Shown piece after piece: positions 1 through 64,000 of a stretch of 64,000 nucleotides of DNA. Positions within the stretch are counted from its first letter, which is position 1; each line of letters opens with the position of its first letter. The notes below the pieces were generated by a model that ran no database searches, had not been told where the DNA came from, and was given only the letters and a program-made list of their open reading frames with translations. A program made the position numbers and the translations under genes. Location: contig CAWKNI010000007.1 in the NCBI GenBank assembly GCA_963851005.1, positions 1,566,904-1,630,903 of the forward strand, in the 5' to 3' direction. The DNA comes from an uncultured delta proteobacterium. Its GTDB lineage: Bacteria; Desulfobacterota; Syntrophia; Syntrophales; Smithellaceae.

Positions 1-2153
1 TCAATGGCGCAGGCGGTCATATGGTAGGTGTCGATATCGCTGTAACGCGGGCAGATGCCGTGAGCCACCACCACGCCTTCCATGGAATCCAGAATCGGCC
101 GCACAATGCCCGCGTCCGACGGGCCGTCGTTTTGCGCGCCCACCATGGGTTTGATAACTGAACCGCCCTGCACTTCATGATCGTATTGGCGCACAACCGC
201 CTCCTTGGAGCAGATATTCAATCGCGAAAGCATCTGGGAAAAAGATTTCCCTAAATTGGCAGGTTCTGCAAATGTCGGCTCTGCGTTTTTTGGAGCTTTC
301 CACTTGGCAGACAGTTTCATCTGCGGAACGCCATCGTGCAGAAAATCCATATCCAGATAGGCCACGGTCTTTTCGACATAGCGGACATGAAATATTCCTG
401 ATTTGGTAAACTTGCCCATTACGGTTGCTTCTACGCCCATTTTGCGGGCCAGTTCCATAAACTCATCCACTTTTTTCGGGTCAACCGCGAGCGACATGCG
501 CTCCTGCGCCTCCGATACTAGAATTTCCCAAGGCTGAAGGCCTGCGTATTTTAAGGGTGCCAGCGATAAATCGATTTCACAGCCGCCGGAATACGTTGCC
601 ATTTCACCGACTGATGAAGACAGCCCGCCCGCGCCGTTATCGGTAAGCGCTCGATACAGGCCGCGGTTGCGGGCTACCAGCAGAAAGTCCGTCATTTTCT
701 TTTGCGTGATCGGGTCGCCGATCTGCACAGCGGTAACGGGCGAACCTTCATGCAGTTCTTCTGACGAAAAAGTCGCGCCATGAATGCCGTCTTTGCCGAT
801 TCTGCCGCCGGTCATGATGATCACATCGCCGGGTTTGATTTCCTTTTTATAAGTCGATTTGCCATTGAGCTTCGCAGGCATGATGCCGGCGGTGCCACAG
901 TAAACCAGAGGTTTCCCTAAATATCTTTCATCAAAAACAATGCTGCCGTTGATTGTAGGGATGCCGCTTTTGTTGCCACCGTGCTCCACGCCCTCGCGCA
1001 CGCCTTCATAAACACGGCGCGGATGGAGAATACGAGGCGGCAGTTTCTTTTTATGGAAAGGCGAGGCAAAGCAAAACACATCCGTATTGAATATAAGTTT
1101 CGCGCCCATGCCAGTGCCGAAAGGATCGCGATTGACGCCGACAATACCAGTGAGCGCTCCGCCGTAGGGGTCCAGAGCGGATGGCGAGTTGTGTGTCTCT
1201 GCTTTGAAAACCAGATTGGCATCGTCGTTGAATTTAATCACACCGGCGTTATCCACAAACACGGAAAGGCAGAAATCTTTCTTGCCTTTGGCTTTGCGGA
1301 TCTTGGCCGTCGAGCCTTTGATATATTTTTTAAAAAGTGAATCAATTTTTAATTTGTTGCGGCCGTCGATATAATTGATCCGGCTATTGAAAATCTTATG
1401 TTTGCAATGTTCCGACCAGGTCTGTGCCAGGCATTCCAGCTCCACATCGGTCGTTTTTTCATCAAGGCCGAATTTCTTACGGGCTTTGATCACGGTGGGA
1501 TTCTGATAATAGCGTTGAATTGCCTGCATCTCTTCTAGATTCAGGGCCAGAAGTTTTTCCTGGCTGATTTTCAAAAGTCCCTGTGCGTCAACTTTTGCCA
1601 GATTGATTTTGGTTACCTGTGGTTCGTCTTTTCCCAGTACCTGCGGGATATAAGCGGGGATGCCCCGGTTGAAATCAAAATCACTTATGCTTACGACCTG
1701 ATGGCGTTCGATGAGGTCGTTGGCTAAAAGACCGGAAGCTATCTTTTCCGTATCAGCCTGTGATATTTTGCCGCTGATTAAATACTGACGGGAAGTATAA
1801 ACACTGATTTTGCGCGAGCCGATATTTTCGCCAAGCAAAAGCGTAATGGCTTCGCGGGCGGTTTTGCCGACGTTGTCAGTAACACCGGGACGAAAGCCGA
1901 CTTCGATTAGCCAATCGAAGTTTTTTGCCAGCGGCTGATTAATGGAGAATTCCTGAATGATCGGATCGGAAAGTGGTTCCGCGGCAGCTTTTTGTAATTC
2001 CAAGTCTGTAAGCTCTCCCGCGATTGTATATACTTCGATGGTGGCAACTTTTTCTACCGGCAGCGCCAGATTGTCGATTATGCGCTTTCTGGTCTTTTCA
2101 CCCAGCGCGTCGCGAATGCCTTCTTTGAAACCAACTTCAATTTTAGAGGCCAT
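1..2153 (-). CDS. purL: phosphoribosylformylglycinamidine synthase (PurL, long form with an N-terminal PurS-like region); the 3' end runs off the left edge of the window
   Basis: I translated the minus strand from the ATG at 2153-2151: MASKIEVGFKEGIRDALGEK...LECLAQTWSEHCKHKIF...AETHNSPSALDPYGGALTGIVGVNRDP...VQIGDPITQKKM...HMTACAI. The frame is open down to position 1. It is absent from the ORF track because no stop lies inside the window. Confidence 0.9.
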   Translation of the reverse strand, partial: MASKIEVGFKEGIRDALGEKTRKRIIDNLALPVEKVATIEVYTIAGELTDLELQKAAAEPLSDPIIQEFSINQPLAKNFDWLIEVGFRPGVTDNVGKTAREAITLLLGENIGSRKISVYTSRQYLISGKISQADTEKIASGLLANDLIERHQVVSISDFDFNRGIPAYIPQVLGKDEPQVTKINLAKVDAQGLLKISQEKLLALNLEEMQAIQRYYQNPTVIKARKKFGLDEKTTDVELECLAQTWSEHCKHKIFNSRINYIDGRNKLKIDSLFKKYIKGSTAKIRKAKGKKDFCLSVFVDNAGVIKFNDDANLVFKAETHNSPSALDPYGGALTGIVGVNRDPFGTGMGAKLIFNTDVFCFASPFHKKKLPPRILHPRRVYEGVREGVEHGGNKSGIPTINGSIVFDERYLGKPLVYCGTAGIMPAKLNGKSTYKKEIKPGDVIIMTGGRIGKDGIHGATFSSEELHEGSPVTAVQIGDPITQKKMTDFLLVARNRGLYRALTDNGAGGLSSSVGEMATYSGGCEIDLSLAPLKYAGLQPWEILVSEAQERMSLAVDPKKVDEFMELARKMGVEATVMGKFTKSGIFHVRYVEKTVAYLDMDFLHDGVPQMKLSAKWKAPKNAEPTFAEPANLGKSFSQMLSRLNICSKEAVVRQYDHEVQGGSVIKPMVGAQNDGPSDAGIVRPILDSMEGVVVAHGICPRYSDIDTYHMTACAI

Positions 2154-2163
2154 GATTTACCCT

Positions 2164-2291
2164 AGCAGCTTCGTAAAAAGCTCTATATGCTGCGTTGCGC
2201 TGCATCCTTCGTCATTGCAACGTACGCAAAAAGTACGTCTCATTCCTCAGGATTTGCGCGCCTTGCCTCTGGAGCTTTTTACGAAGCCGCT
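2164..2291. repeat. long inverted repeat in the divergent purL/2581 intergenic region
   Basis: The arms AGCAGCTTCGTAAAAAGCTC (2164-2183) and GAGCTTTTTACGAAGCCGCT (2272-2291) match at 19/20 positions. Inside is a hairpin, ACGTAC-gcaaaaa-GTACGT, followed by CTCATTCC, which resembles the GTCTCATTA motif of the second repeat family. Confidence 0.6.
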
Positions 2292-2580
2292 CCAAAGTGC
2301 ATTGCTTTTAGACATTTTTACGAGTTCATTTGTATTAAATTCTGTCTGATAAAGCAGACGCTGCGTTTATACCCAAAAGTGCGCAATAAAGCAACTTACA
2401 AATATATGATGGCCAGCGTGATAATAATAATCACTTATTTGATATTGTGAATTATCAGCGACGAATTGCTGAAACTGTGTTATCATTATAAATAACTGAT
2501 ATTCTCTTTTAAATTTTCTTACTAGTTGCTATATTAATGCTAAATATCATTTATGTTTAATAGGTGCCTGGTATTCAAAT

Positions 2581-4422
2581 ATGAGAATCATTTATATGGC
2601 AGATATTCACGGTGCCTTTGACCGTGTTAAAACTTTGTTGTCCGAAACAGTGGCGGATGTCTATATCATTGCTGGTGATATTATTGATATCCCCTTTTAC
2701 AACATGAGTACCGCAATCAATTACCATGAGCTTCAATCCTATTTTCACGGCTTGCGTGTCAGAATGCAAAAAGAAAGTATGGTCATCGAAGATTTTGTGG
2801 ATGAGTTGCTTGATACACCTAAAAATTCTGAGGAGATTGAAGAAAAAGGTACAAAATATCAGCGCTACACAATTCGTGCTCGCCGGGTATTGCAACAAAA
2901 ATACAAGGTTTTGGAAAATTACCTGGCAATGAAACAGAAATCTCAGATATTTGCCCTGCCCGGCAATTATGATATGGATTTGAAATATACGTCACTCCAC
3001 GAGCGGGATCTCCACCTGCATTGGCACGACATGCGCGGCTTAAGGGTTGCCGGCTACGGCGGAGCCAACATCTGGACTCCGGGGATTCCCGAACGTTACG
3101 TAGTACCTTATGGAGGAAGCGCAGATGCTGAAAGCGGCCGCAACGAAATGTATAATTTCTTCAAAGCCGTAAAGCCCGATATAATTGTAAGCCATCAACC
3201 GGCTCATGGTATTCATGACCGGGTAAACCAATTCGGAACATCCGGCTCGCCGGCTCTACGCCATTACTGCGATAACAATCACGTTCTTCTGTGTCTTACG
3301 GGTCATGTTCATATGGATTGGGGTTTTCAGGTCAGCGAGGAAACAATATACCTCAATCCATCTAATTTCGGAGAAGTAACAACCCTGACCGGCGGTGTTG
3401 CGGAAGGCGGCTTCTTCTACACTATCGAAATGGAAGGCAGAAATATTTCTAAAATCATCTTCAAGAAGCTTGTTGAAGACCGCATCCATGACATTGCCGA
3501 TTACTATCCTCAAAACGACGGACATTGGCAAGAAACAATTGTTGATGCCGAACGTTACAAAGCCCGCAAGCAGGGCGAAAACTTCGATTCAAAAACAGAA
3601 AAATACTCTCATATTCCTGAAGTACGACTCTACAATGATATTAAACAGTTTTACCGCATGTTCCAAACGGAAGAAACAGAAGAACGTCTAAACAAGCTCG
3701 AAGAGGTTGTTCATCTAATAGAAGAAGGTATTCACAATGTTCGTCCGACCGCATACGCGGTCGGACGAACGGAGCCGCGTCTGAAAGACGCTTGCTCAAC
3801 CGCTTGCGGCGGCGGAACAAGCGACTTGAACAGACTGGCCTGTGACCAGCAGTTCAGCCGCGGCTCCGATATAGCAATGGATATAATGGGTTCCACAAAT
3901 ATGGGACTTTGTGAGAACACTTCCGATATTGACTTTGTGATCTATGTTCGGTGTGATCCTGATTTTGAAGGAGACATCAATACCTGCAATCAATATAAAA
4001 ATGCCGAAAAGATTATCGAGAAAATCTTAAGCCCCCGGTATGCTTTTCAGATTTTAGACACTATTGATCTCAATATTGTGGAGAAAGCCATCAGGGGAAA
4101 AAATTATGAAAATGAAATGATGATGCGCTTTGTTGCTTACCGCTCCATCTGCCGACCTATAAACTATCGCTTCATCGCTCCGGTGGAGGATCTGCTAAAT
4201 CAGGACAGAGAATTCAGGACAGAGATTGAGGGAAGCATTCGTTCCTATTTCCAGATATTTATCAATACGTCGCAACATACCCGTTCATTCAAGAAATATG
4301 AAAGTCGGATCAAAGACATCGGCATCAAGATCCCAGAAACTGTACGGCTGAAGATCAAAGAGTACTTTGAACAGAATACTGATAGAATTGAATGCGCAGT
4401 GAAACCGGAAAAGATTAAGTAA
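2581..4422 (+). CDS. fusion protein: N-terminal calcineurin-like metallophosphoesterase plus C-terminal Pol-beta-type nucleotidyltransferase
   Basis: 613-aa ORF. Metallophosphoesterase motifs are ADIHG, AGDIID, GNYD, SHQPAHG and GHVHMD. The nucleotidyltransferase motif is IMGSTNMGLCENTSDIDFVIYV (a GS...DxD pattern). Confidence 0.7.
   Translation: MRIIYMADIHGAFDRVKTLLSETVADVYIIAGDIIDIPFYNMSTAINYHELQSYFHGLRVRMQKESMVIEDFVDELLDTPKNSEEIEEKGTKYQRYTIRARRVLQQKYKVLENYLAMKQKSQIFALPGNYDMDLKYTSLHERDLHLHWHDMRGLRVAGYGGANIWTPGIPERYVVPYGGSADAESGRNEMYNFFKAVKPDIIVSHQPAHGIHDRVNQFGTSGSPALRHYCDNNHVLLCLTGHVHMDWGFQVSEETIYLNPSNFGEVTTLTGGVAEGGFFYTIEMEGRNISKIIFKKLVEDRIHDIADYYPQNDGHWQETIVDAERYKARKQGENFDSKTEKYSHIPEVRLYNDIKQFYRMFQTEETEERLNKLEEVVHLIEEGIHNVRPTAYAVGRTEPRLKDACSTACGGGTSDLNRLACDQQFSRGSDIAMDIMGSTNMGLCENTSDIDFVIYVRCDPDFEGDINTCNQYKNAEKIIEKILSPRYAFQILDTIDLNIVEKAIRGKNYENEMMMRFVAYRSICRPINYRFIAPVEDLLNQDREFRTEIEGSIRSYFQIFINTSQHTRSFKKYESRIKDIGIKIPETVRLKIKEYFEQNTDRIECAVKPEKIK
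3739..3867. repeat. GC-rich, highly palindromic 129-nt segment lying in frame inside the 2581..4422 ORF
   Basis: A perfect 14-bp stem, GTTCGTCCGACCGC-atac-GCGGTCGGACGAAC, spans 3739-3770. A second hairpin runs from GGAGCCGCG-t-CTGAA (from 3771) to TTCAG-c-CGCGGCTCC (to 3867). 129 nt is 43 codons. By eye the segment is much more GC-rich than its flanks. Confidence 0.6.
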
Positions 4423-4534
4423 TAGTGGAGCCCCCTCTTCAGGCGATTATACTTGACATGATTTATTTTTTTGCTAGAGAAGGGAACTCAACAGATAATT
4501 TCACTAAAATTTTTGTTAAAAAAGGAGGATGAAT

Positions 4535-5302
4535 ATGGCTTATAATAACATTACCGTTTCAACAAAGGATTTCGTAACTACCGTTACCCTGAATCGTCCA
4601 CCAATGAACTCTGTAAATATGGGCATACGCGAAGAACTTGATCAGCTCATAACCGAGGTGGAAAAAAGCAAGGATACAAGAGTTATCATTATTACCGGTT
4701 CCGGAGAAAAGGCTTTTTGCGCAGGCATGGATGTGTCCGATATAGCGAACATTGATAAAGGTCCAAACGGCATTGATGTCTACAACCGGATCGAACGTTC
4801 CACTAAACCTTTCATTGCGGCTATAAACGGACACGCTCTTGGCGGTGGATGTGAAATGGCAATGGCCTGTCATTTTCGTTTTATGACAGATAATCCCAAA
4901 GCGGCTATCGGATGCCCGGAACTAAATCTTGGCATTATTCCCGGTTGGGGCGGTGTGCAGCGGTTGCCGAAAATAGTGGGCAAATCAAAAGCTCTGGATT
5001 TGATTTTTTTCAGCAAGAGACTTACTCCTCAGGATGCACTTGCCGTTGGTCTTGTAGATAAGGTAGTGCCGGCTGCCGATTTGATTAAAGAAGCTACGGA
5101 TTTTGCAATAGCGATTTCCAAGAGACCTCCTCTGGCCGTGAGCGCAGTTCTAGAAGGAATGGCTATTGGTTTGGAGAATGGCATTGATGCAGGCCTTGCT
5201 TCCGACAAGAAATGGATAGAAAAACTGAAGACCAGCAACAACGCTGTAGAGGGGATGACGGCTTTCTTTGAAAAACGAGAACCGAAATTCAAGGGAGAAT
5301 AA
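4535..5302 (+). CDS. enoyl-CoA hydratase/isomerase (crotonase family)
   Basis: Crotonase-like sequence: VIIITGSGEKAFCAGMDV...INGHALGGGCEMAMACHFR...PELNLGIIPGWGG. The ATG at 4535 sits 7 nt after AAGGAGG, whereas the track's start at 4529 directly abuts the Shine-Dalgarno (SD) sequence. Confidence 0.88.
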   Translation: MAYNNITVSTKDFVTTVTLNRPPMNSVNMGIREELDQLITEVEKSKDTRVIIITGSGEKAFCAGMDVSDIANIDKGPNGIDVYNRIERSTKPFIAAINGHALGGGCEMAMACHFRFMTDNPKAAIGCPELNLGIIPGWGGVQRLPKIVGKSKALDLIFFSKRLTPQDALAVGLVDKVVPAADLIKEATDFAIAISKRPPLAVSAVLEGMAIGLENGIDAGLASDKKWIEKLKTSNNAVEGMTAFFEKREPKFKGE

Positions 5303-5337
5303 AACCAGCTCACTTTTTTAATAAATTGTATTATTTT

Positions 5338-5378
5338 AAACCTCCGTTTCCTTTTTTATAAGAAAACGGAGGTTTTTT
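5338..5378 (+). terminator. intrinsic terminator after the hydratase gene
   Basis: The stem AACCTCCGTTT...AAACGGAGGTT is followed by a run of Ts. Confidence 0.7.
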
Positions 5379-5379
5379 A

Positions 5380-5745
5380 ATGACACTCGCTGAGAGTGAT
5401 CCAAGCTGAAAACGAATCCCGACGAGTCGGGATGAAGTTTGAAGCGTAAGGCAAACCATACCAGGCGCGTAGCGCCGTGGTAAAGCAAGTTCCGAGAATC
5501 GGGACGAAGCTCGTCCCTGACACCTTAAGGTGGTGGGATAATTCGCTCTAAGATTTTCCGAACACTGCGTGTCGGAAAATCAAGGTTCATTAAAGCGTAA
5601 GTGGTAGTGAGGCAAGCTGAAGACGAGTGCAACAAAGTATGAAGCGTAAGCCGAACTATCCAATAGCCAAAAGCTATTGGAAATTATCCCCGAAGTGTAG
5701 CGGAGTGGGATTATATTAATAGACAGAATTTAATCTGGCAATTAG
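5380..5745. repeat. mosaic array of short palindromic units (repeat family 2)
   Basis: At least 8 successive hairpins, including CACTCgctgaGAGTG, ATCCCGACgaGTCGGGAT, GGGACGaagcTCGTCCC, TTTTCCGAcactgcgtgTCGGAAAA, CCAATAGCcaaaaGCTATTGG and ATTATCCCC-n15-GGGATTAT. The linkers GAAGCGTAAG and GGGATAATTCG recur. Homologous units occur at 34395-34685 and 62545-62670. Confidence 0.7.
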
Positions 5746-5909
5746 CAAGTATCAACTTCTTCCTGTAAGTGAGCATTTAGGGTTTTTCACGGAAATACTT
5801 TCTTTCAATCCATAATAAATACAATTCACGCCCGATGCTTTGTGGCCAAGATTTATTTGACATGCTAGGCCATTTCTACTACATTTCCTTCCCCCAAAGG
5901 AAACCCGGC

Positions 5910-7133
5910 ATGACACATACAGCGAAAAAAAACACTGGTCAGGACACTGATGAGACCTCTCAATGGCGTTTGACACTTTTTGTCATGTTCATTGCCCAAT
6001 GGATTTCTATTGTGGGCTTTTCCTTCGTTGTACCCTTCATCCCCTTCTATATCCGTGAGATAGGTGTGACAAATGAGAAGTTGGTGCCAATCTGGGCCGG
6101 GATTCTGATGACAGCATCAAGTCTAACCATGACTATTTTCGCGCCATTCTGGGGCTGGCTTTCAGACCGTTATGGTCGAAAACTCATGGTTGAACGGGCC
6201 ATGTTTGCCGGCGCAATCATTACTATGGCCATGGGAATCATCGGCAATGTTTATCAACTCCTCATTCTGCTTCTGCTTGAAGGCGCCTTCACCGGAACCT
6301 TTTCTGCCTCCATTTCCCTTGTTTCATCTGTTGTGCCTGGCACGAAACTGGGGTTTGGGTTGGGTCTCATGCAGGTCGCCGTTTTTTGGGGAATATCTTT
6401 AGGCCCTTGGATTGGCGGCATGATTGCCGATATCGTCGGCTATCGTTTGACCTTTATCGCAGGGGGGGCTATTGTGCTCTTTGGTGGTATACTTGTTATG
6501 ATTGGGGCAAAGGAAAAATTTGTTCGCCCTTCTACTATATCATTGAAACGAAGTGGAAGCATGAAGGCACTCTTTGCCCTGCCGGGTTTTATCTCCTTGA
6601 TGATCGTCTTTCTCCTATTCAACTTTTCGATAAATATCCCCAGCCCAATTATATCGCTGTTTATCGAAGCAGTCGGAAACTTAAAGACACGAGTTGCCTC
6701 CACGACAGGGTTGCTACTTGCTGTTACCGGCGTCACAGCCTCAATTTCTGCTGCCGCCACCGGTTATTTGAGCGACCGTAGAGGTCACAAACAAATCATC
6801 ATTGTCAACCTGTTCATCACAAGTATCCTGATGGTTACCCATGCCTTGGCTCGAAACATAGACCAATTGCTCGCTATTCGGATACTTTCTGGATTTGCGG
6901 TTGGAGGAATTCTTCCCACCATGAATGCGCTCGTGGGAAAATTAACTCCAAAGGAAAACTTCGGAAAGGCCTACGGGTTGATGACTTCAATGACTTCTCT
7001 CGGTACAACGCTGGGACCATTAGCTGGTGGTATCATGGCATCCTATATGGGACTTCGATGGCCCTTTGTCGCCGTTAGCTTCCTCTTGAGTCTAGTCGTG
7101 ATCCCCTTAATCTTAAGCTTGAAGCCTCGCTAG
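5910..7133 (+). CDS. MFS transporter (multidrug-efflux-like, about 12 TM segments)
   Basis: Hydrophobic repeat architecture with the MFS motif GWLSDRYGRKLM. I moved the start to the ATG at 5910 (MTHTAKKN...), because the track's N-terminal extension overlaps the repeat array. Confidence 0.85.
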   Translation: MTHTAKKNTGQDTDETSQWRLTLFVMFIAQWISIVGFSFVVPFIPFYIREIGVTNEKLVPIWAGILMTASSLTMTIFAPFWGWLSDRYGRKLMVERAMFAGAIITMAMGIIGNVYQLLILLLLEGAFTGTFSASISLVSSVVPGTKLGFGLGLMQVAVFWGISLGPWIGGMIADIVGYRLTFIAGGAIVLFGGILVMIGAKEKFVRPSTISLKRSGSMKALFALPGFISLMIVFLLFNFSINIPSPIISLFIEAVGNLKTRVASTTGLLLAVTGVTASISAAATGYLSDRRGHKQIIIVNLFITSILMVTHALARNIDQLLAIRILSGFAVGGILPTMNALVGKLTPKENFGKAYGLMTSMTSLGTTLGPLAGGIMASYMGLRWPFVAVSFLLSLVVIPLILSLKPR

Positions 7134-7260
7134 TGAAACTCCCCGCGGCAAGCCGTGGGGCATCTTTAACAGCCAGGAGGGGGATTGCATCCCCCTTACC
7201 CCTGCACCGCATTCATCCCCGCCATTAATGGCGGGGTATTCTGCGGAAGTTTCATAAAAT
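7134..7260. repeat. cluster of G/C-stem hairpins (repeat family 2 relatives)
   Basis: GTGAAACTCCCCGCGGcaagCCGTGGGG, GGGGGATtgcATCCCCC and CCCCGCCAttaaTGGCGGGGTATTC. They resemble the units at 35788-35928 and the nested insert in element copies 4 and 5. Confidence 0.5.
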
Positions 7261-7592
7261 TTAACTGAATTAATTTCGTTTGTTTGTAGATGAAGTCAAT
7301 AAATTAAGAAAGAAGAGAGCTGCAATGCTTTATATCGTAAGCTGTAATTAGCTTATTTTATAACTGCTCTTTAGCAGTCTACATTACCTCTCTATACCCA
7401 AAAGATTGTTTGGTTTAATCACCTCCAGTGAAATTGTGTAACTTTCACTAAAATCGTCCGGGCACTGCAGCACTCTTCAGCTTTAATGTACTCCTGCTGG
7501 TTACTACTGTCAAGGGGTAAACTCAACACGAATTTCTTCCTGAAAGTCTCATTTCCAATATTTTTAATTTTATGCTAAGTTACAAACAGTAA

Positions 7593-7907
7593 TTGTTAAG
7601 ATGTGGCAGGTTTCTAATTCAGCAAGTGGAGTACGCTATGGAAGAAACTATGGTGTTAGTTGTTTGTCTATTGGTGTTAGTGCTAGGTCTTCAAATCCAA
7701 ATCCGTAACTTCAATCAAAAATTTAAGGAACTGTTACAGAACCCTCATAATCATCTCATTTGCAGTACTTGCGGTAACATTGTTAATCTTGAGATTGATG
7801 TCGACAAGTCTTTAATACCGACTGAAAAACTGCAAGGTTTTGAAATCGGCGGAATATATATCGACTTCTATGGCGTGTGTCGCAATTGTAAAAACAAGGA
7901 AAGTTAG
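7593..7907 (+). pseudogene. Fur-family metalloregulator remnant (C-terminal metal-binding/dimerisation half only)
   Basis: NPHNHLICSTCGNIVNLEID...GFEIGGIYIDFYGVCRNCKNK matches the Fur-family HHHxxCxxCG...CxxC layout. No winged-helix N-terminal domain is readable in any frame upstream. The ORF starts at a TTG. Confidence 0.45.
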
Positions 7908-8069
7908 TCTAATAATTGATGAAAGTTTACTTTTTTTCTAATTTTAAAATTCCTATAAGCGGTATGATAAATGTTAATGGAGTGAATTTTACTATATAAT
8001 ATTAATGACGAGTCAAATAGTCTGTTAACGCTGCAATAAGCGAATTGTCTATAAAAAAAGGAGAATACC

Positions 8070-8549
8070 ATGAAAAAATATATTCCATTATTAGTAATGC
8101 TGTTTTTGCTGATGTTATCGGCAGTTGTGTTGGCCAAACCGCTTATTTCCGTCAGCGTGAAAGCGGAAAAAGAGGTTATCGTAAACAAAGAGAAAAAAAT
8201 GGTTGAAGCTAAAGAAATTAATTCCGGAGATGTGATATTCTACACCATGAATTACGTCAATTCTGGGGACACCGCGGCAACCAATGCGGTTCTGGATGAT
8301 CCTATTCCAAAGGGAACAGTCTATCTTGACGGCACTGCTTTGGGCAAGGATGCGGAGATAACCTTTTCCAATGACGGCGGTAAAACCTTCAAGAAGCCGT
8401 CTCTGCTCACCTACGAGATCAAACTGCCGAGTGGCAAAATAAAAAAAAGGACTGCGTCTCCCGAACAATACACCCATATCCGCTGGACAATCGGCATGGT
8501 TCCTGCCCATGGCAGCGGTCATGTCGTTTTTCAGGTGCGGGTGAAATGA
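8070..8549 (+). CDS. secreted DUF11 / conserved-repeat-domain protein
   Basis: Signal peptide MKKYIPLLVMLFLLMLSAVVLA. DUF11-like core: GDVIFYTMNYVNSGDTAATNAVLDDPIPKGTVYL. A good SD (AAGGAGA) precedes the start. Confidence 0.7.
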   Translation: MKKYIPLLVMLFLLMLSAVVLAKPLISVSVKAEKEVIVNKEKKMVEAKEINSGDVIFYTMNYVNSGDTAATNAVLDDPIPKGTVYLDGTALGKDAEITFSNDGGKTFKKPSLLTYEIKLPSGKIKKRTASPEQYTHIRWTIGMVPAHGSGHVVFQVRVK

Positions 8550-8801
8550 CAGTAGATATTTGTCAAAATAAACAAAATAATTTATGGAGAAAAAAGGAGG
8601 TATTCTTGTTCTCTGATTTGATGAGTTCGTAGGAAAGATAATAATGTATAATTAAATTACAAAAAGAAGGATACCACCTTTCCATCCGTAATCCTCAATT
8701 TTGAAAACTATCTCTACTGAACCTTTGTAGGTGTTACCTATTGCAAGCTAGACTTAAGTTTTTCACTATCCGTCAGGTAAAATAATATAGTTCAGATCAC
8801 T

Positions 8802-8929
8802 TATACTATTTCTAAATCAAAGATGATAACGAGGCGGCAAGGCGTATTATACACGCATGACCTTTAGGTTATATGTCGAGGAGACGATGACGAGTCCAAT
8901 GCAGAGAGCGCTTTGATTTGGAATCGGAA
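8802..8929. mobile_element. MITE-like palindrome-ended element, copy 1 (degenerate right end, with a 16-nt mini-palindrome inserted at its centre)
   Basis: Left end TATACTATTTCTAAATCAAAG and right end CTTTGATTTGGAATCGGAA. The interior GAGGCGGCAAGGCGTATTATAC is homologous to the other copies. It abuts the cobO stop codon (8930). Confidence 0.75.
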
Positions 8930-9538
8930 CTAGTACTCAATGCCTGCGCGGTCTTTTATGCCCGCCATGTAATGATGTTTCACTTCCTTAACTTCGCTGA
9001 CGGTATCAGCCAGCTCAATTATTTCCGGCGGCGCATAGCGGCCGGTTAAGATTAGGTCAAGGTTTGCGGGCTTATTTTTAATCAATTTAATGACCTCTGT
9101 TAGAGCAATTAGTTTAAAATCCAGAGCTACGTTGATTTCATCGAGAATGACCATGTCATATTTTCCACTTTTGATTGCTTTTTGGGCCGCATCCAATCCT
9201 TTTTGTGCCAACTCAACATCAATGGCCGCGGGGTTATCACGCATAACAAAACTATCCAGACCGGACATGCGAATGGTTAAATGGGGAAGATATTTTTCCG
9301 CGGCAATAAATTCACCGTACTTTCTTCCTTTCATAAATTGCAGAACAAAAACCTTATAACCCTGACCGATGGCGCGCAGAGCCTGGCCAAAAGCGGCAGT
9401 TGTTTTTCCTTTGCCGTTGCCCGTAATTACTATCACCAAACCCTTGGCTGTCTTTATGGCAGGCTTTTTCACGGCTGTAGATTTCTTTTTTTTGACTGCT
9501 TTGGGTGCGGACATTTTTTTGCTTTTTGTGATCTTCAT
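8930..9538 (-). CDS. cobO: ATP:cob(I)alamin adenosyltransferase (CobA/CobO/BtuR type) with a Lys-rich N-terminal tail
   Basis: P-loop ITGNGKGKTTAAFGQALRA, then VLQFMKG, DMVILDEI, LILTGRYAPPEIIELADTVSEVKEVKHHY and GIEY. Confidence 0.85.
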   Translation of the reverse strand: MKITKSKKMSAPKAVKKKKSTAVKKPAIKTAKGLVIVITGNGKGKTTAAFGQALRAIGQGYKVFVLQFMKGRKYGEFIAAEKYLPHLTIRMSGLDSFVMRDNPAAIDVELAQKGLDAAQKAIKSGKYDMVILDEINVALDFKLIALTEVIKLIKNKPANLDLILTGRYAPPEIIELADTVSEVKEVKHHYMAGIKDRAGIEY

Positions 9539-10509
9539 TTTTCTTCCTGGTTTTTAAAAAATCTTTGGGCAATTTCTTCCGCCACGGAATAAGGATCAGC
9601 TTTTCTGTTTTTTATCTTTTCTGCAAAATGTTTCAGATCACCGCTATCTGCAAGTGAGCTCAAAACCGGTTCCAAAAGGCAGGCGCTCAAAGCATCTTTT
9701 ATTTCCGCCATCGCTTTGCGGTGCATTCTTTCGGTGAGTTTGCCGCTTTGTTGCAGATAAATATGATGCTCTTCTATTTTTTGAGTAAGTTTAGCGGTAT
9801 CTTCGGCAAAAGTATCCGGCTTAAAAGCATCGCCGATCATTACAATAGGCGGCTTCCAGCCATCGGCAGTTTTGGGCGACAAATTAAGCATGGAAGTCAA
9901 TTCCGTTTGCAATTGTTTGGCGCCGACGCGATTGGCTTTATTGATGACGAAAATATCGGCTATTTCCATTAATCCAGCTTTCATTGTCTGAATTTCATCG
10001 CCCATTCCGGGAACCAGAACGACCGCAACGCTGTGCGCGTGATTGATAATGTCAATTTCCTGTTGCCCAATGCCTACTGTTTCGACAATGATTATGTCTT
10101 TTCCCATTGCTTCCATAACGTGAATGGCATCGCCCGCAGCCTGCGAAAGGCCTCCCAGCGCGCCGCGGGTGGCCAGCGACCGGACGAAAACTCCGGTATC
10201 TTCGGCGTGGCGCTGCATGCGGATTCTATCACCCAGAATAGCGCCGCCGGTAAAAGGGCTGGTCGGGTCAACGGCCAGCACGCCGATAGTCTTATTCTGC
10301 TTTCGCAACTCGGTGATCAGCGCGTCAGTCAAAGTGCTTTTGCCGGCTCCAGGCGCTCCGGTTATTCCGATAATGAATGATTTGCCGGTATGGGCGTAAA
10401 GTTTTTTAATCTTAGTCTTGGCTTCGGGAATCTTATCTTCGATATCTCTGATGAGGCGAGAGGCTGAGCGGACATCGCCTGCACAGATTTTTTTAATGGT
10501 GGAATCCAT
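9535..10509 (-). CDS. meaB: methylmalonyl-CoA mutase-associated GTPase MeaB/ArgK
   Basis: GITGAPGAGKSTL, VLAVDPTSPFTGGAILGDRIRM, VETVGIGQ and NKAN (NKxD-like). It overlaps cobO by 4 nt. Confidence 0.9.
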   Translation of the reverse strand: MDSTIKKICAGDVRSASRLIRDIEDKIPEAKTKIKKLYAHTGKSFIIGITGAPGAGKSTLTDALITELRKQNKTIGVLAVDPTSPFTGGAILGDRIRMQRHAEDTGVFVRSLATRGALGGLSQAAGDAIHVMEAMGKDIIIVETVGIGQQEIDIINHAHSVAVVLVPGMGDEIQTMKAGLMEIADIFVINKANRVGAKQLQTELTSMLNLSPKTADGWKPPIVMIGDAFKPDTFAEDTAKLTQKIEEHHIYLQQSGKLTERMHRKAMAEIKDALSACLLEPVLSSLADSGDLKHFAEKIKNRKADPYSVAEEIAQRFFKNQEEK

Positions 10510-10536
10510 ATTGGCTTACCGTTTGAAAAAAATCTT

Positions 10537-10938
10537 TTAGTGCGGTTTTACGTTTGTTCTAATCCATTCCACAATGGAATCAAGGGAAGCGCCGGGAGTA
10601 AAGATAGCTTTGATGCCGGAATCGTAAAGCATGGGGAAATCCTGTTCGGGAATGATGCCACCGCCGATGACGGTAATATCGGATGCGCCTTTTTCATGCA
10701 GAAGTTCCACAACCCGTGGGAAAAGCGCGCGGTGAGCGCCGGAAAGACAACTCAATCCCACCAGATCAACATCTTCCTGAATGGCGGCCGCCGCAATTTG
10801 CTCCGGCGTTTGATGACAGCCCGTATAAACAACCTCAAATCCGGCATCGCGGAAACAACGGGCGAGAATACGGGCGCCGCGGTCGTGTCCATCCAGCCCC
10901 GGTTTGGCAACCATCACACGAATTTTTCTTTCCGGCAT
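10537..10938 (-). CDS. methylmalonyl-CoA mutase, B12-binding small subunit
   Basis: [29 protein letters not shown] carries the DxHxxG cobalamin-binding motif. The protein is 133 aa. Confidence 0.9.
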
Positions 10939-10972
10939 ATCGACTCCTTAAAATACTGTTATGAATTTGTTC

Positions 10973-11095
10973 GTACCGTTTCGATTTCAAAGGATAACGC
11001 GGCGGCAAGAAGGAGGCGCCGGAGGCGTATTACTAATACGTTGAGGACGCCGACGACGATGCCAACAAAGTTAGCCAAAGAAAGCGAAATGGTAC
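10973..11095. mobile_element. MITE-like element, copy 2 (diverged ends), between the two mcm subunit genes
   Basis: GTACCGTTTCGATTTCAAAG...GGCGTATTACTAATACGTTGAGGACGCCGACGACGATGCCAACAAAG...GAAAGCGAAATGGTAC. It fills the 156-nt gap between the stop at 11095 and the start at 10938. Confidence 0.7.
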
Positions 11096-12777
11096 TAATA
11101 TAGTCCCGGGTCTCGATACTCCCCATAAACTTCCCGATAGACATCACATATTTCCTGCAGGGTAGCCAGATTCTTTACCGCTTCGATGCAGTGCGGCATC
11201 ACGTTTTCGCCTTTTTTACAGGCATTTTTTATATTTTCCAGCGACTTCATGGTGGTGCGGTTATCGCGTCTGCGGCGCACGTCCTTAAGCCTTTTAATTT
11301 GCTCTTCGCCCACCTTTTCATCAATATCAACAAGCGGAATCGGATGTTTGGCGTCGGTTTCATATTTGTTCACTCCAACCATGATCTTGTCGCCCGCATC
11401 CAACTGTCTTTGAAACCTGTAAGCAGCTTCGGATATTTCCATCTGCGGGAACCCTTTTTCAATAGCGGTAATCATACCGCCCATCTCATCAATCTTATGA
11501 ATATATTCCCATGCTTTTTCTTCCATTTCGTTGGTGAGAGACTCGATAAAGTACGAACCGGCCAGCGGATCAATGGTATTGGCCACTCCCGTTTCTTCGG
11601 CTAATATTTGCTGCGTGCGCAGAGCGATTTCTACGGCATGCTCGGAAGGCAGGCAGAGAACCTCATCCAGCGAATTGGTGTGCAGCGATTGTGTGCCGCC
11701 AAGCACTGCCGCCAGGGCTTCCATTGTCGTGCGGATAACATTGTTGTATGGCTGTTGCGCTGTCAGTGAACATCCGGCCGTCTGGGTGTGGAAACGAAGC
11801 CACCACGAGCGGGGATTTTTCGCCCGGAAACGATCTTTCATAATTTTAGCCCACATGCGGCGCGCGGCCCTCAGTTTGCAAATTTCTTCAAAAAAATCGA
11901 TGTGAGAATTAAAAAAGAAAGACAAGCGAGGGGCAAAGTCATCAACGTTTAATTTCTTGCGGCGGACGACATCTTCAACGTATTCGATGCCGTCGCGGAT
12001 AGTGAAAGCCAGCTCCTGTACAGCCGTGGAACCTGCCTCACGAATGTGATAACCACTGATGCTGATTGTATTCCAATTGGGAACAAATTTTGTGCCGAAC
12101 TCAACCGTGTCGCTGATAAGCTTTACGGAAGGTTCCGGCGGGCACATAAAGGTTTTTTGGGCAATAAATTCTTTGAGCATATCATTTTGGATGGTGCCGC
12201 CGATTTTGGTAAGCGGCACGCCTTTGGCTTCAGCCGCCGCGCAATACATCGCCCATAACACGGTCGCCGGAGGATTAATTGTCATGGAAGTTGTAACCTC
12301 ATCCATAGGAATATCTTTCATGAGAGCCAGAAAATCTTCCAGTGTGTCTATGGCCACGCCGCATTTTCCCACTTCGCCCAGCGCTTTAGGTGAATCGCTG
12401 TCGTAGCCCATGAGTGTCGGAAAATCGAAAGCTGTACTTAAGCCCGTTTGCCCCTGACGCAGCAGCAAGTGCCAACGCTGGTTGGTATCCTGCGCGCTGC
12501 CCATGCCCGAGAACATACGGAATGTCCAGTAACGTCCCCGATAACCGGTCACCTGATTGCCGCGCAAATAAGGAAATTCGCCGGGAACACTGATATCTTT
12601 GGCGAAGTCTATGTCTTTAATATCTTCCGGAGTATAAAGCCTTTTGATTTCCAGATCGGAAATGGTGGAAAAACGATTTTTCTGATCGGGATTATTTTTT
12701 AGTGATTTTTTTACTTCATTCACCCATTTTTGGGTGAGTTTTAATGAAGCTTCCCGCATTTCTTTGGAGAAATACAC
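11095..12777 (-). CDS. methylmalonyl-CoA mutase, large catalytic (N-terminal TIM-barrel) subunit
   Basis: 560 aa, with FPYLRGNQVTGYRGRYWTFRMFSGMGSAQDTNQRW, LSTAFDFPTLMGYDSD and HTQTAGCSLTAQQPYNNV. Confidence 0.92.
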   Translation of the reverse strand: MYFSKEMREASLKLTQKWVNEVKKSLKNNPDQKNRFSTISDLEIKRLYTPEDIKDIDFAKDISVPGEFPYLRGNQVTGYRGRYWTFRMFSGMGSAQDTNQRWHLLLRQGQTGLSTAFDFPTLMGYDSDSPKALGEVGKCGVAIDTLEDFLALMKDIPMDEVTTSMTINPPATVLWAMYCAAAEAKGVPLTKIGGTIQNDMLKEFIAQKTFMCPPEPSVKLISDTVEFGTKFVPNWNTISISGYHIREAGSTAVQELAFTIRDGIEYVEDVVRRKKLNVDDFAPRLSFFFNSHIDFFEEICKLRAARRMWAKIMKDRFRAKNPRSWWLRFHTQTAGCSLTAQQPYNNVIRTTMEALAAVLGGTQSLHTNSLDEVLCLPSEHAVEIALRTQQILAEETGVANTIDPLAGSYFIESLTNEMEEKAWEYIHKIDEMGGMITAIEKGFPQMEISEAAYRFQRQLDAGDKIMVGVNKYETDAKHPIPLVDIDEKVGEEQIKRLKDVRRRRDNRTTMKSLENIKNACKKGENVMPHCIEAVKNLATLQEICDVYREVYGEYRDPGLY

Positions 12778-13045
12778 TATCTGTCCTCCTCAATATTAGC
12801 TTACATAATAATTAAGAATAATTGCTTACAAAAACTAAAAGGCACTAACTCAAAACTTTTGTTTTTGTCAAGATATATTCATTGAAAGCGTCGCGCATGT
12901 AAATATATGAAGAAAGCTCCTGCATGTCAAAGCAATTTTGGCCGAACCAAGTATCTCGTATTTTCTATGACGGAGAATTTGAAATGCTGACGTTGATGAA
13001 TAATAGCGGAGTTGGATAATAGTATCTATATATATTTCAATATAA

Positions 13046-13086
13046 AAGGGGTTTGTTCCTTATTTTATTTCGGGAACAAACCCCTT
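13046..13086 (-). terminator. intrinsic terminator downstream of the adhesin gene (usable in both directions)
   Basis: 14-bp stem AAGGGGTTTGTTCC...GGAACAAACCCCTT. On the minus strand it is followed by TTTTATATT. Confidence 0.65.
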
Positions 13087-13130
13087 GTTTGGTTTAACGA
13101 TATTTGTTGCTATCGTCTTTTGCTGACGGA

Positions 13131-14711
13131 TTAAAAGCTGTAGGAGAATCCCGCATTAGCCGAAGCCGTTGAGTTGGGGCCGTCTCCCAAGCCGAAACCT
13201 ACACCTGCCGTTATGCTGAGGCTATCAAACAGACTTGCCTTCAGGCCGATAGCGAGAGCGCTTTCATTTTCGAAGTACCCATAGCCGGCGCCAATAGCAA
13301 ATTTTTTGCCGGGCATCGTGCTGGGAATTGCCGCCAAAGCCGACACAGAAGCAATACCTGAATAAGCCTTCTGTAACTGGCGGTAGTTGACAGCGTCGTA
13401 GTCAGTTTCGCCATCGGCAACTCCTGTTACGCGGGCAGGGCCATTGTTGTTAAAGGTGGCACCCCAATTGTTCAGGGTCAGCGAGGTGGAACTGGTGCCA
13501 CCGGACAGAACGGTGCTATCCGTCTTGACGGTCAGTCCGTGTCCCGTGCTGTTCAGCAGGGAAGCAACGGTAGCGCCGGGGGCACCGGAGGCGGTGAGGC
13601 CATTATTTACCGTAAGCCCGCTACCATCAGCGGTCTGGGCTGTTAACTGATTATTTGTAGCTGTAAAGGTAGACCCGCCTGTCACGCCCATGGTGGCAGA
13701 ATTGTGGGTGAGGTCCACGCTGGCATTGCTTCCAGACATATAGCTTTCCGTTGTGCCGGTGATGGTATTGGTATTTGCTGAGATTATATTCGAGCCGTTC
13801 GTGGTATTGGCCGTTATGTAGTTTACGCCGTTTGGGGCTGTTGCCAGTATGTCGTTTTCGCCGTTGCTGGTGCCGCCGATGGTTACAGCGGTTGTGGTGC
13901 CGTTATTGGTTGCCTGCAGTACCTGGATTTCAGGTGTTGATGCAGTGCCGACCGCTAGAGTAGCTGCACTATCTGCCAGCGTAAGGCTGGAAGAATCCTC
14001 GGTGGAACCGCCGCCGGTTAGAACTGTGTTAGTCGGATTAATCGTCAGTCCGTGACCACCGTTAGCCGCGCTGTTCAGCACGCTCACAGTGCCACCGTTA
14101 TTAATCGTAACTCCACTGCCGTCTTGGGTTGCCAAAGTGGCACTTGCCGCACCCAAAGTCAGCGTTGACATTGCAGACCCGTTGCCGCCGGTCATGGTAG
14201 CGGAAGTCGTGTCGGCACTGATGCCGTTTACATTGCCGCCTGCGTTAGTAACGCCAATAGTCATGCTGTTGTTTGCAACATTCAGCACGCCGGTGCCAGT
14301 GATGTTGGCAGCGGCGCCGTTGGTGTCAACAGTCAGTGAATTGTTGACTGTAGTTGCGCCGTTTAACGTTGTCGTGCCGGTGACGCCGAGTGTTCCGCCA
14401 ACAGTGGCATTATTGGAAACGGCTACAGTGGTGCTTTCCAAAGTTGTAGTTGCGACAGTGGCATTTATAAGGGTAGTGGCGCTGCCGCCAGTACCATTTG
14501 TGACTGTAAAAACCCCATCTCCGTCATTATCGTTATCCACGATAATGTTAAGTGTATCAGTCGATATCGTACTGCTTTCGTCACTCCCAGCCCCCGTGGG
14601 TGCGCTAAAACCAGTAAGGGTTCCCGCCCTTAAAGACACTGGCGTCAACATTACTGCCATCATCGCGACAAGAAAAAAAACTCCTGTCATTTTCAAAAAT
14701 TTCTCTTTCAT
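13131..14711 (-). CDS. trimeric autotransporter adhesin (YadA-like C-terminal anchor)
   Basis: C-terminus: VNYRQLQKAYSGIASVSALAAIP...GAGYGYFENESALAIGLKA...ANAGFSYSF. The passenger domain is T/G/N/A-rich and repetitive. Start is MKEKFLKMTGVFFLVAMMAVM, preceded by AAGGAGGGGG. The track's ORF extension to 15008 was rejected. Confidence 0.8.
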   Translation of the reverse strand: MKEKFLKMTGVFFLVAMMAVMLTPVSLRAGTLTGFSAPTGAGSDESSTISTDTLNIIVDNDNDGDGVFTVTNGTGGSATTLINATVATTTLESTTVAVSNNATVGGTLGVTGTTTLNGATTVNNSLTVDTNGAAANITGTGVLNVANNSMTIGVTNAGGNVNGISADTTSATMTGGNGSAMSTLTLGAASATLATQDGSGVTINNGGTVSVLNSAANGGHGLTINPTNTVLTGGGSTEDSSSLTLADSAATLAVGTASTPEIQVLQATNNGTTTAVTIGGTSNGENDILATAPNGVNYITANTTNGSNIISANTNTITGTTESYMSGSNASVDLTHNSATMGVTGGSTFTATNNQLTAQTADGSGLTVNNGLTASGAPGATVASLLNSTGHGLTVKTDSTVLSGGTSSTSLTLNNWGATFNNNGPARVTGVADGETDYDAVNYRQLQKAYSGIASVSALAAIPSTMPGKKFAIGAGYGYFENESALAIGLKASLFDSLSITAGVGFGLGDGPNSTASANAGFSYSF

Positions 14712-15097
14712 AAACCCCCTCCTTGTTTTGTTGAATTCAATTATTTTCCTGTTTTTTGCATCATTACGACACATCCTACCCCCCCTTTTTATCCTTATTT
14801 TAATTTTAAGCCGGTAAATGCCGGACAAATACATGCTATCAATTACTATAATGAACGTCTTATTCCATCGGCCAGATTTTTTAAATTCGCTACCAGGGAA
14901 GAGGCAATATGAGCACTCCCTAAAAAATAATGTTTTAAAACAAGTCAATGACGTTGCAAATATCGCCTCTTTTACTAGAAAATTAATGTAAGGAATGAAG
15001 GAAAACAATACTGATTAATTGTAAGGAGAATAATAGGTAATGCCTACCATTGATATAAAGATAAAAAACATACAAATATTATTTATGAATAAATTTG

Positions 15098-15667
15098 TTA
15101 CCTGATAATTTCCTTTTTGATGGATACGCACCCAGCTCCCGCCGGCATCAGAAAGACTTTCGTCGATACTCCGCCATTGAGTATATTAATATTCTTTGTT
15201 AACAAGCCCATCTTTTTGAATGTGCCGAAATTCTTTTCGGCTACTTCAGTGCATTTCTGGGGCCAGTAAACGACGTTTTCATACATGCCCGTACACCCGT
15301 TGGCCTGATTAGGGGCGAAACTGGCACTGGCATAGGCGAAAGAATCCTTTAACGGAATTTCCATGGATGTGGAAAACATCTGTTGGTCGGGATAGTTCGG
15401 CGGCAGGAACATCAAGGCGCCGGTTCCCTGAGTGCCGGCAGTGAGGAAATTCGCCACCTGGTTGATCCGGCTGGTGCAGGAAAGAACTCCGGCATTGACG
15501 GCAGCCTGGGTGATGCTGTTCACATTGGATGCCACCGGTTTACTGATCGGAGCCTGCGTTTTCGATGGCACTGCCGTAGGTTTTTCTTCGGCTACTGCCA
15601 TGGAGACCAAAGATGCGATAACAAAAATTAATATCAGCATCAAACTAAGAATTGTTCTTTTGGGCAT
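15098..15667 (-). CDS. hypothetical secreted protein
   Basis: 189-aa ORF with an N-terminal signal-like helix (LSLMLILIFVIASLVSMAVA) and four Cys residues. I recognise no family. Confidence 0.55.
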   Translation of the reverse strand: MPKRTILSLMLILIFVIASLVSMAVAEEKPTAVPSKTQAPISKPVASNVNSITQAAVNAGVLSCTSRINQVANFLTAGTQGTGALMFLPPNYPDQQMFSTSMEIPLKDSFAYASASFAPNQANGCTGMYENVVYWPQKCTEVAEKNFGTFKKMGLLTKNINILNGGVSTKVFLMPAGAGCVSIKKEIIR

Positions 15668-15926
15668 GTTATCTCCTTTTGAAAATAAAATAAATACCAG
15701 CCATTCAGAGGGTGTTAAAACTTAAACTTCAAAAACGAAAGGAAATTCATTAATCGGATTAATGCTTTTCCAAGAGTATATTTTGGGGATAAAAGATAGT
15801 TTTTAATATCAATTTTTAAAGGCATAGTAAAGAATTATTTTGACAATATAAGTCTTTAATCCCCAGGCTCCAGACGGGGAAGTATGCAGTAACTGGATGG
15901 TAGCCACGTTATCCCGCAAAACGATG

Positions 15927-16059
15927 TATTATACCAATTCTAAATCAAAGCGCTATTTTTGTTGGCTTCGTTGTCGGCTTCCTCAACGTATGTAAAATAC
16001 GCCTCGTCGCCTCTGCCTAGCCGCCTCAATATCATCTTTGATTTAGAAATGGTATTATA
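15927..16059. mobile_element. MITE-like element, copy 3 (archetype)
   Basis: TATTATACCAATTCTAAATCAAAG CGCTATTTTTGTTGGCTTCGTTGTCGGCTTCCTCAACGTATGTAAAATACGCCTCGTCGCCTCTGCCTAGCCGCCTCAATATCAT CTTTGATTTAGAAATGGTATTATA. It is followed at 16060-16085 by a family-2 hairpin, CCCCAcagcttacgTTGGGGTATAAT. Confidence 0.85.
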
Positions 16060-16163
16060 CCCCACAGCTTACGTTGGGGTATAATATCCGTGGTTGACAT
16101 AAAAACTGTTTTTCTATACTTTCTTTTCTTGCAAACAATATCTTATCAAAACGAAAAAATACT

Positions 16164-17120
16164 ATGAGCATAATGCGTTCTTATTCAGGCATCATCAAAC
16201 GAATTATATCCATGCACGGTTGTACTTCACTGAAGCTCTATCGTTCTCTGCTGATAAAAAGCGGGGTGCAAGAAGATAACGCCGTGAGTATCACTTGGCT
16301 TGGAACGGCCGGGGTGTTGGTATCGGATGGTTTGACCGGCATATTAATCGATCCCTATGTCAGCCGCTTCGGATTTTTCAAAATAGCCTTGGGCTTACCC
16401 CTGCAACCGGATAAAGCTTTGGTGAAACGCTGGATAGCGCGTCTGGAGAAAGTTCCCATTGGAGTTGTGGCTGTCAGCCACTCTCACTTTGATCATTGTC
16501 TTGACGCGCCTTATTTCGCCATGGAATCAGGAGCATTCCTGATGGGTTCCGAAAGCACCATCAACGTGGGACGCGGGGCCTCTTTAGCGGAGGACTGCCT
16601 CAAAGCGGTAAAGACCGATCAGGCCATCACGGTGGGAGCATATAATCTCCGGTTCATTGAAAGTCGTCATGGGCCGGCCTTTTTAGGGAGAGTGCCATAT
16701 AAAGGGACGATTGATAAACCGCTCATCCCGCCGCGAGCCGCCAGAGACTATAAACTGGGGCAGACCTACGCCATTCTGATTTCACACCCAGCCGGAACGA
16801 TTTTGCACCACGGCAGCGCCGGATTTGTGTCCGGCATGTATGAAGGGATAACGGCGGATGTTGTTTTGCTGGGCATTGTCGGCCGGGGTGACACGGAGAC
16901 GTACTTGAAAAATATTCCCATTAAGCTTGGGGCTAAACTTGTTATTCCCATCCATTTCGATAATTTCTTCGTGCCGCTCGAAAAAGGTTTGAGAATCTTG
17001 ACCACAGCTAATTTCAGGGAATTCTGCGCCGTGGCGGACAGGCATCGCGACAGTTTTGAACTCAAGACATTATCGCTGGGCGAAAAGACGACGATTCTGC
17101 CAGCAAAGAAAGCGCTTTAA
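16164..17120 (+). CDS. MBL-fold metallo-hydrolase
   Basis: VAVSHSHFDHCLDAP carries the HxHxDH motif. The true start may lie downstream of the track's start. Confidence 0.7.
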   Translation: MSIMRSYSGIIKRIISMHGCTSLKLYRSLLIKSGVQEDNAVSITWLGTAGVLVSDGLTGILIDPYVSRFGFFKIALGLPLQPDKALVKRWIARLEKVPIGVVAVSHSHFDHCLDAPYFAMESGAFLMGSESTINVGRGASLAEDCLKAVKTDQAITVGAYNLRFIESRHGPAFLGRVPYKGTIDKPLIPPRAARDYKLGQTYAILISHPAGTILHHGSAGFVSGMYEGITADVVLLGIVGRGDTETYLKNIPIKLGAKLVIPIHFDNFFVPLEKGLRILTTANFREFCAVADRHRDSFELKTLSLGEKTTILPAKKAL

Positions 17121-17269
17121 TTTATGAGCGATAAGAATGGCCAGATAGGCAAGAGATCCCGGAGCTTTAAAGGCTTTTCTCAGCCCGTAGATTCTCGCTG
17201 CTGCTATTGGTTTTAAAAAAGCGAATTATTCCTGAAAAGAGGCTATCAGGAAAATTGACAACAGATCAA

Positions 17270-17839
17270 TCATGCTTCTGCTGCTTTTTGTCCAAGTTCA
17301 AAAGCCTTCTTTCTGGCTGTTTCGTCCTTGATAATATCTCCCTTATCTGCGGCAGATGCCATGACAGCTCCCAGCCAGCGCATATTTGTCATTTCCGCTG
17401 TTGATTTAAAGCTGTGGACAACAGGGTCAGCCGTGTGTACATTCGGATCTCCGCAAACGGTGATTAGCCCAATCCGTTTGCCTTTCATTTTGGGATAATA
17501 ATCCTTCTGCCAGCGCCAGTTGGCATCGAAGAGGGCGCACCATCTGTCCAGATAAGCTTTCATTTGTGCGGTCATCGACCAGAAGTAAACCGGTACGCTG
17601 TGAATGATGGCGTCGGCTTCCAGTATTTTTTTATGGATTTCTCGCATATCGTCCTTTATGACGCAAAGGCCGGTTTCATTGCATTTCTTGCAGTCTTTGC
17701 AGCCGGAAATTTTCTTTTTATCCAGAATGATTTTTTCCACCTGCGCGCCCGCATCTTTGGCGCCAGCCAGAGCATCATCCAGAAGAATATCGCTATTGCC
17801 GCCGATTCGCGGACTTCCCATAATGCCGAGAATCTTCAT
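17270..17839 (-). CDS. iron-sulfur flavoprotein / NADPH-dependent FMN reductase family
   Basis: MKILGIMGSPRIGGNS with the Cys cluster CKDCKKCNETGLC. The start was moved to the ATG at 17839, which follows AAAGGAGA. Confidence 0.8.
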   Translation of the reverse strand: MKILGIMGSPRIGGNSDILLDDALAGAKDAGAQVEKIILDKKKISGCKDCKKCNETGLCVIKDDMREIHKKILEADAIIHSVPVYFWSMTAQMKAYLDRWCALFDANWRWQKDYYPKMKGKRIGLITVCGDPNVHTADPVVHSFKSTAEMTNMRWLGAVMASAADKGDIIKDETARKKAFELGQKAAEA

Positions 17840-18094
17840 ATATAATCTCCTTTTAATATTTATCACTGAAATCTTTTAACAAATTATCCTCTTTAAATTG
17901 ATTTGTAAATAATAAAAAAAATAAAGAATTCTAGGATTAAATATGCTAAAAACGTAAAAACGTCTTTGGGTTGTAATAATTTTTAGAAAATATCCGGGTT
18001 GACCGGTTTGTCAGGGTAATTACAGAATTAATGAGGTTGCCGGAACAACTTGGATAATGAGAAATTTATGAATTTTTTAACAAAGGAGGATTTT

Positions 18095-18463
18095 ATGAAA
18101 ACATTAAAGTTGGTATTAGTTATGGCGGTTGTTTTTAGTTTTGTTTCGTTAATTGCTTACGCTCAGGAAATGGAAGGAAAGGGCGCCTGCCGGGCCGATG
18201 CCGAAAAATTCTGCAAGGATGTCCAGCCCGGTCACGGCAATATAGCGCGATGCATGAAGCAGCATGAAGCTGATTTATCTCCCGCCTGCAAGGAGCGCAT
18301 TGCCGAAGGAAAGGAAAAAGCCAAGGAATTTGTACAAGCCTGCAAAACAGATGCGGAAAAATTTTGTAAAGGTGTTGCGCCGGGCCAGGGAAGAATTCTT
18401 CGCTGTTTGAAAGAAAATGAAGCTCAGTTATCGCCGGATTGCAAAGCACATTTCAAAAGATAA
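18095..18463 (+). CDS. secreted cysteine-rich repeat protein (two tandem units)
   Basis: Signal peptide MKTLKLVLVMAVVFSFVSLIAYA. Two units follow: C..DAEKFCK.V.PG.G.I.RC.K..EA.LSP.CK. The start follows AAGGAGG. Confidence 0.7.
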   Translation: MKTLKLVLVMAVVFSFVSLIAYAQEMEGKGACRADAEKFCKDVQPGHGNIARCMKQHEADLSPACKERIAEGKEKAKEFVQACKTDAEKFCKGVAPGQGRILRCLKENEAQLSPDCKAHFKR

Positions 18464-18489
18464 ATACGATTAATTTCTTTCCAATTTAG

Positions 18490-18606
18490 AGTGGAGCCCC
18501 ATCCGACAGGAGCCGGAGGCTCCCTAATAATAACGCGACCTCCCGCGAATTATACCGCATTCCTCCCCCGGCTGGAGTTGGGGAATTCCAAGTCGCGGGA
18601 TTAACA
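18490..18606. repeat. family-2 palindromic units
   Basis: GGAGCC-n19-GGCTCC, CGCGACCTCCCGCGAATTATACC, and CCCCggctggagttGGGGAATTCCAAGTCGCGGGATTAA. The last 20 nt recur exactly at 26541-26560. Confidence 0.6.
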
Positions 18607-18637
18607 GTTCTCGATAAAAAATTATCGGATACTGAAA

Positions 18638-19456
18638 ATGGTCAAACCGTATCATTTGTTCAAGTACAAACGCCGCGAGAGCGATGATTTTACAATTATC
18701 GCTCATCGCGGAGCTTCGGCCTATTATCCGGAAAATACTCTTCCCTCGTTTGATGGGGCTATCGCCATGGGCGCGGATATGGTGGAGCTTGATGTTCAGC
18801 TTACTTCGGATAAAGAGGTTGTTGTTTTTCACGATGAAAAACTATCACGTTGCACCGACGGCCGGGGAAGGATTGCCGATTACACTCTTGCGAAATTAAA
18901 AAAACTGGACGCGGGAAGCTGGTACGATAAAGATTTTAAAAATACAAGAATACCAACTCTGGCGGAAGCTTTAAGTGTATGTAAAAATAAAATAGCGGTA
19001 AATATTGAAATCAAAACCGAAGCGGTGAGCCGAATGTTCTTCGGCGGCATAGAAGAAAAATGTATTAAAAATGTCGAACAAAGTGGCATGAGGAAGCATG
19101 TTGTTTTTTCCAGTTTTGATCCGCGCGCCATTATGCATCTGAAGCAAATCGATAACAATGTAACTGTTGCCGTGTTGTTTGAAAAAAAACACTATGGTTC
19201 CAAGCTGCCTTCAGATATAATTGAGTCGGTGGGAGCCGATGCCTTTAATTGTTCCGCTTCTGAATTTAATAAGAAATGGCTCGCCGATGTTAAATTTAAC
19301 AACATTCCTGTGAATATTTATACTGTAAATGACACAAAGAGCATGAGGCGGTTTTTGAAAATGGGTGTCAGCGGAATTTTTACTAATAAACCGGATATAT
19401 TGAAAAGAGTGGCGGCGGATGTAAAAAAGAAACAGGAAAGCGAAGGCCGGCAATAA
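18638..19456 (+). CDS. glycerophosphodiester phosphodiesterase
   Basis: IIAHRGASAYYPENTLPSF, ELDVQLTSDKEVVVFHDEKL and DAGSW. Confidence 0.9.
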   Translation: MVKPYHLFKYKRRESDDFTIIAHRGASAYYPENTLPSFDGAIAMGADMVELDVQLTSDKEVVVFHDEKLSRCTDGRGRIADYTLAKLKKLDAGSWYDKDFKNTRIPTLAEALSVCKNKIAVNIEIKTEAVSRMFFGGIEEKCIKNVEQSGMRKHVVFSSFDPRAIMHLKQIDNNVTVAVLFEKKHYGSKLPSDIIESVGADAFNCSASEFNKKWLADVKFNNIPVNIYTVNDTKSMRRFLKMGVSGIFTNKPDILKRVAADVKKKQESEGRQ

Positions 19457-21639
19457 TGAGTATATCAAACTCTTTAATAAAAATAATTGAGGTTGCCCTT
19501 AATACCTTAATTAAGGTGTCAGGTACTGATATACGTTTGCATGGGGCTGAGAATGTGCCTGATCAGCCTGTGCTCTATGTTATCAATCATTTTACCCGTT
19601 TAGAAACCATTTTAATGCCGTACATCATCGACAAGAACATTAAAAAATACCCCATCTCTCTGGCCGACCATTCTTTTTTTAGCGGTGGAATGAAAAATTT
19701 TATGGATAAGGTGGGCGCAATTTCAACAACTGACCCCAACAGGGACACCATCTTGATCAACGCGCTTCTCACTGATTGTCACCCGGTAATTATTTTTCCG
19801 GAAGGCCAGATAATAAAGGATAAGAAGATAATAGAAAAAGGCAAATATATAGTTTACAATGCAGGACTTCGGCGGCCCCCCCACTCCGGTGCAGCGCAAA
19901 TAGCCTTGAGGGCCGAGTTAATACGTGAAAAATTGCGGGTGTTCCGTGCCAGGGACGATGATTCAGCCATTTCCAGGATCGCGACGCATTTCGGTTTTGA
20001 TCCCGCGAATGTAGATAAAATTATAAATAAAGAAACTAATATTGTGCCGGTAAACATCACCTATTATCCTGTCCGCGCGCAAGAAAATGCTCTGAGTAAA
20101 TTTGCCAACAGATTTATCAATAATATATCAACACGGTTTCAAGAAGAAATGGAGGTTGAGGGCTCCATGATAATGGACAGTGTGGATATCGACATTAACT
20201 TCGGAAAACCGATACAAATAAAAGAATATATCGCTAAAAGCAAAAGGCTCAACAAAATGCTGGCGGATAATAACACTTATCTGAGTAATGAAGATTTAAA
20301 AAATTTCTTTCCGTTCAAAAAAATATGCATCAGCCTGATGTATGATTATATGAATGCCATATACGACATGACGACCGTTAATCATGATCACGTCTTCTCT
20401 TATATTTTGCTAAAATATTGGAAAAACAGTTTCAGTGAAGACGACTTCAAAAACCGTGTCTTTCTTGCCATCGAATATTTGCGTGGAATCGGCGTATCCA
20501 ATTGCCACACATCACTCTACAAAAAGCAGTTTTATCTTCTTACTGATGATTATCATGAAAAATACAATAACTTTATAAAAGAAGCCGTAGCCAGCAGTTT
20601 CATTACTCTGGAAAACGGAATAATCACCAAAAACAATGAACGATTCAGCAGGAAGACCGATTTTAATGTAATCAGGAAGGATAATATTATTGAGGTTCTC
20701 AAAAATGAGATAGAACCTCTCCGCGGTTTCATCACAGCCATGGACCGCCTGATGATTCTTCCCACCTTTTTTGTCCGCTGGAAAATAAAAAATCACTTTA
20801 TCAGGTTGGATAAAAAACTCTTTGAACAGGACTATCAAGAGTATTACATAAAAGATGAAAGCAAACCTAAAAATATCGGAGAGCCTTTTTTTCTGAAGCG
20901 TTTTTTCAGCAGAAAGGGAGTTATTCTTGTTCACGGATATATGGCAGCGCCGGAAGAAATCAGGCCGCTGGCGGATTATCTTTATAAGAATGGCTATAAT
21001 GTTTACGGCGTCCGGCTGCGCGGCCACGGCACGGCGCCTGAGGATCTCGCCTGTCGAAACTGGGAAAAGTGGTACGATTCCGCAAGTCGCGCTTACATCA
21101 TCATGAAAAACAGCGTCAAAACATTTTCCATCGGCGGATTTTCCATGGGCGCCGGAATCGCTCTGCTGCAGGCTGCCAATAGGCCCGGCAGGCTCGCCGG
21201 AGTTATATCAATCAACGCTCCCATCAAGCTGAAAGGCATAGCTTCCAAATTCGCGTCTCTTGTTGTCGCCTGGAATAAGTTACTTTCAAAAATTCATGTA
21301 AATAAGGGTAAAATGGAATTCGTCGAAAATGTCCCGGAAAATGTGGAGATAAACTATCTCCGAAATCCCGTGAGCGGTGGAAATGAACTGGAAAAGCTAA
21401 TGAAGCAAGTCGAAAATCAACTGAAGAATGTGATGGAGCCGACGCTCATCATACAGGGTTCAGATGATCCTGTAGTGAATTCGGTGAGCGCACAGGAAAT
21501 CTTTGACAAGCTCGGCACAAAGGAAAAACAGCTTCTCCGGATTTACGCCGATCACCACGGCATTTTGCGGGGAGGAGAAGCAAATAAGGTCAATGCGATG
21601 GTTTTGATGTTTTTAGAAGAAATATCTTCCGGCAATTGA
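19456..21639 (+). CDS. fusion protein: lysophospholipid (PlsC-type) acyltransferase plus C-terminal alpha/beta-hydrolase (lipase/esterase)
   Basis: The N-terminus has VINHFTRLE (an HX4D/E-like motif) and IIFPEGQ. The C-terminus has VLVHGYMAAP and the nucleophile elbow GFSMGAG. The start codon overlaps the upstream stop (TAATG). Confidence 0.72.
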   Translation: MSISNSLIKIIEVALNTLIKVSGTDIRLHGAENVPDQPVLYVINHFTRLETILMPYIIDKNIKKYPISLADHSFFSGGMKNFMDKVGAISTTDPNRDTILINALLTDCHPVIIFPEGQIIKDKKIIEKGKYIVYNAGLRRPPHSGAAQIALRAELIREKLRVFRARDDDSAISRIATHFGFDPANVDKIINKETNIVPVNITYYPVRAQENALSKFANRFINNISTRFQEEMEVEGSMIMDSVDIDINFGKPIQIKEYIAKSKRLNKMLADNNTYLSNEDLKNFFPFKKICISLMYDYMNAIYDMTTVNHDHVFSYILLKYWKNSFSEDDFKNRVFLAIEYLRGIGVSNCHTSLYKKQFYLLTDDYHEKYNNFIKEAVASSFITLENGIITKNNERFSRKTDFNVIRKDNIIEVLKNEIEPLRGFITAMDRLMILPTFFVRWKIKNHFIRLDKKLFEQDYQEYYIKDESKPKNIGEPFFLKRFFSRKGVILVHGYMAAPEEIRPLADYLYKNGYNVYGVRLRGHGTAPEDLACRNWEKWYDSASRAYIIMKNSVKTFSIGGFSMGAGIALLQAANRPGRLAGVISINAPIKLKGIASKFASLVVAWNKLLSKIHVNKGKMEFVENVPENVEINYLRNPVSGGNELEKLMKQVENQLKNVMEPTLIIQGSDDPVVNSVSAQEIFDKLGTKEKQLLRIYADHHGILRGGEANKVNAMVLMFLEEISSGN

Positions 21640-21663
21640 TTTGAAAATCGGCATATAAGCTTT

Positions 21664-21904
21664 AATACCATTACTAAATCAAAGATGATATTGAGGCGGC
21701 AGTGAAACTCGAATTACAGTTACGCAGTAAACTGGAATTCGTTAGTTGAACTGTCCCGCTTCGGCGGGGCTAGGCTTAAGGCCCGGCATGCGCCGGGTAA
21801 ACTCTGAGGCGTATTATACATACGTTGAGGAAGCCGACAACGACCCAGGCATACGCCGGGCTTCGCTGCCAACAAAAATAGCGCTTTGATTTAGAATTGG
21901 TATA
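21664..21904. mobile_element. MITE-like element, copy 4: composite variant with nested inserts
   Basis: Canonical ends AATACCATTACTAAATCAAAG...CTTTGATTTAGAATTGGTATA. A 73-nt insert (21701-21774) matches the insert in copy 5. Extra hairpins are CCCGGCatgcGCCGGG and CCCAGGCatacGCCGGG. Confidence 0.8.
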
Positions 21905-21914
21905 AGAGGTTTCT

Positions 21915-22263
21915 ATGATTGAACAATGGATAAAGGATATAAAAAATAAATGTTCGCCGGACATGCTCGGCATGATTCTTTATCATAATGGAATAGTGCG
22001 GGCGACGGCGAAGGATGGAGCAAAGGTTGAGGCGATGAATCTTTCCTACGATAAGGCAAAGCTCGAAGCCGCTGTTCGTAAATTTAAGAAGAAAGACGGC
22101 ATTGCCGATATCAAGGCGTGGATTTAATGAAGGCCATCTTAAAATAGGCGATGATATCATGCAAGTTTGTGTGGCGGGCAGATTCCGCAAAGATGTCTTA
22201 CCCGTCTTTCAGGAACTCATAACGGTGATTAAGACAGAAATCATTAGCGAAGAGGAACTGTAG
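21915..22263 (+). pseudogene. MoaE-like (molybdopterin synthase large subunit-like) gene with a +1 frameshift at 22122-22127
   Basis: Frame 1 ends at ...IADIKAWI*. The next frame continues NEGHLKIGDDIMQVCVAGRFRKDVLPVFQELITVIKTEIISEEEL*. Removing one T from the TTT run restores about 115 aa with a MoaE-like pattern (G.VR...V..L.Y...HR/EG.L.IGD.I..V.V). Confidence 0.45.
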
Positions 22264-22366
22264 CGTCAATATTTTTTTGTCATACATGTAAATGGCAATG
22301 ATCAGCTTTAAATTAAATAGAACCGTCCCTTTTTTCCTATGAACTACCATAACACCGATCGTAAAA

Positions 22367-23101
22367 TTACAGAGTCCTTACAGAACGAGGATACTTTTCA
22401 TTAATGGCCCGAACTTTATCAATTATATCTTTAGATTTGCTAGCAACAACAAACATGACTGAATGAGTATAAATCGCTGTTGCATGGATCTTATATTTAC
22501 TCTGTTTCTTTATACGTCGCTCTATATCATTAAAATCATCAGAAAAAGGAATCCTTCGGAAGTATTGGAACACTGATAATACAATCTCTTCCGATACTTG
22601 TTCCAATATATTAATAATGTCAGAATATAAAATATGTTTATTGCTATGATTACATTTTGGTTCAAATCCATTATCTGGATCAAGAAATAGGACCTGTCTA
22701 TCATCTTTTCTTATATTCGAAAAATAAACATTTCTATTATTTATATTGTTTGTGAATAGGTGCGCTCCCTTATGTAAATCAACAGAATATTTTGACTCTG
22801 TTCTTTTTGATAACTGACTAATTAGCTCTTCTAGTTCAATTGATACCTCTTCAAAATAACCCTGCTTAAATTTTTCACGAAGTTCACGCCTATCTTTTTC
22901 TTTTCTTAAGTATTTGCAAAACTTTATTATCTCTTTGCTGGCGGAAAATAGCTCTGGTTTAGTTTCGCCCATTTTTTTATTATCATCAGGAGTCATCATA
23001 AAGGCTATATTAAGTAATGGATAGTCAAGGGATCTAGGAAGGTAATCATGATAATCCCATTTAAAACTGTCACGGGAGTCGCCAAGAAATTGTAATTTCA
23101 T
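22367..23101 (-). CDS. hypothetical protein (AT-rich island), no family assigned
   Basis: 244-aa ORF containing FLGDSRDSFKWDY, VLFLDPDNGFE and LSVFQYF. Codon use is very A/T-rich compared with the neighbouring genes. Confidence 0.6.
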   Translation of the reverse strand: MKLQFLGDSRDSFKWDYHDYLPRSLDYPLLNIAFMMTPDDNKKMGETKPELFSASKEIIKFCKYLRKEKDRRELREKFKQGYFEEVSIELEELISQLSKRTESKYSVDLHKGAHLFTNNINNRNVYFSNIRKDDRQVLFLDPDNGFEPKCNHSNKHILYSDIINILEQVSEEIVLSVFQYFRRIPFSDDFNDIERRIKKQSKYKIHATAIYTHSVMFVVASKSKDIIDKVRAINEKYPRSVRTL

Positions 23102-23144
23102 AAAAGGTCAAGTTGTGAAAATAAATATCTGATAAAAATAAACG

Positions 23145-23447
23145 TTAATTAACCGGTTTGATTTTCGAAAGTCTATAATACATTATTAATGCGGATAAAA
23201 ACATGTTTAAAACCCACGCTAGAAGGTTATTGGTAGTAAAGTACTTTACCGCAACAAAGAATACAAATAATCCTAAAATATACCAAATGGAATTTTCAAG
23301 ATACCATTGACCAACCGGATCACAAAAAAAAGCTAAAAGAACCCCTATCCAAACTTTCCTGGGGTATCGTTTTTTAAGGAAAATCGTCAACCCCATAGGA
23401 AGTGCAATTATCGATATCATAACAGCAATTATTATCAATTCCTGCAT
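23145..23447 (-). CDS. small predicted membrane protein (about 3 TM helices)
   Basis: 100-aa ORF with hydrophobic stretches LIIIAVMISIIALPMGLTIFL, VWIGVLLAFFC and WYILGLFVFFVAV. It lies 43 nt upstream of the 244-aa ORF and is co-oriented with it. Confidence 0.5.
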   Translation of the reverse strand: MQELIIIAVMISIIALPMGLTIFLKKRYPRKVWIGVLLAFFCDPVGQWYLENSIWYILGLFVFFVAVKYFTTNNLLAWVLNMFLSALIMYYRLSKIKPVN

Positions 23448-23593
23448 ATTAATGGTTCCTTTTAGAATCTTGCTTTCTATTTAAGAAAGAAATGTTTTTA
23501 TATTCTTGGTTTTCGCCTTAAAACCTAGCACCCAGACAGCACTTACCTTATAAGATTAACCCGTGATCTGGTCAAGTAAAAACGGACACCCAT

Positions 23594-23655
23594 TTAAGCT
23601 GCATTTGCCAATAAAAAGTCCTTTTCAAAATCATTGGGATGTTTATATCCTAAAT
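23594..23655 (-). pseudogene. IS3-family transposase (OrfB) remnant, distal piece (last codons and stop)
   Basis: The minus strand reads ...GYKHPNDFEKDFLLANAA*, continuing in frame from 24996-25125 across the IS4 insertion once one TSD copy is removed. Confidence 0.7.
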
Positions 23656-24986
23656 CATTACTGTCCGGTTAATTTAAATTTATTACATTAGAAAATGAAT
23701 AATAACAAACAAATAAATACGTTTCTTATTTTTATCGATTTGAAAATTATTTTCCGTTATATCTACCTCCATTTTATTATTGGAGGTGTGAATGATGAAT
23801 GCTGGAAGAACAGTATTTTCACAAATCATGGACTACGTGCCTATGTATGAATTTCGTAAATGCGTGGATCGGTACAATGGCAATCATCACACCAGCAGCT
23901 TCGCCTGTATGGATCAATTTCTCTGCATGGCCTTCGCACAACTTACGTACAGAGAAAGCCTGCGGGATATTGAAGCCTGTCTCCGTTCACGTCAAGAGAA
24001 ACTTTATCATCTCGGTATTCGCGGCCGCATCTCTCGTAGCACACTTGCTGATGCTAATGAAAAACGAAACTGGAGAATATACGCCGACTTCTGTCAAATC
24101 CTGATTTCTCAAGCACGATCTCTTTACGCCAATGAAGATTTCGGTATCGAGTTGGACGACACAACGTATGCCTTGGATTCAACAACCATCGATCTTTGCC
24201 TTTCTCTTTTTCCTTGGGCAGCTTTTCGTAAACATAAAGCTGCTGTCAAGATGCATACCCTTATGGACATCCGTGGCAACATTCCCTCGTTTATCGAAGT
24301 GACTTCCGGGAATATCCATGATGTAAATATTCTGGATATCCTTACTCTCGAACCAGGTGCTTTTTATATTATGGATCGCGCCTACCTGGACTTTGCCAGG
24401 CTCTATAGCATTACCCAACTTCTTTCCTTCTTCATCACACGGGCGAAGAAAAACACGAAGTTTCGCAGAATCTATTCTCATCCCGTAGATCGTAACTGTG
24501 GTCTCATATGCGATCAGACGATCATGATGGTTAACTACCAATCACTGCAAGATTATCCCGAAAAACTGCGCCGCATAAAATATTTCGATTCTGAAAGAGC
24601 AAAACAACTTGTTTTTCTGACCAACAACTTTCTTCTTCCCGCATTGACGGTTGCCAACCTTTACAAGTGTCGCTGGCAAATCGAATTATTCTTCAAATGG
24701 GTCAAACAGCACCTGCGAATCAAGGCCTTCTACGGCACTTCCGAAAATGCGGTTAAAACTCAAATATGGATTGCCGTTGCCGCTTACGTTCTTGTTGCCA
24801 TCATTCGTAAACGTCTTTATCTGGAGCATAATCTCTACACAATTCTTCAAATCTTGAGTGTCACACTCTTTGAAAAAGTACCACTAAATCAACTATTTGA
24901 AAATTACGATTGCAAAATGCTCACCGATTTCAAAGAACCGCTATATAACCAACTGAATCTGTTCGACTATTAACCGGACAGTAATG
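23656..24986 (+). mobile_element. IS4-family insertion sequence (1331 bp) with an 18-bp perfect IR and a 9-bp TSD
   Basis: IRL is CATTACTGTCCGGTTAAT (23656-23673); IRR is its reverse complement (24969-24986). The direct repeat ATCCTAAAT occurs at 23647-23655 and 24987-24995. Confidence 0.88.
23792..24973 (+). CDS. IS4-family DDE transposase
   Basis: 393 aa, with ALDSTTIDLC, YIMDRAYLDF and YKCRWQIELFFKWVKQHLRIK (the Y-RE-K signature). The stop codon lies inside IRR. Confidence 0.9.
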   Translation: MMNAGRTVFSQIMDYVPMYEFRKCVDRYNGNHHTSSFACMDQFLCMAFAQLTYRESLRDIEACLRSRQEKLYHLGIRGRISRSTLADANEKRNWRIYADFCQILISQARSLYANEDFGIELDDTTYALDSTTIDLCLSLFPWAAFRKHKAAVKMHTLMDIRGNIPSFIEVTSGNIHDVNILDILTLEPGAFYIMDRAYLDFARLYSITQLLSFFITRAKKNTKFRRIYSHPVDRNCGLICDQTIMMVNYQSLQDYPEKLRRIKYFDSERAKQLVFLTNNFLLPALTVANLYKCRWQIELFFKWVKQHLRIKAFYGTSENAVKTQIWIAVAAYVLVAIIRKRLYLEHNLYTILQILSVTLFEKVPLNQLFENYDCKMLTDFKEPLYNQLNLFDY

Positions 24987-25125
24987 ATCCTAAATATGAA
25001 TGCAGACGTTGGCTGTTATAAAACATTTCAATATAACTGATGACATCATTTCGGGCATCATTTCTTGTCTGATAGAGTGTATTGGACGTCCGTTCTGTTT
25101 TTAACTGATTCTGGGGACATAACAC
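24987..25125 (-). pseudogene. IS3-family transposase (OrfB) remnant, proximal piece
   Basis: The minus strand reads VLCPQNQLKTERTSNTLYQTRNDARNDVISYIEMFYNSQRLHSYLG, the typical IS3 OrfB C-terminus (YIE.FYN..R.HS.LGY). An in-frame stop lies immediately upstream, so only about 55 codons survive. Confidence 0.7.
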
Positions 25126-25202
25126 TTAATTAATCTTTATGAATCCGAAGACAACTTGCTAGTTTTTATATGAATATTGCATTAACAATTTATTGTCTTT
25201 TT

Positions 25203-26396
25203 CTAGTCGAATAAACTTTTGTCGCGGCGATACCAGTAATTGGGAAGAACGCGGTACATAATTCTGGAAAGCACGTCTATATATTCTTTATTTCTCTTAT
25301 CAAACTGACAGGCTTGAATAATCATCTCTTTGATGGCATCTTTGTTGCCTGCTTCATTAAATATCCGGTGCGCGCAAGAGAAAAGCGGACTGTACATATT
25401 TTTCTTCTCCAGATATTTATGCACGTTTCTCACCGTATTAGGGCCTTCGGGAGTTCCATCAATTTTTTCCAGAACGCGCAAATTGGTTTCGATGGGATTA
25501 CCGGTATAGAGTTCATAAAAATATTTTCCGTAACGGTAATTCTTGCTGGCGAGCGACGAAACAGTCACATACATATCGCCTACGCCCGCCTGGCTGTGAA
25601 ACGCTTGAAAACTTCCACCCAGAAGGCGGGATAACGAACGGATTTCCACACCGGAGCGGCCGAAAATGGTGCCGGGGATGGAATCGCCCAATTGCAGCGA
25701 ATCGGCCAGCCCCTTGATATTCGCTACGATATTTTTTAAAGCGCCGCAGGCTTCCACTCCGACAATATCAAAATTATAATATGAATTAATTTCATGGCGG
25801 TTGAATTTAAGCAAATCTTCCCTGATGATATTGGCAATTCGTCTTTTGCCCGCGACTGTCAGACAAACGGGATTGCCCAGCGCGATATCCATATCAAAGA
25901 AAGGCCCACCGATGCATCCGATATGATATTTGTGTTTTAAGTTATACAAACTGTTGTTGATGAGTTGCGAAGGCGTTATCAGTTCTTTGGAAATTTCATC
26001 GGAAATCAATCCCTTGATCGGAGAAATAAGGCAGGTTTCCCCAACTTTTTTGTCGATCATCGGTTTGAGGTAATTGAGCATTTCCGGCAGGCGGTTCATC
26101 GTTATGGACAGAACGATGAAGTCATTATTTTCGACAATATGCTCTAGATCGTTTGTGGCGTATACTTTTGACGAAAGACGGGGAACGTTTTCCATCCCGC
26201 CCAGACGGTTAGCCAAGTCTCCGGTTAAGTGCAGAGGGTTTAAATGCTCTCTGTTTATCGCCTTACAAACTTCCGCATCATGATAGTAAATGGCAACACG
26301 TTTGTTGTCCCGGTCAAATTTATAGGCAAAAGAGGTGCCCAAACGACCCGGTCCAATAATGGCCACTCTCGTTCTATCTAAATTAGGAGTTAACAT
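25203..26396 (-). CDS. NAD(P)H-dependent glycerol-3-phosphate dehydrogenase-like protein (long form)
   Basis: Rossmann N-terminus RVAIIGPGRLGTSFA and a GpsA-like EACGALKNIVANIKG. At 397 aa it is longer than canonical GpsA. Confidence 0.65.
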   Translation of the reverse strand: MLTPNLDRTRVAIIGPGRLGTSFAYKFDRDNKRVAIYYHDAEVCKAINREHLNPLHLTGDLANRLGGMENVPRLSSKVYATNDLEHIVENNDFIVLSITMNRLPEMLNYLKPMIDKKVGETCLISPIKGLISDEISKELITPSQLINNSLYNLKHKYHIGCIGGPFFDMDIALGNPVCLTVAGKRRIANIIREDLLKFNRHEINSYYNFDIVGVEACGALKNIVANIKGLADSLQLGDSIPGTIFGRSGVEIRSLSRLLGGSFQAFHSQAGVGDMYVTVSSLASKNYRYGKYFYELYTGNPIETNLRVLEKIDGTPEGPNTVRNVHKYLEKKNMYSPLFSCAHRIFNEAGNKDAIKEMIIQACQFDKRNKEYIDVLSRIMYRVLPNYWYRRDKSLFD

Positions 26397-26510
26397 TAAT
26401 TATACTCTTTACCACAGTTTTAATTTGTTATTATAGGCAATAATGTATCCGGCTGTCAAATTCTAATAGCTTTTTTCCGAAAATAAAATTAAGCTAAACT
26501 CATTAATAAA

Positions 26511-26562
26511 GTGGGAACCCCGTCAGCAGGTGCCGGGGTATTCCAAGTCGCGGGATTAAATC
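26511..26562. repeat. family-2 palindromic unit
   Basis: GTGGGAACCCCGtcagcaggtgCCGGGGTATTCCAAGTCGCGGGATTAAATC, a paralogue of 18555-18606. Confidence 0.6.
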
Positions 26563-26735
26563 TTTTTAGTTGCACTATTATAAATTGTTGTTTTTTAAAA
26601 GCAATGCTTTAATCGCCCAACAATAATTGACTTTTTTATAAGGCAATTATTGAATGAAAAAATTATTCTAACGCTCGGTTGCAGATTTATAATTGATTGA
26701 AGAAAGTTAAATATTTTAAGCGAGATTATATTTTT

Positions 26736-27407
26736 ATGGCTGAAAAAAATGCGGCGCCCGAAGAAAAAAAGTTGTTTTTCCCAGATGAAAAAATAAAGGA
26801 AAGAAAATTTGTCCGAGAAGGCAAACTGGAAGGCGAATATTTTTCCTACTATCACAGCGGACAAGTGCTGGCGCAGGTTAATTTTGTTCGCGGAAAGAAA
26901 AATGGTTCCGCAGTGATTTATTATCACGACGGCCATTTAAGGGAAAAAGCAAACTACATTAACGACCAGATGGACGGCGAATATATTTCTTATTATGAAA
27001 ACGGGAATATCAGAGAACATGAATATTACAAAAAAGGCAAGCTCGAAGGCAAGTATCAGATTTATTATAAAACCGGACAATTAAAAGAAGAGGAGAATTT
27101 CAGGAACGGGAAATTTGACGGAGAATATATTTGTTACTATAAAAATGGGCAAGTCAAGGAAAGGGGATTTTTTAAAAACGATAAGAGGGAAGGCGAATAT
27201 CTTGCGTATTTCAAAAGCGGTAAGATAAAAGAAAAGTCCACCTATAAAAATGGAAATTGTGTAGGCAAATTTCTCGTTTTCAATGAAGACGGTTCCCATC
27301 CTTTGGAAGGGGATGCTGACGACAACGGCGGTTCCGGTAATTGGGAAGAAAAAGATATTGCCAATTTGCTCGATAATTTGAAACACTTCGACGAAAAACA
27401 AAAGTAA
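26736..27407 (+). CDS. MORN-repeat (YwqK-like) protein
   Basis: Seven or more repeats of the G.(L/F/M).GEY..YY.(N/S)G(Q/N) type. The ATG at 26736 is preferred over the track's TTG at 26697. Confidence 0.75.
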   Translation: MAEKNAAPEEKKLFFPDEKIKERKFVREGKLEGEYFSYYHSGQVLAQVNFVRGKKNGSAVIYYHDGHLREKANYINDQMDGEYISYYENGNIREHEYYKKGKLEGKYQIYYKTGQLKEEENFRNGKFDGEYICYYKNGQVKERGFFKNDKREGEYLAYFKSGKIKEKSTYKNGNCVGKFLVFNEDGSHPLEGDADDNGGSGNWEEKDIANLLDNLKHFDEKQK

Positions 27408-27437
27408 TCATGTTTCTGATTATAGACGGGAATCAAC

Positions 27438-28292
27438 ATGATAAAAAAAATACTCATTCCCACTGATGGTTCCGCTAATAGTCTCATAGCTTTGGAATAC
27501 GGAATTTATATCGCCCGTAAACTAGGCGCTGCCTTAATCGGTCTTTATGTTCTTGATGTTAATTTAATCCAGGGTCCGATGCTTACCGACATTTCCGGAT
27601 CAGTTGGGATACCGCCTAATGATGGTTTTTTTGATGCCCTTGAAAAATCTCTTAATGAAAAGGCGGATTGTATCTTAAAAGATTTTCAGGAACGCTGCCA
27701 AAAAGCAGGCATCAATGCCGAAGTAAAAAAAACGATTGGTAAAATAAGCTCAATAATCATCGAAGAAGCCCGAAGCGCCGATTTAATTTTAATGGCGAAA
27801 AAGGGCGAACACTTTCACCTGAAAGAAGGCGGACTTCTTGGTTCTGTTGCCGAAACTGTTGTGCGTGGTTCAGGCAAACCCGTACTGGTCACTCCCGAAA
27901 CTTTTCTGGAAATAGAAAGCATGGGGCTTGCTTACGACGGCAGTGATTCGGCGATAAAGGCCCTGCAGCTTTCTTTAAAATTATCGGAACAAGCCGCCTG
28001 GCCGCTGACGGTTGTCATCATCACATCAGATTCGAAAAAAGCTGCTGCGTTAGCAACACAGGTGGAAGAGGCAAATCAAAAAGATCCTGACGAGCCTCCG
28101 ATATCCGATTGTGCCATAATAAACTTGTCCGGAAAGGAATCCGATGAAATTATCAAGTTCATTCGGGAAGGAGCCGTGGAATTGATGGTTATGGGAGCCT
28201 ACGGGCACAATCGTCTGCGCGAATTATTAATTGGCAGCACCACATCTCAGGTTATCCGCAAAAGCCCGATACCGGTTTTGCTGATACGATAG
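27438..28292 (+). CDS. universal stress protein with tandem Usp domains
   Basis: KKILIPTDGSANSLIALEYG...GSVAETVVRGSGKPVLV, then a second domain, MGAYGHNRLRELLIGSTTSQVIRKSPIPVLL. Confidence 0.85.
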   Translation: MIKKILIPTDGSANSLIALEYGIYIARKLGAALIGLYVLDVNLIQGPMLTDISGSVGIPPNDGFFDALEKSLNEKADCILKDFQERCQKAGINAEVKKTIGKISSIIIEEARSADLILMAKKGEHFHLKEGGLLGSVAETVVRGSGKPVLVTPETFLEIESMGLAYDGSDSAIKALQLSLKLSEQAAWPLTVVIITSDSKKAAALATQVEEANQKDPDEPPISDCAIINLSGKESDEIIKFIREGAVELMVMGAYGHNRLRELLIGSTTSQVIRKSPIPVLLIR

Positions 28293-28308
28293 CCGGCGTA
28301 CGGGGATT

Positions 28309-28505
28309 GATACCAATTCGCATTCATTCTTCTACCTTTGTTGGCTGCGTCATCGGCTCCTCGACGTATATTAGAATACGCCTGCGTCGCCTCTTCCTTG
28401 CCCCGCCGAAGCGGGACAGTTCAACTAACGAATTCCAGTTCACTGCGCAACTGCAATTCGAGTTTCACTGCCGCCTCGGTATACTTTTGAATGCAAAATG
28501 GTATG
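28309..28505. mobile_element. MITE-like element, copy 5: composite variant with diverged but still complementary ends
   Basis: ATACCAATTCGCATTCA...TGAATGCAAAATGGTAT. The interior TTTGTTGGCTGCGTCATCGGCTCCTCGACGTATATTAGAATACGCCTGCGTCGCC is homologous to the other copies. The nested 73-nt insert lies at 28397-28469. Confidence 0.75.
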
Positions 28506-28660
28506 ATTGCACGCTCTTATTAATTCTTCCTTTATGTTGTTTTTCTTATTTTCCCAATCCACTCAACATTTTAATTTGCAATAGACAAAAATTACGTGTA
28601 GAATGAACTAATATATGTGTTGAGCATTAACTTCATTCTTATAAAAAAGGAGAAATAATT

Positions 28661-29110
28661 ATGCAAATTGTGAATATCGTTTTCCTTATATGTGTGATCG
28701 TAATAGGATTTGGAGTTTGGAAAATGAAAAAAGCATGCTGGCACAAAAACATATCTGTAGGTGATACGGCTCTTATTAAGAGCCTGCTTGACGAAGGGGC
28801 AGACATAAATGCAAAAGACGGCGATTTCACGTTGCTGATGAAGGCTGCCACTGAAGGTTATCTAAAAACCGCTAAATTGCTCATTGATAAAGGGGCGGAG
28901 ATTGATGCGAGAACTAATGAAGGCACCAGTGCGCTGATGGTTGCTTCATCGGGTGGGTATACAAAAATTGTTGAATTACTGATTAACGCAGGAGCGAATA
29001 CTAAGATAAAAAATAGTATGGGTTATACCGCGGAGATGTATGCTAAAGAAAAAGGTTATACAAACATCATTTCACTGCTTAATAAAGTGGGGGATAATAG
29101 TGGGTTTTAG
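28661..29110 (+). CDS. ankyrin-repeat protein with an N-terminal TM/signal anchor
   Basis: GDTALIKSLLDEGADINAKD, LMKAATEGYLKTAKLLIDKGAEIDARTNEGTSALMVASSGGYTKIVELLINAGAN. Confidence 0.85.
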   Translation: MQIVNIVFLICVIVIGFGVWKMKKACWHKNISVGDTALIKSLLDEGADINAKDGDFTLLMKAATEGYLKTAKLLIDKGAEIDARTNEGTSALMVASSGGYTKIVELLINAGANTKIKNSMGYTAEMYAKEKGYTNIISLLNKVGDNSGF

Positions 29111-29312
29111 ATATGAGGGTTGTTAAAAATATAGGCGGGTATTTACTCAACGATTTTTCTATGTGAAGTGTATGTTAGGTTAGTGTACTAATTCCGCTCA
29201 AAAGCTCTTCAATGTTTCTGAAAAGAGAGTCTATTTTTTTCCCAAAACTTCCTCGGGAATACACAAACCAAGTGCGGCGATGGCTGCACTGGATAAGTAG
29301 GTGATTTTTTTA

Positions 29313-30263
29313 ATGAGCAGCGACGCAGAAATTAAGTTATACAAAAAGCTGGCCGAGATAGGTGATGCTGCCGCCCAAAACCGGTTGGGTTTGATATCCC
29401 AGCATGGTGAGGGTGTTCCGCAGGACTATGCCGTGGCCGTCAAATGGTATCTCAAGGCGGCCGAACAGGGTTATGCTGCCGCCCAGAATAATCTGGGTTT
29501 AATATACCAAAGTGGTAAGGGAGTTAAGCAAGACTATGTTGAGGCCGTCAAATGGTATCTCAAGGCGGCTGAACAGGGTTATGTTGAAGCCCAGAATAAT
29601 CTGGGTTTGATGTACCAGGATGGTAAGGGAGTTGAGCAAGACTATGCTGAGGCCGTCAAATGGTATCTCAAGGCGGCTGAACAGGGTTATGCTGATGCCC
29701 AGAATAATCTGGGTTTGATGTACCAGAATGGTAAAGGTGTTGAGCAAGATGATGCTGAGGCAATCAGATGGTATCTCAAGGCGGCCGAACAGGGTTATGC
29801 TGCTGCCCAAAATAATCTGGGTTTGATTTACCAGAATGGTAAAAGTGTTAAACAGGACAATGTTGAGGCAATCAGATGGTATCTCAAGGCGGCTGAAAAT
29901 GGTTCTGCTGATGCCCAGAATAATCTGGGGTGGATATACCAGAGTGGTAAAGGTGTTAAGCAGGACAATACTGCAGCCATCAAATGGTATCTCAAGGCGG
30001 CTGAACAGCGTAGTGCTGTTGCCCAGTATAATCTAGGTTTGATGTATAGCAGAGGATTGCAAGACTATGCCGAGGCTGCAAGATGGTTTTTAAAAGCTGC
30101 TGAACAAGGAATTGCGGATGCACAGTTCAATTTGGGTTTGATATTAGAAGAAGGTAGAGGCGTTAAACAGGATTCAGATTCTGCTGCGATGTGGTATAGT
30201 GAAGCGGTTGAGCAAGGACATGCGGATGCCCAGTTAAGACTGGATAAGATAAAAGATAAATAA
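29313..30263 (+). CDS. Sel1-like repeat (SLR/TPR-like) protein
   Basis: About eight 36-aa repeats of AAQNNLGLIYQ.GKGV.QDY.EAVKWYLKAAEQGY. The ATG at 29313 is preferred over the GTG at 29301. Confidence 0.9.
   Translation: MSSDAEIKLYKKLAEIGDAAAQNRLGLISQHGEGVPQDYAVAVKWYLKAAEQGYAAAQNNLGLIYQSGKGVKQDYVEAVKWYLKAAEQGYVEAQNNLGLMYQDGKGVEQDYAEAVKWYLKAAEQGYADAQNNLGLMYQNGKGVEQDDAEAIRWYLKAAEQGYAAAQNNLGLIYQNGKSVKQDNVEAIRWYLKAAENGSADAQNNLGWIYQSGKGVKQDNTAAIKWYLKAAEQRSAVAQYNLGLMYSRGLQDYAEAARWFLKAAEQGIADAQFNLGLILEEGRGVKQDSDSAAMWYSEAVEQGHADAQLRLDKIKDK
29367..30050 (+). repeat. 108-bp tandem repeat inside the Sel1 gene
   Basis: GTCAAATGGTATCTCAAGGCGGC recurs at 29439, 29547 and 29655, with variants at 29763, 29871 and 29979, giving an exact 108-nt period. 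Long runs are identical at the nucleotide level. Confidence 0.85.
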
Positions 30264-30357
30264 CTAATGGTTTCCATTTTATTTCTCGATTAAAAATAAT
30301 TATTTTCACATAGTTCTTTACAAATCAATTTGCATAAAATCAAATGGAAAAACGATA

Positions 30358-30828
30358 ATGAAAAAACGGATGATGATCCGATTGGCTATTTCCCTGCTCT
30401 TATTAATAGGCATCTTCCCGCACACACAAGCATACGCCGAATCCTGTGAAAAGGTTGTTCATGCGCTCAATTTGCGGCTCTCACCCGGAATCAACGAGCC
30501 GGAACTTACCGAAATATTGCGCAACCTGAAGAGGACAAATAACAAAAAGCTTCCGGAGAAGTTCATAAACAAGCGAGATGTCCGGTCACTGGGATGGAAA
30601 CAGGGAATGGATATTGGGTCGGTGAGTGCATTGAGAGGATTCAGCATTGGCGGCGATCATTTCAGAAACCTGGAGGGCCGCTTGCCGAATAATAAATGGC
30701 GCGAGGCGGATCTTGACTATAAGGGCGGACATCGGGGCGGCAAACGCTTTATCTTTTCCCGCGATGGGGCGCGATTTGTTACAGTGGATCATTACAAAAC
30801 CTTTACGGAGGTGTCGGCATGCCGGTAA
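30358..30828 (+). CDS. secreted barnase-type ribonuclease (N1/T1/barnase family)
   Basis: Signal peptide ...LLLIGIFPHTQAYA. The core GGDHFRNLEGRLPNNKWREADLDYKGGHRGGKRFIFS...VTVDHYKTFTEV parallels barnase (F.N.EG.LP...W.EAD..Y..G.R....I......T.DHY.TF). Confidence 0.85.
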   Translation: MKKRMMIRLAISLLLLIGIFPHTQAYAESCEKVVHALNLRLSPGINEPELTEILRNLKRTNNKKLPEKFINKRDVRSLGWKQGMDIGSVSALRGFSIGGDHFRNLEGRLPNNKWREADLDYKGGHRGGKRFIFSRDGARFVTVDHYKTFTEVSACR

Positions 30829-31100
30829 AACGTTGCACATTAAACGGGAACACAATTAGTTCGCTTAATGATTTTTATGATCAAATCTCGAGCCTCAAGG
30901 ATATACCGGAGCACTTCGGACGCAATCTTGACGCGCTCTGGGATGTCCTTTCCGCGGATGTCGAAGGCCCGTTAGAAATTATCTGGGGAAACGCGGCCAC
31001 TTCCAAGAAGATGATGGGCAGGGATTTTGACCGGGTCATTAAATTGTTGCGGAATCTGGAAAAAGAACGGAACGATTTCATACTGAAAATCGATCTTTAA
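30819..31100 (+). CDS. barstar-family ribonuclease inhibitor
   Basis: LNGNTISSLNDFYDQISSLKDIPEHFGRNLDALWDVLSADVEGPLEIIW parallels barstar (ENLDALWDCLTG). It overlaps the RNase gene by 10 nt. Confidence 0.85.
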   Translation: MPVKRCTLNGNTISSLNDFYDQISSLKDIPEHFGRNLDALWDVLSADVEGPLEIIWGNAATSKKMMGRDFDRVIKLLRNLEKERNDFILKIDL

Positions 31101-31129
31101 TATAAGGCAGGTGAATAACCATTAAGGAT

Positions 31130-32707
31130 TTGCTGCCGTTAATTGCCGCTTTGGCAGGCGGCGTTCTGGCCTTTCTGGGCTATGCTGGATTTGACCAGTT
31201 CTATTTGGAATGGATATGCCTCGTGCCTATCTTGTGGGCGATTCGTGAGCAAAACCCGATCCGTGCTTTTTTCATCGGATGGTTCGCAGGCATCATAGGA
31301 CATGGCGGCGGCTTCTACTGGATCATTCACATGTTCCAGGAATTCGCGGGATTGTCATGGTGGCCGGCGTTTTTGGGCCTGTTGCTTCTTGCCGCGGCAA
31401 ACGGCATAGTGTTTGCGGTATGGGCAGGGGCCACGCAGTTCATCCGCCGCGGTACCGGCTGGAGCGTGATCTGGGTTTCACCCGTTGTATGGACTGCACT
31501 CGAAAAATTATGGCCAGAGGTTTTCCCCAATTACCTCGGTGCAAGCCAATATAAGCTGACTCTTTTAACGCAGATTTCCGATGTGACAGGTATCCTCGGT
31601 ATTACTTTCCTTGTTGTCTATGTTAATTCATTAATCTATACGATCATCGAGCGGCGGATTGAAAAGCAGCCCTTCCCCTGGCGTCCGGTGGCGTTTTTCG
31701 TTGCTGTCATTGTGCTGGTATTGTCTTACGGAGCAGTTCGCATCCATAGCGTTGACAAGAACGCGTCGATTGCTGAAAAGCTGACGGTCGGTCTGATTCA
31801 GACAAATCGTGGGGCGGGGGAAAAGCATGAGGACCGCGAGCGTTTTCTTCGCGAATATCAGGAAATGTCCAGAAAATTAATTGCCAAAAATAAGCTCGAC
31901 CTCATTGTTTGGCCCGAGAATGTCCTTACAATAAACCTCACGTCTCGAGAAGGACAGTTACCGCCCGATGTGTTGGGTGATCTCCATACACTAACATTGT
32001 TCGGTGCAATCTTGCGTATGGACCACAGTGATGGTACACGCTTTTACAATAGTTCGGTACTTGCAAACGGGATGGGTCAAATCCTCGGCACGTATGACAA
32101 AATGGTGCTCGTGCCTTTTGGCGAATTCATACCATTCGGTGAAACATTCCCCTGGCTGTATTCTTGGTCACCCTACTCGAGCCGCTTTTGGTCAGGAGAA
32201 AATATCGAGCCGCTCTTGCTCGGCACGCATCCGATATCAGTGAGCATTTGCTATGAGGATATCTTTCCCGAGCAGATTCGCATGCTGATGAACGGCGGGC
32301 GGGACCATCGAATTCCTGAGGCGATGTTCAACCTGACTGACGATTCCTGGTATGGCAATACGGTAGAACCAATGGAACACCTGGCCATTGCAAGCTTCCG
32401 GGCAATTGAGCATAGGCGTCCCCTTGTGCGGTCCACGACTACCGGCATTTCCGCGATCGTAGACCCGGTGGGCCGGCTCACCCATCGTACTGGGCAGTGG
32501 ACAAAAGAGACGCTTGTCGATCGGATTCCAATGATGCAGGGCTGCACGGCATACACTATGCTAGGGGACTGGATAGGCTGGCTGTGCGCGATCCTCGCCC
32601 TTCTCAGTATCGGCAGGGCGTATCAGTTGACCGGTCGCCGTATTAAGAGCAATGAGACGCATGATCGTAAACAGAAGAAGCGTGGCAAACGTCCGCGGAA
32701 AATGTGA
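31130..32707 (+). CDS. lnt: apolipoprotein N-acyltransferase
   Basis: N-terminal polytopic membrane region plus a CN-hydrolase domain (VGLIQTN, IVWPE, VSICYEDIFPE). TTG start. Confidence 0.85.
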   Translation: MLPLIAALAGGVLAFLGYAGFDQFYLEWICLVPILWAIREQNPIRAFFIGWFAGIIGHGGGFYWIIHMFQEFAGLSWWPAFLGLLLLAAANGIVFAVWAGATQFIRRGTGWSVIWVSPVVWTALEKLWPEVFPNYLGASQYKLTLLTQISDVTGILGITFLVVYVNSLIYTIIERRIEKQPFPWRPVAFFVAVIVLVLSYGAVRIHSVDKNASIAEKLTVGLIQTNRGAGEKHEDRERFLREYQEMSRKLIAKNKLDLIVWPENVLTINLTSREGQLPPDVLGDLHTLTLFGAILRMDHSDGTRFYNSSVLANGMGQILGTYDKMVLVPFGEFIPFGETFPWLYSWSPYSSRFWSGENIEPLLLGTHPISVSICYEDIFPEQIRMLMNGGRDHRIPEAMFNLTDDSWYGNTVEPMEHLAIASFRAIEHRRPLVRSTTTGISAIVDPVGRLTHRTGQWTKETLVDRIPMMQGCTAYTMLGDWIGWLCAILALLSIGRAYQLTGRRIKSNETHDRKQKKRGKRPRKM

Positions 32708-32847
32708 ACCAACTTGTATGAAGCGGGCCACATCTTTACCCTTGATAATAGGTCAAGTCTCTTCATGGCTCATTACTCCTTTTATTCGTCATCCGACTAA
32801 CTTTTTCTCCGCCCTTTAGATCAGGGTTTAAACCTGAGATGGCTGGG

Positions 32848-33858
32848 CTAGAATCTTTGACGCAGATTGAAATAGAAAACAACATCCGGTGATGTACTAG
32901 TCACCAGATCTTCCCCTATGCTGATGTCCATGGTCGATCCTCCCCACAGGGCTACTGTGCCCCCGGCAATAAACTGCACCGAATTAGCTGCCACTTCCCT
33001 TAGGTCGCTGTGGTTATAAAAAACGGGGTGAGCATCAGCTTGTACCTTAAGAGCCAAACGGGACAATGGGATCCATCCCAAACCGAGGCTGCCGAAACTG
33101 ACACAGCTTTTTTGCTGATCCGGTAAGACATCGCCATCGGTCATATAGAGTAATCCCGCCGCACCATAGGCTGTCCATTTGCCGGCCGCCATTCCCAAAT
33201 CGGTGCCTCCCGTTAACCATAAAGAAAAATCAGTGCTGCCGCTTCCCATGAGTTGGTGACTGTCTCCTGTTGGTAGCTTGATGTCGAAATTCAAAGAGAG
33301 ACCTCGGCCGGTCTTCTTATCTTCATAAAGTTGCAGGGCCATTGTGCCTTGAATATCACCGAAACCTTCACTAGAAGAGTTAACAAGTACTCGGTTAATG
33401 CCGTCCTTTTGGTACCAGTATAGCAAGCGGTTACTTGGTGCCTGATCACGCCCTCCTTCGGGAAAACCAAAGATACTGTGATATTCTTCAATAAAATTAT
33501 CCATAAAACCTCCTCCTTGGACAATATAGGGTATCTTGATGCCGAACTCCAGACCTTGAGAGAAGGCATGACGCACCGTTAAAGTAAAGCGCGTCGTTTC
33601 CCCATCTAGGAGGATTTGTTCCCGTTGATTTTCATCAGTAACAAAGTTGTTGGACAAGGCGACGTTCATTCCCACTTCCGTAGCACCTGCCGGGAGTAGT
33701 AAGAAATTGCCAATGCCGGGCAGGCCATAGATGCCGATTAAGGGACTCTGGTTGACGCTGTCAAAAGGGACAATCTCCAAGGGAAAAGCGGGCGCAGGCA
33801 TCGCCAATCCTAATAAAGAGAGGGTAAGCAAAGCCAGGGGAAGTATTTTCTTCTTCAT
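32848..33858 (-). CDS. predicted outer-membrane beta-barrel protein (DUF3187-like)
   Basis: Signal peptide MKKKILPLALLTLSLLGLAMPAPA, alternating beta-strand pattern and a C-terminal F. The start was moved to the ATG at 33858, which follows AAAGGAG. Confidence 0.55.
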   Translation of the reverse strand: MKKKILPLALLTLSLLGLAMPAPAFPLEIVPFDSVNQSPLIGIYGLPGIGNFLLLPAGATEVGMNVALSNNFVTDENQREQILLDGETTRFTLTVRHAFSQGLEFGIKIPYIVQGGGFMDNFIEEYHSIFGFPEGGRDQAPSNRLLYWYQKDGINRVLVNSSSEGFGDIQGTMALQLYEDKKTGRGLSLNFDIKLPTGDSHQLMGSGSTDFSLWLTGGTDLGMAAGKWTAYGAAGLLYMTDGDVLPDQQKSCVSFGSLGLGWIPLSRLALKVQADAHPVFYNHSDLREVAANSVQFIAGGTVALWGGSTMDISIGEDLVTSTSPDVVFYFNLRQRF

Positions 33859-34134
33859 GTAGTTACTCCTTTTCTGGATGGCGATATGGTGATATTTACG
33901 AGATGTATTAAGGCTTATAATGTTCATGTATTTGTGCCACAAATAATATGCTGATCGGGAATATATCAAATTCATATTATTCGCAAATCTGTTTCAATGT
34001 GTTATGCTGGTTATAAATGAAGGTCTCCGCTGTTACCTGCGGTTCATCTCTTTCCATCCGTAATACTCACAATTCTTCTATGTAAAAAAGCAAGTCCTAT
34101 CTATCGGTGGTTAAAAGAATCGGTAAAGGAGGTG

Positions 34135-34262
34135 TAATTCCATTTCTAAATCAAAGCGCTATTTTTGTTGGCGTCGTTGTCGGCCTCCTCAACGTATGTA
34201 TAATACGTCTCGTCGCCTCCGCCTAGCCGCCTCAATATCATCTTTGATTTAGAAATGGTATA
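34135..34262. mobile_element. MITE-like element, copy 6
   Basis: TAATTCCATTTCTAAATCAAAG...CTTTGATTTAGAAATGGTATA. The interior is nearly identical to copies 3 and 7. Confidence 0.85.
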
Positions 34263-34354
34263 AGAAATAATTGAGCTAAGACTTAATTGGACAATGTCTG
34301 TCAAGTTAAGTATAGGTCGGTACAACTCTCATATCCGAATTGGTATCAAAACAA

Positions 34355-34392
34355 AAGAGCAGAAGGTTTGTTTTGAATACCTTCTGCTCTTT
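34355..34392 (-). terminator. intrinsic terminator (probable end of the rbp transcript; the stem is usable on both strands)
   Basis: AAGAGCAGAAGG-n13-CCTTCTGCTCTT. On the minus strand it is followed by TTGTTTTGAT. Confidence 0.55.
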
Positions 34393-34394
34393 AT

Positions 34395-34685
34395 TTAAAA
34401 GTAAATTCAAATCCCGCGTCCCTGCCAACTACGTTGGCGGGATTGTTCCTCTTGCGCTTCGAGCTTCTCTCAATTCACTCTCAGCGAGAGTCACGATCGC
34501 TACGCTCTTGGGATAATTTCCAATAGCCGTTGGCTATTGGATAATTCGGCTAAAAAACTTCAATGCGCCTATAGTGACCTTTAGGTTATTTGCTTTTGAA
34601 GTTTAAGCCTCATTACGACTAACAAGTTTCAGTCGTAGATGACCTTCAGGTTATTCACTACGTTCCTAAAACTTGAGTCTCATTA
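34395..34685. repeat. mosaic array of family-2 palindromic units, overlapping the rbp stop codon
   Basis: AAATCCCGC-n19-GCGGGATT, ACTCTCAGCGAGAGT and GGATAATTTCCAATAGCcgttGGCTATTGGATAATTCGG. Two stem-loop modules follow, ending in AGCCTCATTA and GAGTCTCATTA. Confidence 0.7.
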
Positions 34686-35027
34686 GTAACGGCCACCACC
34701 ACCGCCACGATTTCCGCCGCCGCGATTTCCGCCGCTTCTGTAGCCGCCGCCGCGATTTCCGCCGCCGGCGCCAAATTCTTTCTTCGGTCTGGCTTCATTA
34801 ACGGTGATTGCTTTTCCGTCAAGCATTCCACCATTGAACTTCTTGATGGCTTCTGCGGCGCCCTCTTCCGTTTTCATTTCGACAAATCCAAACCCTTTAG
34901 ATTGACCTGTGAACTTGTCCTTAATAATTGCAGCGGAAACAACTTCCCCCGCTTCACTAAAATTGGTTTTAAGGTCTTCATCCGTGACTTTATAAGACAC
35001 ATTTCCGACATACAAATTTTTGTTCAT
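34683..35027 (-). CDS. RRM-type RNA-binding protein with a Gly/Arg-rich tail
   Basis: MNKNLYVGNVSYKVTDEDL (RNP2), KGFGFVEM (RNP1) and a C-terminal GGGNRGGGYRSGGNRGGGNRGGGGGRY. Confidence 0.92.
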   Translation of the reverse strand: MNKNLYVGNVSYKVTDEDLKTNFSEAGEVVSAAIIKDKFTGQSKGFGFVEMKTEEGAAEAIKKFNGGMLDGKAITVNEARPKKEFGAGGGNRGGGYRSGGNRGGGNRGGGGGRY

Positions 35028-35253
35028 TTTAATCCCCTTTCTTGCTGATTAGCATTTTCTAAACCTTCATTTTCCCCTGGGGGCTCACAAAGCATCAAAT
35101 TCACCCCCATCCGGCTCCTGATTGAGAAGGAAGGAAATAGTGAGGGGCTTGCATGCCTTACCTCTTGAGCTCATGTAAATTGCTCATTTATAAATTTTTA
35201 CAATTTAGATTATCTTTGTGACGTGATAATCTTATTGCCTTTACAGCAATAAT

Positions 35254-35295
35254 GAAAAAACCACCGACACTCCGGAGAGTATGGTGGTTGTGTCT
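35254..35295 (-). terminator. terminator-like hairpin with a U-run inside the putative rbp leader
   Basis: The minus strand reads ACCACC-ATACTCTCCGGAGTGTC-GGTGGT TTTTTC. It lies about 230 nt upstream of the rbp start. Confidence 0.35.
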
Positions 35296-35351
35296 CGTTT
35301 ATAAAGAATGATTCGACATTTTAAAAAACATAAACACAATTATTTTTTCCC

Positions 35352-35380
35352 TATATAAGCGCAATATCATTAATAGTCAA
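35352..35380 (-). promoter_or_regulatory. candidate sigma70-type promoter for rbp
   Basis: The minus strand reads TTGACT-17 nt-TATATA. Confidence 0.3.
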
Positions 35381-35550
35381 GAGATATTTTCTTTATTTTC
35401 TTTTAGATTTGTATTTTAAACTGTTTGACGAAACCTGTTCCTTACATTATATTTTACGGCAATTTACATTTGCATGGAGAATACGCCGATATTTTGTTAT
35501 ACTTTTAGCAAAATTTTAGTTATCACATCTTTAGAAGGGAGGTTTAAGCT

Positions 35551-35661
35551 ATGGGTAAATCAAAGGACGTGAAAAAAGATACAAAGAAGAAACCTGCGAA
35601 ATCTGCCAAAGAAAAGAAAGAGGCCAAAAAATTGAAGAAGGCGGCTAAAGCAGCGCTGTAA
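35551..35661 (+). CDS. small lysine-rich protein (36 aa), hypothetical
   Basis: MGKSKDVKKDTKKKPAKSAKEKKEAKKLKKAAKAAL. The SD GAAGGGAGG lies 8 nt upstream. A hairpin, CGCTACTCT...AGAGTAGCG, lies downstream at 35704-35731. It falls below the track's size cut-off. Confidence 0.4.
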   Translation: MGKSKDVKKDTKKKPAKSAKEKKEAKKLKKAAKAAL

Positions 35662-35787
35662 TTTAGCCGGAAGGATAATAGTAAACTGCCATTAAAAAAG
35701 AGTCGCTACTCTTGAATCAATGAGAGTAGCGGAATGTGGTATTGTGTTTTTTCATTTTTTCAAAAAGTCTGAATGTAACCGATGTAA

Positions 35788-35928
35788 GTTGAAATCACGG
35801 GTATGTCCCCAAAGCAAGCTTTGGAAACAGGTTCCGCAGCAAGCTGCGGGGTATTAAACCCTCCGCTATGCGGGATTGTTCAACTTACCAATTCCGCTAC
35901 GCTTCGCTTTCGGAATTGGAGTTTCAAC
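35788..35928. repeat. family-2 related palindromic units bounded by GTTGAAA...TTTCAAC
   Basis: CCAAAGCaaGCTTTGG, CCGCAGCaaGCTGCGGGGTATTAAAC and CCAATTCCG-n14-CGGAATTGG. The ends GTTGAAATCAC and GGAGTTTCAAC are inverted. Confidence 0.55.
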
Positions 35929-35955
35929 AATAAAATTTACCGAAATGGATTTATC

Positions 35956-37569
35956 ATGAAAATTAAATTTCTCGGAGCGGCAAAAGAGGTTACCGGTTCC
36001 TGTTTCATCGTAGAAACAGACAAAGCAAGATTCGCTGTTGATTGCGGAATGCATCAGGGCGGCGCCGAAACAGAAAAACGCAACTGGGATATAGATGTGT
36101 ATGACCCGAAGCATATTGATTTTTTTCTTATCACTCACGCGCATATTGACCATTCGGGACTACTCCCCCGTATGGCGCAGAATGGCTTTCGCGGTCCCGT
36201 TTACGCGACCGAGCCGACCGGAGATCTGATCAAAATATTGCTTCTGGACAGCGCCCACATACAGGAAACGGAAGCAACCTCGAAAATTAAAAGGATGCAG
36301 CGTTTCGGAAAGTCCGATAAGATTGTACCGCTTTATTCAACAAAAGATGCTGAAGCTGTCGCGCCGTTAATTAAAACAAAAACCTACAATGAAATTTTCA
36401 GTCCCGTGAGTGGAATAAAAGTTAATTTTCAGGATGCGGGACATATTTTAGGCGCGGCCATAATGGAACTATTCATCGAAGAAAACGGCTCATCCACAAA
36501 ACTTGTTTTCTCTGGCGATATCGGCCGTCGCCATCAATTATTAATGGAAGACCCCAGCATAATCAGCGAAGCCGATTTTCTTTTTATGGAATCAACATAC
36601 GGCGACCGTAATCATAAAGGCGAAGAGGACAGCCTAAATGAAATGGCCGAGGCTATTAAGTATAGTTATTCCAGAGGAGAAAAAATTATCATTCCCGCTT
36701 TTGCCGTGGAAAGAACGCAGGAAATGCTTTATTCCCTTTATCTTCTCGATCGTGACGGAAGACTTCCCAAAGATATACCTGTAATTTTAGACAGTCCGCT
36801 AGCCATAAAATCTACGGAAATATTCCGCCGTTACCGTTCATACCTTGACGGGGAAACGCAGAGCCTTTTGAAAAACGGCGAAGACCCTTTGGATCTGCCG
36901 CAGCTTCGGTTTTCCTCTTCAACCGAAGATTCCATGCAAATTAATGAAATGAAAGGTTCGGCGATTGTTATTTCCGCGAGCGGCATGGCCAATGCTGGAA
37001 GAATCAGACATCATTTACGGCACAATTTGTGGCGTCCGGGAGCGAGCATTGTTTTTGTCGGCTTTCAGGCGGAAGGAACCCCCGGTCGAAAAATTGTCGA
37101 CGGCGCGAAGAAAATTCGCATCTTCAATGAAGATATTGCCATAAAAGCCAAAGTATGGACCATCGGCGGTTTCTCCGCTCACGCAGGACAAAGCCAGCTT
37201 CTGGATTGGCTGGGCAATTTTAATAATAAAAAAATGCCGGTATTTTTAGTGCACGGTGAAATTGGCGCACAAAATGTGTTGGCTTCCATGATCAGAGATA
37301 AACTGGGCTTTGATGTGACCATACCTGAATATCTGGAAGAAATAACGTTAAAAGTCGGCACTAAGATAGAGGAATTTAGACAACCGCAGGGCGCAAAGCA
37401 GCCAATTAACTTGTCTCCGTTGTTGGCTGATTTAAAAAATAAAATCGGTTACATCAGCGACCAAATTGGAAAGATTGAATCTCTACCTGCGTCCCGGCAG
37501 GCTGACGTTCTTGATCTGCTCAGGCAGGCAAAACTGAACATTGATGAAATCAAACCTCATATTACTTAA
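35956..37569 (+). CDS. beta-CASP / MBL-fold RNA-metabolising hydrolase (RNase J/CPSF73-like)
   Basis: MKIKFLGAAKEVTGSC, ITHAHIDHSG and the later beta-CASP motifs. The start was moved to 35956, because the track's N-terminal extension is made of the repeat units. Confidence 0.85.
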   Translation: MKIKFLGAAKEVTGSCFIVETDKARFAVDCGMHQGGAETEKRNWDIDVYDPKHIDFFLITHAHIDHSGLLPRMAQNGFRGPVYATEPTGDLIKILLLDSAHIQETEATSKIKRMQRFGKSDKIVPLYSTKDAEAVAPLIKTKTYNEIFSPVSGIKVNFQDAGHILGAAIMELFIEENGSSTKLVFSGDIGRRHQLLMEDPSIISEADFLFMESTYGDRNHKGEEDSLNEMAEAIKYSYSRGEKIIIPAFAVERTQEMLYSLYLLDRDGRLPKDIPVILDSPLAIKSTEIFRRYRSYLDGETQSLLKNGEDPLDLPQLRFSSSTEDSMQINEMKGSAIVISASGMANAGRIRHHLRHNLWRPGASIVFVGFQAEGTPGRKIVDGAKKIRIFNEDIAIKAKVWTIGGFSAHAGQSQLLDWLGNFNNKKMPVFLVHGEIGAQNVLASMIRDKLGFDVTIPEYLEEITLKVGTKIEEFRQPQGAKQPINLSPLLADLKNKIGYISDQIGKIESLPASRQADVLDLLRQAKLNIDEIKPHIT

Positions 37570-38470
37570 TCGTGATCTCGGGATGAAAAATTAACGCCAT
37601 TTTTTCGATAGCGTCCACGATGCGCGGCGATGCCCGGCTGATGAGATCAGTCTTTATTGGATATATTTTATTGTTCTTTACTGCCGGAATTTCTTCAAAT
37701 CTTTGCCAGAAAATTTTTACCATCGTAAATTCTTTGTCGTTGGCCATGGGCGCGAAAAGAATTATTTCAGGAGATGCTCCCATGATTCCTTCCGCGCTGT
37801 AACGAGGATAGCGGGCAATATCATGACCGGCAATATTTACACCTCCCGCCCATTCAATTGCTTCGTTGATTAATGTTCCTTTGCCCGCCGTAACCACCGG
37901 TTCCAGGCCTATCTGAAAAAAAACACGCGGTTTCTTTTTGTGACGTATTTGCGCAGTAATATTGTTTAACCTTTTTTGAAGTTTCTCCACGAGCTTTCCG
38001 GCGTCCTTTTCCCGATCCGTTATTTCACCGATATGTAAAATGCTTTTCAATATGCCATTAGTGTCCGAAGGGTTTGTCACATAAACGGGTAGACTGAGTC
38101 TTTCCAACTGCAACACCGTATCTTTTCTGTTTCCGTCGGCAGTGGCAATAATTAAATCCGGTTTCAGAGAAACAATCTTTTCTATGGAAGGATTGGTAAA
38201 TCCGCCTATTCGCGGTCTTGCGCGCGCGGCTGCCGGCCAATCACAAAAAGTGGTTACGCCTACTATCTTATCGTCAAGACCAAGCGCGTAAAGCGTTTCC
38301 GTGATACCGGGGGCTAGGGAAACGATCCGCTGTGGCGCAGAAATTATATTTACACTACGGCCTATTTCATCCGTTACCATGCGAGCGCAAGATATACCCG
38401 CGTAAAAAATCGCCGGAAACACAATTAAAAAAATTATCAAAGTATTATTGTTTGTTAATTTTTTGCTCAT
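37562..38470 (-). CDS. ABC-transporter periplasmic binding protein (BtuF/FecB-like, cobalamin or iron-chelate)
   Basis: RIVSLAPGITETLYALGLDDKIVGVTTFCDWP. Its 3' end overlaps the convergent gene by 8 nt. Confidence 0.78.
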   Translation of the reverse strand: MSKKLTNNNTLIIFLIVFPAIFYAGISCARMVTDEIGRSVNIISAPQRIVSLAPGITETLYALGLDDKIVGVTTFCDWPAAARARPRIGGFTNPSIEKIVSLKPDLIIATADGNRKDTVLQLERLSLPVYVTNPSDTNGILKSILHIGEITDREKDAGKLVEKLQKRLNNITAQIRHKKKPRVFFQIGLEPVVTAGKGTLINEAIEWAGGVNIAGHDIARYPRYSAEGIMGASPEIILFAPMANDKEFTMVKIFWQRFEEIPAVKNNKIYPIKTDLISRASPRIVDAIEKMALIFHPEITIK

Positions 38471-38474
38471 AAGT

Positions 38475-38512
38475 TAATAAAGAAACAGGCAGGATGGAAG
38501 TCCTGCCTGTTT
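38475..38512 (-). terminator. intrinsic terminator after the SWIB gene
   Basis: AAACAGGCAGGA-tggaag-TCCTGCCTGTTT. On the minus strand it is followed by CTTTATT. Confidence 0.6.
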
Positions 38513-38534
38513 TGAGGGAAAATTTATTATTAGT

Positions 38535-38861
38535 CTATTCAATATTGGCGCTGACGACAGAGGCAATCTGCATCATGTCAATGGTCTGTCCTTCTTTTAG
38601 TTTTGTGAAATCAACAACCTTGCCGCTCGATGTTTTAACTTTGGTGTTATTAAAAATCTTGATTAATTTGGCATCGGCTACAATATTCTTGCCGGCATTT
38701 TCCGGCTTGCCATTAACTGTTTTGGTTTGTAGTTTGTTTGCCTTGATGTAATCCCACAACTTTTTGGTTATCTCGGTACGAGGAAGTGATTTAGCACCCA
38801 AGAATGCCGCCAAGTCCGCTTTTAAAATTACCGGTTTATTCAACCCTTTTTCTTCTGTCAT
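38535..38861 (-). CDS. SWIB/MDM2-domain protein
   Basis: LAAFLGAKSLPRTEITKKLWDYIKANKLQ matches the SWIB signature (R.E..K.LW.YIK...LQ). Confidence 0.72.
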   Translation of the reverse strand: MTEEKGLNKPVILKADLAAFLGAKSLPRTEITKKLWDYIKANKLQTKTVNGKPENAGKNIVADAKLIKIFNNTKVKTSSGKVVDFTKLKEGQTIDMMQIASVVSANIE

Positions 38862-39027
38862 GTTTATGCCTCCATTTTTTAAAATTGTTTTGGTATTATT
38901 TTTATTAGATATTGCGTGGTGGAGTATAAGAACTTTCTGTTTTCTATGTCAAGGAAATATTACAAGAAGGCTAATAGTTGTTTTGATTTTCATTTTATTG
39001 TAGTATCTCTTATGAGAATTATTTTAA

Positions 39028-39984
<957 letters not shown>

Positions 39985-40083
39985 TGCTAGCGAAAACCGC
40001 CAATTTGCGGCCTTAGGCTACACCCTGCTCCGTTCAACGTAGGTTTATGTATGTTTTGCTCATAATATGGTCAAACCAAGAAA

Positions 40084-40118
40084 AAGGCCCCATAACCTTT
40101 CAGTAGTCATGGGGCCTT
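40084..40118. terminator. bidirectional terminator between mdh and the ompA-like gene
   Basis: AAGGCCCCAT-n15-ATGGGGCCTT. On the minus strand it is followed by TTTTCTT. Confidence 0.6.
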
Positions 40119-40155
40119 AAGACTTTTCAGGATTATTGTTGAAATTTTTACAAAC

Positions 40156-40644
40156 TTAATTATCCTTCATCGCTTTCATGACAGCCTGAACTCTGCGGTT
40201 CTTCTGCCGTCCTTCTTCCGTATTATTGCTGGCAATCGGTCTAGTCAATCCATAACCGACAGCTGTTAAGCGGGATGCATTGATTCCAAATTTATCGATC
40301 AGGTATAGTCTGACGCTGTTTGCGCGGGCCTCGGATAACTTTTGATTATATTCTGCCGTGAAGACATTATCGGTATGGCCTTCGATAACAGCAGTAGTAT
40401 TTGGATACGTTTTCATGAAATCGGCAACTTTTTTGATTTCATTTCTATATTTATCTTTGACAACGGCCCTGTCGGTGTCGAATTCCACATTGAGCACTAT
40501 GGTGACTAGAGTGGGACATTTTGGACAGTCGTTAATATTCTTATTCACAACCAAATCGGGTAAACCACCAGCCCTTTCCGCCTGAGCTGCCGTGACGACA
40601 GCCATCATCATTACAATAAAAACTAACATGCCAAGTTTTTTCAT
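40156..40644 (-). CDS. OmpA-family (peptidoglycan-associated) protein
   Basis: Signal peptide MKKLGMLVFIVMMMAVVTAAQA. OmpA_C motifs are FDTDRAVVKDKY, IEGHTDN, YNQKLSEARANSV, GYG and NRRV. The start was moved to 40644. Confidence 0.85.
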   Translation of the reverse strand: MKKLGMLVFIVMMMAVVTAAQAERAGGLPDLVVNKNINDCPKCPTLVTIVLNVEFDTDRAVVKDKYRNEIKKVADFMKTYPNTTAVIEGHTDNVFTAEYNQKLSEARANSVRLYLIDKFGINASRLTAVGYGLTRPIASNNTEEGRQKNRRVQAVMKAMKDN

Positions 40645-40856
40645 AATACTCTCCTTTCGTCCGACATTAAATAAGTTGATTTCTTTGAAAAACAATTTAC
40701 ATATTAATATATGACACCAACGAATCCTTTTTACTACTACTAAAATAAATATTTTACGTCAATGTTATTATTATTTTTTTTAATACCAAATAATTATTTC
40801 ACCTCATACTAAAGCCGAGATTATACTTAACTTTTTTGCTTTTTTGACTAATCCGG

Positions 40857-42566
40857 ATGAAATGTGGTAATAAAACAAAAAAAGGTGAAACGGCTATCAA
40901 TAAAATTTTTGGAAATACGACAGGCCTGCGCGCCGTTCAAATTAAACAAATAGAACGTCTCTGTCACAAGGGCATCCCGCCGGAAAATATTATCAGTAAT
41001 GATCTGGCCCGGAAATTATCCTTTATTTCCAGCGATATTAAACGGCAAATAGGCCTGCTCATCAGCCGTAAAGGAGAAATCAGTAAAGCAATAATCGGCG
41101 ACCACAAAAGCATATTGATACCGGATCTGGAAGGATTCCGCTCGTCTTCACTGCGGTTTAAAGGTTTGCGGCTAATTCACACACACTTAAACAGCGAAGA
41201 GTTGTCCGATGAAGATTTAACCGATTTATCACATTTGCGGCTCGATCTCATCGGTGCGCTGGAAGTGCGTGGGGACGGCTCTCCCGGAAGGCTCCATTGG
41301 GCGCATCTTGTCCCGGAAAATCCGGCGGGAGATTACTGGTTAATCATGAATCCCGTGGAGCCGCACCAGCTCCAAATCAATTTCCTGTTCTTTATTCAGG
41401 CGCTGGAAGATGAATTCGCTAAAAAACAAAAATCGCGTAAAATGGAGGCGACGGATAAAGCCATTCTTTTGCGCGTCGAAAAGAATCCATTGGCTGACGC
41501 CCAAACATCACTGGAAGAACTTGCCCAGTTGGCGCGCACCTGCGGCGTGGAAGTTTTCGATTCTATGATTCAGTACCGTCCACAGCCCGACCCCAAATTC
41601 ATGGTGGGGCGTGGCAAACTATCCGCCATCGATTTGCGGGCCACGCAAATCGGCGCCAACATGCTCATTTTCGATCACGAATTAACACCGGCGCAAGTTC
41701 GCTCTATCAATGACTTTACCGGCTTGAAAATTATCGACCGCACGCAGGTTATTCTGGATATTTTCGCCCGTCGCGCCCACAGCCGGGAAGGGAAAATTCA
41801 GGTGGAACTGGCACAACTCAAATACAGGCTGCCGAGACTGACACATATGGATACTTCCTTTTCGCGTCTTGCCGGCGGCATCGGCGGCACCGGTCCCGGC
41901 GAAACAAAGCTGGAAATTGACCGCCGCCGTATTCGCGAGCGCATTCATCGCCTGGAAAAAGATTTAAAAACTATAACAAAATCACGTAGGCAACGCCGCG
42001 GCAAAAGAGAAAAAACAGGTCTGCCGATTATTTCCATCGTCGGCTACACCAATGCCGGGAAATCAACACTCCTCAACACTCTCACCAAAAGCTCCGTTTG
42101 GGTTGAAGACAAACTCTTTGCCACTTTGGATACAAAAAGCGCCCGGCTGCGCTTTCCTCGGGATACGGAAGCGATTATCACCGATACAGTAGGTTTCATC
42201 CGCAATCTGCCGGAAGAATTATTCACCGCCTTTCGGGCGACGTTGGACGAACTGCTCGAGGCGGATATTCTTTTACATGTAATTGACGTCAGCAGTCAGT
42301 TTGAAGACCAGATTGCCGCCGTAGAAAAAATTCTGGAAGAGTTGGAAATTAACGATAAACCAACCATAAGAGTATTGAACAAGTCCGACTGTATCGCTGA
42401 TAAAGATTTGCTCCAAACCCTATGTCGAAGGTTAGACGCCGTTGCCGTTTCGGCGCTGGATAAGCGGACCCTCTTCGGATTGATGGAAAAAATAGAATCA
42501 ATGCTTGCCGGCAACCATTCCTTTCCAGTCCGTCAATTTTATGCTAATGAAAAAGAAGTAAATTAG
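40857..42566 (+). CDS. hflX: GTPase HflX (with a long N-terminal extension)
   Basis: GRGKLSAI, RAHSREGKIQVELAQLKYRLPRL, GPGETKLE, IVGYTNAGKSTLLN and DTVGF. Confidence 0.9.
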   Translation: MKCGNKTKKGETAINKIFGNTTGLRAVQIKQIERLCHKGIPPENIISNDLARKLSFISSDIKRQIGLLISRKGEISKAIIGDHKSILIPDLEGFRSSSLRFKGLRLIHTHLNSEELSDEDLTDLSHLRLDLIGALEVRGDGSPGRLHWAHLVPENPAGDYWLIMNPVEPHQLQINFLFFIQALEDEFAKKQKSRKMEATDKAILLRVEKNPLADAQTSLEELAQLARTCGVEVFDSMIQYRPQPDPKFMVGRGKLSAIDLRATQIGANMLIFDHELTPAQVRSINDFTGLKIIDRTQVILDIFARRAHSREGKIQVELAQLKYRLPRLTHMDTSFSRLAGGIGGTGPGETKLEIDRRRIRERIHRLEKDLKTITKSRRQRRGKREKTGLPIISIVGYTNAGKSTLLNTLTKSSVWVEDKLFATLDTKSARLRFPRDTEAIITDTVGFIRNLPEELFTAFRATLDELLEADILLHVIDVSSQFEDQIAAVEKILEELEINDKPTIRVLNKSDCIADKDLLQTLCRRLDAVAVSALDKRTLFGLMEKIESMLAGNHSFPVRQFYANEKEVN

Positions 42567-42575
42567 GATTTATTT

Positions 42576-43136
42576 ATGAACAAGGAATATATTAAAATCC
42601 GCTGGCACGGGCGGGGCGGTCAGGGAGCGATAACGGCAGCAAAGATTGTAGCAGGAGCAGCCTTCGTTTCCGGTTATGCGGGCGTTGTCATGGCTCCATC
42701 TTTTGGCACAGAGCGTAGGGGAGCGCCGGTCATGACATCTCTGAAGCTATCCAGGCGCAAAATTTATGATTTGTCCCCAATCGAGTCACCGGATATCATT
42801 GTAGTCCTTGACCACCTGCTGCTCGCCGAGTCGGATGTAACCTGTGGCCTCAAACCCGGCGGGGTAATTATTCTGAACACACCAAAGGCTTTTAAATACT
42901 ACGACTTTAAAGATTACAGACTTGCAACCGCAGACATCACGGCAATATCTGTTGAGGCCGGCCTTCCTCACGGCATGGTAAATACAGGAATAATCGGCTC
43001 TCTTGAGCGGGCCACGAATCTTTTTGGGATGGATATTCTGGTAAAAGGTATTGAAGAGGAATTCAGTACCAGAAGGCCAGAAAAGAACTCATTGGCGGCA
43101 AAGATTGCCTTTGAGAGAACTGTGGCAGGAGGTTGA
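42576..43136 (+). CDS. 2-oxoacid:ferredoxin oxidoreductase, gamma subunit
   Basis: IRWHGRGGQGAITAAKIV...FGTERRGAP. The gene order gamma-delta-alpha-beta is typical of POR/VOR-type enzymes. Confidence 0.85.
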   Translation: MNKEYIKIRWHGRGGQGAITAAKIVAGAAFVSGYAGVVMAPSFGTERRGAPVMTSLKLSRRKIYDLSPIESPDIIVVLDHLLLAESDVTCGLKPGGVIILNTPKAFKYYDFKDYRLATADITAISVEAGLPHGMVNTGIIGSLERATNLFGMDILVKGIEEEFSTRRPEKNSLAAKIAFERTVAGG

Positions 43137-43453
43137 AGATGGGCACCAGAAATTACAGGAGGAAAACTTCACACAGCGAACACGGGCCTGGTGACGGTGG
43201 CAGGACAGGTTCATGGAGAGTTGAAAGACCGGTATTGGATAAAAGTCTCTGCATCCCCTGCAAAAGAAATATTGAGGCCTGTTTCATATGCTGGCTGTTT
43301 TGTCCGGATATTGTCATCTCCAGAACGATACCGCCTGTGATTGACCTGGAATATTGCAAGGGATGTGGCATCTGCGCTGAAGAATGTCCTACAAAGGCCA
43401 TAACCATGGTGGACGAGGCACAATTTTCAGAAGACGACGAGGACAAGGAGTAG
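43133..43453 (+). CDS. 2-oxoacid:ferredoxin oxidoreductase, delta (4Fe-4S ferredoxin) subunit
   Basis: CIPCKRNIEACFICWLFCPD and CKGCGICAEECP. Confidence 0.85.
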   Translation: MKMGTRNYRRKTSHSEHGPGDGGRTGSWRVERPVLDKSLCIPCKRNIEACFICWLFCPDIVISRTIPPVIDLEYCKGCGICAEECPTKAITMVDEAQFSEDDEDKE

Positions 43454-43458
43454 ACGCC

Positions 43459-44658
43459 ATGAATATTATAGAAAACGGAAACGTTGCCGCAGCTTTGGGC
43501 GTCAAACTTTGTCGTGCCAATGTTATCGCTGCATATCCCATCACACCGCAGACCCCTCTTACAGAAAAACTCTCCGAGTATGTGGAATCAGGTGAAATGA
43601 AGGCTGAGTACATACCCGTCGAGAGCGAACATTCCGCCCTTGCCGTATGTATTGCCGCGTCATCGGCCGGCGCCAGATCTTTTACCGCGACAAGCGCCAA
43701 CGGGCTTCTTTACATGCATGAACAGGTCCAGTGGGCGGCAGGCGCAAGGCTTCCCATCGTGATGTGCGTTGTCAACCGGGCGGTAGGCGCTCCGTGGAAT
43801 GTCTGGAATGATCAGCAGGACTCGATTTCACAGCGCGATACAGGCTGGATACAGATGTATTGCTCTGACCATCAGCAGATCATTGATTCGGTTATCAAGG
43901 CCTATTGGCTTGCGGAAAAGGTAAGCATTCCGATAATGGTCTGCTATGACGGGTATATCCTTTCTCACACCTACATGCCGTTTGATGTGCCCGAACAGGA
44001 AAAAGTTGATGCCTTTCTGCCTCCATTTAGGCCGGACTATGTCCTGAACACTGAGAAGCCCGCCAATCTCAATACCGTGACTCTTCCCGACGTGCGCATG
44101 GATGTGAGAAATGAACTTGCCCACGGATACATGGAGATCAGATATCTGCTTCATGAAGAAATGCGAAAAACACTTACTGTCGCTCTCGAAGCGGAAAAAA
44201 GGTTTGCCGGGATATTCGGCCGAGGCGGCGATCCATATATAGAGCCGTATCTTTGCGATGATGCGGAATATATTGCCGTAGGCCTGGGCTCACTTACTTA
44301 CCAGTTGCTGGTTTCCGTGGATGCCTTGAGAAAAGAGGGCATCAAAGTTGGTGTCATGGGCGTTCGCTTCTACCGTCCTTTCCCGGACGTTGCGATTGCC
44401 AATGCCCTGAAAGGGAAAAAAGGCGTCATCGTATTTGAAAAGGCGTTGAGCTACGGTTATGAAGGAGCGCTGGTCTCGGATTTAAAGTCCGCGCTTTATG
44501 AACATCTTGCCGGTACAGGAGACTTGCCGATGGTCCAGAATTTTATTGCGGGAATCGGCGGTCGAGATATTCGAACAGACGATTTGACACAAACTCTCCG
44601 GGCGGCGACAAAAAGCCGGGTAGCGAAAGAGCCCGTGTGGATAGGGCTCAAGTTATAG
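43459..44658 (+). CDS. 2-oxoacid:ferredoxin oxidoreductase, alpha subunit
   Basis: MNIIENGNVAAALGVKLCRANVIAAYPITPQT. The ATG at 43459 follows AAGGAG. The track's start at 43384 overlaps the delta subunit gene. Confidence 0.88.
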   Translation: MNIIENGNVAAALGVKLCRANVIAAYPITPQTPLTEKLSEYVESGEMKAEYIPVESEHSALAVCIAASSAGARSFTATSANGLLYMHEQVQWAAGARLPIVMCVVNRAVGAPWNVWNDQQDSISQRDTGWIQMYCSDHQQIIDSVIKAYWLAEKVSIPIMVCYDGYILSHTYMPFDVPEQEKVDAFLPPFRPDYVLNTEKPANLNTVTLPDVRMDVRNELAHGYMEIRYLLHEEMRKTLTVALEAEKRFAGIFGRGGDPYIEPYLCDDAEYIAVGLGSLTYQLLVSVDALRKEGIKVGVMGVRFYRPFPDVAIANALKGKKGVIVFEKALSYGYEGALVSDLKSALYEHLAGTGDLPMVQNFIAGIGGRDIRTDDLTQTLRAATKSRVAKEPVWIGLKL

Positions 44659-44667
44659 GAGAATCTT

Positions 44668-45570
44668 ATGCAGGCCAAAACAAACATTTTAAGTTTACCG
44701 ATAGAAGAATTTGTCCACCCGGGAACAAGGGCGTGCACCGGCTGCGGCCTGGCTATCGCCTACAGAGTGGGACTCAAAGCCTTAGGGAAAGACACAATCC
44801 TTGTTGTGCCGCCGAGTTGCCTTACAGTATTGCAAGGGCTTTTCCCGATTGCCTCGACAAAACTTCCCTGTCTGAATGTGACGTTTGCATCCACGGCAGC
44901 GGCAGCCTCCGGAATCTTGGCTACCCTCAAAACTCAGGGCAAGAATAATATTAAAGTGGCTGCTTGGGCGGGCGATGGCGGGACAAGCGACATCGGGTTG
45001 CAGGCCTTATCGGGCGCCGCGGAAAGGGGCGAAAACTTTATCTATCTATGTTACGACAACAAAGGGTACATGAACACCGGCGTTCAGCGCTCGGGCACGA
45101 CCCCTATCGGCGCTATAACCGCAAACACGCCGTTCAAGGGAAAGCTTCAGCAAAAAAAAGACGTTTCAGCAATCATGGCAGCGCATAACTTAAGCTATGT
45201 GGCCGCCTGCTCCGCCGCTTACCCGCTGGACCTTTTTGACAAGATCAGAAAGTGTGTTGATATGCCGGGAACCAAATACATCCATATCCACATACCTTGC
45301 CCGCCGGGCTGGGGATATGATGCGCGATACGGGATAAAAATCGGCAGACTTGCCGTAGAAACCGGATATTATGACCTCTACGAGATAGTCAACGGTGGGT
45401 TCAAACTTACGGCGGCATCCGAAAAACTTGTGGAAAAACGCAAGCTGGTACCGGTGCGCGAATACTTCCGCGCGCAGTCACGGTTTAAGGTTCTTACCGA
45501 CGCGCAGATAGCCGACATCCAGGCTCAGATAGATGCGAAATGGGCGGGTTATTATAAAAAAGACGAGTGA
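44668..45570 (+). CDS. 2-oxoacid:ferredoxin oxidoreductase, beta (TPP-binding) subunit
   Basis: HPGTRACTGCG, GDGGTSDIGLQALSGA and YDNKGYMNTGVQRS. Confidence 0.88.
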   Translation: MQAKTNILSLPIEEFVHPGTRACTGCGLAIAYRVGLKALGKDTILVVPPSCLTVLQGLFPIASTKLPCLNVTFASTAAAASGILATLKTQGKNNIKVAAWAGDGGTSDIGLQALSGAAERGENFIYLCYDNKGYMNTGVQRSGTTPIGAITANTPFKGKLQQKKDVSAIMAAHNLSYVAACSAAYPLDLFDKIRKCVDMPGTKYIHIHIPCPPGWGYDARYGIKIGRLAVETGYYDLYEIVNGGFKLTAASEKLVEKRKLVPVREYFRAQSRFKVLTDAQIADIQAQIDAKWAGYYKKDE

Positions 45571-45632
45571 AGCTCAACTCCTAAAGGAAGCTTTCGCACA
45601 CAAGATTAAAACTAAGAAGCGATTGATATTAT

Positions 45633-45656
45633 AAGGAGGGACGGCTGTCCCTCCTT
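45633..45656. terminator. hairpin between convergent genes
   Basis: AAGGAGGGAcggctgTCCCTCCTT. Confidence 0.5.
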
Positions 45657-45667
45657 ATTTCTGATGA

Positions 45668-47494
45668 CTATTCCTTGTAGAGATTTTCCAACATGTCACC
45701 GTATTTTTCCATGACCACCCGGCGTTTGAGTTTCATAGTCTGGGTGAGCATTCCGTTATCCAGAGTAAAATCTTCCATGACAAACTCAAATTTGCGGGGA
45801 ATCTCATAGGACCCTACTATTTTTTTGAGATGGTTTTGAACCTCGTCAGTCAGCAGTTCCTTAAATGTCTGACCGGCGGGATTAGATGAATCAAAAATAT
45901 CCTTGGGATCAACCGACAAGTTCATCTCTTCGGCTTTATGCTTCAACAGATTCATATCCGGCACGATTAATCCCACATTGTACTCATGCCCAGCCCCGGT
46001 GATGACCGCGTTTAAAATCCAGGGCAATATTTTCATTTCGCGCTCTATGGTGTCCGGATGAATATATTTACCATTGGCCAACTTGTATTCTTCCTTGAAC
46101 CGGCCGGTAATAAATAAGAAGCCGTCTTCATCCAGACGACCCCTGTCCCCTGTGCGCACGCCACGCATACCGTTCATCTCCACAAGCACTTCTTTAGTTT
46201 GTTCCGGTTTGTTGTGGTATCCGATCATGCATTGCGGCCCGAAACAAAGTATCTCGCCATCATCACCGGTCTCTCCTGTTCGGGAGCGATCAATAACCAC
46301 CTTGGTTTTATTGATGGGCTTTCCAACCGATCCCAGGCGATTGCCCATTAAAGGTGAGTTAATTGTGATGGCCGGAGAAGTTTCACTCAAGCCATAGGCA
46401 TCATAGGTGGGAATTCCCACATCAATGAAGAATTTGGCTATTTCTACGTTCATGGGAGCGCTACCGGTGACGGCATTTTCCAGGCGTCCTCCAAAACGGG
46501 CGCGAATCTTTTTCAAAACGATTTTATCCAGGATTTTATATTTCAAACTTGCTTTCCCGGTCTCCCGTTTGCTTTTGGCCGCCTCAATCGCAGCTTCAAA
46601 AAGCTTTAACTTCAAGCCGCCTTCTTCCCGCATTTTTGCCCATACACCATTATAGACCCGGTTAAAAATCCGGGGCACGGTGATCATGAAGGTGGGTTGA
46701 ATTTTTGGCAAATCATCTATCAAAGTTTCCACCGATCCCATAATCCCGATGGACGCGCCCCTGAGAATAAAGGCATGCAGGTCGGCCGTGATCCCAAAAG
46801 AATGAGCCCAGGGAAGCATGGAGATACATCGGCTATTTTCAGTCAGGTTTGGAAACCAGGCCAAGCCGGCTTTGACGTTTTCCGCAAGATTGCCGTGAGA
46901 CAGCAAGACACCTTTGGGTTCACCGGTTGTGCCTGAGGTATAAATCAGTACCGCAACTTCGGAGTATTTGGGCTTGCGGGAAGGCACTGGTTTTGCCGCG
47001 CCTTTTTTCTCCAAAGCCGCCATTGTTTTCTCTCCTGTGCCATCAATCAGATAGATGTGCTTCAGTGTTGGAATTTCGGAGGGGAAATTTTTTATCTTTT
47101 CCAGAATTTCATCTCTGGATACCAGCACTACCTTGATACTGGCATCCTTAATGATATACTTCCACATCGAAACCAACTCTTTTTCATACATCGGCACATA
47201 AGCGGCGCCCAATCCCTGTGTGGCAATTTCTGCGATTAGCCATTCCTTTCGGTTATTCGCGATAATGCCGACGGTGTCTCCTACTCCAACGCCGATAGAA
47301 GCCAACCCTGCGCGCAAATTATTCACGCGTTCCGCGATTTGAGCGTACGTAACCCATTGATAGACACCCGCGGCGTCTTTCTCCCCGATTAACGGATTAT
47401 TCGCATATCTCGACGCGCTGGACTCGAAAAAATCCACCAGATTATCCGGGGCTTCATATGTGTTTTCATACTCACCATATTCAAAAATCGCCAT
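45668..47494 (-). CDS. long-chain acyl-CoA synthetase (AMP-forming)
   Basis: LIYTSGTTGEPKGVLLSH, YGLSET, TGDRGRLDEDGFLFITGRFKE and KLKRR. Confidence 0.88.
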   Translation of the reverse strand: MAIFEYGEYENTYEAPDNLVDFFESSASRYANNPLIGEKDAAGVYQWVTYAQIAERVNNLRAGLASIGVGVGDTVGIIANNRKEWLIAEIATQGLGAAYVPMYEKELVSMWKYIIKDASIKVVLVSRDEILEKIKNFPSEIPTLKHIYLIDGTGEKTMAALEKKGAAKPVPSRKPKYSEVAVLIYTSGTTGEPKGVLLSHGNLAENVKAGLAWFPNLTENSRCISMLPWAHSFGITADLHAFILRGASIGIMGSVETLIDDLPKIQPTFMITVPRIFNRVYNGVWAKMREEGGLKLKLFEAAIEAAKSKRETGKASLKYKILDKIVLKKIRARFGGRLENAVTGSAPMNVEIAKFFIDVGIPTYDAYGLSETSPAITINSPLMGNRLGSVGKPINKTKVVIDRSRTGETGDDGEILCFGPQCMIGYHNKPEQTKEVLVEMNGMRGVRTGDRGRLDEDGFLFITGRFKEEYKLANGKYIHPDTIEREMKILPWILNAVITGAGHEYNVGLIVPDMNLLKHKAEEMNLSVDPKDIFDSSNPAGQTFKELLTDEVQNHLKKIVGSYEIPRKFEFVMEDFTLDNGMLTQTMKLKRRVVMEKYGDMLENLYKE

Positions 47495-47865
47495 AAACTT
47501 AAACCTCCCTATCGAATTTTTTATTCAAACTTATTAAAAGCTTAATTTTAAAAAATTTCTTAAGTTATTGGTTGTTGCTTGTCAGTAAACTCATGAAGCG
47601 GGAAGCTTCTCTACACAACGACTGTTTTGGAGATTTTGTTTAATTAAAAGAATAACGTCCAAAGAATAGTTCACATTTTCTTGATAAGAACTTCCTTTTC
47701 GACATTAAAAGCATATGAATAATGATCTGGTAAGTCAAGGAAATTTGAACACACAATTTACAATTAAGGCGCTACAACTTTGCACACTTTCGTCCCTCCT
47801 CATAAAAACTATTCATTCATGATAACAAATATTGGTGTCGCACCCCACATTTAAAGGCTCAAAGA

Positions 47866-47951
47866 GTTTCAAATCCCGCGTCGCTTCGCTCCTGGGATAA
47901 TTCGACTAGCAAATATTACGGCACTATGTTTGTAATATTTGAGTCTCATTA
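47866..47951 (+). repeat. family-2 module: ATCCC-n16-GGGAT hairpin, GGGATAATTCG, a variable-stem hairpin, then GAGTCTCATTA
   Basis: GTTTCAAATCCCgcgtcgcttcgctcctGGGATAATTCGACTAG CAAATATTAC ggcactatgttt GTAATATTTG AGTCTCATTA. Confidence 0.7.
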
Positions 47952-48046
47952 TTTCCTTTGACATACAGGACTCTTATTTATTATAAGTTATGCTATGAAA
48001 AACGTTCCAATTCCTAAAATCATTTCAACACACTGAGGACAACCCT

Positions 48047-50986
48047 GTGAAGGATACATCAATACGGGTATTAATGGTTGAAGATTCGGAAGACGATGCT
48101 CTGCTTACAATCCGTGTTTTGAAAAAAGGCGGATACGAACCCGTGTATGAACGGGTGGAAACTGCCGCCGCCATGAAGAAAGCCCTCAAAGAGAAGCAAT
48201 GGGACATCATCCTTTGCGATTATAGCCTGCCGAAATTCAGCGGTCCATCAGCTATCGCCTTGCTCAAGAAAACAAATATCGACATTCCTCTCATTATGGT
48301 GACCGGAACCATTGGCGAAGCAACAGCCGTAGAATGTATGCGTTTAGGCGCCCAGGATTATATCATGAAGGGTAACCTGTCCCGTCTTTGTCCGGCGATA
48401 GCAAGAGAATTGGAAGATGCAGAAGTTAGAAAGAAGGAAAAGCAGATAGAGGAGAAATTACGTTACGAAGAACAGCGTTTCCGGGCTTTCGTAGAGAACT
48501 CTTCCGACATCATTACTCTCGTTAATCTGGAAGGAATTGTCACTTATGTAAATCCAGCATTGGAGAAAGTTTTGGGATTCAAACCTGAAGAGAGGATTGG
48601 CGCCAACGGATTCGAGCTTGTTCATCCGGATGACATAAAGTTTTTAGCTGATGCATTCAATACTTTATCCACGGATACAAACGCACCTGTTATAGAGGGT
48701 TCAGTGCGTCTTTGTCATAAGGATGGAAGCTGGCGTACGCTCGAAGGTGTGGGAAGCAATCTGATAAACAATAATGTTGTTGAAGCTATAGTTATTAACT
48801 ACCGTGATATAACAGATCGCAAGCAGTCGGAAGAATCGCTTCGCCAAAGTGAGGAAAAATACCGAACCATTCTTAAAGAAATTCAGGAAGGTTATTTTGA
48901 AGTTGATCTTGCCGGTAACTTCACCTTTTTCAACAATTCATTAAGCCGATTACTTGGCTACTCCCAAGAGGAATTGATGGGCATGAGTTACCATCAATAT
49001 ACAGACAAAGAGTATTCAAAGGAACTTTTTCAAGCGTTTAATGAAGTTTATAACACAGGAAAACCCACCGAAGGAGTCGATTGGCAGGTTATAAGAAAAG
49101 ACGGGACTAAAAGATACGCTGAAGCATCGGTATCATTACGGGTAGATTCGTCGGGTAAACCAATAGGGTTTAGAGGAATTGCACGCGATGTTACCGAGCA
49201 GAGGAAAGTTGAAGAATCGCTGAAAAAAAGTGAAGAGCAATACCGTCTCCTGGCAGACAACATGACAGCTCACATATGGCTCCAGGATCTAAACACAAGA
49301 AAATTAATCTACGTAAGTCCCTCTGTAGAGAAAATGTATGGATATACTTTAGATGAAATCCCAAATCTCTCTTTGAAGAAATTACTCATGGCAGAATCTC
49401 TTCAAAAAATGCTGGATTCATTTTCAACTGAAATGCCCAAAGCTTTGGCAAAGCCGCTATCCTATGTCCATAAGTATTCATTGGAATTGGAAGCTTGCCA
49501 TAAGGACGGCCATCTATTGTGGATCGAGGTCGACTTCAGTATTCTACGGGATAAAAACGGAAAACCTGCATTTCTGCTGGGTGAAACCAGAGACATCACC
49601 GAGCGCAAACAGGCGGAAGAAGAATTGCGGGAGAGCGAAATTAAATACCGGACGCTTTTCGAATCTGCAAGTGACACCATTTTCTTGATGGATAAAGATA
49701 TCTTTATTGACTGTAACCAAAAAACCCTTGAGATGTTTGACTGTACCAGAGAGCAGATCATCGGGCAACCTCCTTACCAATTCTCGCCGGAAGTTCAGCC
49801 TGATGGAAGGAACTCTAAAGAAAAAGCATTAGAGAAGATCAACGCAGCGATTAAGGGTCAACCTCAGCATTTTGAATGGAAACACTGTCGTTATGATGGG
49901 ACTCTTTTTGATGCAGAAGTCAGCCTAAACTCTTTTAACAACAGGGGTAAATACTACCTCCAGGCAATGGTTCGCGACGTCACCGAACGCAAGACGACGG
50001 CTGAGGCGTTGCGGAAAAGCGAGGAAAATTTCCGTCTTTCCCTTGATAGTTCCCCGCTGGGCGTGCGCATATCAACAATAGAAGCCGACACGATTTATGC
50101 CAACAGGGCGATTCTGGATATCTACGGCTATGACAGTATTGAGGAGCTGAATAAAACACCCGTGAAGGAACGCTATACGCCGCAGAGCTATGCCGAGTAT
50201 GAGATTAGAAAGGAAAAAAGAAAACGGGGCGAGCTTGGCCCATCTGAATATGAAATAAGCATCGTGAGAAAAAACGGTGAAATTCGTAATCTTCAGGTTT
50301 TCCGTAAAGAAGTCATTTGGAACGGAGCAAAACAGTTTCAGGTAATCTACAAGGACATTACCGATCACAAGCAGGCTGAAGAAAAACTCCATGAGACATT
50401 AGAAAATTTACGGAAATCTATTAAAACAACGATTCAGGTATTGGGTACGGCATCAGAAGCAAGAGATCCTTATACGGCTGGCCACCAGAAGAGGGTTGCC
50501 GATCTCGCTCGCGCCATTGCCACTGAGATGGGCTTACCGGACGATAAAATCGAGGGATTACGGATGGCAGGTTCCATCCATGACATCGGGAAAATCTCCG
50601 TACCCGCGGAGATATTGTCCAAACCCACCAAACTGACAAACACCGAATTTTCCATAATTAAAGAACATTCTCAAACTGGATACGATATGTTGAAGGATGT
50701 GGAATCTCCCTGGCCGCTGGCAGAAATAGTTCACCAGCACCATGAACGGATGAACGGTTCCGGCTATCCGAGAAACCTGAAAGGAGATGAAATTCTTCTG
50801 GAGGCGCGTATTCTGGCTGTAGCCGACGTGGTGGAGGCCATGGCTTCCCATCGTCCTTATCGTCCGACCTTGGGAACAGAGGCAGCCCTTGAAGAAATCA
50901 CGAAAAACAAGGGCATTCTTTATGACAATGCTGTTGCCGATGCTTGCCTGAAATTATTTCGGGAGAAAGGCTATCATCTTGTCTGA
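48047..50986 (+). CDS. response-regulator receiver, multi-PAS, HD-GYP (c-di-GMP phosphodiesterase-type) protein
   Basis: REC domain: [13 protein letters not shown]...[10 protein letters not shown]. Repeated PAS blocks each follow ITERK/ITDRK linkers. The C-terminus has HDIGKISVP...[14 protein letters not shown] start. Confidence 0.85.
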
Positions 50987-50998
50987 GATATGGGAGTT

Positions 50999-52525
50999 TC
51001 ACAAATAAAAAAACGGCGCGTGGTTGGAAGTGAAGAATTCCGGTGTGCGTCGGAGTATAGGAGCTATTGCTGAATGCTTCTTAAAAGTTTTCTCTAAAAA
51101 ATTGCGCACAACAGGCCTCTGCCAGCCAAAGGGGTGCTGAAAGTTTTTGTATAGAGACAAATCGCCTTCATAAAAATCATTAGTCGCGAGACTTTGCGCC
51201 TCAACGCTCTGAGCCGGCAAATTAAAAATCGCAAGATTTAAAAAGTCAATACAGTCATGATGCTGACAAACGAAATCCAGCGTCTCGGTCGCGCTTTCCT
51301 GTGTTTCCGGCGGTGTGCCGAAAAGAAAATAACAATAAGTTACAATGCCCGCCTTTTTCAGCGTTTTTAAAACTGCTGAAGCTGTCGGCAAATCTATCCC
51401 TTTATTTAATCGATCAAGCACTTTCTGATCACCGGATTCGATTCCCAGTTTGAGCATGACACAGCCGGTGCGTTTTAAGGATAAACAAAAATCTTCATCA
51501 GCCAAATGTTGAGTGATCCGGGTAAAGCCATACCAGGAAGCGCCCGGCGGTCTTTGCGACAGAGCTTTCAAGAGCGATGGCGAAATTGAGCTATCCAGAA
51601 TATGAATCAGAGCAGGGTTCATCTGCCGCGTTAATGTTTGCAATTCGTTTGTGACCTGAGAAAACTCAAGCGGCAAATAAGCATTGCCTTCCGCTTTTTC
51701 CGGACAAAAAGCGCATTTGTGCCAGTAGCAGCCACGCGCGCTGCTGTAGGGAAGAATCAGACCGGGCGATAAATATTTATCAAGCGGAAAACCATTGTAA
51801 TCAGGCGGGCAATTTGTGTTGCCGTCTTTAACGTTCAGAAGCTCCAGTAACTTTTGTTCTCCGGCGCCTGCGACTATTTCATCCACAAGACCGCAAAAAA
51901 TATTTATCTTAACACCTAGTTTAATCCAGGATGTAACCAGCGATCCGCCTAGAATAATTTTTTGCCGCGGCTGAATTTGTTTGATGAAGCCGATCATGGC
52001 AAAAGTACAAAGCGCCTGGCTGAGGTAATTTAAAGAAAAGCCAATAAAAGCGGGGTTGCACTCTAGAGCGTTCGTCAGACGATTTTTAAAATAAGAGTAG
52101 AAAGGATTATCCTGAAAGTTTTCGGCTGCAGAAATTAAGTCGTCGCTCTTCACCGGCGAATGCTTTTTATCTTGATAATCGGCAAGAGACAAGTCAACAT
52201 TAAACGATTTGCCCGCCACATTTAATAAATGATTGATATCCATAACTGTCCGCTGGTAGCGGCTTAGATTTTGGTAAGTGGCTATGTTTCGCAACGCGAT
52301 AAGATTTGCCTCCATTTTTTTGCGGGCGCGCGCTGTCCAGTGATCTGTTGCCGTATTTTTATTAGAAACTTGAGTAAGCAAAAAGAAGATGCCTTCCAGA
52401 TTGGCGTCGATAACATTGTGCGAAATACCGTTTTCTTTCAGACAGGTGGATAATCTGGCGATGCCCGCAGGTGGTTCTGAACATTTGGTAATTGGCGAAT
52501 GGATGAGGATTATTTTTGGCGACAT
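50999..52525 (-). CDS. B12-binding-domain radical SAM protein
   Basis: The N-terminus has a B12-binding-like fold (KIILIHSP...). The radical SAM cluster is ARGCYWHKCAFCPE. Confidence 0.82.
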   Translation of the reverse strand: MSPKIILIHSPITKCSEPPAGIARLSTCLKENGISHNVIDANLEGIFFLLTQVSNKNTATDHWTARARKKMEANLIALRNIATYQNLSRYQRTVMDINHLLNVAGKSFNVDLSLADYQDKKHSPVKSDDLISAAENFQDNPFYSYFKNRLTNALECNPAFIGFSLNYLSQALCTFAMIGFIKQIQPRQKIILGGSLVTSWIKLGVKINIFCGLVDEIVAGAGEQKLLELLNVKDGNTNCPPDYNGFPLDKYLSPGLILPYSSARGCYWHKCAFCPEKAEGNAYLPLEFSQVTNELQTLTRQMNPALIHILDSSISPSLLKALSQRPPGASWYGFTRITQHLADEDFCLSLKRTGCVMLKLGIESGDQKVLDRLNKGIDLPTASAVLKTLKKAGIVTYCYFLFGTPPETQESATETLDFVCQHHDCIDFLNLAIFNLPAQSVEAQSLATNDFYEGDLSLYKNFQHPFGWQRPVVRNFLEKTFKKHSAIAPILRRTPEFFTSNHAPFFYL

Positions 52526-52527
52526 AG

Positions 52528-52655
52528 TTTACCAATTCTAAATCAAAGCGCTATTTTTGTTGGCGTCGTTGTCGGCGTCCTCAACGTATGTATAATACGC
52601 CTCGTCGCCTCCGCCTAGCCATCTCAATATCATCTTTGATTTAAAAATGGTATTA
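52528..52655. mobile_element. MITE-like element, copy 7, with 2 nt between it and the radical SAM start codon
   Basis: TTTACCAATTCTAAATCAAAG...CTTTGATTTAAAAATGGTATTA. The interior is nearly identical to copy 6. Confidence 0.85.
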
Positions 52656-52926
52656 TTCAGATTGTTTTCGTAATATCTATTTTTTGCTTAAGCAAGGCCA
52701 ATTTTATGACTGTCCTTTAAGCTTGACAGTTGGTAATCTTTAAGCAATAGTCACCTCTCATTATAGCAAATGTTATCCTGTTTCAGACGGAAGTATTGGA
52801 AATAATGCATAAAGACAACATAATCGTCAGTATTGAGTCATTCAATAATCGAGGCCTTGCTTTTTTTCAATAGATGGTTATGTTGGCAGTATAGTTGAAA
52901 ACAATAAATGTAAAATTTGGTATTTT

Positions 52927-53712
52927 GTGAAAAATAAATCTTTTGGCTATAAAGGTAAAATAATACTGGCTCTGGCTATCGCGCTGTTTATAGCGTTGAT
53001 GGCCAATGCGATATTTGCGGCTGATAAGTATCCTTCGCCGCGCGGCGTAGTCAATGATTTTGCCAATGTTATTGATCAGGATAACGCCGTTAAAATAGAA
53101 GCCCTGGCGCGTGAAGTTTTACAAAAAACAGGCACGGCGGTTGTTGTTGTAACTGTCCCTACTATCGGAGAGGGAGAAGAAACCAGTCTTTATGCTAATG
53201 GCCTTTATAAAGCGTGGGGTATCGGGAAAAAGGGCGAGGACAAAGGTCTTTTAATTTTTTTAACTGTTAAAGAAAGAAAATATTGGATTGAAACCGGTTA
53301 CGGCGTAGAGGGTATATTGCCGGATGGTTTAGTTGGCGAAATCAGAGACAAGTATCTAAAGCCGCAACTCCAAGCAGGTAATTATGGTGATGCTTTTTAT
53401 GACACAGTGTCTGCATTTAGTTCTATTATTGCCAAAGATGCCGGTGTTCAGTTGAGCGGTTCGCCTGCACCATACCGGACAAATGCTCGCGCCCAGCAAA
53501 AAGGCGTTAATGTTTTCGGGCTGATTTTTTTCTTCATTGCCGCTGTTCTCCTTTTAGGCACAAGAACGGGCAGGGCGATGCTTCCCTGGATATTGCTCTT
53601 GTTCCTGAGTGGCGGTCGCGGCGGTGGAGGTGGCGGCGGCGGTTTCGGCGGCGGCTTTGGCGGCTTTGGCGGCGGCGGCAGCGGCGGCGGCGGGGCCGGT
53701 GGAGATTTTTAA
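52927..53712 (+). CDS. TPM-domain protein (YgcG-like) with a TM segment and a poly-Gly tail
   Basis: VVNDFANVIDQ..., YKAWGIGKKGEDKGLLIFLTVKERKYWIETGYGVEG, and a C-terminal GGRGGGGGGGGFGGGFGGFGGGGSGGGGAGG. GTG start. Confidence 0.8.
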   Translation: MKNKSFGYKGKIILALAIALFIALMANAIFAADKYPSPRGVVNDFANVIDQDNAVKIEALAREVLQKTGTAVVVVTVPTIGEGEETSLYANGLYKAWGIGKKGEDKGLLIFLTVKERKYWIETGYGVEGILPDGLVGEIRDKYLKPQLQAGNYGDAFYDTVSAFSSIIAKDAGVQLSGSPAPYRTNARAQQKGVNVFGLIFFFIAAVLLLGTRTGRAMLPWILLLFLSGGRGGGGGGGGFGGGFGGFGGGGSGGGGAGGDF

Positions 53713-53724
53713 CAAATATTTAGG

Positions 53725-54459
53725 ATGAATAAAATGGCAAAAATACCAGATAAACCACAAGATGTTTTTGTTCCCTTGACTCAAGACTATCTGAAAGTCT
53801 TCGGCAAGGAGCTTGTCTCCCTTATTCTTTACGGAAGCGCAGCGGGCGGTTCTTATATAAAGGGGAAATCGGATATTAACTTGCTTGTTGTTGTTACAGA
53901 TAATGGCATCAGCAAGCTGGAAAATGTTTTAGCCACAGTTAAATATTGGCAAAAACGCCATGTGGCCTTGCCGCTGCTTATGACAAAGGCTTTTATTGAG
54001 TCTTCTCTGGATTGTTATCCGATAGAATTTTTGAATATGAAAAACCGCCACATTTTAATTTATGGCGATAATGTTTTGGAACAATTAAATTTTAAGCCGG
54101 AAGATTTACGTCTGCAAATTGAAAGGGAATTGAAAGGCAAACTGATTTTGTTGCGCCAGGGTTATCTGGAAACGGAAGGGAACGCGCGGCAATTGAAACG
54201 GCTGATCGGCCGGTCATTTACAGCTTTTATTTCCATCTTCAATGCCCTGCTTCACTTAAAGCAGGAATCGGCGCCACATAAAAGACGCGATACGATAAAA
54301 GAAGTGGCTAAACTTTTTGGTGTTGACGCGGAAGTATTCTTATCTTGTGCCGACATTAAAGAAGGCGTGGATAAACTCTCCGGCGAAGAAGTCGCGGGTG
54401 TTTTCAATAAATATTTTCATGAAATCGAAAAGATTTGCAACATCGTTGATGGATTATAA
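53725..54459 (+). CDS. nucleotidyltransferase-domain protein
   Basis: LILYGSAAGGSYIKGKSDINLLVVV (a GS...D.N/D motif). 244 aa. Confidence 0.65.
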   Translation: MNKMAKIPDKPQDVFVPLTQDYLKVFGKELVSLILYGSAAGGSYIKGKSDINLLVVVTDNGISKLENVLATVKYWQKRHVALPLLMTKAFIESSLDCYPIEFLNMKNRHILIYGDNVLEQLNFKPEDLRLQIERELKGKLILLRQGYLETEGNARQLKRLIGRSFTAFISIFNALLHLKQESAPHKRRDTIKEVAKLFGVDAEVFLSCADIKEGVDKLSGEEVAGVFNKYFHEIEKICNIVDGL

Positions 54460-54491
54460 TTTTTTAATTAATAATATACAGGAGGAAAGAA

Positions 54492-55055
54492 ATGGATTCA
54501 AAAAAGAAAACTTTAATCATTGTGCTGGCAGTAATTGCTTTATTGATTCTCTATGTTGTTAGTGGGTACAATAATTTTGTTAGATTGGATACAGCAGTTA
54601 AAAGTTCATGGGCACAGGTGGAAAATCAGTTGCAACGTCGATATGATCTTATTCCCAATCTGGTGGAAACTGTCAAGGGTTACGCCAAACAGGAAAAAGA
54701 TGTTATGGTGGAAGTAACCAACGCCCGCGCTAAAGTCGGCGGCGCCGGAAATGTTCCCGATAAGATTTCGGCTAATAATCAATTATCCGGCGCTTTGAGC
54801 AGATTGATGGTTGTTGTGGAAAAATATCCCGATCTGAAATCCAATCAGAATTTCATGGCGTTGCAGGATGAACTGGCGGGAACGGAAAACAGGATTGCCG
54901 TGGAAAGAATGAGATATAACGAAGCGGTAAAAATTTATAATCAGGGGATAAGATCATTCCCGGGTAATATTATTGCTGGTATGTGCAGGTTTAAAGAAGC
55001 TGCATTCTTTGAAGCTCCCAAGGAAGCCAAAGAAGCAGTCAAGGTTAAATTTTAG
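54492..55055 (+). CDS. lemA: LemA-family protein
   Basis: N-terminal TM segment, then YNNFVRLDTAVKSSWAQVENQLQRRYDLIPNLV and RYNEAVKIYN...FPGN. Confidence 0.9.
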   Translation: MDSKKKTLIIVLAVIALLILYVVSGYNNFVRLDTAVKSSWAQVENQLQRRYDLIPNLVETVKGYAKQEKDVMVEVTNARAKVGGAGNVPDKISANNQLSGALSRLMVVVEKYPDLKSNQNFMALQDELAGTENRIAVERMRYNEAVKIYNQGIRSFPGNIIAGMCRFKEAAFFEAPKEAKEAVKVKF

Positions 55056-55085
55056 CAGCAGATTGAATTCACAATGATTTATTTG

Positions 55086-55123
55086 GCCCTGAACCTTATA
55101 TGCAAAAAGGTTCAGGGCTTTTT
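55086..55123 (+). terminator. intrinsic terminator after lemA
   Basis: GCCCTGAACC-n13-GGTTCAGGGC followed by TTTTT. Confidence 0.75.
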
Positions 55124-55182
55124 AATGAGACTCAAATTTCAAAAACGCAGTGAATTGAAATTTGTTAGCCGAATTATCCCGG
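55124..55182 (-). repeat. family-2 module (minus orientation)
   Basis: The reverse complement reads CCGGGATAATTCGGCTAA CAAATTTCAA ttcactgcgttt TTGAAATTTG AGTCTCATT. Confidence 0.7.
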
Positions 55183-55192
55183 TTGAGTTTCT

Positions 55193-56095
55193 TCATGACT
55201 CATACCGGGGCTTATAATAAGCTGTTTTCCATACACCGTTTTCAGCTATTATCCGGGAAGGCTCGCACAAATTTACAGGCCTTTTATATGCATCAATGCT
55301 GTATTCCGGATCGTGCGGCAGTTTAAGGATGTTTCCCGCCAGTTGCGGCAGTATGGGATAGATGATTTTTGTTTTAGCTGCGGCAAAAAGCTCATCGATA
55401 TCTCTAAAAGCGGACAGTTCTTCTATCGTTTTAAATGTGGGTGGCATCAAGATAATATTTTGTTCGCGATGCATCTCCAGCGCTTTTTGCGGCGTTATCC
55501 AGAGAGATACCGTAAGTTCCGTCGTGTCGGCCACAGGCGTTTGATCTGGCGGTAATTTGGCTAGAAAAAAGCGGGCGCTGAATCTCTTTTTTTCAAATTC
55601 CGGCGTAATCCAGTGAGCGTAAGGAATCAGAGCGTCAGGGTAAATTGAAATTTCTTCTTTTTGAGCAATTCCCGCCAGTGTAATTTGAGAAGCGTTAAGC
55701 TGATGCCGGTAGTCATTGAATCTTTTAAGAACTTTTTCGTCATGAAACGAAACATAATTCCCGATGGTTTTGCCGCCTAAAAGAATGCCGGCCTCTTCGA
55801 AAGTTTCCCTGATGGCGGCGATGAAAAATCCCAGTGCTTTTTCGCTGGGCAAGCCGCTATCCTGCAGCAACCGGCACGGATCAAAGACATCCGCAGTCTT
55901 GATATATTTATTGAGTTCCGGATCATTGTCGACTTCTTCCAGTTGCCCGCCGGGAAATACATACGCCCCGGCCATAAAAGCCTGATTCTGATGACGCCGC
56001 GCTAAAAATATTTCCCAGTCAACCGATTTCGATGGCCGGATTAAAATTACGGTCGCCGCGTCTTTAAGAACAAATTTATTTTCTGTTAAATTCAT
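55193..56095 (-). CDS. NUDIX-family hydrolase
   Basis: Nudix box: FPGGQLEEVDN...AAIRETFEEAGILLG. Confidence 0.8.
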   Translation of the reverse strand: MNLTENKFVLKDAATVILIRPSKSVDWEIFLARRHQNQAFMAGAYVFPGGQLEEVDNDPELNKYIKTADVFDPCRLLQDSGLPSEKALGFFIAAIRETFEEAGILLGGKTIGNYVSFHDEKVLKRFNDYRHQLNASQITLAGIAQKEEISIYPDALIPYAHWITPEFEKKRFSARFFLAKLPPDQTPVADTTELTVSLWITPQKALEMHREQNIILMPPTFKTIEELSAFRDIDELFAAAKTKIIYPILPQLAGNILKLPHDPEYSIDAYKRPVNLCEPSRIIAENGVWKTAYYKPRYES

Positions 56096-56228
56096 AAGGT
56101 TTCAAAATAAACTTATATTCTTCTTTTGCCGCAGTTTCAACTTTTATATGTGTCCCCAAAATAGACATTGATTTTCTTATAAATCATCTCCCTTGACGGG
56201 AGAGGGGTGGGGTGAGGGTGAAAAATAA

Positions 56229-57437
56229 TTAAGCATCACCCACTTGGTTTTCCCTCCCGCCAGGTTCAATAATCGTCTGCGCATCTTTATCGCCGCGCCC
56301 GGAAAGACAAATCACAATTATTTTATTTTTGGCCATTTTTGGCGCTATCTTCATGGCATAGGCAATCGCATGCGCGCTCTCCAGTGCTGGGATTATGCCC
56401 TCCTTCAGAGATAGAAACGAAAAAGCATTGATGGCTTCTTTATCCGTTACCGTGACGTATTTTACTTTTTTAATTGCGTGAAAATAGGCGTGCTCCGGCC
56501 CGACTCCGGGATAATCCAAGCCTGCGGCAATCGAATAAGCGTCGCGCACCTGCCCGTGCTCGTCCTGCAAAAGATAAGTCTTGTTTCCATGAAGAACGCC
56601 GACTTTGCCGCCGTTGATACTGGCCGAATGCTCGGAGGTATTCAAACCGTGACCAGCCGCTTCCACTCCATACATGGCTATATTTTTTTCATTACGGAAC
56701 GGATAGAAAGTTCCCATGGCGTTACTGCCTCCTCCCACGCAGGCAATTAAAACATCGGGATTTCTGCCTTCCAATTTTTGGATTTGCTTTTTTGTCTCGC
56801 GTCCGATGACCAATTGAAAATCGCGCACAATCAGCGGATACGGATGCGGTCCGGCTGTCGTGCCGATAACGTAAAAGGTATCGCGCACGCTGGAGACCCA
56901 GTAACGCATGGCCTCGTTCATCGCGTCTTTAAGGGTCGCGGTGCCGCTTTTCACGGGCACAACTTCCGCGCCCAGTATTTTCATGCGGAAAACATTGGGA
57001 GCCTGACGACGGATGTCTTCTTCGCCCATGAATATTTTGCATTCCATGCCGAAGAGGGCCGCCACGGTGGCCGTGGCCACACCGTGCTGTCCCGCTCCTG
57101 TTTCCGCAATGACTTTTTTCTTGCCCATCCTGCGCGCCAGGATCGCCTGCCCCAGCGTGTTGTTTATTTTGTGGGAGCCGGTATGATTTAAATCTTCGCG
57201 CTTCAGGTATATTTTCGCGCCGCGTAAAGATTCGGACATCCGGCAAGCATAATAAAGAGGCGTAGGGCGTCCGGAATATTCCCGCTGATACCACTCAAAT
57301 TCTTTTTGGAATGCTTTATCTTTCTGGGCAACCAGGTATGCTTTTTCCAGTTCGATCAAAGCGGGCATCAAGGTTTCAGCGGCATAACGCCCGCCAAAAA
57401 TCCCAAAATGTCCGTACTGGTCAGGTTGAGTCTTCAT
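56229..57437 (-). CDS. trpB: tryptophan synthase beta chain
   Basis: [28 protein letters not shown] and [10 protein letters not shown]. Confidence 0.95.
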
Positions 57438-57440
57438 AAA

Positions 57441-58100
57441 TTATTCCCTCTTCGTAAAAATTAATAGTGCGTTGTCCGGAGCGATATCCGCCGCTCGGAT
57501 AATTTTAAATATCCGTGCCAGTTTCGCGTGATCTTTTTTGCCAGGGCTTAACTCTACGCCGCTGTTGATATCAAGAGCATGGGGTGTCACATCTTTTATG
57601 GCTTGGGCAATATTATCTTCATTGATCCCGCCGGAAAGAATCAGCGGCTTTTTATTTTTGATGCGGCAGGCCAAATCCCAGTTGGCTTTTTTGCTTGTGC
57701 CACCGTAAAGTCCGGCATGACGGCTGTCGACCAATATAGCGCCGACATGATAACTTTTGGCGTAAACAAAATCTGCCTCGTTTTTCAATTCTACTGCTTT
57801 AATTACCTGGGCTGATGGAAATTCCCGGCAAAACTCCGGTGTTTCGTCGCCGTGTAGCTGGATCATATCGAATCCGCAATATTCCACAATCCTTTTTATC
57901 TCTTTCGGTTTTTCATTGACGAATACGCCGACCTTTACCAAATCATCTGGCAGCACTCCGACAATCTTTCGGGCATTCGAAGGTTTTATGTAGCGCGGTG
58001 ACGGCGGATAAAAGATAAAGCCCAGCGCCACCGCGCCGCAATCGGCTGCGCACATAGCGTCTTCTTTATTGGTTATGCCGCAGATTTTAACCGGTGTCAT
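57441..58100 (-). CDS. trpF: phosphoribosylanthranilate isomerase
   Basis: VKICGIT, GADAL-like GAVALGFIF, QLHGDE and LSGG. Confidence 0.9.
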   Translation of the reverse strand: MTPVKICGITNKEDAMCAADCGAVALGFIFYPPSPRYIKPSNARKIVGVLPDDLVKVGVFVNEKPKEIKRIVEYCGFDMIQLHGDETPEFCREFPSAQVIKAVELKNEADFVYAKSYHVGAILVDSRHAGLYGGTSKKANWDLACRIKNKKPLILSGGINEDNIAQAIKDVTPHALDINSGVELSPGKKDHAKLARIFKIIRAADIAPDNALLIFTKRE

Positions 58101-58101
58101 T

Positions 58102-58875
58102 TTATTTTTCTCCTTTGAACGCGCGTAGTTTTTCTCCGATGTCCGGTACGATGATCAAAGCCTCGCCGATCAAAAAAGTATGGATATTTGCTTGCATTAA
58201 AAATTCTATATCCGTTCTCGACATAATTCCGCTTTCGGCTATAACAACTTTATCGGCAGGAATTAGCGCTCGGAGCTTGCGGCTGGTTTCAATATAGATA
58301 ACAAAAGTATCCAGATTCCTGTTATTGATTCCAATAATATCCGCATCAGCGGCCAGAGCCGATTCTAATTCTTCTTGTGTATGAACTTCCACCAGTGGAC
58401 TCAAGCCCAACTCCCGGGATAACAAAATAAATTCATTAAGCTTCTTTCCTAAGACGTGAACGATAAGCAAAATGGCGTCCGCGCCGATTGCCCGTGTTTC
58501 ATAAATCTGTAAAGGATGAATGATAAAATCTTTGCGCAAAAGAGGCAGCTTCACTTTTTGTTTGATTTGGGTCAGGTAATTTTTATGACCGGCGAAATAT
58601 TTTTCATCGGTGAGAACAGAAATCGCAGCTGCGCCATTTTTCTCATAAATACCGGCAATTTTGACCGGATCGAAATCCGTAATAAGTCTGCCGCGCGATG
58701 GCGACGCGCATTTTACTTCGGCAATAATGTTGCAGTCCGTAGAGCTTATCGCCTGCCGGAAATTCCGGCACGGCTCAAGCCCGGCGATTGTTTCGCGCAG
58801 ACGCACCTCTGTTGTTTCCTTTTTCAACTGTCCCACTTCTTCTTTTTTGGTTTCAATAATTTTATCGAGAATCAT
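58102..58875 (-). CDS. trpC: indole-3-glycerol-phosphate synthase
   Basis: IIAEVKCASPSRG, ISVLTDEKYFAG, LRKDFI, EVH, GINNRNL and ESG. Confidence 0.92.
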   Translation of the reverse strand: MILDKIIETKKEEVGQLKKETTEVRLRETIAGLEPCRNFRQAISSTDCNIIAEVKCASPSRGRLITDFDPVKIAGIYEKNGAAAISVLTDEKYFAGHKNYLTQIKQKVKLPLLRKDFIIHPLQIYETRAIGADAILLIVHVLGKKLNEFILLSRELGLSPLVEVHTQEELESALAADADIIGINNRNLDTFVIYIETSRKLRALIPADKVVIAESGIMSRTDIEFLMQANIHTFLIGEALIIVPDIGEKLRAFKGEK

Positions 58876-58894
58876 ATTTTGTTAAATTTTGTAC

Positions 58895-59152
58895 CCCCCT
58901 TTAATTCCCTCCTTTTTAAAGGAGGGTTAGGGAGGATTTTACTTTTTGTGCTTATTATCCCACGGCGCTATGCGCCTGGGACAATTCAACTTGCGCTTCA
59001 ATCTTCGTAATACTCGTTTTACCACGGCGCTACGCGCCTGGTATAATTCGACCAGCAAGCTTCAGCGCACTTTGTTTCTGAAGCTCGGGTCTCATTATCC
59101 GCTAGTTTCATTGAATCCCCCTCAATCCCCCTTTACAAAAGGGGGATTTTTT
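58895..59152. repeat. family-2 palindromic units filling the trpC-trpD gap
   Basis: CCCTCCTTtttaAAGGAGGG; TTATCCCacggcgctatgcgcctGGGACAATTC; TTTTACCacggcgctacgcgcctGGTATAATTCGACCAGCA AGCTTCAG cgcactttgttt CTGAAGCT CGGGTCTCATTA; and AATCCCCCTttacaaaAGGGGGATT. Confidence 0.7.
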
Positions 59153-59176
59153 AATGAACTCTATTTTTTATTATTT

Positions 59177-60187
59177 TCAACTGTTGCTCAGTTCAATAAG
59201 TAATTGCAATTTCTTTACCGCCGCGCCGCTGTCAATGCAATCGGCAGCAACCTTTAGTCCATCTTTAACATCATCCGCTTTTTCTCCGGCAACAATCGCC
59301 AAAGCTGCGTTAATCAAAACAACGTTACGGCAAGCTCCGTTTTTCCCCGAAAGAACATCTCTGGTAATCTGGGCATTAACATCTGGATCGCCGCCGCGAA
59401 TGGCATCCAGCGGATCAACTCTGTCGAAATAGTCCAGCGGATTGATATTATATGTTCGAATAATCCCGTCTTTGAGTTCCGCAACGCGCGTTTCTCCGGT
59501 TATCGTGACCTCGTCCAGTCCGTCCAGCCCATGAACGACGTATGCTCTTTTTGTACCCATATTTTTTAACACATCGGCAAACATTTCAGTAAGTTTCGGT
59601 TCATAAACACCCAGAAGCTGCACGGTCGCTCCTGCAGGATTGGTCAGCGGCCCCAGCATGTTAAATATTGTGCGGATGCCAATTTCACGCCGGGGGCCAA
59701 TCGCATATTTCATGGCACCGTGCATTTTGGGCGCGAAGAGAAACCCGATGCCGATTTGCTGAATACATTCTTCCACGATTTCCTGAGGCGCGCTGATATT
59801 GACACCGAGAGCTTCCAGAACATCGGCGCTTCCGCAGCCGCTGGAGACCGCGCGGTTGCCGTGCTTGGCCACAACAATTCCCGCAGCAGCAACCACAAAG
59901 GCAGCAGTTGTCGATATATTAAAAGTGTTGAGTTTATCACCTCCGGTTCCACAAGTATCCGCTATTGTTGTTGCGCAGGCATTCACGCGTGTAGCTTTCT
60001 GGCGCATGATGCGCGCCGCGCCCGTGACTTCTTCCACTGTTTCGCCTTTCATGCGCAGCGCCGTAATTAAAGCTGCTATTTGAGCCTGTGTAGCCGTGCC
60101 ATCCATAATTTCTTCCATAGCCGCCATCATCTCCGCTTCCCGCAGATCAGTTTTTGTGACTGCCTTATCAATAGCCTCCTTAATCAT
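59177..60187 (-). CDS. trpD: anthranilate phosphoribosyltransferase
   Basis: DTCGTGGDKLNTFNISTT and KHGNRAVSS. Confidence 0.93.
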   Translation of the reverse strand: MIKEAIDKAVTKTDLREAEMMAAMEEIMDGTATQAQIAALITALRMKGETVEEVTGAARIMRQKATRVNACATTIADTCGTGGDKLNTFNISTTAAFVVAAAGIVVAKHGNRAVSSGCGSADVLEALGVNISAPQEIVEECIQQIGIGFLFAPKMHGAMKYAIGPRREIGIRTIFNMLGPLTNPAGATVQLLGVYEPKLTEMFADVLKNMGTKRAYVVHGLDGLDEVTITGETRVAELKDGIIRTYNINPLDYFDRVDPLDAIRGGDPDVNAQITRDVLSGKNGACRNVVLINAALAIVAGEKADDVKDGLKVAADCIDSGAAVKKLQLLIELSNS

Positions 60188-60771
60188 GACTTATGCTCCT
60201 TTCTGCCAGTATATTTCAAAAAGTTTCTTATAATGCGTTTACCCTGCGGTGTCAAAACAGATTCCGGATGAAACTGAATGCCTTCCACCGGATATTCTTT
60301 ATGCCGCAATCCCATGATTTCGCCCTCAGCCGTTTCGGCGCTGATCTCGAAACAGGCAGGTAATGTTTCTCTGGCAACAAGCAGTGAATGATAACGTCCG
60401 GCGGGAAAAGGATTGGGAAGTCCGGCAAATATTGTTCTGCCGTCATTGATAATCGGCGAAGTTTTGCCGTGCATAATGCGAGAAGCGCGCACTACCTCCG
60501 CTCCAAGAGCATAAGCTATGGATTGATGCCCAAGACATATTCCCATAATCGGTACATCTTTATAAAATTCGCGAACGACATCAACGGTTATCCCCGCCTC
60601 GTGGGGCGTGCAAGGTCCCGGGGAAAGAAAAATAGCCGCAGGTTTCAAACGTCTTATTTCTTCCGTTTTTATTTTGTCATTACGAAACACCTCCACATTC
60701 TCGCCCATCTGACCCAGGTACTGGACGATATTGAAGGTAAAGGAATCGTAGTTATCAATCATCAAAATCAT
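60184..60771 (-). CDS. trpG: anthranilate synthase component II (glutamine amidotransferase)
   Basis: ILMIDNYDSFTFN, GICLGHQ and QFHPES. Confidence 0.93.
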   Translation of the reverse strand: MILMIDNYDSFTFNIVQYLGQMGENVEVFRNDKIKTEEIRRLKPAAIFLSPGPCTPHEAGITVDVVREFYKDVPIMGICLGHQSIAYALGAEVVRASRIMHGKTSPIINDGRTIFAGLPNPFPAGRYHSLLVARETLPACFEISAETAEGEIMGLRHKEYPVEGIQFHPESVLTPQGKRIIRNFLKYTGRKEHKS

Positions 60772-60780
60772 GCTTCTCTC

Positions 60781-62274
60781 CTAGTTGCCGTTATTAATTT
60801 CAAAACCGCTGGCCGCCAGACGCACGGCCTGCAACATGCCCCGCGATTTGTTCAGCGATTCCTGATGCTCCGATTCTGGAATGGAGTCGTAAACAATGCC
60901 GGCCCCCGCCTGAACATAAATCTTGCCATTTTTTAAAACCATCGTTCGGATGGTGATGCACAAATCCATATTGCCACTGAAACTGAAATAACCTACCGCG
61001 CCGCCATAAGGCCCTCTTTTGACTTTTTCTAGTTCATTGATAATTTCCATTGCCCGCACTTTGGGCGCGCCGGTCAAAGTGCCCGCCGGAAATGTTGCCG
61101 TCAGAACATCGAAGGCGTCTTTCCCTCTGGCTAACTGCGCACGCACGTTGGACACCAGATGCATGACATGTGAATATTTTTCCACAACCATATATTGATT
61201 CACCTGAACGCTGCCGGTTTGCGCTACACGCCCCAGATCGTTGCGCCCCAAATCAACCAGCATAACGTGCTCCGCCCGCTCTTTTTCGTCGGAAAGCAAT
61301 TCATCGGATAACGTGCGGTCTTCCTGCTCGGTTTTACCTCTTGGTCTTGTTCCGGCAATGGGACGCAATTCCAGTGTTTCCTCCTCTTTGCGCACCATAA
61401 CTTCCGGCGAAGAACCGATGAGCGTTAGATCATCTAACTTGAGAAAAAACAAATAAGGAGAAGGATTCACGAAACGCAACGCCCGGTAGAGATCGATGGG
61501 ATTGGAGCGGCAATCGGTCTCAAAGCGCTGTGAGAGGACCACCTGAATAATATCTCCCGCAACAATGTATTCCTTGGCTTTCTCAATGGCGGCTTTGTAT
61601 TGCTGGGGCGTCATGTTGGATTTAAAGTTTACTTCACTTCCCGTGGAATCTGCTGTTTTGTGAGACGCCGCTGCCAAAATTGTTTCGATCATCGCTTCAA
61701 TCTTTTGGCACGATGCGTCGTAACTTGCTTCCAGCGAATCCGTGTATTCCGTGTAGGCGCAGGCTACCACTTTGATCGTATGGCGCACGTTGTCAAAAAT
61801 CATTAAAGAATCACTGATTACAAAAACAGCCTCGTCCAGATTCAGATCATCCGGCGGGCTCGCCGGCAGTTTTTCAAAGTAACGCACCATTTCATAGCCC
61901 AGGAAACCTACAGCGCCGCCGTAAAACCGGGGCAGGCCGGGAATAGAAACCGGCTTATAGCGGTTGAGCAATTCGCGAAGTCCATTCAGGGGATTGCCAT
62001 TGTGCTCATGGATTGTGATTCTCCCCTTCTCCTCTATAATAACTTTATCGCCATGGACTTTAAATACAACTCCCGCGTCCGTCCCTAAAAAGGAATACCG
62101 GCCCCACTTCTCACCGCCTTCCACGCTTTCCAGAAGATAAACGTGATCTTTATTTTGCAGTTTCATTAAAACTGAAACAGGCGTTTCCACATCGGCTAAT
62201 ATTTCCCGATAGACTGGAATTAAATTTCCTTTTGAGGCTAACTTTTCGAATTCCGCAAAACTTGGTTGATACAT
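60781..62274 (-). CDS. trpE: anthranilate synthase component I
   Basis: LLESVEGGEKWGRYSF, GSSPEVMV, GTLTGAPKVRAMEII and YGGAVGYF. Confidence 0.95.
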   Translation of the reverse strand: MYQPSFAEFEKLASKGNLIPVYREILADVETPVSVLMKLQNKDHVYLLESVEGGEKWGRYSFLGTDAGVVFKVHGDKVIIEEKGRITIHEHNGNPLNGLRELLNRYKPVSIPGLPRFYGGAVGFLGYEMVRYFEKLPASPPDDLNLDEAVFVISDSLMIFDNVRHTIKVVACAYTEYTDSLEASYDASCQKIEAMIETILAAASHKTADSTGSEVNFKSNMTPQQYKAAIEKAKEYIVAGDIIQVVLSQRFETDCRSNPIDLYRALRFVNPSPYLFFLKLDDLTLIGSSPEVMVRKEEETLELRPIAGTRPRGKTEQEDRTLSDELLSDEKERAEHVMLVDLGRNDLGRVAQTGSVQVNQYMVVEKYSHVMHLVSNVRAQLARGKDAFDVLTATFPAGTLTGAPKVRAMEIINELEKVKRGPYGGAVGYFSFSGNMDLCITIRTMVLKNGKIYVQAGAGIVYDSIPESEHQESLNKSRGMLQAVRLAASGFEINNGN

Positions 62275-62296
62275 AAAATTTACTCCTTAAATAGCA

Positions 62297-62324
62297 AAGG
62301 CCGTGATTTATTTATCACGGCCTT
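62297..62324 (-). promoter_or_regulatory. second hairpin, between the attenuator and the trpE SD
   Basis: AAGGCCGTGAT-aaataa-ATCACGGCCTT. It shares the GCCGTG/CACGGC core with the terminator arms. Confidence 0.4.
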
Positions 62325-62332
62325 AATAGATT

Positions 62333-62380
62333 GCTAAAAATAAAAAAGCCGTGGAGCTCCCGGAGGCTCTCCACGGCTTT
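62333..62380 (-). terminator. trp attenuator: intrinsic terminator between the leader peptide and trpE
   Basis: The minus strand reads AAAGCCGTGGAG-agcctccgggag-CTCCACGGCTTT (12-bp perfect stem), followed by TTTATTTTT. Confidence 0.75.
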
Positions 62381-62398
62381 AACTTTATTTAAAAAAGA

Positions 62399-62476
62399 TC
62401 AGCGGCGGAAAATCCTCCCTTTGAGGTTCCACCACCACCAGTTATTAAGATTTAATTTTTTAATCGTTGTTTTCAT
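62399..62476 (-). CDS. trpL: trp operon leader peptide (25 aa) with four consecutive Trp codons
   Basis: The minus strand reads ATG AAA ACA ACG ATT AAA AAA TTA AAT CTT AAT AAC TGG TGG TGG TGG AAC CTC AAA GGG AGG ATT TTC CGC CGC TGA, giving MKTTIKKLNLNNWWWWNLKGRIFRR. The SD-like GGAAAGAG lies 5 nt upstream. Confidence 0.7.
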   Translation of the reverse strand: MKTTIKKLNLNNWWWWNLKGRIFRR

Positions 62477-62505
62477 AAAACTCTTTCCATTTTCAATGTG
62501 GCATC

Positions 62506-62534
62506 CATATAACAGCAAGAAAATCGTCTGTCAA
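62506..62534 (-). promoter_or_regulatory. candidate sigma70-type promoter of the trp operon
   Basis: The minus strand reads TTGACA-17 nt-TATATG, about 30 nt upstream of the leader ATG. Confidence 0.4.
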
Positions 62535-62544
62535 TAGATTTTTA

Positions 62545-62670
62545 GTGACACTCGCTAAGAACGAGCGTAGCGAAGTTCGAAGCGTAAGTGGAACTATCCC
62601 AGGAGCGACGCGACATGGGATTAATGACACCTTATCGAAAACGTAGTGAACTGAAATCTACCTGTTTTCG
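62545..62670. repeat. family-2 palindromic units
   Basis: GTGACACTCGCTAAGA...GAAGTTCGAAGCGTAAGTGGAACTATCCCaggagcgacgcgacatGGGATTAATGACAC, then CGAAAAC-n21-GTTTTCG. The region is homologous to 5380-5470 and, inverted, to 47871-47905. Confidence 0.65.
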
Positions 62671-62722
62671 GTTGCGCCAGTGATAAAAATCATAATGATT
62701 TCTTGGTGCATGCGTCATATCA

Positions 62723-63865
62723 CTAACGCGACAAAAGAACTTTACCCAGCGTCATGATCTCCGCTTCCTTGGTTCCCTCGTAGAGTTCGAGGATTTTGGC
62801 ATCACGATAATATTTTTGCACTTTATACTCTTCGATGTATCCGTACCCTCCGTGAAGCTCCACTGCAAGATTGGCGCAGAAAACCGCTGTTTGCCCAGCA
62901 AGGTATTTCGCCATTGCCGAGAGATGATAATCCGGATGGCCGGAATCAAGCAGCCAGGCGGCCTTATATGTAATATTCCGCAGGGCCTCTATCTTTATCC
63001 ACATCTCGGCAAGCTTTTGCGATGTAATCTGGAATGAACCCAGCGGCTTTCCGAAAGCAGTCCTCTCCTTACAATATTTTACTGACTCGTCCAGACATGC
63101 CTGGGAAAGTCCCAACCCCTGTCCCGCCACCATCACCCGCGTGGTGTCAAAAAAGTGCATGAGTTGGTGGAATCCGGCTCCTCTTTTCCCGATCAGGTTT
63201 TCCTTGGGAACCCTCACCTCATCAAACGCTATTTCTGCTGTGTCGCTGGCCCGAATCCCCAACTTACCTCTGATCTTTGTTTTCGTGATACCCGGCGCAT
63301 CGGCAGGCACGATAAATTGGCTGAAACTTTTGTGAACCCTTTCTTCCGGATCGGTAATAGCCTGTACCACCATCCAGTCACAAATCGTGCCGTTGGTGAT
63401 GAACATTTTATTGCCGGTGATCATATAGTCATTACCATCCTGAACAGCCCGTGTTTTGTAACCTGCCACATCAGTTCCCGCGTTCGGCTCCGTATAGGCG
63501 CCTGCAAATACCGCGTCGCCCGCGCAAACAGGGGGAAGGTATTTCTCTTTTTGTTCTTTTGTTCCATAGTAGTGAATGTTCTCCGCTCCAAATGTGGCCG
63601 CAATGATATTCAGGCCTATGCCCATGCATACCCGGGAAACTTGTTCCGTTATGATGGTGTTGCCTAAGAAACCAGCGCCGCTTCCTCCAAATTCCTCGGG
63701 TATCCAGCACCCGATTAAACCATTGGCTCCGGCTTTCTTGCGGATATCAGGTGTATACTTTTCTTCTTCGTCCGCCTTCTGGGCCACAGGTTCCACTTCC
63801 TGAACAGCAAACTTGTATGCCATGTCGGCAAGCATTTTCATTTCGTTCGATAATTCAAAATCCAT
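62723..63865 (-). CDS. acyl-CoA dehydrogenase
   Basis: YTEPNAGTDVAG, FITNG, ARLLVYKAAW-like TYKAAWLLD, GGYGY and YEGTKEAEIM-type C-terminus. Confidence 0.9.
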   Translation of the reverse strand: MDFELSNEMKMLADMAYKFAVQEVEPVAQKADEEEKYTPDIRKKAGANGLIGCWIPEEFGGSGAGFLGNTIITEQVSRVCMGIGLNIIAATFGAENIHYYGTKEQKEKYLPPVCAGDAVFAGAYTEPNAGTDVAGYKTRAVQDGNDYMITGNKMFITNGTICDWMVVQAITDPEERVHKSFSQFIVPADAPGITKTKIRGKLGIRASDTAEIAFDEVRVPKENLIGKRGAGFHQLMHFFDTTRVMVAGQGLGLSQACLDESVKYCKERTAFGKPLGSFQITSQKLAEMWIKIEALRNITYKAAWLLDSGHPDYHLSAMAKYLAGQTAVFCANLAVELHGGYGYIEEYKVQKYYRDAKILELYEGTKEAEIMTLGKVLLSR

Positions 63866-63893
63866 TTTCTATCTCCTTCCAATATTTGTAATT

Positions 63894-64000
63894 ATTATAC
63901 CATTTCTAAATCAAAGATGATATCGCGACGGTAAGGAGGAGGCGACGAGGCGTATTATATATACATACGTTGAGGAAGCCGACGACGAAGCCAACAAAGA
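63894..64000. mobile_element. MITE-like element, copy 8 (truncated by the window edge)
   Basis: TATTATACCATTTCTAAATCAAAGATGATATCGCGACGGTAAGGAGGAGGCGACGAGGCGTATTATATATACATACGTTGAGGAAGCCGACGACGAAGCCAACAAAGA. It begins 29 nt upstream of the acyl-CoA dehydrogenase start. Confidence 0.8.

Follow-up and report, generated by a model that had tools for sequence, protein, structure and literature searches.

Within the 64,000-nt window analysed here, which comes from an uncultured Smithellaceae genome, one gene is interrupted by a short, doubly palindromic segment that leaves the reading frame open. The question is where this segment came from and how the protein accommodates it. The gene (2581–4422; this and all features below lie on the + strand) encodes a 613-aa metallophosphoesterase–nucleotidyltransferase fusion, as judged from the ORF and Pfam PF00149, PF01909, and PF22600. 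The initial annotation placed the segment at 3739–3867 and described it as 129 nt, or exactly 43 codons, without a stop, and as GC-rich in an AT-rich ORF. We could confirm both statements, the former in the gene frame and the latter with a GC content of 64% in the segment and 42% in the rest of the gene, a difference of 22 points. The annotation had also reported both opposite-strand frames as open, whereas, of the three, one alone runs through the whole segment without a stop. We believe, with a probability of roughly 0.8, that the segment is an integron cassette that lacks a gene and is hardly more than a long attC site, and that it was inserted via the attG, or secondary-site, route.

The segment folds strongly on both strands, at -79 kcal/mol on the + strand (z = -10 versus chance) and -87 kcal/mol on the - strand (z = -9 versus chance). 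Two structures had been described in it, and the sequence bears out both. Hairpin 1 (3739–3770) is a perfect 14-bp stem, GTTCGTCCGACCGC-ATAC-GCGGTCGGACGAAC, one of three perfect 14-bp hairpins in the window. In this hairpin, the cassette 5' end (the R' remainder G↓TTCGTC, with the arrow marking the crossover, plus CGACCGC) pairs with GCGGTCG plus the R'' box across the ATAC loop. The R'' box GACGAAC (3764–3770) retains the conserved AAC triplet, and all of its bases complement GTTCGTC at the 5' end of the cassette. The second structure, the putative attC core (3771–3867), is closed by GGAGCCGCG (3771–3779) and CGCGGCTCC (3859–3867), followed by CTGAA/TTCAG and an inner stem, and the closing stem with CTGAA/TTCAG carries a conserved T-C mismatch. 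Within the core, the predicted fold places stem-loops P2 (about 3786–3827) and P3 (3835–3849), which together with the closing stem make a three-way junction that would be the variable terminal structure. The order of the unit is R' remainder, 4-nt loop, R'' (…GAAC), L'', three-way-junction terminal structure, L', and final G.

An alignment with orthologues had been proposed as a check on whether the 43 residues are an indel, and it showed a clean indel against nearly all of them. The insert-free CACGATG↓ATATAG occurs in nearly all orthologues, including four genomes of the genus, and the 43-residue segment is absent from every one of the more than 100 more distant orthologues and from all 50%-cluster representatives. 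The empty target site lies in ...CACGATGATATAG... of the insert-free sequence. Aligned with the filled site, it reads ...CACGATG↓ATATAGCA..., and the filled site reads ...CACGATG↓TTCGTCC...GGCTCCG↓ATATAGCA, without a target-site duplication. In the integron convention, this alignment puts the inserted cassette at 3740–3868 (TTCGTCC...GGCTCCG), and the one-base ambiguity in its limits is the G shared at the crossover. The target triplet, 5'-G↓AT-3' (3868–3870), is a GWT attG-type insertion point whose G is common to the target and the cassette end.

The insert is common to at least five species (this genome, G000, and G046, G019, G015, and G048), whose sequences form one shallow clade in the tree. 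One insert-free protein (P0014) nests inside this clade with an SH-aLRT support of 85%, which leaves room for one loss or more, or for a branching order that the tree does not resolve. All deletions within the insert are in frame (36 or 48 nt); among the five species with the insert, three have gene copies in which deletion has removed large parts of the structure while the gene was kept. The nucleotide divergence of the insert is 6–11%, slower than that of synonymous sites in the flanks (dS 0.22–0.44), and pure neutrality does not explain this.

The initial annotation likened the segment to the intergenic repeats of the window and suggested a search for further copies in the genome. The repeat copy at about 10986–11097 is the abundant repeat of the genus and is unrelated to the 129-nt element, as are, in sequence, the other abundant repeat families of the genus. 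Both BLAST and covariance model R1 matched only the gene copy in this genome, and the idea of a high-copy repeat of this genome was therefore dropped. The absence of any other copy or relative in the genome had been named as evidence against a repeat insertion. Literally, no other copy exists here, and the test is too narrow because relatives lie in sister genomes. There, the copies number one to three per genome (one here), occupy non-orthologous places in other genomes of the genus, and belong to a family of 127–129-nt units in the integrons of Smithella and related Syntrophales; the insert DNA is 78–94% identical to these intergenic integron units. Nearly every copy keeps the AAC and GTT triplets. 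Hairpin 1 occurs in the other copies as 17 sequence variants, each keeping 12–14 bp through compensatory changes, and between two subfamilies P3 is exchanged as a whole and remains paired. The family consensus fold has 96% of cells paired (pair counts), with an effective sequence number near 1.

True integron integrases are present in 17 of the 36 genomes of the genus (TIGR02249, 400–480 bits; cut-off 265). Approximately 20 of about 30 placed copies adjoin an attI-like site or sit inside attC arrays, with G↓TT boundaries, and every copy examined is co-oriented with the flanking genes. For example, the element in G042 and G005 begins 181 nt after the integrase stop codon, directly 3' of a conserved attI-like sequence, ...CCATATAAACAAT G↓TTCG. 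In G046, the attI-like site is followed by an ORF cassette and not by the element; in G046 and G050, the element lies 2.4–3.2 kb downstream of the integrase, within arrays. In G050, a SnoaL ORF cassette has this core, minus hairpin 1, as its attC. Arrays from metagenomes and MAGs contain the unit two or three times, about 1.1–1.3 kb apart, alternating with ORF cassettes (2–3 copies per array in L118, L122, L137, and L128). The arrays hold ordinary 58–68-nt attC sites, as found by an ad hoc scan for AAC...GTT with a folding-energy filter, which is not a validated detector.

Every boundary in these arrays is a G↓TT. Most array copies come after the ...G↓TTCGTC of a short attC and before a G↓TTRRRY, with 3' junctions such as G↓TTAGAG, G↓TTATGC, G↓TTGGGC, and similar. 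After the 3' junction G↓TTATGC, the next attC starts with GCATAAC, and the array R'' boxes are largely or exactly complementary to the preceding R' (6–7 of 7 bases where checked). The 5' TTCGTCC of the unit pairs with its own R'' GACGAAC, and R' and R'' co-vary with pairing kept (GTTCGTCC/GGACGAAC, GTTCGCCC/GGGCGAAC, and GTTCAGCC/GGCTGAAC). The family is thus found at array boundaries with an integrase and attI, with a G↓TT crossover, an R' shared with the next cassette, and an R'' complementary to its own 5' end.

In the present genome, no integron integrase scored above the TIGR02249 cut-off of 265 bits. Its integron relics are a C-terminal integrase remnant, an attI-region remnant, and attI-core copies, one of which is followed by a short candidate attC ending GTTCGTC in the ad hoc scan. 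A second copy in the genus probably also lies off-array, its right junction falling at the GAT of an empty orthologous site. For the copy G046:C5, only the right junction is comparable, as the left side has been rearranged and contains an unrelated, abundant repeat; for the copy G019:C106, no orthologous empty locus was recovered, and the flank is another repeat.

Vibrio cholerae repeats are long repeat-type attC sites of ~120–130 nt. The unit shares with them an imperfect palindrome with outer AAC...GTT triplets, G↓TT boundaries, an R'' complementary to the cassette's own 5' end, and a cassette-3'-end position in arrays beside an integrase and attI-like site, and its 111 nt from R'' to R' fall within the known attC range. 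The differences lie in the fold and the cargo. Textbook attC sites carry bulged extrahelical bases and an unpaired central spacer in the folded bottom strand, whereas the predicted fold of the unit has neither, its R'' abutting a fully paired GGAGC/GCTCC segment and its sole conserved irregularity being the T-C mismatch. A bulge is seen in the short attC sites of the family's arrays, and none is predicted for the 129-nt family. The consensus attC boxes are R'' = RYYYAAC and R' = GTTRRRY, and those of the unit (GACGAAC or GGCGAAC, and GTTCGTC) match them at the AAC/GTT triplets only. The terminal structure is a conserved three-way junction whose nucleotides are more conserved than expected of a 'variable' terminal structure, which hints at an additional function. 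Most copies of the unit carry no ORF, and hairpin 1 stands where an ordinary cassette would carry one.

The gene-less cassettes described from Vibrio are of the order of 450–650 bp long, judged by the size of that study's control fragments, and often carry promoters (PMC6557892; bioRxiv 10.1101/2023.11.21.568050). Our unit resembles such ORF-less cassettes in being bounded by recombination sites, in lacking protein-coding capacity, and in its place between ORF cassettes. It differs in being only 127–129 bp, with a 4-nt loop in the place of the cargo, and in recurring at alternate array positions. In Smithella integrons, the integrase is co-oriented with the cassettes, which is the 'reverse' layout known from Treponema (PMC6557892). 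Genomic insertion by IntI1, IntI2, and IntI3 follows a GWT consensus (Loot et al., bioRxiv 10.1101/2022.09.11.507474), and the GAT target fits it; we counted this in favour of an integrase-type insertion. The attG insertions of that work were made in E. coli by class 1–3 integrases acting on cassette-mimicking plasmids and disrupted genes (bioRxiv 10.1101/2022.09.11.507474). As in attG/SALIN cases, the gene copy is a single attC outside any array, in a genome with no integrase and no other copy, and is intragenic, at 5'-GWT-3' with cleavage after G. In contrast to those cases, the Smithella event appears natural and ancient and took place in a syntrophic anaerobe; its cassette measures no more than 129 bp, and translation would run on through the preserved reading frame.

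We propose the following history for this gene-less cassette. An integron integrase acting in the ancestry of one Smithella subclade would have catalysed recombination of a folded attC with a double-stranded genomic 5'-G↓AT-3' inside the fusion gene, probably from a free cassette intermediate. The copy, being 3 x 43 nt and stop-free in the frame in which it landed, would have come to lie in the loop that links helix 1 to strand 1. The host protein would have tolerated it, and it would since have been inherited vertically as a disordered surface loop. The integrase would later have been lost from the present genome, so the insert would now be immobile. A 129-bp double-stranded circle is an awkward intermediate for cassette integration.

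The initial annotation compared the segment with Rickettsia palindromic elements (RPEs), which are high-copy, ~100–150 nt long, and mobilised by an unknown enzyme. Part of the comparison stands: a formerly mobile palindrome in the ~100–150-nt range lies in frame in a conserved gene, just before the G-S motif, adds a tolerated peptide of 43 residues, and decays by in-frame deletion. The mechanism does not stand, as the unit is low-copy, has no sequence in common with RPEs, and has an identifiable mobilisation system in the integron integrase; every informative context is an integron, and an RPE- or MITE-type mechanism is therefore not supported. A high-copy intergenic repeat of this type is also contradicted by the single copy here and the missing terminal inverted repeats and target-site duplication. 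In a broader form of the idea, a transposase, such as a hairpin-acting Y1 enzyme of the IS200/IS605 type, would have moved a MITE-, REP-, or RPE-like palindrome that happened to insert in frame. Such an origin would suit a dispersed, ORF-less, and strongly palindromic unit, an insertion without target duplication as in IS200/IS605, and the same outcome as in RPEs. We nevertheless consider it very improbable: there are only one to three copies per genome, its two ends, GTTCGTCC... and ...CGCGGCTCC, do not form inverted repeats, no longer parent element came to light in the flanks examined, the abundant repeats of the genus are unrelated, and about two thirds of the placed copies are at integron positions. 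An IS200/IS605-type or REP element in particular was rejected on the lack of matching termini and of a parent element in these flanks.

The initial annotation offered an RNA element embedded in the mRNA as its alternative. The unit might accordingly be primarily a functional structured RNA (an sRNA, a stability or processing element, or a ribozyme) carried as a cassette, which acts within the mRNA in this gene and uses its attC-like ends for mobility only. The near-invariant unpaired junction nucleotides, the wholesale replacement of P3 with pairing kept, the slow evolution of the insert, and the recurrence of the unit between ORF cassettes are in keeping with this, and gene-less cassettes elsewhere can carry promoters (PMC6557892; bioRxiv 10.1101/2023.11.21.568050). 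The shared orientation of all copies with flanking genes also fits, but the same is expected of any attC. Rfam gave no match even at E = 10, a permissive scan of 3600–4000 returning only three chance-level matches (E = 2.9–5.8, far below gathering scores). The family is young, so its conservation may reflect recency alone, and the loss of large structural parts in three of the five species, with the gene retained, argues against a needed RNA. We regard a primarily RNA function as unlikely. A riboswitch or cis-regulator was discarded on the mutually unrelated downstream genes (a sensor kinase, methyltransferases, a PIN protein, an amidase, and unknowns). Finally, the 43 residues could be ancestral and lost by most orthologues, with a secondary likeness to intergenic DNA. 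The position of P0014 speaks for this, while the absence from distant orthologues and cluster representatives, the single shallow clade, the identity to integron units, and the GC difference speak against it, and this reading is effectively refuted.

If the segment is a gene-less cassette, its family may have a life of its own. We tentatively speculate, with rather less than even confidence, that the 127–129-nt unit behaves as an 'integron MITE', selfish and non-autonomous. As an attC-only mini-cassette, it would parasitise the integrase, multiply in arrays (first after attI, and alternating with ORF cassettes), and escape to chromosomal GWT sites, where in-frame landings could add new protein loops. 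In a stronger version, the conserved three-way junction would in addition be a functional RNA- or protein-binding module that organises array expression. A limited literature search for cassettes that are 'empty' or consist of attC alone, and for integrons of Smithella, gave no relevant result, which is only weak evidence of novelty; the family suggests that arrays are populated by a class of attC-only mini-cassettes not described before.

Cassette integration outside integrons has been demonstrated in the laboratory only recently. To our knowledge, natural and datable insertions of this kind are few, and the known ones disrupt genes or deliver cargo genes. The Smithella case is ancient, spans five or more species of an anaerobic syntroph of uncultured type, and involves a cassette reduced to its recombination site, with a viable protein bearing a new 43-residue loop as the outcome. 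It joins integron biology with the origin of protein inserts from mobile palindromes. For annotators, GC-rich palindromic islands in AT-rich genes of integron-bearing lineages may be attC relics.

As for the protein, the host gene is kept under purifying selection (omega 0.08–0.11 against four other insert-bearing species), and the insert loop would be translated and harmless. The metallophosphoesterase domain covers residues 1–245 and the Pol-beta-type nucleotidyltransferase domain approximately residues 426–495 (Pfam), with the G-S of the nucleotidyltransferase motif (G437-S438; 3889–3894) 8 residues downstream of the insert. An AlphaFold model had been suggested to see whether the insert forms a surface loop. 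The AF2 model, with a mean pLDDT of 87 overall, gives coil with pLDDT <50 at residues 385–428, between the helix at 364–385 and the strand at 431–436 that precedes G437-S438; the 43 residues, 387–429, are thus predicted to be a disordered loop that joins helix 1 to strand 1 in the nucleotidyltransferase fold. In the solved nucleotidyltransferase 9xbd_E, the loop at this position is a longer one.

The host ORF (2581-4422, + strand) encodes a 613-residue protein with a calcineurin-like metallophosphoesterase domain at residues 1-245 and a Pol-beta-type nucleotidyltransferase domain at approximately residues 426-495. The segment at 3739-3867 is 129 nt long, with a GC content of 64% compared with 42% for the gene and a folding energy of -79 kcal/mol (z = -10 against shuffles). 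Its architecture is as described in the initial annotation: hairpin 1 (3739-3770), a perfect 14-bp stem with an ATAC loop, is followed by a 97-nt core (3771-3867) with the closing stem GGAGCCGCG/CGCGGCTCC. The window as a whole has three hairpins with a perfect 14-bp stem, hairpin 1 included. Both antisense frames had also been reported as open; the segment was stop-free in the gene frame but in only one antisense frame.

The 43 residues, suspected earlier to be an in-frame palindromic insertion, proved to be an indel against nearly all homologues. Almost all of 120 close homologues had 555-578 residues and lacked the segment, which was also absent from all 50%-identity cluster representatives. 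When 20 homologues were aligned, the sequences showed a clean gap at these residues, flanked by ...EEGIHD and DIAMDVMGS, with two metagenomic relatives as the exceptions, and in whole-genome searches the match in every more distant genome was split into query residues 1-386 and 430-613. At the DNA level, four genomes of the genus had the empty site ...ATTCACGATG|ATATAGCA..., and the sequence at filled sites is ...CACGAT G|TTCGTCC...GGCTCC G|ATATAGCA. Comparison of the two shows that exactly 129 nt were inserted and that the target was not duplicated; the insertion point is ambiguous by one base (G). The AlphaFold2 model of the host protein, run on a 37-sequence alignment, had a mean pLDDT of 87 and a pTM of 0.86. 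In this model, residues 385-428 had pLDDT below 50 and no secondary structure; they follow helix 364-385 and precede strand 431-436, from which the chain runs into G437-S438. The solved nucleotidyltransferase 9xbd_E had a loop five residues longer at the corresponding point of a profile match. This longer loop and the low-pLDDT coil position indicate that the insertion site is a length-tolerant surface loop.

The initial annotation had likened the segment to the intergenic repeats of the window, and this likeness did not hold. The repeat that was probably meant, at ~10986-11097 (-) (G000:C7:1577889-1578000), is unrelated in sequence to the element; it belongs to an abundant family of ~110-125 nt that every one of the 36 Smithella genomes contains. 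A first look gave as many as a few hundred candidates in a genome, and 217 in the source genome, G000. Another family of ~58 nt, scattered in several genomes of the genus (in G000 at C8:220942-221000, C7:775707-775764, C7:1536816-1536874 and others), adjoins one copy of the element (G019:C106; L051:1367-1424). Copies of the element had been expected in its own genome, but neither BLAST nor a covariance model built from the family found a second copy in G000. Its relatives sit in other genomes of the genus Smithella, at non-orthologous places in 13 of the 36, which as members of a single genus are not independent samples. All examined copies were intergenic and had the same direction as the flanking genes. 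Approximately 30 further copies, essentially all in Smithella/Syntrophaceae-type records, were recovered when metagenomes and species-representative genomes were scanned for the sequence pattern.

The flanking genes were the key clue that identified this family as integron-associated. A tyrosine recombinase (Phage_int_SAM_4 + Phage_integrase) encoded immediately upstream of one copy scored 465 bits on the integron-integrase model TIGR02249 (cut-off 265). Such integrases occur in 17 of the 36 genomes; none above the cut-off was found in G000, where the best match was 107 bits. In two genomes (G042 and G005), the element lies on the integrase strand and starts 181 nt past the stop codon of that gene, directly preceded by a conserved region ending ...GTGTTTACA...CCATATAAACAAT G|TTCG. 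In G046, an ORF cassette comes after the corresponding region, whose end reads ...TATAAATATT G|TTCGCT. This region before the first unit or cassette looks like an attI site. In the Smithella integrons, integrase and cassettes are co-oriented, a 'reverse' arrangement also described for Treponema and a few others (PMC6557892). The G046 integrase gene (C4:42378-43322; L082:259-1326) contains an in-frame TAA and may have become a pseudogene recently; the cassette array of G046 is intact. In the related MAG Deltaproteobacteria bacterium RBG_16_44_11 (L064), lexA (5503-6126, +) occupies the integrase position of other genomes, directly upstream of an attI-like region and cassette array (~6390-7640).

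Downstream in the arrays, an ad hoc scan with a simple AAC...GTT pattern and a folding filter found attC sites of 58-68 nt. In each, R'' was largely or exactly complementary to the preceding R', with 6-7 of 7 bases matching at the sites checked. For instance, after an element with the 3' junction G|TTATGC come a small ORF and then an attC that opens with GCATAAC. In G050, a SnoaL-domain cassette uses the 97-nt core as its attC (R'' ACCGAAC, R' GTTCGCT), in this case lacking hairpin 1. Several arrays hold two or three copies of the unit at a spacing of 1.1-1.3 kb. At one locus (L118), an attI-like core is followed by three units: an ORF cassette whose short attC ends ...TTTTTC G|TTCGTC lies between the first and the second, and one or more ORF cassettes with a short attC lie between the second and the third. 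These integrase-adjacent, attC-array and repeated-array contexts argue that the 127-129-nt unit is a discrete cassette with a G|TT boundary on both sides. From 5' to 3', it contains only the R' remainder TTCGTCC with CGACCGC, a 4-nt loop, GCGGTCG with R'' GACGAAC, the L stems and a three-way-junction terminal structure, so that hairpin 1 would be the cassette 5' end paired with its own R''. Among 17 sequence variants, compensatory changes (for instance GTTCGTCC/GGACGAAC, GTTCGCCC/GGGCGAAC and GTTCAGCC/GGCTGAAC) leave hairpin 1 with 12-14 bp, and standard pairs fill 96% of pair cells in the core. The stem-loop P3 was exchanged wholesale between two subfamilies with pairing retained, which is modest evidence because the exchange counts as roughly one evolutionary event. 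The textbook attC bulges and spacer are absent from the element.

In E. coli, Loot et al. (bioRxiv 10.1101/2022.09.11.507474) report genome-wide cassette insertion by IntI1, IntI2 and IntI3 at sites of consensus 5'-GWT-3', which are cut after the G; they call such genomic sites attG, and isolated attC sites SALINs. The junctions of the window insert, target-G|TT-cassette on the left and cassette-G|AT-target on the right, fit both integrase chemistry and the attG/SALIN description, and would imply that a cassette attC recombined with genomic 5'-G|AT-3'. We believe, with a probability of about 80%, that the insert is a gene-less integron cassette, approximately a lone attC, put into the gene at an attG-type G|AT site. 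In a second probable off-array copy (G046:C5 / G043:C105), the right junction lies at the GAT of the empty orthologous site and the left side is rearranged. Rickettsia palindromic elements, to which the initial annotation had compared the insert, resemble it in outcome only. The nearest known counterparts include long attC sites and gene cassettes, together with attG or secondary-site insertions and SALINs. Gene-less cassettes are also close kin, but the described Vibrio examples are on the order of 450-650 bp (the control-fragment size in that study), compared with 127-129 bp here. In the literature searched, we found no description of an attC-only cassette of ~129 bp recurring within arrays, or of a natural case in which a conserved gene has long kept such a cassette as an in-frame, translated insert.

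Orthologous inserts are present in G000, G046 (94% identical), G019, G015 and G048, and in the metagenomic proteins P0001 and P0009. G019 and G015 share a 36-nt deletion between two CCTGCGGC direct repeats, and G048 has a 48-nt deletion, all in frame. Because an intergenic copy carries the identical 36-nt deletion, the in-frame size may be coincidental and set by the repeat spacing. Across the insert-bearing species, the omega of the host gene was 0.08-0.11 at dS 0.22-0.44; this purifying selection points to a functional insert-bearing gene. The insert differs at only 6-11% of nucleotides in the orthologues (G046, G019, G015 and G048), well below the flanking synonymous divergence and at a pace about three times slower than the synonymous sites of the flanking gene. 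Non-synonymous changes occur in it at about 2-3 times the rate seen in the flanks. This pattern is suggestive of constraint on the nucleotide sequence or of self-templated palindrome repair. The 14-bp hairpin of the insert is still perfect in G000. In a protein tree computed without the insert columns, the insert-bearing proteins fell in one clade (97% SH-aLRT) that also includes the insert-free protein P0014, a possible reading being a single gain and one precise loss.

G000 itself retains integron relics. Part of the stretch that separates the integrase gene from attI survives at C7:159929-160078 (L092; 78% identity over 150 nt), ~100 nt past a tRNA 3' end, and a separate remnant of an integrase C-terminus (C7:286787-286879) has 84% identity over 31 residues; both are relics of lost integron platforms. 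Copies of the attI-like core (~40 nt, ...AATATTAACACCGATCCATATAAACAAT G|T...) were found at four or more loci of this genome, which has no integron integrase (C7:1302065-1302109, C7:317671-317710, C7:558237-558269 and C8:109674-109701; L093, L094). One of them is followed by an ORF and then by a 58-nt candidate attC ending GTTCGTC in the ad hoc scan. G000 also carries three identical copies of a gene for a 308-residue tyrosine recombinase (C7:148686-149468, C8:213320-214102 and C9:182286-183068), which is likely part of a multi-copy mobile element.

Follow-up and report, generated by a model that had tools for sequence, protein, structure and literature searches.

A family of hairpin-forming repeats in the Smithellaceae, eight copies of which lie in the 64 kb stretch of DNA analysed here (the window), is probably a MITE which duplicates a 3-bp TWA target, is moved in trans by a DDE transposase and has been retained as an orientation-dependent hairpin module at the level of the transcript. 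The eight sites, at a density of about one copy per 8 kb, are those named in the original prediction, and all were found again. Pairwise repeats connect all of them, a pattern drawn from the element ends (TATACCAWTTCTAAATCAAAG) gave 10 matches with three or fewer mismatches in the window where 0.02 were expected by chance, and a covariance model (R1), built from related sequences outside the window, returned exactly these eight copies and none elsewhere, with scores of 54-151 bits. Reading the window copies base by base places the element proper between T(A/T)CC and GG(T/A)A, with a length of ~123 bp (121-126 bp), and two long copies of 237 and 193 bp carry nested inserts. We orient each copy by its purine-rich strand, termed A (B being its complement), and name the two ends A5 and A3 accordingly. 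The A strand is the plus strand in four window copies and the minus strand in the other four. The inverted ends, the CGTAT-loop-ATACG hairpin and the two purine-rich arms that do not pair with each other, all part of the architecture first proposed, are present, and the proposal that the copies occur in both orientations and are intergenic and close to gene ends is borne out for the window. The 3-bp target-site duplications (TSDs), the covarying inner stem P2, the changes on both sides of the stems and a 31-codon frame were absent from that description.

The copy at 15932-16054 (A strand on the minus strand, 123 bp) has stem type A, scores 151 bits against R1 (E=1.9e-33) and runs from TACC to GGTA between two identical TTA triplets, at 15929-15931 on the left and 16055-16057 on the right. 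The two arms of its terminal stem P1, 15932-15952 and 16034-16054, pair with each other and enclose the conserved unpaired 3′ arm with the 3′ strand of P2 (15953-15984, minus strand; A strand GAGGAAGCCGACAACGAAGCCAACAAAAATAG), the central hairpin P3 (15985-16003, AACGTAT-GTAAA-ATACGCC on the plus strand) and the conserved unpaired 5′ arm with the 5′ strand of P2 (16004-16033, minus strand; A strand GATATTGAGGCGGCTAGGCAGAGGCGACGA). Three more copies are of type A: that at 34138-34260 (minus, 147.4 bits) is flanked by TAA/TAA on the plus strand and its A strand folds at -45 kcal/mol (z=-7.8), that at 52530-52652 (minus, 142.7 bits) has flanks GTT / TTA, and that at 63898-64000 (plus, 102.6 bits) is cut by the window end and so 3′-truncated, with its left TSD, TTA, at 63895-63897. 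The A3 end of the copy at 52530 lies 4 nt from the called start of an ORF at 50999-52525 (minus), and orthologous copies are found at loci L090 and L042. The copy at 10974-11094 (plus, 130.8 bits) has stem type C (TACCGTTTCGATTTC / GAAAGCGAAATGGTA) and a decayed duplication (TCG / CTA), in which CTA is the stop codon of the ORF at 11095-12777 (minus). A type-D-like stem (TACCATTTTGCATTC...) occurs in the copy at 28311-28503 (minus, 58.5 bits), which also holds a nested module X (28400-28469) and is flanked by TGA/TGA on the plus strand. The stem sequences of the copies at 10974 and 28311 differ with both sides altered together, and stem types A, C and a D-like stem are present together in this one window. 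The longest copy, at 21666-21902 (plus, 237 bp, 53.8 bits, TSD TAA/TAA), contains module X at 21701-21770 (plus), in the 5′ arm after GGCGGC, together with two small GC hairpins; the hairpins of module X covary and one is capped by C(UUCG)G. The copy at 8804-8929 (plus, 57.8 bits) is decayed, with its core partly replaced; its flanking triplets, TTA / CTA, agree at two of three positions, and the right one is the stop codon (TAG) of a minus strand ORF at 8930-9538. A perfect TSD flanks four of the seven complete window copies (15932, TTA; 21666, TAA; 28311, TGA; 34138, TAA).

Beyond the window, the exact core motif ATACGTTGAGGANGCCGACNACGA was found at no fewer than 105 loci (that is, at least 105) in a species-representative genome collection, and among the matches listed it occurred in ~40 assemblies, essentially all of them Smithella, Smithellaceae, Syntrophaceae or unclassified 'Deltaproteobacteria'. 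Two odd labels were seen among the core-motif matches, one a 2.8-kb contig binned as 'archaeon' and the other an 'uncultured bacterium'. In 734 kb of the core-motif loci R1 identified 120 copies. Two window copies have flanks that align with contigs of Syntrophaceae bacterium fen_1165 (76-93% identity), so that the window derives from a relative of this bacterium. Plasmids gave no match to the element, viral contigs gave zero matches to the core pattern, and the 17-base end pattern gave 34 single matches in viral contigs against ~23 estimated by chance, which is chance level. Searches of Rfam 15 returned zero matches at the gathering score for the whole window and zero even at E≤10 for one copy with its flanks, in agreement with the earlier remark that the element was not recognised as a named MITE or Rfam family, and full-text literature searches returned no paper on repeats of Smithella or Syntrophaceae. 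The family is Smithellaceae-specific and undescribed in the literature searched. The novelty originally claimed stands for the family itself and falls for its kind, MITE-like hairpin repeats being already known.

Alignments of 64-76 copies, and then of the 120 R1-aligned copies, resolve three stems around two unpaired arms: P1, the terminal stem of ~20 bp, in which 92.5% of cells pair across the 120 copies; P2, an inner stem of 6 bp (GAUANN / NNUAGC); and P3, the central 7-bp hairpin (GGCGUAU-loop-AUACGUU). The 5′ arm is approximately GAGGCGGCWAGGMGGAGGCGACGAGG and the 3′ arm approximately GAGGAAGCCGACRACGAYGCCAACAAAG, both are 70-80% purine on one strand, and they therefore cannot pair with each other. 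Some copies carry extra modules at fixed points, namely X (~65-70 nt), placed after GGCGGC, and small GC hairpins, and the central loop of some copies has an extension of ~18 nt or, more rarely, an insert of ~80 nt at this point. Module X is not tied to one stem type, being present with A, C and D, and on the A strand the nested hairpins have a C(UUCG)G cap in two independent cases and a GUAA cap in one. Across all stems 94.5% of cells pair in the 120 copies, against 30-40% when the partners are slid by 1-3 columns. Changes on both sides of a pair were found in 344 cells, with covariation at 14 of 14 P1 pairs and four of six P2 pairs, the copies being related by descent so that cell counts overstate the number of events. 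Stem type A/B (TWCCAWTTCYAAATC) is found in 57 copies, type C (TACCATTTCGCTTTC) in 13 and type D (TACCAAGTTGCATTC) in 11, each at many loci, and there are in addition many single stem variants, fully compensated. The core is shared across stem types A-D, and at loci L105 and L140 the sequences of P1 and P2 are entirely different with the arms kept; a metagenome scan for further L105-type stems returned the same locus only. The best conserved part of the element is the unpaired purine-rich core, and the terminal stems vary freely yet stay paired. As the sampling of copies relied on an exact 22-base core motif located in the 3′ arm, conservation of that arm is inflated, yet the 5′ arm and the remainder of the 3′ arm, outside the sampling motif, are at least 90% conserved.

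The mismatches that the stems do contain differ between the two strands. Most of the non-Watson-Crick cells are G.U when read on the A strand, and A.C, the mirror image, would read as G.U on the complement. Counted on the A strand, cells with G.U outnumber those with A.C by 83:32 in P1, 78:9 in P2 and 206:4 in P3. Among 73 unique P1 stems the cells stand at 62:20, whereas distinct states stand at 13:12 and singletons at 4:6, and this combination of symmetric states and singletons with an excess of G.U cells implies that both mismatches arise equally and that the G.U variants alone spread or persist. In 86 of 89 copies the A strand also has the better fold of the two strands, and the means of A strand and complement differ by ~9 kcal/mol (-43.4 vs -34.5 kcal/mol). 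These observations are suggestive rather than decisive of a preference for the purine-rich strand, tolerating G.U but not A.C, since the copies are kin by descent and an alignment fitted by a model favours G.U.

The element inserts at T-W-A with a duplication of 3 bp and has moved since Smithella species diverged. In 52 of 112 copies the triplet before TACC and that after GGTA are the same, where permutation gave an expectation of 23 and a maximum of 35 (2000 permutations). The duplicated triplets are TTA, TAA, TGA or TCA; TTA/TTA occurs 26 times and TAA/TAA 21 times, and TTA with TAA only three times, which identifies the triplets as a direct duplication and not as part of the inverted repeat, for which the opposite pattern would be expected. 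The target logo reads T (79-85%), W, A (83-91%) in AT-rich surroundings with no wider motif, and the terminal TACC and GGTA bases of the element are conserved. A TA duplication of the IS630/Tc1-like kind was considered and ruled out, the variable middle base making the duplication 3 bp and placing TACC within the element. The one clean case of a filled against an empty site is the pair L067/L099: the filled site in L067 reads ...TAATTA[TACC...GGTA]TTATACAGG..., and the orthologous site in L099 is empty, TAATTATAC (in context ...TAATTATACAGG...), an exact restoration of the target. A second candidate for an empty site, opposite the copy at 21666, was rejected, the orthologous site in L053 containing another repeat. 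MITEs are generally under about 300-800 bp, and the element is small and non-coding, with terminal inverted repeats, a TSD of fixed length and a filled and an empty site. Copies are found in both orientations in tandem, convergent and divergent intergenic regions, and all four intergenic kinds are occupied.

The only IS in the window, at 23656-24986, belongs to the IS4 family and, as first described, has ends unrelated to those of the element. In the window and the 105 loci (0.86 Mb of Smithellaceae DNA), a search for long inverted-repeat pairs returned no transposase-bearing relative with these ends and a search for multi-copy ORFs returned none, which extends to a larger sample the earlier remark that no autonomous partner is in view in the window. 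The best long-inverted-repeat candidate, L076 3062-4373, was discarded as two small hairpin repeats flanking an ordinary gene. Our guess is that the mobilising enzyme is a DDE transposase acting in trans, IS5 (IS1031-type) or PIF/Harbinger-like, an assignment taken from the 3-bp TNA/TWA duplication by itself. The target duplication of PIF/Harbinger elements is TWA, and the ends of the element start with TACC, unlike any IS5 or Harbinger ends known to us. For the IS1031 group of the IS5 family, three nucleotides are recognised as the insertion site (PMC2516522). One would not expect a transposase that reads terminal repeats to act on several stem types with only ~5 terminal bases in common.

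Copies are constrained at their sites of insertion, and change far less than their flanks in the alignments. Several insertions are common to different species at orthologous sites, and in eight of 11 orthologous pairs the copies are 94-99% identical, with 300-nt flanks mostly at 76-89% and in one case (L054/L100) at 95%; in a decaying trio (L043, L068 and L082) conservation is no better than in the flanks. In sliding windows the element forms a conservation peak beside barely alignable intergenic DNA, equal to or above that of the adjacent genes. Orthologues also have private variants in common, such as TAGTTGGAGGCAACG in L054/L100 and a loop variant in L055/L094, which points to descent rather than gene conversion towards a consensus.

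The orientation of copies relative to neighbouring genes is non-random, as judged on gene calls from a simple longest-ORF heuristic. Overall, orientation is nearly balanced and the bias is found only close to gene ends. The nearest gene lies at a median distance of 20 nt from the A3 end and 113 nt from the A5 end, with a gene within 30 nt of 63 of 109 A3 ends vs 24 of 113 A5 ends (p=3e-8). At A3 the duplication is also a stop codon in 27 cases, and at A5 in six; between convergent gene pairs the A3-side duplication is the stop codon in 18 of 34 copies and the A5 side in none. All gene starts within 30 nt of a copy lie at the A3 end, 17 being co-oriented and none anti-oriented. Between tandem genes with little other spacer, likely operons, the purine-rich sense is on the mRNA strand in 14 of 17 copies, and between tandem genes with long spacers in 11 of 27. 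The A3-side stop triplets (TAA:TGA:TAG = 13:9:3) resemble the genome-wide ratio (289:177:109) and the A5-side copy of the triplet stays TTA; we take this for the usual drift of stop codons following old insertions at TAA, which would explain the odd TTA/TCA flank pairs. The genes next to the copies are unrelated and include radical SAM, universal stress protein (USP), ankyrin, RNA-recognition motif (RRM), DUF3187 and acyltransferase genes.

In the mechanism that we propose, a DDE transposase of the 3-bp-target kind supplied in trans would mobilise the element, and the resulting copies would act in cis when co-transcribed with their neighbours. In the purine-rich sense the long hairpin may be no obstacle to read-through, within operons or in 5′ UTRs, and the pyrimidine-rich sense may be tolerated only where a transcription unit ends, the copy typically beginning at the stop codon. 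The pyrimidine-rich sense of the arms contains 38% C vs 25% G, with CCUCC motifs, and might hinder downstream expression, either through masked ribosome-binding sites or through Rho loading. As regards simpler signals, no GC-rich stem with a T-run, as in an intrinsic terminator, was found at the copies and the flank logo contains no U-tract. A promoter-like T(T/C)GTCG-N16-TATAAT on the pyrimidine-rich strand is present in 41 of 90 copies and uses the variable loop; an internal promoter was rejected, as this pattern shows no enrichment at positions from which it could serve a gene. No conserved extra sequence, promoter or flank was found on the A5 side.

The same observations could be read as those of a purely selfish or neutral MITE, in which stems are kept by quasi-palindrome template switching and the recent spread of master elements, and in which placement reflects the purging of harmful insertions. 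The TSD, the empty site, the many copies, the occupation of all four intergenic kinds and the balanced overall orientation relative to genes agree with such an element, as do the symmetry of new mismatch states (13 G.U vs 12 A.C) and the decay of some copies (8804; L043, L047, L070), and quasi-palindrome correction is an established mutational process (PMC3820800). We nevertheless think a neutral element rather unlikely, for template switching has no means of correcting the unpaired arms, and yet these are the best conserved part, orthologues retain private variants at 94-99% identity where the flanking intergenic DNA is barely alignable, and high copy number has been reached by G.U variants and not by A.C variants. 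A further and somewhat more doubtful proposal is that the functional part consists of the purine-rich internal loops, held in a hairpin of which only the pairing matters, so that the element would be a mobile structured-RNA or ssDNA module which carries an orientation-dependent regulatory device into many places in Smithella genomes, maybe moved by an enzyme that reads structure and not end sequence. Movement by way of a single-stranded intermediate, the purine-rich strand as DNA or RNA, with an enzyme reading the fold and the internal loops, would explain stems that drift freely around a fixed core, and is in keeping with the core kept across stem types A-D, the completely different stems of both L105 and L140, module X in stem types A, C and D, G.U pairs tolerated on one strand only and the lack of a classical partner in the 0.86 Mb of Smithellaceae DNA. 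This route is improbable given the fixed 3-bp T-W-A duplication, the mark of a DDE transposase that cuts both strands in a staggered way: no duplication is left by the single-strand transposases that are known, those of IS200/IS605 and the REP-associated tyrosine transposases (RAYT), and with target-primed reverse transcription the duplications vary in length. The terminal TACC and GGTA are moreover conserved, as expected of cleavage sites, and the L105 stem type was found at a single locus.

Two readings that dispense with a mobile, non-coding element fare worse. That the copies are independent structured RNA genes or riboswitch-like leaders would fit the strong covariation, the conserved loops and the UUCG and GNRA loop caps, and is very improbable because the TSDs and the empty site show insertion, the copies lie in both orientations beside unrelated neighbour genes, and neither an Rfam match nor a conserved promoter or flank upstream was found. 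The least credible reading of all is that the element would encode a small acidic peptide (29-31 residues, M(M)I[PSL]RRLGGGDEAYYTYVEEADDDANK...). About half of the type A/B copies, three in the window among them, have an open frame of 29-31 codons, and two 18-nt loop expansions preserve it. It has no ribosome-binding site, in types C and D the ATG is missing and the frame is shifted by 1 nt, and loop-length differences of 1-2 nt break it in many copies; its variants (synonymous:non-synonymous 10:32) equal the neutral expectation of 0.23, and Pfam gave no significant match to the predicted 29-31-residue peptide. The coding hypothesis was ruled out on the neutral ratio of variants, the frame breaks and the absence of the frame from types C and D, and the view in the original prediction that no copy holds a credible ORF can be kept, the 31-codon frame of the three window copies being open without coding constraint.

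The preferred reading, a transposase-moved MITE retained as a transcript-level hairpin, has its closest counterparts by behaviour, judged by analogy, in bcr1, ERIC and Correia, and by duplication in Tourist/IS1031-type elements. The family does not belong to bcr1, ERIC, Correia, Nezha or REP/REPIN, because the duplication length and the host differ, and because its ends vary where those of Correia are fixed. In the Bacillus cereus group, bcr1 is a dispersed intergenic repeat of ~150 bp with short direct repeats, a distribution that is not conserved between strains and a fold kept by compensatory changes (PMC3184786). Our element resembles it in being dispersed and intergenic, in its short flanking direct repeats and in its compensated fold, but differs in host phylum, in sharing no sequence similarity and in its 3-bp TWA where bcr1 has a direct repeat of 5 bp; transcription has also been demonstrated for bcr1, whereas that of the Smithellaceae element is inferred only. 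Longer variants of ERIC exist, with inserts at set positions inside the repeat. ERIC is an imperfect intergenic palindrome of ~127 bp, co-transcribed, with orientation-dependent effects on mRNA reported (RNase E) and no known transposase (PMC3184786). ERIC termini carry 5′-TA-3′ and its hosts are Enterobacteriaceae, where our element has TWA and Smithellaceae hosts; the core of our element is a non-palindromic pair of purine-rich arms. Membership of ERIC was ruled out by the 3-bp duplication and by the hosts, which among the matches listed are Smithellaceae-type MAGs.

Correia elements make TA target duplications, have 26-bp repeats of fixed sequence, and are transcribed into hairpins that are processed. 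They (NEMIS/CREE, in Neisseria) are MITEs of 104-157 bp with long terminal repeats, present in many copies near gene starts and ends, with promoter activity and no known transposase (PMC3184786). They contain an IHF site and share no sequence similarity with the Smithellaceae element, whose membership of Correia/NEMIS was ruled out since its ends differ and vary between copies and its duplication is 3 bp. Tourist-type PIF/Harbinger MITEs and the IS1031 group have a 3-bp target in common with our element, but no related transposase gene or common terminal sequence was found. Nezha, a cyanobacterial MITE, is alike in size (130-170 bp), in the label of MITE and in base composition, but the direct repeat of one of its copies is 10 bp (CATTATCTAC), its ends are those of ISNpu3 and its hosts are Anabaena and Nostoc; a Nezha or cyanobacterial origin was ruled out by the Smithellaceae hosts and the 3-bp duplication. 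REPs leave their target unduplicated and are associated with a RAYT gene. They are 20-40 bp long and have GTAG or CGTC heads (PMC3733652). None of these traits was seen in our element. Like REPs and REPINs, our repeats are dispersed, form hairpins and evolve by compensatory changes within a genome; membership of the REP/REPIN-RAYT system was ruled out by the 123 bp of the element, its TACC ends and its 3-bp duplication. Elements of the IS200/IS605 type have neither terminal inverted repeats nor a duplication and insert 3′ of a fixed tetra- or pentanucleotide; this type too was ruled out, as inverted ends are present and the triplet has a variable middle base that agrees between the two sides, the mark of a duplication.

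Smithella is a key syntrophic degrader of alkanes and propionate and is known mostly from MAGs, and the repeat offers a practical marker in this genus and is a source of assembly breaks; at about one copy per 8 kb in the window, masking or annotation is advisable. Whether ERIC, Correia and bcr1-like MITE repeats have any role in their hosts is an old open question. The comparative signal in the Smithellaceae is unusually clean, with ~40 species, conserved orthologues, covarying stems, a fixed core and a sharp polarity at stop and start codons, and the family could serve as a test case for mobile hairpins that have been domesticated as elements of untranslated regions.

Some copies of the hairpin-forming repeat family carry a nested module of ca. 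65-70 nt, module X, which is found in two of the copies in the window, at 21701-21770 (+ strand) and 28400-28469 (- strand), and at six Smithellaceae-type loci elsewhere (L042, L073, L114, L123, L138 and L139). Its insertion point is constant, at the same position of the element's 5' arm every time, and it contains two hairpins of its own, which covary and have UUCG, GUAA, UUCA, UUGA or AUUA loops. Three different types of terminal stem are represented among the copies that carry it. In copies at L039, L070, L076 and L082 a separate repeat (...GGGAGCGCATTCC..AAGGAGAGCGCATAAT...) is inserted in, or has taken the place of, the terminal stem's 3' arm. L076 also holds a small hairpin repeat, CCAATTCCG-N12/13-CGGAATTGG, at 3062-3097 and 4335-4373, on both sides of an ordinary 391-aa gene. 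The stem of this small repeat is similar to the outer portion of the element's terminal stem.

The window contains further repeats besides the element. Two dispersed pairs, one at 5649-5702 and 34498-34551, the other at 47894-47951 and 55123-55180 (GGGATAATTCG...TAATGAGACTC), both include GGGATAAT-like motifs and may belong to one common family; sequence similar to the second pair fills ca. 4023-4245 of L053, the place there that is orthologous to the site of window copy 21666. A tandem array of six to seven copies of a 108-nt unit (61-94% identity) occupies 29238-30173, inside an open-reading frame (29301-30263) which looks like a gene for a repeat-domain protein.

Twelve copies, for example those in L054, L056, L066, L074, L084, L103 and L130, exhibit mismatched flanking triplets, with TTA at the 5' end of the purine-rich strand and TCA at its 3' end, and in seven of the twelve the adjoining gene has its TGA stop codon at this TCA. 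Boundary stop codons (13 TAA, 9 TGA and 3 TAG) match genome-wide usage, which suggests that the stop codons drifted after old insertions. L103 has two copies in direct tandem (6705-6981) with a spacing of 145 nt and the flank repeated too; these are one local duplication, not two insertions. A typical type A copy (L115) lies on a 2.8 kb contig binned as an 'archaeon' MAG (DASVJT010000098.1), which is probably a mis-binned Smithella contig.

The repeat family is unrelated to the intact IS at 23656-24986, which has perfect 18 bp inverted ends (CATTACTGTCCGGTTAAT) and which we read as an IS4-family type from the DUF4372 and DDE_Tnp_1 domains of its open-reading frame (23792-24973). Three window copies (15932-16054, 34138-34260 and 52530-52652) contain an open frame of 31 codons on the - strand (MILRRLGGGDEAYYTYVEEADNDANKNSALI), which begins just within one stem and ends in the other at a TAG. 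In appearance the arms are codon-like, yet the changes are neutral, with 10 synonymous and 32 non-synonymous. The frame might be what remains of the ends of a transposase gene that has been lost.

What the first reader, a model, noticed from the sequence alone, without database searches (positions are those of the whole stretch)
28309..28505. Terminal stems of diverged element copies carry compensatory substitutions
The canonical ends pair as CTAAATCAAAG / CTTTGATTTAG.
- In copy 5 the left end is CGCATTCA... and the right end is ...TGAATGCA. Relative to the consensus, three positions changed on both arms so that pairing is kept (T>G with A>C, A>C with T>G, A>T with T>A).
- In copy 2 (10973-11095) the left end is CGATTTC and the right end is GAAAGCG. 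Again the changes are paired (T>G with A>C, AA>TT with TT>AA).

A transposase binding site would be expected to conserve sequence, not just complementarity. The pattern therefore suggests selection for, or copying across, a terminal hairpin, in an RNA or as a DNA cruciform or ssDNA structure. It could also reflect distinct subfamilies.
Basis: partly seen in the sequence, partly recalled or inferred. Interest (0 to 1): 0.65.

Follow-up and report, generated by a model that had tools for sequence, protein, structure and literature searches.

The report
Mobile hairpin repeat with co-varying stems
The finding sits in one copy of a previously undescribed ~123-bp miniature transposon of Smithella-like bacteria, whose two ends really do change in matched pairs so that a long hairpin is kept; this is real and well supported, but it is a known kind of behaviour for bacterial miniature transposons.

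Summary
Window 28311-28503 is one of 8 copies in the window of a 121-123-bp intergenic repeat; some copies are longer because they carry inserted modules.

What it is:
- I collected 107 copies, almost all from Smithella, Smithellaceae and Syntrophaceae MAGs.
- It is a MITE. It has terminal inverted repeats starting TACC...GGTA and a 3-bp TNA target duplication.
- A clean filled-versus-empty site pair shows that it moves.

Paired changes:
- The roughly 30-bp terminal stem co-varies strongly. All 25 stem pairs show changes on both sides, 92-94% of cells are paired against about 35% when the partner is slid, and 0 of 500 shuffles reach this.
- The same result holds on a sequence-only alignment.
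Copy 2 and copy 5 carry the signatures of two old stem subfamilies, B and C.
- Independent events are nevertheless plentiful. There are 43 distinct compensated doubles within subfamilies, and further ones between orthologous copies in three species.

Unusual features:
- The ~70-nt core is more conserved than neighbouring protein genes.
- One strand consistently folds better.
- The duplicated TNA is often the neighbouring gene's stop codon, with a 25:5 orientation bias.

Best reading: selection on a hairpin formed by one strand when single-stranded. Whether that strand is RNA or ssDNA is unresolved. It is a new member of a known kind; the closest precedents are bcr1, ERIC and Correia elements.

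The parts
28311..28503 (-). Copy 5 of the MITE, element proper: 193 bp, long form, stem type C. The better-folding ('sense') strand is the - strand.
   Evidence: CM hit of 112.5 bits. Boundaries. Folds at -79.3 kcal/mol (z -6.4) on the - strand against -55.9 on the + strand.
28308..28310 (.). Target-site duplication TGA, low side of copy 5.
   Evidence: Identical to 28504-28506. Family-wide TNA duplication.
28504..28506 (.). Target-site duplication TGA, high side of copy 5.
28478..28503 (-). 5' arm of the terminal stem of copy 5, in sense orientation: UACCAUUUUGCAUUCAAAAGUAUACC.
   Evidence: Pairs with 28311-28336 in the MFE and centroid folds. These columns co-vary across 107 copies.
28311..28336 (-). 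3' arm of the terminal stem of copy 5, in sense orientation.
28400..28472 (-). Optional ~70-nt two-hairpin module inserted at a fixed site of the core. It is shared with copy 4 (21698-21770).
   Evidence: 87-nt inverted match, 93% (I1). Found in 6 copies with stem types A, B and C. Contigs lacking exactly these 70 nt appear.
8804..8929 (+). Copy 1: stem type A with a diverged core. The high-side flanking triplet CTA is the stop codon of the corrinoid adenosyltransferase gene 8930-9538(-).
10974..11094 (+). Copy 2: stem type B. It lies between the methylmalonyl-CoA mutase large subunit (11095-12777, -) and the B12-binding subunit (10537-10938, -). The flanking CTA at 11095-11097 is the mutase stop codon.
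   Evidence: Orthologous copies in L040 and L007.
15932..16054 (-). Copy 3: 123 bp, stem type A, TSD TTA/TTA.
21666..21902 (+). Copy 4: 237 bp, stem type A, three inserted modules, TSD TAA/TAA.
34138..34260 (-). Copy 6: 123 bp, stem type A, TSD TAA/TAA.
52530..52652 (-). Copy 7: 123 bp, stem type A. Orthologous copies in L048 and L094 differ from it by inserted modules.
63898..64000 (+). Copy 8, cut off by the end of the window.
52704..52706 (.). Empty target site. The window has a single TTA here, whereas the related genome L042 carries TTA-MITE-TTA.

Best explanation
The region is one copy of a non-autonomous DNA transposon (MITE) family. The family is confined, as far as sampled, to Smithella, Smithellaceae and Syntrophaceae.

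Shown:
- The basic element is 121-123 bp. It begins TACC and ends GGTA.
- It duplicates a 3-bp TNA target and is present or absent at homologous sites in related genomes.
- One strand folds into a rod-like hairpin. Its roughly 30-bp terminal stem is made of the two ends.
- The stem sequence differs between three old subfamilies: A (CTAAATC), B (CGMTTTC, which includes copy 2) and C (TGCATTC, which includes copy 5).
- The stem also differs within subfamilies and between orthologous copies, and the changes are overwhelmingly paired.

Inferred:
- Base pairing of the ends, in a single-stranded form of one particular strand, is under selection. The stem sequence is free to drift by compensatory change.
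- The ~70-nt core is constrained in sequence.
- The single-stranded form is either the transcript or a single-stranded DNA stage of transposition or replication. The element lies inside long RNA-derived contigs together with its neighbour genes, which makes a transcript plausible. I lean slightly towards RNA but cannot decide.
- The transposase is probably a DDE enzyme of the IS5 family, IS1031-like group, because that group targets TNA. It was not found.
For: Identity as a MITE:
- There are 8 copies in the window and 107 in the window plus 113 loci, almost all from Smithellaceae MAGs.
- The flanking triplets are identical TNA in 49 of 106 copies. The middle base is the same in 63 and complementary in 11, against about 27% identity expected.
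- Filled site in L042...CAATT-TTA-[TACC...GGTA]-TTA-CAG. Empty site in the window...CAATT-TTA-TGACTG.
- A second empty site is an RNA contig that joins window 10941 to 11094 with 26 other letters in between.
- The IS1031 group of the IS5 family prefers TNA (PMC1676026).

Covariation:
-, with the numbers given in the observation check.
- Within subfamilies, 43 distinct both-sides changes restore a Watson-Crick pair, 7 give G.U and 12 are broken. About one third Watson-Crick would be expected by chance.

In situ evolution:
- Window copy 2, L040 and L007 sit at the stop codon of the same methylmalonyl-CoA mutase gene and share rare core signatures.
- Their arms are only about 65% identical between the window and L040 or L007, yet all fold into the same architecture at -50 to -60 kcal/mol.
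- L040 and L007 differ by two paired changes.
- The core is 86-90% identical. The flanking genes are 72-84% identical and the flanking spacer only 24-39%.

Strand specificity:
- The sense strand is more stable in 86 of 96 copies with RNA parameters and 93 of 96 with DNA parameters.
- G.U cells number 88 against 41 A.C cells, though the two arise about equally often: 25 against 22 distinct variants.
- No matching mutational bias is seen at unpaired sites.

Transcription:
- The element lies inside RNA-library contigs of up to 17 kb, at the same depth as its neighbours.

Precedent:
- The MITE bcr1 is transcribed and keeps its RNA structure by compensatory changes (PMC3184786).
- Correia and ERIC transcripts are processed by RNase III and RNase E (PMC10969869).
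Against: - No autonomous IS with matching ends was found in about 0.9 Mb. The transposase is therefore inferred from the TNA duplication only.
- About half of the distinct compensated changes are transversion-type, 23 of 43. These have no wobble intermediate and fit a copying mechanism at least as well as stepwise selection.
- The better-folding strand is usually not the strand that the neighbouring gene's mRNA would carry: 25:5 at stop codons and 39:21 in tandem gene pairs. The G.U excess is the same in both contexts. This is awkward for a simple cis-acting mRNA hairpin.
- The RNA data are unstranded contigs, may contain DNA, and their high depth is explained by copy number.
- Copies were retrieved with a core motif and a model built on core plus stem, so core conservation is partly an ascertainment effect. 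Window copy 1 has a diverged core.
- Independent insertion at the same stop codon, instead of orthology, cannot be fully excluded for the mutase trio.
Confidence: 0.6

Rival explanations
1. Transposase matching, no hairpin needed. Each stem type is the binding site of its own transposase variant. Both ends must fit the same protein, so a change of specificity shows up as 'compensatory' change of the two inverted ends.
For: - Three major stem types coexist in one genome: the window has A six times, B once and C once. They are shared across many species.
- The two cases in the finding are differences at exactly this subfamily level.
- The variable positions (about 6-17 and 26-32 from the tip) are where transposases usually bind.
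Against: - There are 43 distinct compensated doubles within subfamilies, many in single copies.
- Paired changes occur between orthologous, resident copies.
- G.U is tolerated on one strand more than A.C, which has no meaning for a double-stranded binding site.
- The extreme tips stay constant while about 25 pairs vary.
- No transposase was found.
Confidence: 0.15
2. Neutral copying between the arms. A mutation in one arm is copied to the other by intramolecular template switching at a quasi-palindrome, or by hairpin-templated repair, during replication. Complementarity then persists without selection on any function.
For: - 23 of 43 distinct compensated changes are transversion-type, with no wobble intermediate.
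- Neighbouring pairs often change as blocks, for example GTT/AAT to AAG/CTT between window copy 2 and L040.
- A chimeric copy (L029) shows that arms are exchanged between copies.
- The stem type changes while the core and the 70-nt module stay the same.
Against: - Copying should be blind to strand. Yet G.U states on one strand persist about twice as much as A.C states, although both arise equally often.
- Conserved G.U pairs, and the paths C-G > U.G > U-A at several columns, run almost only through sense-strand wobbles.
- The core is conserved beyond neighbouring genes, so selection acts on the element in any case.
Confidence: 0.2
3. A stand-alone structured small RNA gene family that is not mobile.
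For: - Strong covariation and a conserved core.
- Optional hairpin modules with UUCG- or GNRA-like loops.
Against: - Target duplications and empty sites.
- No orientation consistent with its own promoter. A candidate -10 box lies in the least conserved loop.
- RNA depth equals that of the neighbours once copy number is considered.
- No Rfam match.
Confidence: 0.03

Closest known systems
bcr1 repeat of the Bacillus cereus group (MITE, about 155 bp)
   Same: - A small non-autonomous element flanked by a short direct repeat.
- Dispersed in intergenic DNA and transcribed.
- Compensatory base changes maintain a folded RNA structure (PMC3184786, read).
   Different: - It occurs in an unrelated phylum and no sequence relationship is evident.
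- Its direct repeats are 5 bp rather than TNA.
- Here the strand that folds best is mostly not the mRNA strand of the neighbours, and the core is conserved across species.
ERIC (enterobacterial repetitive intergenic consensus, 127 bp) and Correia elements of Neisseria
   Same: - Similar size. Both are imperfect palindromes or inverted-repeat elements that fold into long hairpins when transcribed.
- ERIC has long forms with insertions at fixed internal sites (my own knowledge).
- Orientation-dependent effects on mRNA through RNase E and RNase III (PMC10969869).
   Different: - Correia elements duplicate TA, not TNA (my own knowledge).
- No sequence similarity was seen.
- No functional data exist here.
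MITEs derived from IS5-family elements of the IS1031 group; PIF/Harbinger-Tourist elements in eukaryotes
   Same: A 3-bp TNA (mostly TWA) target duplication. The IS1031 preference for TNA is stated in PMC1676026. The Tourist TAA/TTA duplication is my own knowledge.
   Different: - No partner IS or transposase was identified.
- The termini TACC...GGTA were not compared with catalogued IS ends, because no IS database was at hand.
REP/REPIN elements mobilised by RAYT transposases
   Same: Abundant intergenic palindromes whose stems keep complementarity. They are recognised as single-stranded hairpins, which would explain a strand-specific fold.
   Different: - REPs are 20-40 nt units and lack target duplications (my own knowledge).
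- They are tied to a RAYT gene, and none was seen here.
- The TNA duplication observed here argues for staggered-cut integration.

Membership tests
Bacterial MITE | Small (under about 400 bp), non-coding, many dispersed copies | tested here: met
   The basic form is 121-123 bp. There are 8 copies in 64 kb and 107 copies in the sample, and all window copies are intergenic.
Bacterial MITE | Terminal inverted repeats | tested here: met
   About 30 bp of pairing between the two ends, with tips TACC/GGTA.
Bacterial MITE | Target-site duplication | tested here: met
   TNA on both sides. The triplets are identical in 49 of 106 copies, and the middle base is the same in 63 against complementary in 11. 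Four window copies have perfect duplications.
Bacterial MITE | Presence/absence polymorphism at homologous sites | tested here: met
   L042 filled against window 52704-52706 empty. Copy 7's site is empty in L042. The mutase site is empty in an RNA contig.
Bacterial MITE | A related autonomous IS with matching ends that supplies the transposase | tested here: inconclusive
   None was found in the window plus 113 loci, about 0.9 Mb. No transposase domain was found in 20 window proteins. Whole genomes were not searchable.
IS5 family, IS1031-group derivative | 3-bp duplication of TNA | tested here: met
   The family property comes from PMC1676026.
IS5 family, IS1031-group derivative | Ends similar to those of a catalogued IS of that group; DDE transposase partner | not testable with these tools
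   No IS end catalogue was available and no partner was found.
REP/REPIN (RAYT-mobilised) | Short palindromic units without target duplication, linked to a RAYT gene | tested here: not met
   The unit is 123 bp with a TNA duplication. No RAYT-like gene was seen among the proteins scanned.
Any curated RNA family (Rfam 15) | Match to a covariance model at the gathering score | tested here: not met
   0 matches over the whole window. Only chance-level hits (E of 2.6 or more) on copy 4.
Structured nucleic acid under selection for pairing | Significant covariation that is not explained by one or two founders | tested here: met
   (0 of 500 shuffles, plus slide controls). (43 distinct compensated doubles within subfamilies). 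(orthologous copies). R-scape itself was not available.

The most novel reading that the evidence does not exclude
The element is more than a selfish MITE. On this reading it is a mobile, modular structured nucleic acid with three properties:
- its core is a conserved recognition site;
- its terminal helix is recognised only as a helix on one specific strand;
- it lands on stop codons (TAA/TGA are TNA) in a preferred orientation inside operons.

That would imply one of two things. Either there is a strand-specific, hairpin-dependent transposition mechanism that still makes TNA duplications, or the element has been recruited by the host across the Smithellaceae as a regulatory or processing element. 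The copy between the two methylmalonyl-CoA mutase subunit genes would be an example of the second.
Probability: 0.15. Interest if true: 0.7.

Novelty: new member of a known kind. Interest (0 to 1): 0.42.

Why it matters
- Smithella and its relatives are uncultivated or hard-to-grow syntrophs that matter for methanogenic degradation of alkanes and fatty acids. Their genomes are known almost only as MAGs.
- At about one copy per 8 kb in this window, this repeat will break assemblies. It marks strain differences and sits inside operons for central metabolism, for example between the methylmalonyl-CoA mutase subunit genes.
- It is a clean natural data set for an old question about bacterial MITEs: are their hairpins kept by selection on RNA, by the transposition mechanism, or by DNA-level copying? 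The family offers three ways to approach this:
  - many independent compensatory events;
  - orthologous copies across species;
  - a measurable asymmetry between the two strands.

Tried and rejected
- **Known RNA family.** No Rfam match.
- **Internal promoter.** Copy 6 has TTGTCG-16-TATAAT on the weaker strand. However, the -10 box lies in the apical loop, the least conserved part of the core, and is absent from copy 5. Rejected as a family feature.
- **Terminator.** There is no GC-rich stem followed by a U tract at the element ends.
- **Small ORF.** Type A copies read ATG...TAG over about 33 codons on the sense strand. Type B lacks the ATG, and the inserted modules are not multiples of three. 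Rejected by inspection.
- **Abundant discrete small RNA.** The very high RNA depth over the element is 10-500 times that of the flanks. It is the sum of many contigs, each at the depth of its neighbours. The element lies inside contigs of 0.9-17 kb, so the depth reflects copy number.
- **UUCG tetraloop as an RNA hallmark.** The loop of the 70-nt module is UUCG only in the two window copies. Elsewhere it varies: TTGA, TTAA, ATCA, TTCA. This is weak evidence only.
- **Autonomous partner.** Orphan ends and pairs of ends 260-3500 bp apart gave nothing.
- **Replication-strand rule.** The window has 4 copies on each strand. There is therefore no strict single-orientation rule of the IS200/IS605 type.
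- **Mutational bias as the cause of the G.U excess.** Not supported at unpaired sites.
- **Prior description.** Searches linking Smithella or Syntrophus to MITEs or repeats found none.

Full report
**1. What is at the coordinates**

Window 28309-28505 covers one copy of an interspersed repeat. I call it copy 5.
- The element proper is 28311-28503.
- It begins TACC, ends GGTA, and is flanked by TGA on both sides, at 28308-28310 and 28504-28506.
- The canonical end motif CTAAATCAAAG occurs 12 times in the window against 2.1 expected.
- A covariance model built from seven window copies finds exactly eight copies in the window:

| Copy | Coordinates | Better-folding strand | Note |
|---|---|---|---|
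| 1 | 8804-8929 | + | |
| 2 | 10974-11094 | + | |
| 3 | 15932-16054 | - | |
| 4 | 21666-21902 | + | |
| 5 | 28311-28503 | - | |
| 6 | 34138-34260 | - | |
| 7 | 52530-52652 | - | |
| 8 | 63898 onward | + | cut by the window end |

All eight lie between ORFs. The neighbours are ordinary housekeeping genes. None of the 20 proteins scanned has a transposase domain. Examples:
- Copy 5 lies between a tandem universal-stress-protein gene and an ankyrin-repeat gene.
- Copy 2 lies between the large subunit of methylmalonyl-CoA mutase and its B12-binding subunit.

**2.

- In copy 5 the arms read CGCATTCA / TGAATGCA against the canonical CTAAATCA / TGATTTAG. Three positions changed on both sides and remain complementary.
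- In copy 2 the arms are CGATTTC / GAAAGCG, again with paired changes, plus one unpaired A.G.
Pairing runs from the TACC tip for about 30 bp, and deeper pairs also co-vary.
- Every copy folds into a rod-like hairpin with z-scores of -6 to -8.

**3. The family outside the window**

- I scanned one genome per species with a core motif that does not include the stem. Nearly all are from Smithella, Smithellaceae, Syntrophaceae or 'delta proteobacterium' MAGs.
- The model found 107 copies in the window plus these loci (alignment A3).
- The window's own organism is a relative of these MAGs. The best syntenic matches are 78-88% identical, with up to about 95% over one short segment. It occurs in peat, soil and sediment metagenomes.
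- No paper in the searchable library links Smithella or Syntrophus to such a repeat.

**4. It is a mobile element**

- The three bases outside TACC...GGTA are the same on both sides in 49 of 106 copies, and they are TNA.
- The middle base is identical in 63 copies and complementary in 11, against about 27% identity expected from composition. This is therefore a direct duplication, not an extension of the inverted repeat.
- A filled and an empty site can be read directly:
  - L042 has ...GGCCAATT-TTA-[TACC...GGTA]-TTA-CAGTTC....
  - The window has ...GGCCAATT-TTA-TGACTG... at 52696-52712.
- Conversely, the site of copy 7 is empty in L042 but filled in L048 and L094.
- One metatranscriptome contig joins window 10941 to 11094 with 26 other letters in between. 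That is a relative without copy 2.
- A 3-bp TNA target is the stated preference of the IS1031 group of the IS5 family (PMC1676026).
- No autonomous partner was found in about 0.9 Mb.

**5. Covariation**

| Measure | Model-fitted alignment, 107 copies | MAFFT alignment, 81 short copies |
|---|---|---|
| Cells forming a standard pair | 92.5% | 94.3% |
| Same, with partner slid 1-3 columns | 26-37% | 21-43% |
| Pairs with both-sides changes | 29 of 38 (all 25 in the terminal helix) | 20 of 24 |
| Shuffles reaching the observed value | 0 of 500 | 0 of 500 |

On the MAFFT alignment RNAalifold found the terminal helix by itself. The result is therefore not produced by fitting the alignment to the structure.

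**6. Founders or independent events?**

Both.
- The stems fall into three large types:
  - A: CTAAATC, 47 copies.
  - B: CGATTTC or CGCTTTC, 30 copies, including copy 2.
  - C: TGCATTC, 19 copies, including copy 5.
- These types coexist in one genome and are shared across species. The two examples in the finding are therefore subfamily signatures.
- Within the subfamilies there are still 43 distinct cases (pair and state) in which both sides differ from the subfamily consensus and a Watson-Crick pair is restored. Seven give G.U and 12 are broken. By chance only about a third would be Watson-Crick.
- Many of these cases are visible in single copies, for example:
  - L055: CCGGTTC / GGACCGG.
  - L047: CCTATTC...GCTTGC / GCAAGC...GGATAGG.
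  - L104: TACTATTTAGC / GCTAAATAGTA.

**7. Orthologous copies**

*The mutase trio.* Window copy 2, L040 and L007 lie at the stop codon of the same mutase gene.
- All three proteins end ...GEYRDPGLY*, read.
- Both flanking genes align.
- The three copies share two uncommon core signatures.
- An RNA contig of run X27 shows the same arrangement in a fourth organism.
- Identity between the three:

| Region | Identity |
|---|---|
| Core | 86-90% |
| Flanking genes | 72-84% |
| Adjacent spacer | 24-39% |
| Arms, window against the other two | about 65% |

- All three fold into the same architecture, at -50.4, -59.8 and -50.9 kcal/mol.
- L040 and L007 differ by GGATACCG/CGGTAGCC against GGATGCCG/CGGCAGCC, and by a G.G against U-A position. 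These are paired changes at a resident locus.

*The copy 7 group.* Copy 7, L048 and L094 share a U.G state. L094 also has TATCA/TGATA where the others have TACCA/TGGTA.

Taken together, complementarity is maintained in place, not only when new subfamilies are founded.

**8. Anatomy beyond the stem**

- The core is the most conserved part. Its consensus is GAGGCGGC-AGG-GGAGGCG..G-AGGCGTAT-loop-ATACGTTGAGGA-GCCGAC-ACG..-GCCAACAAAG. The apical loop is the least conserved part.
- Between subfamilies in the window, the arms are 62-67% identical but the cores 77-87%. Copy 1 is the reverse.
- Part of this is ascertainment, because the retrieval used a core motif.
- Optional modules sit at fixed sites:
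  - A 70-nt two-hairpin module (28400-28472 in copy 5, also in copy 4) occurs in copies with A, B and C stems.
  - Inserts of 20 or 87 nt occur in the apical loop.
  - A 22-nt hairpin occurs in the 3' half.
  - An 85-90-nt module is nested at one place of the 3' arm in six copies.
- Orthologous copies differ by these modules: copy 7 against L048 and L094, and copy 4 against L079.
- Short forms with the core deleted also exist: 73-84 nt, for example in L004, L100, L017 and L065.

**9. Which molecule folds?**

- The strand reading TACCATTTCTAAATCAAAGATGATA...GGAGG... ('sense') is the more stable one in 86 of 96 copies with RNA parameters, by a mean of 8.4 kcal/mol. With DNA parameters it is more stable in 93 of 96.
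- In the terminal helix there are 88 G.U cells against 41 A.C cells. Both kinds arise about equally often, at 25 against 22 distinct variants. G.U states therefore persist, and A.C states stay as singletons.
- At several columns the route from one Watson-Crick pair to another runs almost only through the sense-strand wobble. Column 13/335 is an example: CG 72, UG 19, UA 8, CA 1.
- Unpaired sites show no matching mutational bias.
- A cruciform or a double-stranded binding site would be blind to this asymmetry. The selected form is therefore a single strand.
- That strand is mostly not the mRNA strand of the neighbours:
  - The flanking TNA is the in-frame stop codon of an ORF of at least 80 codons on the opposite strand in 25 copies, but on the same strand in only 5.
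  - In tandem gene pairs the count is 39 against 21.
  - The G.U excess is the same in both settings, 18:9 and 70:32.
- RNA libraries do contain the element.
  - The contigs are unstranded.
  - The high depth is the sum of many loci.
  - The element sits inside long contigs at the depth of its neighbours.
  - This shows read-through transcription at best, not a discrete RNA.
- I therefore cannot decide between two options:
  - A transcript.
  - A single-stranded DNA stage that is intrinsic to the element's propagation. This option would explain why the asymmetry ignores the genomic context.

**10. Rivals**

- *Transposase matching.* It explains the three big stem types. It does not explain the many private and in-place paired changes or the wobble asymmetry.
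- *Neutral arm-to-arm copying* (quasi-palindrome template switching).
  - It fits the high share of transversion-type swaps (23 of 43), the block changes and the chimeric copy L029.
  - It does not fit the strand asymmetry or the conserved core.
- *A non-mobile RNA gene family.* It is excluded by the duplications and empty sites.

**11. Comparison with what is known**

- Bacterial MITEs are known to give transcripts with long stable hairpins (PMC10969869).
- The MITE bcr1 of the Bacillus cereus group is transcribed and keeps its fold by compensatory changes (PMC3184786).
- Correia and ERIC elements are processed by RNase III and RNase E, with effects on the host mRNA.
- The present family is a new member of this kind in a lineage where none was described.
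- Its less usual traits are:
  - a core more conserved than the neighbouring genes;
  - stems that are the fastest-evolving yet best-paired part;
  - use of stop codons as TNA targets, with a 5:1 orientation bias;
  - a strand asymmetry that is independent of context.

**12. Verdict**

The terminal hairpin is kept by paired change, but within a genuine transposon, and the two cited cases are subfamily signatures.
- It is a new member of a known kind, of moderate interest.

Noticed in passing
window 5374-5702, 34498-34685, 47871-47951, 55123-55180, 58951-59097, 62539-62597: A second, unrelated interspersed repeat family. It has a GC-rich palindrome of variable sequence (for example CCCACGGCGCTATGCGCCTGGGA or TCCAATAGCCGTTGGCTATTGGA) followed by a conserved GGGATAATTCGRCT...TTGAGTCTCATTA segment. 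Its palindromes also look compensatory.
   Followed up: no
107 copies; in the window, copy 1 (8930-8932) and copy 2 (11095-11097): The duplicated TNA target is the stop codon of the abutting gene in 25 copies when the gene lies on the strand opposite to the better-folding strand, but in only 5 copies in the other orientation. In tandem gene pairs the split is 39:21. The cause is unknown. Avoidance of the GGAGG-rich strand, or of the more perfect duplex, in mRNA is a guess.
   Followed up: partly
L026:4048-4085, L048, L080:3769-3899, L015, L049, L082 (3' arm of the MITE): An 85-90-nt two-hairpin module is nested at the same place in the 3' arm of six copies, with both A-type and B-type stems. 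The module itself differs by paired changes: TTTTCGCC-AGCA-TGGCGAAAA against TTACCGCC-TGCAA-GGTGGTAA.
   Followed up: partly
window 28400-28472 and 21698-21770; L042, L034, L088, L048: A 70-nt module sits at one fixed core site. It occurs with all three stem types and is present or absent between orthologous copies. It is bounded by GGCGG on both sides. RNA contigs lacking exactly these 70 nt have 3-4 nt of junction homology.
   Followed up: partly
window 8855-8875 (core of copy 1), 34575-34590, 34640-34655; L106, L076, L088, L048 apical loops: A short palindromic motif, TGACCTT(C/T)AGGTTA, recurs in three settings: the diverged core of copy 1, the second repeat family, and a ~20-nt insert in the apical loop of several MITE copies.
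   Followed up: no
L029:3543-3684: A chimeric copy with a type B 5' arm and a type A 3' arm, so the ends do not pair. This is evidence for recombination between copies.
   Followed up: no
window 10500-12800: Copy 2 sits between the two methylmalonyl-CoA mutase subunit genes. The same place is occupied in L040, L007 and an RNA contig of run X27, and is empty in a contig of run X23.
   Followed up: yes
window 29238-30173: A tandem array of 108-nt units inside ORF 29301-30263. It encodes a Sel1-repeat protein with 8 repeats.
   Followed up: yes
window 34683-35027 and 53611-53721: Gly-rich low-complexity tails: an RRM-domain RNA-binding protein with a repetitive tail (34699-34773), and a TPM-domain protein ending in GGGF-type repeats.
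   Followed up: no
window as a whole versus other loci: The window holds 8 copies in 64 kb. The 8-kb loci of other species held only about 11 copies beyond the one they were fetched for, in about 0.8 Mb. Copy number probably differs strongly between species.
   Followed up: no
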